In this document: one piece after another, positions 1-20,000 of the stretch
Position numbering within the stretch: the stretch's first letter is position 1
Layout of the letters: every line of letters starts with the position of its first letter
IMG/VR virus record: IMGVR_UViG_2061766007_000649
DNA from: an uncultured virus (IMG/VR IMGVR_UViG_2061766007_000649)
Taxonomy: Duplodnaviria > Heunggongvirae > Uroviricota > Caudoviricetes > Crassvirales
Direction: 5' to 3' (one strand)
Length of the DNA stretch: 20,000 bases
Translations under genes and position numbers: made by a program
Notes under the pieces: generated by a model
Told to the model about the DNA's origin: nothing
The model's input: only the letters and a program-made list of their open reading frames with translations
The model's database searches: none

Positions 1-1
1 T

Positions 2-2757
2 GCTTCTTATCTAAATCCTGAAGCTGCCAAAGATATTAAGTATCAGAATACAGTCAACTTGGTTAAAACTATAAAGGATATACTGGGAGTAATTGATTTA
101 AGTGAAAAAACCTCTAAGCCTACTGACTTAAATTCTTTCATTAGAAACTCTATTATAGAACTTAATCCTAGTATGACTGCTGACTTCAAGACAAAGGATG
201 TCAAGCTGCCTAAAAGGTTGAAAGAATTCAACTCAAAGAAGTTTAGTGCCTTAGGAACTCAGGCAGAAAAAGACTGGTATAATAGCAATGATATTGAAGG
301 TAATCTAAGTAAAGTTGCTGCTCTTAGAGCCCAAAAACAAGAGTATGTATTTATTAAGGATTCCTCTTTAATAAATGATGTTAGAAATGAGCTTGGAATT
401 GAAGAGTTCACAGATGACAATGTGCCAATCATTATAGCTGCCAGAGTCACCAAAGGTACAGAAGGAGCCATTCAATTAGAAGATGGAAACTATTACCTCT
501 ATGTTGGCTTATTACAGGACTCTAGAGTTTCTCCAGGACTGTATGATAGAAACGAACTTAATGCTTTAAGAAATGTAGCTATTCAACAAGAAGAAGATGG
601 CCCAATTAAACAGGACGGAAAGATTTATTTCTCTAAAGGAGGCACTATCAAGTATGCTAATAAATCAGAAGATGCCAAGACTGAAACTGATTCTTTAAAA
701 GAGTGGTTACTTGATAAGTATAAGGGAGATAAGGACGCTGCTAAAGCGGACTTTATAAAGCACTTTAGGGGGCTAGTCGCACATATTAATCCTGAAACCA
801 GAGAAGCGTCTGGTAGTGTTGAATGGAATGGTAAAAGAATAAATATATCATTTCCCTATAAAGGAACTCTCGGCAGAGACACCTACAAGTATGCCATCTA
901 TATGCTTGAGAAACCAGATGGTACTGTAGATCCTAAGATATTATTTGTTAGAGACTTAGATGAGTTTAGTTTTGATACAGAATTAGGAATATCCAATGTC
1001 TATGAGGCTCTTAGTGGTCCACTACTTACTGATAAGCAATATAAGGATGTTAAAGAGTTAGATTTCTTAAGGAGACCTGTAAATTACATTTACACCAGAC
1101 TTATTGCTCCTAATATTGAGGGACTTAGTTCCTCAAGAGCAAGCACTAAGCAAGAAGCTATAAATGCTATGCAGCATAGTCNNNNNNNNNNNNNNNNNNN
1201 NNNNNNNNNAAGCAATCAGCAAAGCACGGTCCAGATTTTGAGGTTAACTTTAGAATTAAGGATAATAATCTAGAATTTACTGCTTATCAAGAGACAGATG
1301 CTGGCAAAACTCAATATGGAGATATTCCTATAGTACTGTCTAGTCTTCCATTAGAAGATCTTAAATCTGCAGAAGCAGCCATTAGATTTGTTCAGAATGN
1401 NNNNNNNNNNNNNNNNNNNNNNNNNTCTGGAATTCTCAGAAGAGATGATAATGGATATCCATTAGTTAAGTTCCAAATCAATTATAGAGAGAGTGAGAGT
1501 GAGGCTAAGAATGTCTTTGATGAGGATAAAGTTGAGGATCTTCTTCTAGCAAATGCTTGGAAACTTANNNNNNNNNNNNNNNAAAGCATTGCTGTTAATC
1601 CTACTGTTCAGGGTGGACCTGCCCCTATAAAGAATACAGGCAATCCAGTTCAAGATGCTATTGATGCTATTACTCAGCCAGAGTTTATAGACGAGCATGA
1701 GGGTGAACACTTTGAGGTTGGTCCAAATGAAACTGAGGTTACTACATTCATTCATGGTACTGAGGAAGGAACAGACTTTGACAGTTTAACAAATCAGTTA
1801 GCTACTAACTTAGGTACATCTGTTGATAAACTATATAGAGTTTGGAGAAAAGAAAAAACTGTTGATTCTGTAACTCAATATATGAAATCTCATAATCTTG
1901 GAAGCTGGGTTGGTATAACAAGAATGTATATACCTATAATATGTCAAGAGTTTGAGAGAATTGATAAGTTCTTTGCTGACAAGAAAGAAACTCCAATACC
2001 TGTAGATCTGATATTCAAGGGCCCTATAAATGTTAATGGAAAGACCCATGATTTCATAGGAAAACCAGATATCATAACTGTAGATAAAGATGGTAAATAT
2101 CATATCTACGATATGAAGTCTTTCAGATATCAGGCTGGTGCAAGCAAGTCAGTTCCTGGATTTAAGAATACTACATTTATCTTAAATGGTATTAGAGGAT
2201 TTGACAGCAAATATTCGTACTGGCAACAGCAGATGAGTATCTACAGAATGCTTATCGAATCTAAATTAGGTAAAGGCACTGTAGTTCCAGAGTTTGGTGT
2301 TATTCCTGTGAGACTTGGATATGCTGTAGAAGGAAGTATTGATGACTATGTAGTTCCAGGAATTGGAGCACACAAGTTAACAGGAAAGGACGGAAAAGCA
2401 CTACATCTAGATTTCTCAAATGCTCCTTTGGAGATGTCTCCTAGTAAGCATCCAGAAAGGGTTACAAGATGTTACGATGATGCTATTAGAATTCCTGCCA
2501 TAGAGGATATCACAACAATTAATCCTACTGGATGGAAGCAGATGTCTAAAGCAGATGAATTAAAGAGCTCATTACAGCAAGTTAGACAAGACGGTGTTTC
2601 GGTTAAATCTGAACCTAAAGCTGAAGTTGAAGTTGTAGCTGCTCCAAGTGAGCAAAGAGAACTAAAGAGTATGAGCCCAGATGAAATTGCTCAAGAGCTA
2701 GCTGGTCCTGAGGTAGATGTTAGTATTGAAGATCTAATCAACGGAGCTTGCTCCTAA
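2..2757 (+). CDS. Giant putative virion cargo protein (5'-truncated by window) with C-terminal RecB/Cas4-like PD-(D/E)xK nuclease domain
   Basis: Frame 2 is open from base 2 (ASYLNPEAAK...) to the N-run at 1182-1209. Frame 1 is then open from 1210 (KQSAKHGPDFEV...SGILRRDDNGYP...SIAVNPTVQGG...) across two more gaps into ORF 1882..2757, ending in TAA. Nuclease motifs: EVTTFIH (1735-1755), LGTSVD (1810-1827), GKPD (2059-2070), YDMK (2107-2118), QMSIY (2230-2244). The cargo role is inferred from size and position next to the RNAP locus. Confidence 0.8.
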
Positions 2758-2802
2758 CAAAAAAAATAAAGGGAAGTGATTTTATCACTTCCCTTTTGTT
2801 TT
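2758..2802. terminator. Bidirectional rho-independent terminator between convergent giant genes
   Basis: Perfect inverted repeat AAAGGGAAGTGAT (2768-2780), TTT loop, ATCACTTCCCTTT (2784-2796). A T-tract follows on + (TTTTGTTTT) and an A-tract precedes it (T-tract on -). It fills the 46 bp between the stops at 2757 (+) and 2804 (-). Confidence 0.93.
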
Positions 2803-2803
2803 A

Positions 2804-5800
2804 TTATCTCTCTAAAGTAGGAAACTTTTGTTGCTGTTTCTGGTACCTATCTATTGATTCTTGTTTTCCATACCAGTCTATTAATTGTACCTTATCCATA
2901 CCTGGATCAGGGGTACTATCATAAGTAAATCCTATTTTAGTTAACCAGAATTTAGCCTCCTTTGCATTCCACTTTTCAAATCTCTCTCCTCCAGAAAGTA
3001 ATGCAGAAACACCGTCAAACGCAGTCTTTAAACCAGAGCTGAACATGATAGAACTGGAGTAGTCACCCATCTGAATTAGGTCGTTTGCAAATCTAACTGG
3101 ATTCATCAAAGTAATGCCCTCATCCCTTACACNNNNNNNNNNNNNNNNNNNNNNNNTCCTGTCATATAATACAAAGGATCCTTGGTATCATATATAGTAT
3201 TCTTGAGCTGATAAGACATTACTCTATCATTAAACTCATCAGTGCCAGGAGTAAAGGCTCCATAAGAATAATCATTAATATTCTTAGGATACTGGAGCTT
3301 CCTATTTGGACTACTCCAATCAGCTAATTGCTCAGTAGCCTTTACCTCATCCCTATAAATAGCACCCTTTGGAGCTAATATTCCGGGTTTGACTAATTTA
3401 TTCTCACCAAGTAACTCAGGATACATTAAACTTAGCCCAGTTACTGAAGTTTTAAGTGGTAGTTTACCCTTCTTCTCATATACCTTCTTACCAATTTGCT
3501 GTTCATTTCCCCTATAAAGACTTCTAGCAAGAATAGCAAGTAAAAAGTTAAGCCAGAATCCTATACACATATCTGTAACTTTCTTTAATTGGTCAGGATC
3601 CCAACCACATCTAGTCATATGCTCTACAAGATTCTTATTTTTAAGTGCAAATGGCCAAGCTAAAAGCTCAAGAGTGTACGCAGCATACTGTCCCCTAGAT
3701 ATATTATCGTATTTAACTAACTCTCTATTGCTAAATACACTCCATAGAGCAAGTCTATAGGCGTCAAGCATAGCGTGCTTATATTCTCCAGCAGAAATAG
3801 AGTAATTACTATAATAGTTCCTCTGAATGTAGCCAAACATATAGCCCTTAATCTTGCCAAGAGATTGAGTATAAACACCAGACTGGAATTCAGTGGCATT
3901 TAGCATTCCATAGACACCTTGAGAAGAGATAATATAGTCATTGATTCCATTGCAGAGCTTATATTCATCATCCTCAGTAAAGCTGATTTCCCTAATAAGT
4001 TCCTTCAAGACATTTTCAATCTCATCTGCAGTCTTATAACCACCAGAAGGGTTATATATATTTAGACTTTCCCCGCTATTATTATAGAAATCCTCAAGTC
4101 TTCTAATTGCCTCAGAATCCTGAACTCTCATTATCTCTACATCTGGATTCTCTTCAGCAAGGCTGTTGTTCTCTATGATATCTGCTAGCTCTTTTCTGGC
4201 GGCATCAAGTACTTTATATTTAGAAATATCTCTAGAATCCTTAAGAATACCATTTAATATATATGGATTACCATTATTATCAAACCCATAAACATCCGTA
4301 GCCTTAATTGCCTTACCTGTCTCGGCACTATATAGCCTCTTAGATCCTAACATAGAGTTATAAATAATACCAATTAAGGCATTATCAGTAAGACTATAGT
4401 TGGCCATAGCTACATTTACAAGAGTTTGAAGAGATAAGAATCCCTTTCTTCTAGTAATCTTAGCAGGAGTTCTATATGAATCCCATCTGTCAACCAGCTT
4501 CTGGTACCTGTCAAATCCCATAGTTCCACCAGAGAATATTCTAGCAATCTCACCACCAACATGTTTAGGATTAAGGTTTAAAAGGGTTTGTTTAACTATA
4601 TCTCTTAGTGTAACCCCCTCAACAACTCCCGCACCAACATCTTGAATGAAAATACGCATACCAGCAAGATAATTCTTTAAGCCCGCTATAGGAGAAATAC
4701 ATAGGGCTCTAATAGCACCAAAAGCACTGATAGCACCGGCTATACCCTTAAGATTTGTTGCTTTATTAAGGAATCTCCCTAACCAAGTTTCCTCACTAAA
4801 TCTCTTCTTTTGCTGACCTCTGTAGATAAGTCTTCTCATTATATTTTCTCTTTGTTGAGAAGACACTTCAGCGGCCTTACCTGCCTTACCGGTATTCTGT
4901 AAATCGGCTTNNNNNNNNNNNNNNNNNNNNNNNNNNNNNNNNNNNNNNNNNNNNNTAGCAACTTCCTGAGAGGTATGAAATCTACAGGCCATCTCCACAT
5001 ATTTATCTAATGACTTAAATAAATCTGTAGACAGGTCTTCCATATTATCAAGAAGATTAATGCCATAGAGGGCAAGCTTATCAAGTTGAAGATCATCCTC
5101 TTCTTCTTTAACTAGAGCCACTGATTCAGTAATAGGACTACCAAAGTTATTAGAAGTCACATCTTCACAGTATGCAGCCAGGTCAGAAGTGTCAGATAAA
5201 TCTTTCTTAATCTGCCTCTTATTCTTAATCCTGTTGATGAAGTTAGCCTTAAACTGAGGAATTCTTCCANNNNNNNNNNNNNNNNNNNNNNNNNNNNTCA
5301 TTGCTAGTCTGATCAGTAAGATAGTCAGAGTCAATATGGTTCTTAAACTCTAAGATAGAATTATAGAGCTCTCTAAACTCAGGGAACTGATTACAAAAAT
5401 CAATAAAATTCTGATTGATATATGTTTTAGATAATATTCTATTCTTCCTATCAGAGTAAGCAGAATCATAGAAGTCCTCCATTAGAGGATGATTATCCCT
5501 GTAATCCTGAAATACATTATATTTTTGGGCCTTGGACAGTCTCTTATATGAAGCCATATCAAAGGTATAGCTACCATCAGAAGTGGTTAGAGTACCATCT
5601 TCAAGTTCTTGTCTGAATTGGTCTTTAATTTCTTTAATTACAGCGCTCTTATCAGCCTCAAATTGACCCTTCTTAATATCTGTGATAAACCAGCCAGTCA
5701 GCTTTCCATCCTGAGTTCTCTCATATAGCATAGTTTCAGGATCATAGCCATACTGTTGAATTATCCTCCTAGTCTTAGGGTCAGAGATAAACTTTCTCCA

Positions 5801-7528
5801 TCTATTTTCTAAGTCAGTAAGGTCTGAGATCTCATTATTATATAAGATGGCTTCTTTAGCCTTTGACTTTCTAACTATATCATAGAAAATCTGAGTAGTA
5901 ACATCTCTCTGATTAGAATAAGTTCTGAAGAAAGTAAGTACTCTACTAGTATCACTAAGTCTATCTATATAGGAGGTAGCCAGTTTAGCAGCACTAATAT
6001 GCCTTGCCTCTCTGATTTTTGCAGGGGAGAATAAACCGGGAGAAACNNNNNNNNNNNNNNNNNNNNNNNNNNNNNNNNNNNNNNNNNNNNNNNNNNNNNN
6101 NNNNNNNNNNNNNNNNNNNNNTCTGAAATGAAATTAGATATTCCATCCAAGAAAGTTGTGTCTACAGAGGGCTCCCCGTCCTTAAAAGTTTTAAATGTTT
6201 CAGAGATATCACGAAGTGCCTTTGTTATCTCAGAGGCTTCAAATATAGTATTAATAGTATCTATATCAATGTCCTCCTCAAACATATCTTCAGAGAGAGC
6301 AGTAAGAGGCCCTGCTAGAATACCAAGTCTATCTAATAGACCCTGTACAGCACTTGAGGTAATTGCCAAGCTCTCCTCTTCACTTAAAGATACTAAATCT
6401 TTACCTTCTAATAGACTTCTACTAGAGAGCTTCTGATAGACATCTTTATAAGCAACCTTACTAAAATTATCAACTCTTGCACCCAGTCTTTTAATTCTGT
6501 CTAAGGTACCCTTTAATAATTTATTTTCCTCAGGGATAGAGCCTGCAGAGTATAGTGTAGTAGGACTCTTTAATGCCTCATGAACGTCAAAGTTCTCATC
6601 AAATAAGAACCCATGAGCCAAAGTCTCAGCCATAACTCTTGCCTTCTGCTTCNNNNNNNNNNNNNNNNNNNNNNNNNNNNNNNNNNNNNNNNNNNNNNNN
6701 NNNNNNNNNNNNNNNNNNNNNNNNNNNNNNNNNNNNNNNNNNNNNNNNNNNNNNNNNNNNNNNNNNNNNNNNNNNNNNNNNNNNNNNNNNNNNNNNNNNN
6801 NNNNNNNTAATAGTATTCTCATTAATAGCTCCTAATAGTCTATTAATAAACACAGAATCTTTACAGGCAATGGTGGCCAAGTGAGCACTCTCTTCTACTA
6901 GAACTTCCTCTATTGGGGCTCCTTTAGAGATCTCTATTAGATGATATAGGCCATCAAATGCAGTCTGAGCATTCTCGGTTGAAAACCTACCATTGTATTT
7001 ATTTTTACCAACAAAATCATAGGCAACCCCCAACTGTTTAAGTCTATCGGAGATAATTTTAATAATTCTATTGTTTTCAAGGTAGGTCTGCAAAGCAGCA
7101 CTTCTATTGGGAGTTCTTTGGGAAAGGGTAAATTTAACTGTGTTGCCCTCATTTGGCATAATCACTGGAACAAAATCATCTTTTAATTCCTCCTCAGCAT
7201 TAAACTTAGAAACCTTTGAGGAAACTTCCTCAGTGGGAAGAGAGGACTCTTCCCACTTTTTGGAAAGTTTCTGTTTAATTTCATCAGAAGTAAAAGTGAT
7301 TCCAGTAATATCCAAGAAGGCATGTGCATCAATTTGCCCGTTCTTGTCCAAAACAACATCAATAGCATCTACAGATGAGAGAAACCCCTCATCTGTAGCT
7401 ATCTTATATTGTTGCTCTGCCCATTCATAATTGCCAGATATCTTCCATAAATCCTCAAATAACTTACTTGGGACATCTTGGTTCTTAGAATTCTTAACGC
7501 ATGGAATTATAAAACAAGATTCACTCAT
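2804..7528 (-). CDS. Giant (~1570 aa) putative virion cargo/ejection protein with N-terminal degenerate zincin-like domain and hydrophobic segments
   Basis: ORF-track pieces 6626..7528, 5965..6822, 5249..5731, 3127..5334 and 2804..3109 change frame only at N-runs. The linking stretch 6046->5732 reads open (VSPGLFSPAKIREAR...IQQYGYDPETMLYER), as does 3130->3110 (VRDEGIT-LMNP). It starts 6 nt after the RNAP stop and ends TAATAA. It has EESAH at 6881-6895 and hydrophobic runs GIAGAISAFGAIRALCISPIAGL and CIGFWLNFLLAILA. Confidence 0.75.
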
Positions 7529-7534
7529 ATTTCA

Positions 7535-10500
7535 TTAATGTACTTTACATTGTGGTCTATCATCACTGCTAGTTAACTCTTCATCTGCAGTTCTTTCTTT
7601 GGCATCATCATATCCCTCTTCAGCAGTAGAACTGGGAGCCTCTTCAGCATCAGTAACTATCTCATCTGCTCCTAAAACTTTAGTAACTTGCGTTACTGCT
7701 GTATTATAGTTAAAGATGATTCCATTTCTCTGATTATATAATCCGGAGAGTTTGCTAGTTAATTCTTCTACATCTTCTCTAATATCATCGTTACTTACGG
7801 GGACATACATAATGGTTCTTTCAGATATTGGCTTATAGCTATCATAATCAATAGAGTACTTACCAAAGCTCTGTTTAGCCAATACATACATCATTCCGTC
7901 TACTCTAATAATAGGAACATAATAGAATCCAACAACTGCGTTGCCTTCCTTCTTAGCTTGGAGCTGAACTAAATCTGCAGAATTCCTGGGAGACACCTGT
8001 CCTTTCTTTGCTGAAATAAATATCAACTCTTTGATATTCGGATCCACCTCGGCATCCACAGTTCTGACCATCTTAGAGTCTTCATTGTGTGCCATAATGA
8101 ACTGGTATAACTTCTTTTTTGCTTCTAGCTTTTTAGAAGTATCCATTTCATCATAGTATATATCGTTGGTGTGTCTATCAAAGAAATCAGCATAGGTCAT
8201 ACCAGAAGTTTCGTCTACTATAATAGATTGAAGAACAGAAACTGGAGCAGCTTCCATCAGTCTATTATAAGCAGGATTTAAACCACTTCTGTAATACATA
8301 TACATATAGAGGCCTTTAGCAACTTCTGGATATTTTTGCATAAGAACTTCCCAGTCAGAAGTAATATTGAACTTCTCCCAAGAATCCCAAGAACTGGAGT
8401 AAGAAGGCTCAATTTCCAGTAAATCAGACCTTCCTTTTACCTCTCTAATACCTGAAACAAGAATGGAGGTAAGTTGGCTATCTCTAATCTGAGGATCTTC
8501 TGTTGCTTCATTCCACTGCATGATCCAGCCATTAGTTTCTTCAGAAGCTTCTTCTGGATTTTCAGCATAATTTGGTAACAAGTATCTCAGAGCATTACTT
8601 ACTGTCTGTCCCTCCATAATATAAGAAGGATTGAATTCACCAGGTAGGGATGAAAGAATTATTGTGGGTAAATCTTTATGTAATGCTTCCATTTGGTCTG
8701 CCCCAAGTCCCCAAGGAGCAATCAGCTTAGAAAGCACATCTCTGTAGCCCTGATAAAGAGGAGTGTTTAGAACAGTATATTTACTCATCATCATCATCAT
8801 AGCATTGTCAACAATGTTAGCAAGTATGTTTTCATAGACGAAAGGATGGTCTTTATACTTCTCTAATAACTCCTTACTCTTATTCTCATCAAGTAAATCT
8901 TCTAATGTTATATCACGAGTGATTGGATATGCACCTTCACTGGTCTGAATTGTTATTCTACTAAATTCTCTATTAGACTTATCTGCTGAACTAAGATAAT
9001 CCTCACATCTAGATTTAATAGTATTAGCAGAAGTATTTCTAGTTTGCTGAACATAGTTACTAAAGTCTTGTTTAGTAGCCATGATAGAATTAAACAATTG
9101 AGCAACAGCAATTTGAGACTGATTAGAAGGACTGGCATCTAATGAAAGATTCTTAGCAAGTTCTTCAGAACTTAACCACCTACCATCAATAGATGCCTTA
9201 GCACCAAACATAGCACTTGCACCTTGAACTCCCCTGTTAGACAGCATTCTAGTAAGTGCTCTTCTAACACTAGTTTCCCCAGTTCTCTTCATAAATCTAC
9301 ACATGTCCTTGATAACTGGCTGATTAAGTAGTAAACCAATATCTCTAGTAGTGTAGCCCAGTCTTGCAAGCATTGCTGCGGCGTCTGCAGTAATAGAGTT
9401 AAGATTCAAGAAATTCAACACAGGATCCTTAACAGCATCAACTGATGCAGCAAGTAACTCTGCTAAAGTCCTCTTAATCAACACTCCATTAACTGTAGTA
9501 TGAAGGAATGAAAGGCCAATATCATTAGTATCAATGCCCTCGGTAACTCCGTCCACCTCAGTGACTGCATCTTTAAGGCTTCCAAACAGAATTCTATTCT
9601 TTGGATCAGTGATCTTAAAGGTTTTTAGCCCCTTAGATATGAAGTTATTAACACTATCATTAGCAAATATACCAATTAAAGTACCAGCAATTTGATTCTG
9701 TTCTTTGAACACAATGGAAGTCATAGGTTCTGAATAGTCATATTCAACCTTTGCATCTTCCATGCTAGGAGCATCCTTAACAAACTCAGAGAAGGGCTCG
9801 ACTTCTGGATTCCATTTACCTGCAAACAGAAGTCTCATTAATTTTGCATCCTCTGAAGACTGAGCAAATCCACCAATAGTATATCTATCTTTAAGAGTAG
9901 ACTCATCTGAGAGAATGGCAACCATACAATCTATAATAACATTGTCAAGGTCACTTTGGGACATCTTCATTAGATCTTGAACATTCATATCATAGCTGAT
10001 ATGAGTACTCTGCATTTTGCCTTTTTGCAGCTTGTTCTTAGTCTCAGCAAAGACATCTTCCTTCTTTCCAAAGATAGTATCAAGGCCTGCAATATCCCAG
10101 TAAGTATGCCAATCTCTTCCTTCAGGACGACCCTCTTTCTCCCATTCTTGTCTGACAGCCTCTCTAACTCCGGGATTCTCTTCATAAATGGCCTTCCAAA
10201 CATCTTCATTGCTGATAGGTTCAGCCTTGAAGTTATGGCGCATCAAGAAGAGCTTATCAATATCAAAGTCAAAGCCAGCAATAGTAGTACATTCAGCAGG
10301 GAGTTTAATGGTATTAGCTGCAGTTTTAGCATTGCATTTAACTATCTTAAGATGGAACATAGAGTACTCCATCTCAGTAGGAATACGATATGCGATTACA
10401 TCAGTAATTCCAGGATAATCAATTTCAATCTTAGGAACTGCAGTATCATATCTGTCCTCAGTAATGGCTTTGCCTTCAGCATCTAAGAAATAGCCATTCT

Positions 10501-13500
10501 CATCACAGTAATCTTGAAACCTAAGAGGCACCATATTTCCATTTTCATCTGTGTAATGGAAGTCAAATGCCATCTCTGTTTGCATAGCAACTGGAATGCC
10601 ATTCTCAATAACTGCATGTAATCCAGTGTCAGTTAGGGCATCTTTACCATATCCCATAGAAGATGCCTGAACAATACTACCGCCGGAAATTAACTGTCTA
10701 ATAACGGTCTTCTTGAAGATGCTAATAACACTACTGTTGATATCACTAGCGTTGCTAGGCTCACCAAATGGAATTGTAGGATTCTCACCATCAACTAAAG
10801 TTAGTCTAGAGATCGCAGCAAGATTACCTCTACCATTATTGAGAAGATTGTAAATCATATCACTAATGGCTTGAGNNNNNNNNNNNNNNNNNNNNNNNCT
10901 TTTGGAAGGACTTCATATATTTGAGGGCATGAGCAGCACCATATATCTGAGCAAGCTTCTTACCTGAAATCTTTTCTCCAGAATTATTAGAGGTTTTGCC
11001 AATAGTATAATCCTTGTCCTGCTTAATAGCACCAGTTCCAATCTTTCTACCCTGAGTACCAACAATACTATTGCCATCAGTGTGATCAGGAATGTTGCTT
11101 TGGATCAAGTAATTCTCATTGGGAATAGTATGAACAATGTATTCAGTAGTATCCTCTCCAGTTCTATGAGCATCAAAGATGGATTTAACCGAAGTACCAC
11201 TCTCCCACTCTACAAACTTTCCAGAGTTCCGAGGATTAGCCCTTTGTTGACCTGCAGTCTGAGTACCATCATCAATGATTTTGCCATTCTCATCCATGCC
11301 AGGGAGTAAATCTCCGTTCTTATCAACATATTTACCATTGACCATTTTGTATTGAAGGTCCATCTCACCAAAGCAACCCTTCTTTAAACACTTATCAGAA
11401 GCGAGTAAATCAATCTTCCTATCAACCATTTCATCTCCAAGCTCTCTTAATTTAGAGCCCACAGGGAATAGTTCTGGAAGTAGGGGTACTTCAGCATATT
11501 TGAATTGGAATGCAACCTTAACATTAGCATCTCCGAAGGTTTCAATACCATCATTGATGGGCTTAATAGGCTGCATTTCAACCATTAAATCTTCAATCTC
11601 TTGAATCTGATCAGCAGTGAGAGACAATATTCTACCTTGCTTTCTGGNNNNNNNNNNNNNNNNNNNNNNNNNNNNNAGCTTCTTGACTCTCAGTCCAATA
11701 GGATAAACCAGCACTCAATAAAATCTTTCTATAAGACTCAAAAGAGCGATATGCCTGACCATCAGTAAGGGAATTACTAGAGAAATTCTTCAAATACTTC
11801 TCTGCTTCACGATCACCCCAAAGCTTACTAAAATAATTAAACAAAGCATCATAACTTGCCTTATCTAATCCAGTCTTAATATCTTTGAAGTAAACCACCT
11901 TACTAGTGAAATCATAGGTATTAGTCTTTGGATCGTAATCCCAAATATAATTACCATCAGCATCTCTAGCTTCCATAGAAAGAGCAGCACCATTAGTCAG
12001 AGTACCTTTATTTCTCTTCTGATGTTCCTCAACACCATTGAAGAATAAAGGATTAACCTGCATTAAATGTGCCTGATTATAAGCACCAAACTTATAATTG
12101 TAGTAGAAATCAAATAGAAGTTCATTCAATCTATCTTCCTTAGTGCTCTGATTGTTACCAAGATAGCTATTAAAGTAGATATAATCTCCCTTATCATTCT
12201 TATCCAGAAGACCCATCTCTTCTATATCTACCTTGAATGTCTTAAATCCCTCTTCAAGATACTCTTGAGCAGTCTGTATAAAGGCTTCCTTAGTATCTAC
12301 TCCTCCTCCTAATTNNNNNNNNNNNNNNNNNNNNNNNTTGCTTGCCTTTGTAAGGCATATTTAGGAACTGCAAAATACCAAACAGATTCTCATTAGATCT
12401 TCTGGTTTTATTTCCAGCAGCATCTCTGACTTGTCTACTAGTATATGCTTCCTTTCCATTAGCAGAGAATACTATGCCTCTTCTATTGAACTCCTTAATA
12501 GTATCTTGATTTGCCCTATCTGCTAAATAGAGATTGTACATACCATCAAGGACCTCAGGAAGATAGTAGTGAATGGTACTAATCTGCCTTAGTGCATTAG
12601 TGTCACCAGTAATGAAGGAAGGAATATAAGCGGGATCATCTCTATATACCCATTTACCATTAAAGTACATTCTAGGAGAGCCTAGAAGAACTTGTCTATT
12701 AGATCTATCTTTAGTATCTACCTGACTTTCATCAGTAATAAATCTAACATTTGCGTTCAGCCAAGTTCTGCCTCCCAGATATCCCATAATAAACATGAGC
12801 ATATGNNNNNNNNNNNNNNNNNNNNNNNNNNNNNNNNNNNNNNNNNNNNNNNNNNNNNNNNNNNNNNNNNNNNNNNNNNNNNNNNNNNNNNNNNNNNNNN
12901 NNNNNNNNNNNNNNNNNNNNNNNNNNNNNNNNNNNNNNNNNNNNNNNNAATATTTGTCCTCAAGATAACTACTTAAGGGAGTAACCTCTCTACCATCAAT
13001 AATAGCATCATAAAGACTATTAAGCTTCTTAGTTAAGATAGAATAAGGGGAATTTAATATCATTGAAGATATAGTACTACCAGCAAATGTAACTTGCCTT
13101 GTACTTTGAGATTTAGGAGTAGCCTGAATGAGGTTCATGATAGTGCCAATGGCTTTCTTCATATCCTCACTCTTACCCATCTTAGTCCTAAGACCAGCAA
13201 TATTCCTTGAGAAGATAGAATCTCCGGCAGAGAAATATACTTGAAGTGCTAAAGTTAAAGCATCCTGTCTAGAAACATCTGATAGAATCTCCCTAATAAT
13301 ATTAATGTCAATGGGAAAATTAAGCGCTTCCAGTATGGATGTTAGCTGCCCTTCTTGAGTAGCCAAAGCCGCCTTCTTAAAGATAGTGTTCTCAAACCCA
13401 CCGTCTTCATTTAAGAAGATAGTTTTAAATCTTCTATATAAAGCATCAAAGTCCTTATAAGATCTCAGGTTAGTAACCTTATAGCCAGTATCAGTATCTT

Positions 13501-14787
13501 TAACCTCAAATATAGAATTAGGAGAAACAACTCCNNNNNNNNNNNNNNNNNNNNNNTGGCCTCTCTGCTTCCCTTATTAAGGGGTGTAACAGAAACCTCA
13601 GTGGTTCCATCTGCCTGCCCAGCTAAATTAGCACTTCTGCAAATCTGCAGATACTTGTTAAAATCCTGGAAGAAAGTAGTAAGTAATCTTGGATTATTTA
13701 ATAGTTGCTGATATAGCATCCCAAGCTGTGCATCCTCAGAGAAATGAGACAGTTTATATAAAACATCCTGCTCACTTGTGATATCAGATAAAATATTAGA
13801 GAGATGCTTGGCTGTTACTGCTATATTTGAAAATAAGGGCAGTCCAAGAATAGGAGATTTGACAACTTCAGAATGGGACTCTGCCACACTGATGGAATTG
13901 CCAGCACTGTCTTGAATTACTTTATTTTCAACAACGGTTTTAGTCTGTGGAATTTGAATAAGAACTCTAGATACAATGGTAGAAAGAGAACCCTCAAGAG
14001 TTTGAGAGTCAAGGGCCTGTTGCCACCTGTCTTGCTGAGGCTCTTCCATGTCTCTGATAGAATCTGCAAGTTCATAGGAGACATTTGCGTTAGTATCTAA
14101 AGTAAAGTTAGCATGAAGCCGCACTCCCAAGGTCTTATTTAACACAGGAAGTGCTAGAACTATCATTGATGTTAGTCTGTCTCCACCAATTTCAGTCGGA
14201 AGAAACATATTTAACAGCAGGCGCCTAACCTCAGTTGCTTGAGCAACATCTTTGATTGTTCCATCTGGTTTAGGAGTAGCGCCGTTTATGATGTCATTAG
14301 CTTCTTTGAAAATGCTAATATAGGAATTCTTAACATGACTCATAAGGCCCTCAAAGACCTTAGTTCCGCCATGCTTAAATACTTCCTCTATATTAATGCC
14401 TTTTTCTGCAGCATAAGCTTCTGCTCTAGTTATAATTAACCGAGCAATTTCTTGAGTAATCTCCTCAATCTCCTCACCACTAAATACATCAGTAGCCTCC
14501 TTCATAGCAAGTGCTTCTGGACCGCCAAGTATCTTCTCAAGAGCTATTCTTTGCTTAGCTATATATTCAGAGTCTTTTTTCCTCTCTGCTCTCTGAGTAG
14601 AGATTTTATTGTAAATCTCATCTAATTGCTCATCTGTATAGATCTCATCTGGAGAAATTCTCTTTTCTCCATTAGGAGCATACATATTGTATGTATTAAT
14701 GTATGCGTTGAGCACATTTTGGGGAACATTGAATCTCTTAGCTAAAGAAGAACAATTAGGAAAGTGTGTACAATATGATTTAGCCAT
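7535..14787 (-). CDS. Single-chain virion RNA polymerase (~2410 aa), crAss-like / phi14:2 gp66 type, double-psi beta-barrel
   Basis: Catalytic AGFDFDIDK (DFDID at 10256-10270), upstream YRIPTE (RIP at 10379-10387), beta-like TDGQAY (TDGQ at 11755-11766) and conserved-Lys segment QPIKP...FKYAEVPLLP. Five ORF-track pieces join, with frame changes only at N-runs. Linkers read open: VVSPNSIFEV...FKKAALATQE, LGGGVDTKE...IEEMGLL and QAISDMIYN. Confidence 0.92.
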
Positions 14788-14818
14788 ACTTTAACTATTT
14801 TCTTTTACAAATTGTAAG

Positions 14819-14849
14819 CAAAGTTAAGTATATATTATGAGTTTTCCAA
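14819..14849 (-). promoter_or_regulatory. Bacteroidota primary-sigma promoter (-33 TTG / -7 TAnnTTTG) for the RNAP operon
   Basis: The minus strand reads TTG (14849-14847), a 20 nt spacer, then TAACTTTG (14826-14819). This lies 31 nt upstream of the RNAP ATG, in the longest intergenic gap of the window. The leader is A-rich, has A at -3 and lacks a Shine-Dalgarno, as is typical of Bacteroidota. Confidence 0.85.
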
Positions 14850-14934
14850 TAAGGTTAATTGAGAAATTATCTTCTAATAACTTAANNNNNNNNNNNAAGG
14901 ATCTCCCTTATAAAGAAATAAATTTTTGGGTATT

Positions 14935-15786
14935 CTAAAGGGAAATTCCCTTCGCTTTAAACTTATCATGCAGCATAGTAGCTACATTTAACATATCAAG
15001 ATGGGGCTTACCTGTAGTACCTCTATACCTTAAATCAAAGAAGTGCTTCCAAGCATCTTCAAAGCCACACATACAGACTTCTGTTTTAAGGGCATTAGGA
15101 AGAACCTGTCTTGCCTGCTGAGAAGTCCAACCTTCTTTGAGCAAGGCTAAGTATATGGTCTCTGCTTGTTGGCATGCCATAATAAACATAGTATCTGCTT
15201 GAGAAATCTCCCGTGCATCAGATTCTCCCATAGTAAAATCTGTCCAACTTGGTTGAATGAATGTAAGTTCATTACCAAATTTGTCTTTAGAATAATTGCA
15301 ATATCTTGTAGACTCTTGACAGAAGCTGAAGGCTCTATGCCTTACAAGCTCGTGGCTTACACCTCTGTCTGTAATAAATCTAGCACAATATCTTTTTAAA
15401 TGTGCAGGCGTGGGATCACATATAGATAGCTCTACTATTTCCATTGCAACATACCTTTCTATAATGTGCCTGAAGTTGGTAGTAATATAAAAGAACTCTC
15501 CATCACAATTGACATCAACCCAAGGCAAGTCTTCTGGGAACATGTACTCCCATTCATATCTGTCTTCCCCCCAGGCATCTACTGGGATTTTAAGATATAC
15601 AGTACCAAATTCAAGTACCGCATAATGTCCTTCATTAATTCTGGCATCAACAAATTTCTTTGCTTCTTCACCACCCTTAACTTCAGACTTATATGATGTC
15701 TTGCCGCACAGTTCAATCATATCGTAGATTCCCTGTAAACCGGGGCCTTGCTCTAGTATTTCTACTGAAGGTTTAATCAGTCTCAT
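14935..15786 (-). CDS. thyX: FAD-dependent thymidylate synthase
   Basis: Signature DRGVSHELVRHRAFSFCQESTRY (RHR-x7-S), N-terminal GHYAVLEF, C-terminal ARQVLPNALKTE and W..FF.LR....H. Confidence 0.96.
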   Translation of the reverse strand: MRLIKPSVEILEQGPGLQGIYDMIELCGKTSYKSEVKGGEEAKKFVDARINEGHYAVLEFGTVYLKIPVDAWGEDRYEWEYMFPEDLPWVDVNCDGEFFYITTNFRHIIERYVAMEIVELSICDPTPAHLKRYCARFITDRGVSHELVRHRAFSFCQESTRYCNYSKDKFGNELTFIQPSWTDFTMGESDAREISQADTMFIMACQQAETIYLALLKEGWTSQQARQVLPNALKTEVCMCGFEDAWKHFFDLRYRGTTGKPHLDMLNVATMLHDKFKAKGISL

Positions 15787-16036
15787 CTTCTAAATAAATT
15801 TTAACTCCAACTCCATCTTCCCATTCAAACTTGGTTATCCTTTTACCAGAGTACACACTGCCTGTATTCATAAAAGGTCCGCCCGGAGGGTCAATTGCTT
15901 GTATCATATTAGGAAAATATCCAATAATCCTAAGATAGGAAGTATAGAGTTCTGGTCCCTCTAGTCGCCAATAGTCTCCTTTATTAACTAAATAAAGGTT
16001 GGCACCATCCCTATTAGGTAATTTAATCTTATCCAC
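15773..16036 (-). CDS. Hypothetical protein (87 aa, IDPPGGPF motif)
   Basis: GTG-start ORF overlapping both neighbours (thyX start and the upstream stop at 16029). Confidence 0.75.
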   Translation of the reverse strand: MDKIKLPNRDGANLYLVNKGDYWRLEGPELYTSYLRIIGYFPNMIQAIDPPGGPFMNTGSVYSGKRITKFEWEDGVGVKIYLEDETD

Positions 16037-16736
16037 TATAAAATAATTTTATCAGTATTTTTAGCTTTTATTTCTGAGATTGCAGCGTAATATTCTGGCT
16101 GTCTATCATGGACTATATAAGTAGGTCTCAGGGCAAAATAAGAGGTATTATCACTAAGTTTTTGCCAGACGCCCATTTGNNNNNNNNNNNNNNNNNNNAG
16201 TATATAAGTGGGTTAGAATTGATTCCCAATAGGAATCATCGCTGCTATATTCTGATTTTATAGGACAGTGTAGAGTAAAAGTTAGGGATAAACCAAAAGC
16301 AATAATGGAGAACTGAGGAGGAAACTCATAGCTAATATAATCCCATTTAGTTTTCCAGCCTACATCTCGATTAACTACATAAAACCTCATCCAAGAAGGC
16401 AAGTGCATCACTGGTTTAACCCAGCCAAGATGCCANNNNNNNNNNNNNNNNNNNNNNNNNNATATAGTTTCCAGCATATAGATTTCCTGGAAGTGAATGA
16501 TGGGTATGCTCCTGTATTTTAGTCTCTATCTCTCTATCCCCAAGTTTAGTCTTTATGCTACCAGTATTAATTAACACTCCCTGTTTAAGGAAGTAACAAC
16601 ACTTAAATAACTTTCTTCTTGAGCATAGATNNNNNNNNNNNTTAGGATCGTTCTTCCATTTTCCAAAATAAACCTTGAGAGAAGGTTTGACAAATAAGTC
16701 TTTAACCTTCTCCCAAGTTCTATATAATTTAATCAT
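16029..16736 (-). CDS. Hypothetical protein (~235 aa, aromatic-rich), split by three N-runs
   Basis: ATG at 16736 overlaps the upstream stop (ATGATTAA). The pieces MIKLYRTWEK..., WHLGWVKP...GWKTKWDY... and QMGVWQKL...KIIYSG* (TAA 16029-16031) join across gaps. Confidence 0.7.
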
Positions 16737-17055
16737 TGTACAGCAGATTATAATCAAATCCGTACTTCAAGCCATACTGAAAATTGAACCATTGAAACTC
16801 TCTTTCTGCCTCTCTTTTACTGGCCCTTTTAGGTTGCCAATCATAGAAGTGGTCCATAAAATATTGCTTCCACTCTTTGTATTGCTCAACAGTTGAGAAC
16901 TCATTATCAGAAAACCATTTCCTATTTTCTTCCTGTTTGGCCCAGTCACAGAGGTCTTCAAAAGTATTCCAATGGTTTGAACTGCCAATGATTTCAAATT
17001 CCTTATTGATGCAGTCAAGAGCAAATTGTTTTCCACTAATCTTCTTCTTGTACAT
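16729..17055 (-). CDS. Hypothetical protein (108 aa)
   Basis: ATG ORF overlapping neighbours on both sides, co-oriented with the operon. Confidence 0.8.
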   Translation of the reverse strand: MYKKKISGKQFALDCINKEFEIIGSSNHWNTFEDLCDWAKQEENRKWFSDNEFSTVEQYKEWKQYFMDHFYDWQPKRASKREAEREFQWFNFQYGLKYGFDYNLLYND

Positions 17056-17272
17056 TATTAAGTTGTTTTAATCGTTCAAATACAGTAATACCATCTACAG
17101 GAGGAACTTCTACAGGAAATGACAGTTGCTTCTTGGGATGGGACAAAGAGTGCATTCCTCCCCAATCAAGCTTTTGCTGATGATTATAATCCCAAAGAAT
17201 TACTTCGTAATCATCATACTTTCTATCATTAAAATGGACTAGAAGCTCCTTTAGGTCCTTTATTGTCATCAT
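17036..17272 (-). CDS. Hypothetical protein (78 aa)
   Basis: Fills the space between coupled ORFs. The N-terminus MTIKDLKELL is typical of small phage proteins. TAG stop. Confidence 0.75.
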   Translation of the reverse strand: MMTIKDLKELLVHFNDRKYDDYEVILWDYNHQQKLDWGGMHSLSHPKKQLSFPVEVPPVDGITVFERLKQLNNVQEED

Positions 17273-17627
17273 TTTCTTTGGCTTTAAGAATTTTATTGAG
17301 TCTAAAGATGAGGGCGGTGATTTTAGAGACTAGCACTTGCCAGGAGAAGGTTCCACTGTCCATAATTTGCTTAAATTCTGGACTGTTCAATACATATTCA
17401 ACATATGAATGTAGTCCACACAGTTGAGGAATATCTGGATATTCTGGAACATCTCCTACCTTATATAAACCACTTAAATAGTGGTCTACATTGGTATGCC
17501 CATAAGAGTTATCAAAATGTCTTACATACCAAATTCCATCAGGAATATAATTGTGGCAACTCAACCCGATTGGTATATACTTCCTGCCCCTTTTGATATA
17601 GACATTATCATCATTACTCGCTGGCAT
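17229..17627 (-). CDS. Hypothetical protein (132 aa)
   Basis: ATG ORF overlapping the upstream stop at 17614. N-terminal YIKRGRKYIPIG. Confidence 0.75.
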   Translation of the reverse strand: MPASNDDNVYIKRGRKYIPIGLSCHNYIPDGIWYVRHFDNSYGHTNVDHYLSGLYKVGDVPEYPDIPQLCGLHSYVEYVLNSPEFKQIMDSGTFSWQVLVSKITALIFRLNKILKAKENDDNKGPKGASSPF

Positions 17628-17962
17628 TGTTCAAAACACACTCAATTTCATCTACATTCCAACCAGATAAGTCATTAGCTGCCTTAAGGTTGGAGCCAAT
17701 GTCTACATAGAGGGATGCATCCTGAGGAAGAACAACCTGCTCTTCAACGGCAGCAAGAAGATTAGTGTCTNNNNNNNNNNTAGTAGCCTCCCTCATCTAA
17801 TCCTTCATCTACAATGTCATAATCCTTCACTTTAACCGTCACTGTCTTACTAAGAGTAACACTTACAGTGACATCAATTTCTACCTCAGGATTTTCTGCC
17901 TCATTGTAAGGAGCACGAGGGTCATTTGCTGCTCCTAAAGGATAATCACCAGTACTATTCAT
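17614..17962 (-). CDS. Hypothetical acidic protein (~115 aa, YPLGAANDPRAPYN motif), split by one N-run
   Basis: ORFs 17762..17962 and 17614..17796 switch frame exactly at the N-run 17771-17780. Both ends overlap neighbouring genes. Confidence 0.75.
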
Positions 17963-18176
17963 TACTTAAAAGTTCATTATATTTACGAATATACCACTCT
18001 GCTTTCTCCATATCTTCAGCACATTTGCCTTTATGATTGCTGCGCCAAATATACTTAAAAGCATTTAACTTACAAAAGGAAGCAACTTCCTCTTTACCAA
18101 AAGCTGCTTCCATAGCATCAATACACTCTATTCCTCCAGAATTATAATGCTGAGGATGATTTACCTGGTCATTCAT
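17955..18176 (-). CDS. DUF3310 family protein (T7 gp1.7-related, putative nucleotide kinase)
   Basis: Family signature VNHPQHY...IECIDAM...NAFKYIWR...KG...EDMEKAEWY. ATGA overlap with the upstream gene. Confidence 0.88.
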   Translation of the reverse strand: MNDQVNHPQHYNSGGIECIDAMEAAFGKEEVASFCKLNAFKYIWRSNHKGKCAEDMEKAEWYIRKYNELLSNE

Positions 18177-18508
18177 ACCTGTATAAATTTAAAGTCATAT
18201 TTTTCAGCAAGGGCTTTCTTAAGATTTTCCCAGTTAGACTTCCTATTGGGGTCTCTCCAGTAATAGTATCTGTCTTCAGAGTTAGGGTGCATAGCCTGTC
18301 CTAAATCCCTCAGTGCTCTCCAGTGAAAAGAATTATAGAAGGCTTTTACAGCCTGAGCCCTTGAAGGAAATACTACCTTTCCATTGATTGTTACTATTTT
18401 CCCACAGATAGATATGGCCCATCTTTCTCCAGATTCAGGGAGTAAATCCCTTTCAAATAAATTTCTAACAAATTGAGGAGTTACATAATCTTTTACATTA
18501 TTTTCCAT
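18173..18508 (-). CDS. Hypothetical protein (111 aa)
   Basis: ATG ORF coupled at both ends. TGA stop. Confidence 0.8.
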   Translation of the reverse strand: MENNVKDYVTPQFVRNLFERDLLPESGERWAISICGKIVTINGKVVFPSRAQAVKAFYNSFHWRALRDLGQAMHPNSEDRYYYWRDPNRKSNWENLKKALAEKYDFKFIQV

Positions 18509-18653
18509 CTGTTCCTTTTATAGTTTTAATAATCTGAATAATAGGCCAAGCAATAGCCCAACATATAAATGCAAAGCAATTAAGTAATAGTTCTAATATC
18601 TTAAGAGGTATTAGAACTATTATCTCAATTAAGGATTCCCACCATCTTTTCAT
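18498..18653 (-). CDS. Small membrane protein (51 aa), below the ORF-track cutoff
   Basis: Manual translation MKRWWESLIEIIVLIPLKILELLLNCFAFICWAIAWPIIQIIKTIKGTDGK*. The start overlaps the polA stop (TAATG) and the stop overlaps the next gene. Confidence 0.75.
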   Translation of the reverse strand: MKRWWESLIEIIVLIPLKILELLLNCFAFICWAIAWPIIQIIKTIKGTDGK

Positions 18654-19269
18654 TAATGAATCCAATAAGTGGGTAAACTCCCATCTTTTAATCTAGACAT
18701 ATCAGCATCAAGAGTACACCTAGTACAGAAAATTGCCCCAGATTTAACCATATCCTTATGAACCTCCTGTGCGACATCTTCTGCTATTGCTTCTGGAGCT
18801 TCACAATTGATTTCATCATAAGGAGTAATGGTAATTTTAACTTTTCCAAATAGATTATTATCACAAATATAGTTGAAGAAGTTAATTAGAGCAACCCTTA
18901 GACACATGCTTCCAGTAGCTTGAATGGGATAATTAATAGACTGTCTCTCACTGTCTGCTTTTCTTTTAAAGAAATGTCTTACTTTTTGTACAGTATCACA
19001 GTCAGGATATTCTTTTTTCATCTGCCTATAATACNNNNNNNNNNNNNNNNNNNNNNNNNNNNNNNNNNNNNNNNNNNNNNNNNNNNNNNNNNNNNNNNNN
19101 NNNNNNNNNNNNNNNNNNNNNNNNNNNNNNNNNNNNNNNNNNNNNNNNNNNNNNNNNNNNNNNNNNNNNNNNNNNNAAGCCACTCATATAATTATTATAA
19201 ATCTTCTCAGCTTCAGCCATAGGAATTCCTTTATTTCTGCAGATAGTATCTGCATTGCCACCATAATTA
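18653..19269 (-). CDS. polA: Family A DNA polymerase, 3' exon
   Basis: Begins T|AAT TAT GGT GGC (NYGG, end of motif B), then ADTICRNKGIPMAEAEKIYNNYMSG. After the N-run come SERQSINYPIQATGS and motif C ITPYDEINCE. TAA at 18653-18655. Confidence 0.9.
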
Positions 19270-20000
19270 CACTTTGTTACCCTAAAGGCTCTTTATCCTT
19301 TAGTTCTATATGTTTCCACATAGGTCGGACTATATCATCACCCATCTCTGGATGTTGGGCACTCGTGTTAGTATTATATTCTCATTTCTGAGTTTCAACT
19401 ATTAGTCTCTGAACCTTCATCGGTTGTTAAGCCGACGCTTGGCTGCTGATTACCTATACGGCTTCCAGCAATTCACCCAATTTTTAATTATTTGTTACCA
19501 AATAATGCCACAAATCTTTGATACTTATATTCTAATCTACTAGTATTACTTGCATACATATAAGCAAATAAAAGAGCAACAGAACTTGCCTTATATATAT
19601 TTACATCATAAGCATTACCCTTCTGCTTTATTGTACTTTCTATTTCATATTTACTTAGGAACTCTTGAAGCCTTTGTGCCCAAGTAAGAGAGCTTGTTGT
19701 AAATTTAGCCTCCTTGTGAGGATTTTGGAGTCTTATACAGCCATCTCCATCAAAATAGCCGTGTACAATATCCCAATCTAATTCTATAGTGGGATTCAAG
19801 GTAAGGGCTTTTCTGTTTGAAACATTGAAAGTGTCTATAAACCACTTNNNNNNNNNNNNNNNNNNNNNNNNNNNNNNNNNGCTTTACTCCCTATGAATTC
19901 TTTGAATTTTAATAGAATGTCTTCGTCTTTTGAAAACAAGCTAATAGAATAATGTCTATCACTATAGACAAAATGTCCATCTGCAAATAAATATCCTATC
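19270..20000 (-). mobile_element. Group I self-splicing intron (IA-like) interrupting polA; 5' end lies outside the window
   Basis: Minus-strand elements: P3 TTGGGT (19480-19475) pairing with GCCCAA (19360-19355); P GAATTGCTGGAAGCC (19474-19460); Q AATCAGCAGCC (19451-19441); R GTTCAGAGACTAA (19414-19402); S TGATATAGTCC (19337-19327); P8 CATCCA-GAGA-TGGGTG; P9 CTATGTG-GAAA-CATATAG; second P9 stem CTAAAGG/CCTTTAG; terminal G at 19270. Confidence 0.93.
19488..19999 (-). CDS. Intron-encoded double-motif LAGLIDADG homing endonuclease (5'-truncated by window)
   Basis: Motif 1 IGYLFADG (19999-19976) and motif 2 IVHGYFDGDG. The frame changes only at the N-run 19848-19880. It ends with its own TAA 7 nt before intron P3, so it is not an intein. 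Confidence 0.9.

Follow-up and report, generated by a model that had tools for sequence, protein, structure and literature searches.

The window analysed in the present study is a stretch of 20,000 nucleotides from an uncultured virus (IMG/VR record IMGVR_UViG_2061766007_000649). It contains a crAss-like phage's RNA-polymerase cargo block, which encodes three giant proteins: giant-3, a virion-type RNA polymerase (RNAP), and giant-2. The giant-3 gene is convergent to the RNAP and giant-2 genes. The features of the block were as follows.

2..2757, plus strand: C-terminal part of giant-3, in ORF pieces; the gene is open at the window start and broken by N runs
2668..2754, plus strand: acidic C-terminal tail of giant-3, ending ...INGACS, with the donor Cys codon at 2749-2751
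2804..7528, minus strand: giant-2, about 1,600 aa, broken by N runs; its end, KFPTLER before the stop codon, is without Cys
7499..7528, minus strand: N-terminus of giant-2, MSESCFIIPC, with the acceptor Cys5 at 7516-7514 and a second Cys10 at 7501-7499
7535..14787, minus strand: virion-type RNAP, about 2,420-2,440 aa, broken by N runs
7538..7660, minus strand: acidic C-terminal tail of the RNAP, ending ...SSDDRPQCKVH before the stop codon, with the donor Cys codon at 7549-7547
10256..10270, minus strand: DFDID catalytic motif of the RNAP; D202, F203, D204, and D206 are invariant in alignment A1
14752..14787, minus strand: N-terminus of the RNAP, MAKSYCTHFPNC, with the acceptor Cys6 at 14772-14770 and a lineage-specific Cys12 at 14754-14752

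The gene neighbourhood of the window matched those of DAC15, crAss001, and phi14:2, and the RNAP sits in a block with two other giant genes. Giant-3 is the orthologue of crAss001 gp47 and phi14:2 g067 (jackhmmer mapped the relatives L002 and L003 onto gp47), the RNAP that of crAss001 gp50 and phi14:2 gp66, and giant-2 that of crAss001 gp49 and phi14:2 g065. The full-length giant-3 of the relatives is about 2,370-2,400 aa, and its N-terminus was taken from their records. In the window, giant-3 ends in ...AGPEVDVSIEDLINGACS, followed by the stop codon at 2755-2757, and its donor Cys is retained in L002 and L003. Under table 11 the three genes look fragmented, an effect of N runs that fall within them and throw the reading out of frame. 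We rejected stop-codon recoding as an explanation for the broken ORFs: the pieces stayed unjoined with TAG, TGA, or TAA read through, and the breaks coincided with the frame-shifting N runs. The start sites of the RNAP and giant-2 are certain, since both Met codons lie one codon past an in-frame stop.

The RNAP core was 26-31% identical to the 'putative RNA polymerase' of crAss-like phages by tblastn, and its profile (alignment A1) matched PDB 6VR4 with an E value of 1.4e-30. The DFDID motif has been named in the phi14:2 preprint (10.1101/2020.03.07.982082). With this motif and the 6VR4 profile match, the window protein carries the signature of the phi14:2 gp66-type virion RNAPs of Crassvirales, a DFDxD motif within a two-barrel core. 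Previous work reported that crAss001 particles contain gp47, gp49, and gp50 by mass spectrometry (PMC10172136), and that the RNAP block of phi14:2 is packed in the particle and injected (preprint 10.1101/2020.03.07.982082; record notes). Judging from these relatives, the phage of the window probably packages and injects its three proteins as well.

Pfam and PHROGs searches with the window pieces and full-length relatives returned no family for the giants except for crAss001 gp47 and gp49. Residues 1703-1862 of gp47 matched PHROG 298, an exonuclease, at an E value of 1e-6, which lent some basis to an earlier label of giant-3 as a nuclease, and gp49 matched a virion structural PHROG. The companion label of giant-2 as a membrane protein was weakened, with at most one marginal hydrophobic segment found. 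The structure predicted for the 240-aa giant-2 N-domain (mean pLDDT 73) had no Foldseek match in the PDB at an E value of 0.001 or below, and its profile found nothing better than E 0.1 among PDB sequences. That predicted for the N-terminal 130 aa of the RNAP (mean pLDDT 79) had no match at Z 5, and gp66 was absent from the best 50 matches listed.

Ejected phage proteins are often depleted in Cys. In the window, Cys accounted for 3 of the 783 readable residues of giant-3 (0.38%), 12 of 2,334 in the RNAP (0.51%), and 10 of 1,461 in giant-2 (0.68%), compared with 24 of 1,144 (2.10%) in the twelve non-giant ORFs. The giants of the relatives contained 0.197% Cys (0.129% without the ends), compared with 1.85% in 422 flanking ORFs. 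These results indicated that the Cys suppression expected of ejected proteins was present in both the relatives and the window. The original prediction had described Cys as otherwise sparse in these proteins, which was true only relative to the other ORFs. All of the end sequences that it quoted were present in the window, and giant-3 indeed lacked Cys among its first 393 readable residues. From the window's Cys frequencies, a hand calculation put the chance that all four ends have a Cys within 10 residues at about 7e-6. In the window's lineage, the RNAP retains 10-16 internal Cys and giant-2 retains 10-13, so the end Cys are less exclusive here than in other lineages.

To evaluate the enrichment of terminal Cys, we scored 85 related loci, which formed 28 lineages (below 50% identity), for a Cys at most 10 residues from each end. 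The N-end Cys of the RNAP was found in all 72 unfused RNAPs (19/19 lineages at 50% identity) and the C-end Cys in all 82 relatives (28/28 lineages). The N-end Cys of giant-2 was present in 76 of 78 relatives (25/27 lineages), and the C-end Cys of giant-3 in 57 of 59 (14/15 lineages). Uniform placement would give 0.03-2.1 per end class overall and 0.5-2.1 for the four Cys-bearing classes, so the conservation of the four junction ends was far above this expectation. In three of the four end alignments, Cys was the sole invariant column: Cys6 of the RNAP in 36 N-terminal sequences, the C-terminal Cys of the RNAP in 44 C-terminal sequences, and Cys5 of giant-2 in 42 sequences at 22% mean identity. 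The distance of the retained Cys from the terminus was 3-7 residues at N-ends and 0-9 residues at C-ends, and such Cys were confined to ends that form a junction between proteins. It had been proposed that a Cys-less terminus ends the chain; in agreement with this, no giant-2 had a Cys within 10 residues of its C-end (0/78 relatives). The N-end of giant-3 was likewise Cys-less, with an N-end Cys in only 1 of 10 giant-3 or fused proteins, and in the window's lineage there was no Cys in the first 677-717 residues of giant-3 or in the two ORFs upstream. The donor tails were acidic in most lineages, with a net negative charge in 21 of 28 clusters for the C-end of the RNAP and in 13 of 14 for that of giant-3.

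An independent set was obtained by searching a database with the giant-2 N-domain profile, which gave 1,307 representatives. Among the best 150 of these 1,307, 149 start with Met, of which 146 had a Cys in the first 10 residues; none of the 121 of the 150 with at least 1,200 aa had one in the last 10. Exceptions occurred among the related loci. In the closest outgroup to the window's lineage (L006 and L007), giant-3 has its final Cys 28 and 24 residues before the terminus, respectively; in L045, giant-2 is split over two frames, and its second piece starts without a Cys. In phi14:2, the 5,398 residues of the three proteins include just four Cys, each at a junction end: Cys1797, the final residue, in g067, Cys3 and Cys2179 in gp66, and Cys3 in g065. 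The same terminal pattern was seen in crAss001 and DAC15. Compared with the orthologous blocks of phi14:2 (g067-g066-g065) and crAss001 (gp47, gp50, gp49), the window's lineage is distant, with more internal Cys and two Cys per N-end.

This second Cys was restricted to few lineages. The acceptor ends of the window's lineage have the spacing C-x5-C in the RNAP and C-x4-C in giant-2, and two Cys within the first 15 residues were found in 1 of 21 RNAP lineages and 4 of 27 giant-2 lineages. At the C-ends, two Cys within the terminal 15 residues occurred in 2 of 28 RNAP lineages and 2 of 15 giant-3 lineages. The shared N-terminal motif S-x(0-1)-C-x3-P-x(0-1)-C, which the original prediction had pointed out, was present at both N-ends, although its second Cys proved to be lineage-specific.

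The end Cys co-varied with gene fusion and splitting. Fusion of the RNAP block has been known (preprint 10.1101/2020.03.07.982082). Across the relatives, natural fusions and same-strand gene orders both followed the order giant-3, RNAP, giant-2, which matched the predicted chain, and the junction Cys pair was absent from the fusions. The giant-3/RNAP fusions L045, L067, L078, and L079 had no Cys at the N-end or at the junction; L069 and L081 were also counted as such fusions by length and N-terminus. These fusions retained the C-terminal Cys, and the giant-2 behind them retained its N-terminal Cys. In L082, all three proteins are joined into 5,542 residues with zero Cys (jackhmmer map). This polyprotein form has identical domains in the identical order; its continuity is provided by peptide bonds with presumed cleavage, whereas the split forms would use the disulfides proposed below. 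Conversely, L073 has an extra split, which is bordered by an end in ...KKC before the stop codon and a start in MAC.... In three genomes, giant-2 is encoded far from the RNAP gene yet has Cys7 or Cys10. These unlinked giant-2 genes, together with the convergent orientation of giant-3, led us to reject an artefact of gene junctions or translational coupling.

Based on these results, we consider it probable, from the end sequences and by analogy with a known phage structure, that a head-to-tail disulfide tether joins giant-3, the RNAP, and giant-2 in crAss-like phages. The C-terminal tail of giant-3 would dock onto the N-terminus of the RNAP, the C-terminal tail of the RNAP would dock onto the N-terminus of giant-2, and a disulfide would lock each contact within the particle. 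The three proteins would thereby make up an almost linear thread of about 6,400 residues, in place of the one polyprotein found in some relatives. Such a thread could ensure one-to-one packing or feed the proteins successively into the narrow tail channel, and reduction in the host cytoplasm would free them. Because the host cytoplasm is reducing, formation of the disulfide would have to await assembly or release. The pattern of end Cys, its conservation, and its co-variation with fusion and splitting are what the sequences show; the bond in crAss-like phages, its timing, and its role in ejection are inferred from them. The order of donor and acceptor pairs in the original prediction (giant-3, RNAP, giant-2) was backed by the comparison across relatives. 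An alternative pairing, in which the two ends of the RNAP pair with each other and the C-end of giant-3 with the N-end of giant-2, fits the bare counts equally well and is disfavoured only by the fusion pattern.

The known structure comes from the pre-ejectosome of cyanopodophage A4 (Anabaena phage A-4L), in which cryo-EM resolved a disulfide between gp27 Cys1715 and gp26 Cys5 (PNAS 2025, PMC12002296). The C-terminal helix of gp27 docks in gp26 and is locked by this disulfide (PMC12002296). The original prediction held that no such mechanism had been described, a view that this report weakens. We checked the A-4L sequences and found that Cys1715 is the sole Cys of gp27 (1,717 aa) and Cys5 the sole Cys of gp26 (1,114 aa, starting MSKHC). 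The genes for these two large ejection proteins are neighbours and follow the order of the chain. The Cys of gp27, the upstream protein, is three residues from its C-end, and the ends of the two proteins bear the crAss signature, MSKxC at the start and C-x(0-9) before the stop codon. The window ends and the Cys counts of the relatives likewise presented the near-sole Cys that characterises a tether of the gp27-gp26 type. In contrast to the crAss block, A4 belongs to another phage family, has no RNA polymerase in the chain, and has one link instead of two. No homology was detected between the crAss giant-2 N-domain (alignment A2) and the N-terminal 240 aa of A-4L gp26 (hhalign, probability 0.4%); the precedent is therefore one of analogy. 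In crAss001, the particles are reported to contain structural disulfides (PMC10172136). A terminal-Cys linkage in crAss-like phages was found nowhere in the main texts of the literature searched; 'cysteine' has 0 occurrences in that of the crAss001 atlas (PMC10172136), and 'cysteine' and 'disulfide' have 0 in that of the phi14:2 preprint (10.1101/2020.03.07.982082).

Each terminal Cys might instead tie its protein to other parts of the particle (portal, tail ring, or small cargo) or form a common loading signal. The tail and portal-vertex proteins of crAss001 are rich in disulfides (PMC10172136), and a short motif is common to the two N-ends, with an hhalign probability of 21% between acceptor alignments A2 and A4 over the first 22 columns only. 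In addition, a wide fold search with the giant-2 N-domain model returned residues 2-95 of phi14:2 gp66 as the top match, at only Z 6.0 (rmsd 3.4, 71 aligned). The donor tails (A3 and A5) showed no similarity to each other. We regard this reading as unlikely, because it leaves unexplained why donor and acceptor numbers track the number of junctions (2+2, 1+1, 0+0) and why a pair is lost exactly at fusions and gained at the extra split. Moreover, the small proteins upstream of giant-3 are Cys-less in the window's lineage and in DAC15.

The disulfide tether also admits a variant, which we judge quite improbable, in which the second acceptor Cys is a resolving Cys. When the thread unfolds or reaches the cytoplasm, the second thiol would attack the inter-protein link, a small intra-protein loop would form, and the partner would be released without a host reductase. 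The result would be a self-releasing redox latch, which could also time the activation of a self-inhibited polymerase.

The same ends could also be joined by a metal ion, with the terminal Cys forming a zinc site in trans and no disulfide. Each window junction offers three thiols (the giant-3 Cys with Cys6 and Cys12 of the RNAP, and the C-terminal Cys of the RNAP with Cys5 and Cys10 of giant-2), His residues are close by in CTHFPNC and QCKVH, and assembly could take place in a reducing cytoplasm, as an oxidant would be unnecessary. The shared zinc site that the original prediction had offered beside the disulfide nevertheless lost ground on comparison. Most lineages have a single Cys per end, which leaves too few ligands; the four conserved metal ligands that a zinc hook draws from its joined ends were not found across the lineages. 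The window His residues are not retained in relatives at 67-79% identity (L002, L003), and the A4 pair of the same signature is a disulfide (PMC12002296). A trans zinc site thus appeared very unlikely.

A function of the Cys without any link between proteins, such as a metalloprotease cysteine switch, end modification, or self-pairing of the RNAP, is highly improbable: a zincin-like protease domain has been reported for phi14:2 gp65 orthologues (preprint 10.1101/2020.03.07.982082), giant-2 has a conserved E-E-x-x-H, and the RNAP bears Cys at both of its own ends, but one catalytic metal does not explain four ends on three proteins, and the all-fused protein is Cys-free. In particular, the giant-3/RNAP fusions lose the C-end Cys of giant-3 and the N-end Cys of the RNAP together and retain the pair between the RNAP C-end and the giant-2 N-end, which fits pairing between neighbours and not self-pairing of the RNAP.

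The disulfide tether bears on how a cargo of about 700 kDa is ordered and delivered through the narrow tail of crAss-like phages. On this question, the main text of the crAss001 atlas says no more than that the cargo order is 'likely to be controlled' by packing and inter-protein interactions (PMC10172136). If true, a disulfide-stapled pseudo-polyprotein would explain why the genes fuse and split freely in evolution, why Cys is avoided elsewhere in the giants, and by what means the polymerase might be set free in the cytoplasm only. In the A4 report, the disulfide is described as a feature of the structure and is not generalised into a rule (PMC12002296). The occurrence of the signature in an unrelated cyanophage suggests a solution of general use in podophages that eject giant proteins, and annotators would gain an easy sequence criterion for recognising chain partners and the order in which they are linked. 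The giant virion RNAPs and partner ejection proteins of N4-like phages (DEV gp71-gp73, N4 gp50) are also nearly Cys-free, which their authors explained by passage through the periplasm (PMC11445570). The N4-like proteins are wholly Cys-less, whereas the crAss giants retain a defined set at their ends.

Under table 11, positions 2-14787 of the window yielded many mid-sized ORFs and not whole genes, and ORF finders returned about 14 separate pieces for the three giant genes. It was observed that runs of N, which do not preserve frame, coincided with the ORF breaks and that in all three genes the coding frame shifted beyond most of them. Stop-codon recoding was rejected as the cause of the breaks, because reading TAG, TGA or TAA as a residue left the pieces unjoined. 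The genes are listed below.

Open at the window start, stop at 2755-2757, + strand: giant-3, read piecewise
7528 to 2804, - strand: giant-2, read piecewise
14787 to 7535, - strand: RNAP (polymerase) gene, about 2,420-2,440 codons, read piecewise
14935-15786, - strand: ThyX, flavin-dependent thymidylate synthase, directly upstream of the polymerase gene (Pfam Thy1, E 4.7e-24)

The thymidylate synthase gene of crAss001 likewise lies upstream of its polymerase gene, at a distance of a few genes. The middle gene of the window contained DFDID, and in tblastn its last 1,112 residues matched the "putative RNA polymerase" of crAss-like phages in 60 records, every one below 60% identity, including DAC15 (31.3% identity, with 83% of the query aligned; E 5e-106) and crAss001 (25.9%, E 1e-33). 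In addition, the polymerase-core profile matched 6VR4, the phi14:2 virion RNA polymerase structure (E 1.4e-30). No Pfam or PHROGs model covered giant-3, RNAP or giant-2, and the sole family lead was the match of crAss001 gp47 residues 1703-1862 to an exonuclease PHROG (298; E 1e-6). The three-gene block was also found in DAC15, crAss001 and phi14:2. The crAss001 atlas text reports gp47, gp50 and gp49, the orthologues of giant-3, RNAP and giant-2, in virions by mass spectrometry (PMC10172136), the phi14:2 database record notes the block's proteins in virions too, and the phi14:2 preprint text describes delivery of the polymerase into the host (10.1101/2020.03.07.982082). The original prediction had labelled giant-2 a membrane protein; at most one marginal hydrophobic segment was found, which weakens that label.

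All end strings quoted in that prediction were found at their places in the window, and giant-3 indeed lacked Cys throughout the first 393 residues that could be read. Giant-3 contained 3 Cys in 783 readable residues in all, RNAP 12 in 2,334 and giant-2 10 in 1,461, compared with 24 in the 1,144 residues of 12 other window ORFs; the giants are thus depleted 3- to 5-fold. A hand calculation from the window Cys frequencies gave a chance of about 7e-6 for the four terminal Cys (giant-3 C-end, both RNAP ends and giant-2 N-end), which would be a rare coincidence.

Three IMG/VR relatives (67-79% identity) kept all end motifs covered by their contigs. From 433 related stretches detected with the polymerase-core profile, the best 80 were taken, and the locus set comprised 85 loci, including DAC15 and crAss001. 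ORFs of at least 400 aa were mapped by jackhmmer onto crAss001 gp50, gp49 and gp47, and TAG had to be read as Gln for 3/85 loci. In L016, L022 and L032, the giant genes were open only with TAG as a residue (table 15) and fell into pieces under table 11. Clustering by the polymerase core placed the 84 loci that contain one in 53, 38, 28 and 16 groups at 90, 70, 50 and 40% identity, respectively. An end was scored for a Cys at most 10 residues away, expectation was based on uniform placement, and a lineage (50% identity) complied if all its members did. Ends running off contigs were excluded, as were the internal ends of six half-ORFs (three interrupted polymerase genes: L009, L022 and L041). 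L069 (4,209 aa) and L081 (4,342 aa) were scored as giant-3/polymerase fusions on length and giant-3-like N-termini, with no giant-3 domain detected by jackhmmer.

Cys within 10 residues of protein ends (end; observed; expected; lineages)
Unfused RNAP N-end; 72/72; 1.93; 19/19
RNAP C-end; 82/82; 2.09; 28/28
Giant-2 N-end; 76/78; 1.50; 25/27
Giant-3 C-end; 57/59; 0.49; 14/15
Giant-2 C-end; 0/78; 1.47; 0/28
Giant-3 or fused N-end; 1/10; 0.03; 1/10

The original prediction had proposed a test for Cys enrichment at the giants' ends in Crassvirales RNAP loci, and the four junction ends lay far above uniform expectation. The giant-2 N-end misses were a miscalled start in L023, with MAKKC 16 residues further on, and a gene in two frames in L045, whose first piece begins MGNC. 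In the two giant-3 C-end misses (L006 and L007), the last Cys lay 28 and 24 residues before the end, respectively, in a conserved TQCG. The C-terminal stretches with this displaced donor Cys are 18643-18730 in L006 and 10788-10870 in L007, which form the outgroup closest to the window's lineage. Pooled over the 85 loci, the giants had 860 Cys in 436,346 residues (0.197%), 299 of them at most 10 residues from an end; 422 flanking ORFs had 1.85% Cys. As for the interrupted polymerase genes, inserts of about 0.9-1.0 kb, possibly introns or homing-endonuclease inserts, were found in L022 (10672-11534) and L041 (8561-9608), and a frame change at about 11851-11863 in L009; their internal ends were without Cys.

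In alignments of 13-22% mean column identity, Cys was the sole invariant column at the giant-2 N-end (42 sequences), the RNAP C-end (44 sequences) and the RNAP N-end (36 sequences), and the alignment of 24 giant-3 C-ends, L006 and L007 among them, had zero invariant columns. The N-terminal Cys was located at residue 3 to 7, and the C-terminal Cys was followed by 0 to 9 residues. As an independent set, a giant-2 N-domain profile searched against 1.84 billion representatives gave 1,307 proteins with E values of at most 0.001. Among the best 150 of these, 149 began with Met, and 146/149 had Cys in residues 1-10; the other three appear to have miscalled or truncated starts. The same best 150 include 121 proteins of at least 1,200 aa, and not one of these had Cys in the last 10 residues.

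The acidic tether described for the window's C-ends was found to generalise, the last 30 residues being net negative in 21/28 lineages for RNAP and 13/14 for giant-3. At the N-ends, the first 30 residues were net positive in 20/26 lineages for giant-2 and neutral for RNAP. Pro at Cys+4, part of the motif shared by the window's two acceptor ends, was common in giant-2 (18/26 lineages) but not in the polymerase (2/19). A zinc site formed in trans is possible at the window's ends; as a general mechanism it was ruled out, since a second N-terminal Cys was unusual, occurring in 1/21 polymerase lineages (the window's) and 4/27 giant-2 lineages. Monomer models placed giant-2 Cys5 and RNAP Cys6 in N-terminal coils ahead of the folded part. 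The best match of the giant-2 N-domain model was phi14:2 gp66 residues 2-95, with a modest Z of 6.0, and the window's own polymerase N-terminus model did not match gp66; thus, one fold common to both acceptor ends is unproven.

We demonstrated that the Cys pattern is polar and co-varies with fusion and splitting of the giants. Cys-bearing C-ends and N-ends were equal in number, and both followed the number of junctions. In the giant-3/polymerase fusions (L067, L069, L078, L079, L081 and L045), the giant-3-like N-end and the junction lacked Cys, one C-terminal Cys was retained, and the N-terminal Cys of the following giant-2 was often its sole Cys. L082 encoded one 5,542-residue protein, in the order giant-3, polymerase, giant-2, with 0 Cys. 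In L073, an additional split left an upstream ORF ending ...KKC* and a next giant beginning MAC.... Where all three genes lay on one strand (L052, L076, L080, L085 and phi14:2), the same order was read. The cleanest case was phi14:2, in which g067 (1,797 aa) has a single Cys as its last residue, gp66 (2,180 aa) only Cys3 and Cys2179, and g065 (1,421 aa) only Cys3. In the window's lineage, giant-3, as read from relatives, begins MPLPGIRL... and is free of Cys over the initial 677-717 residues; neither of the two ORFs lying upstream of giant-3 contains any. A gene-junction effect as the origin of the terminal Cys was ruled out, because giant-2 lay away from the RNAP gene in three genomes yet began with Cys7 or Cys10. 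In these records (L090-L092, behind L028, L036 and L026), giant-2 was tens of kilobases from the polymerase gene, and in L092 it adjoined an ORF whose start resembles the giant-3 N-terminus.

A cryo-EM structure of the cyanopodophage A4 is reported to contain a disulfide between gp27 Cys1715 and gp26 Cys5 (PMC12002296). In the A-4L record, gp27 (1,717 residues) has its sole Cys at 1715, and gp26 (1,114 residues) begins MSKHC with its sole Cys at 5; this is the terminal-Cys signature of the crAss block, and the two genes adjoin each other in chain order. No homology of A-4L gp26 to the crAss giant-2 N-domain was detectable, and A4 was therefore taken as an analogue. On the conservation, pairing and order of the ends together with this precedent, we favour head-to-tail disulfides that would join the three giants into a single thread, a counterpart of the polyprotein that some relatives encode. 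Such bonds between the giants' ends would form after assembly and may serve to pack the proteins together or to pass them through the tail in order, and reduction would free them. Cys suppression in ejected proteins has already been reported for N4-like phages (PMC11445570), and several structural disulfides for crAss001 particles (PMC10172136). Literature searches and the main texts of the two chief papers yielded no description of terminal cysteines of crAss-like giants; the term "cysteine" was absent from the crAss001 atlas main text (PMC10172136), and both "cysteine" and "disulfide" from the phi14:2 preprint main text (10.1101/2020.03.07.982082).

The nuclease-like domain of giant-3 (crAss001 gp47 about 1710-1880; exonuclease PHROG 298) was housed in different proteins by lineage: within giant-2 in L045 (15825-16400), at the polymerase C-end in L079 (about 12690-13220) and inside the giant-2 part in L082 (about 13545-14020). 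In addition, giant-2 residues 212-216 (window 6881-6895, - strand) read EESAH, a conserved E-E-x-x-H whose E, E and H were kept in 35, 32 and 32 of 42 giant-2 N-domains, respectively. This motif may be related to the zincin-like protease domain that the phi14:2 preprint text reports for gp65 orthologues (10.1101/2020.03.07.982082).
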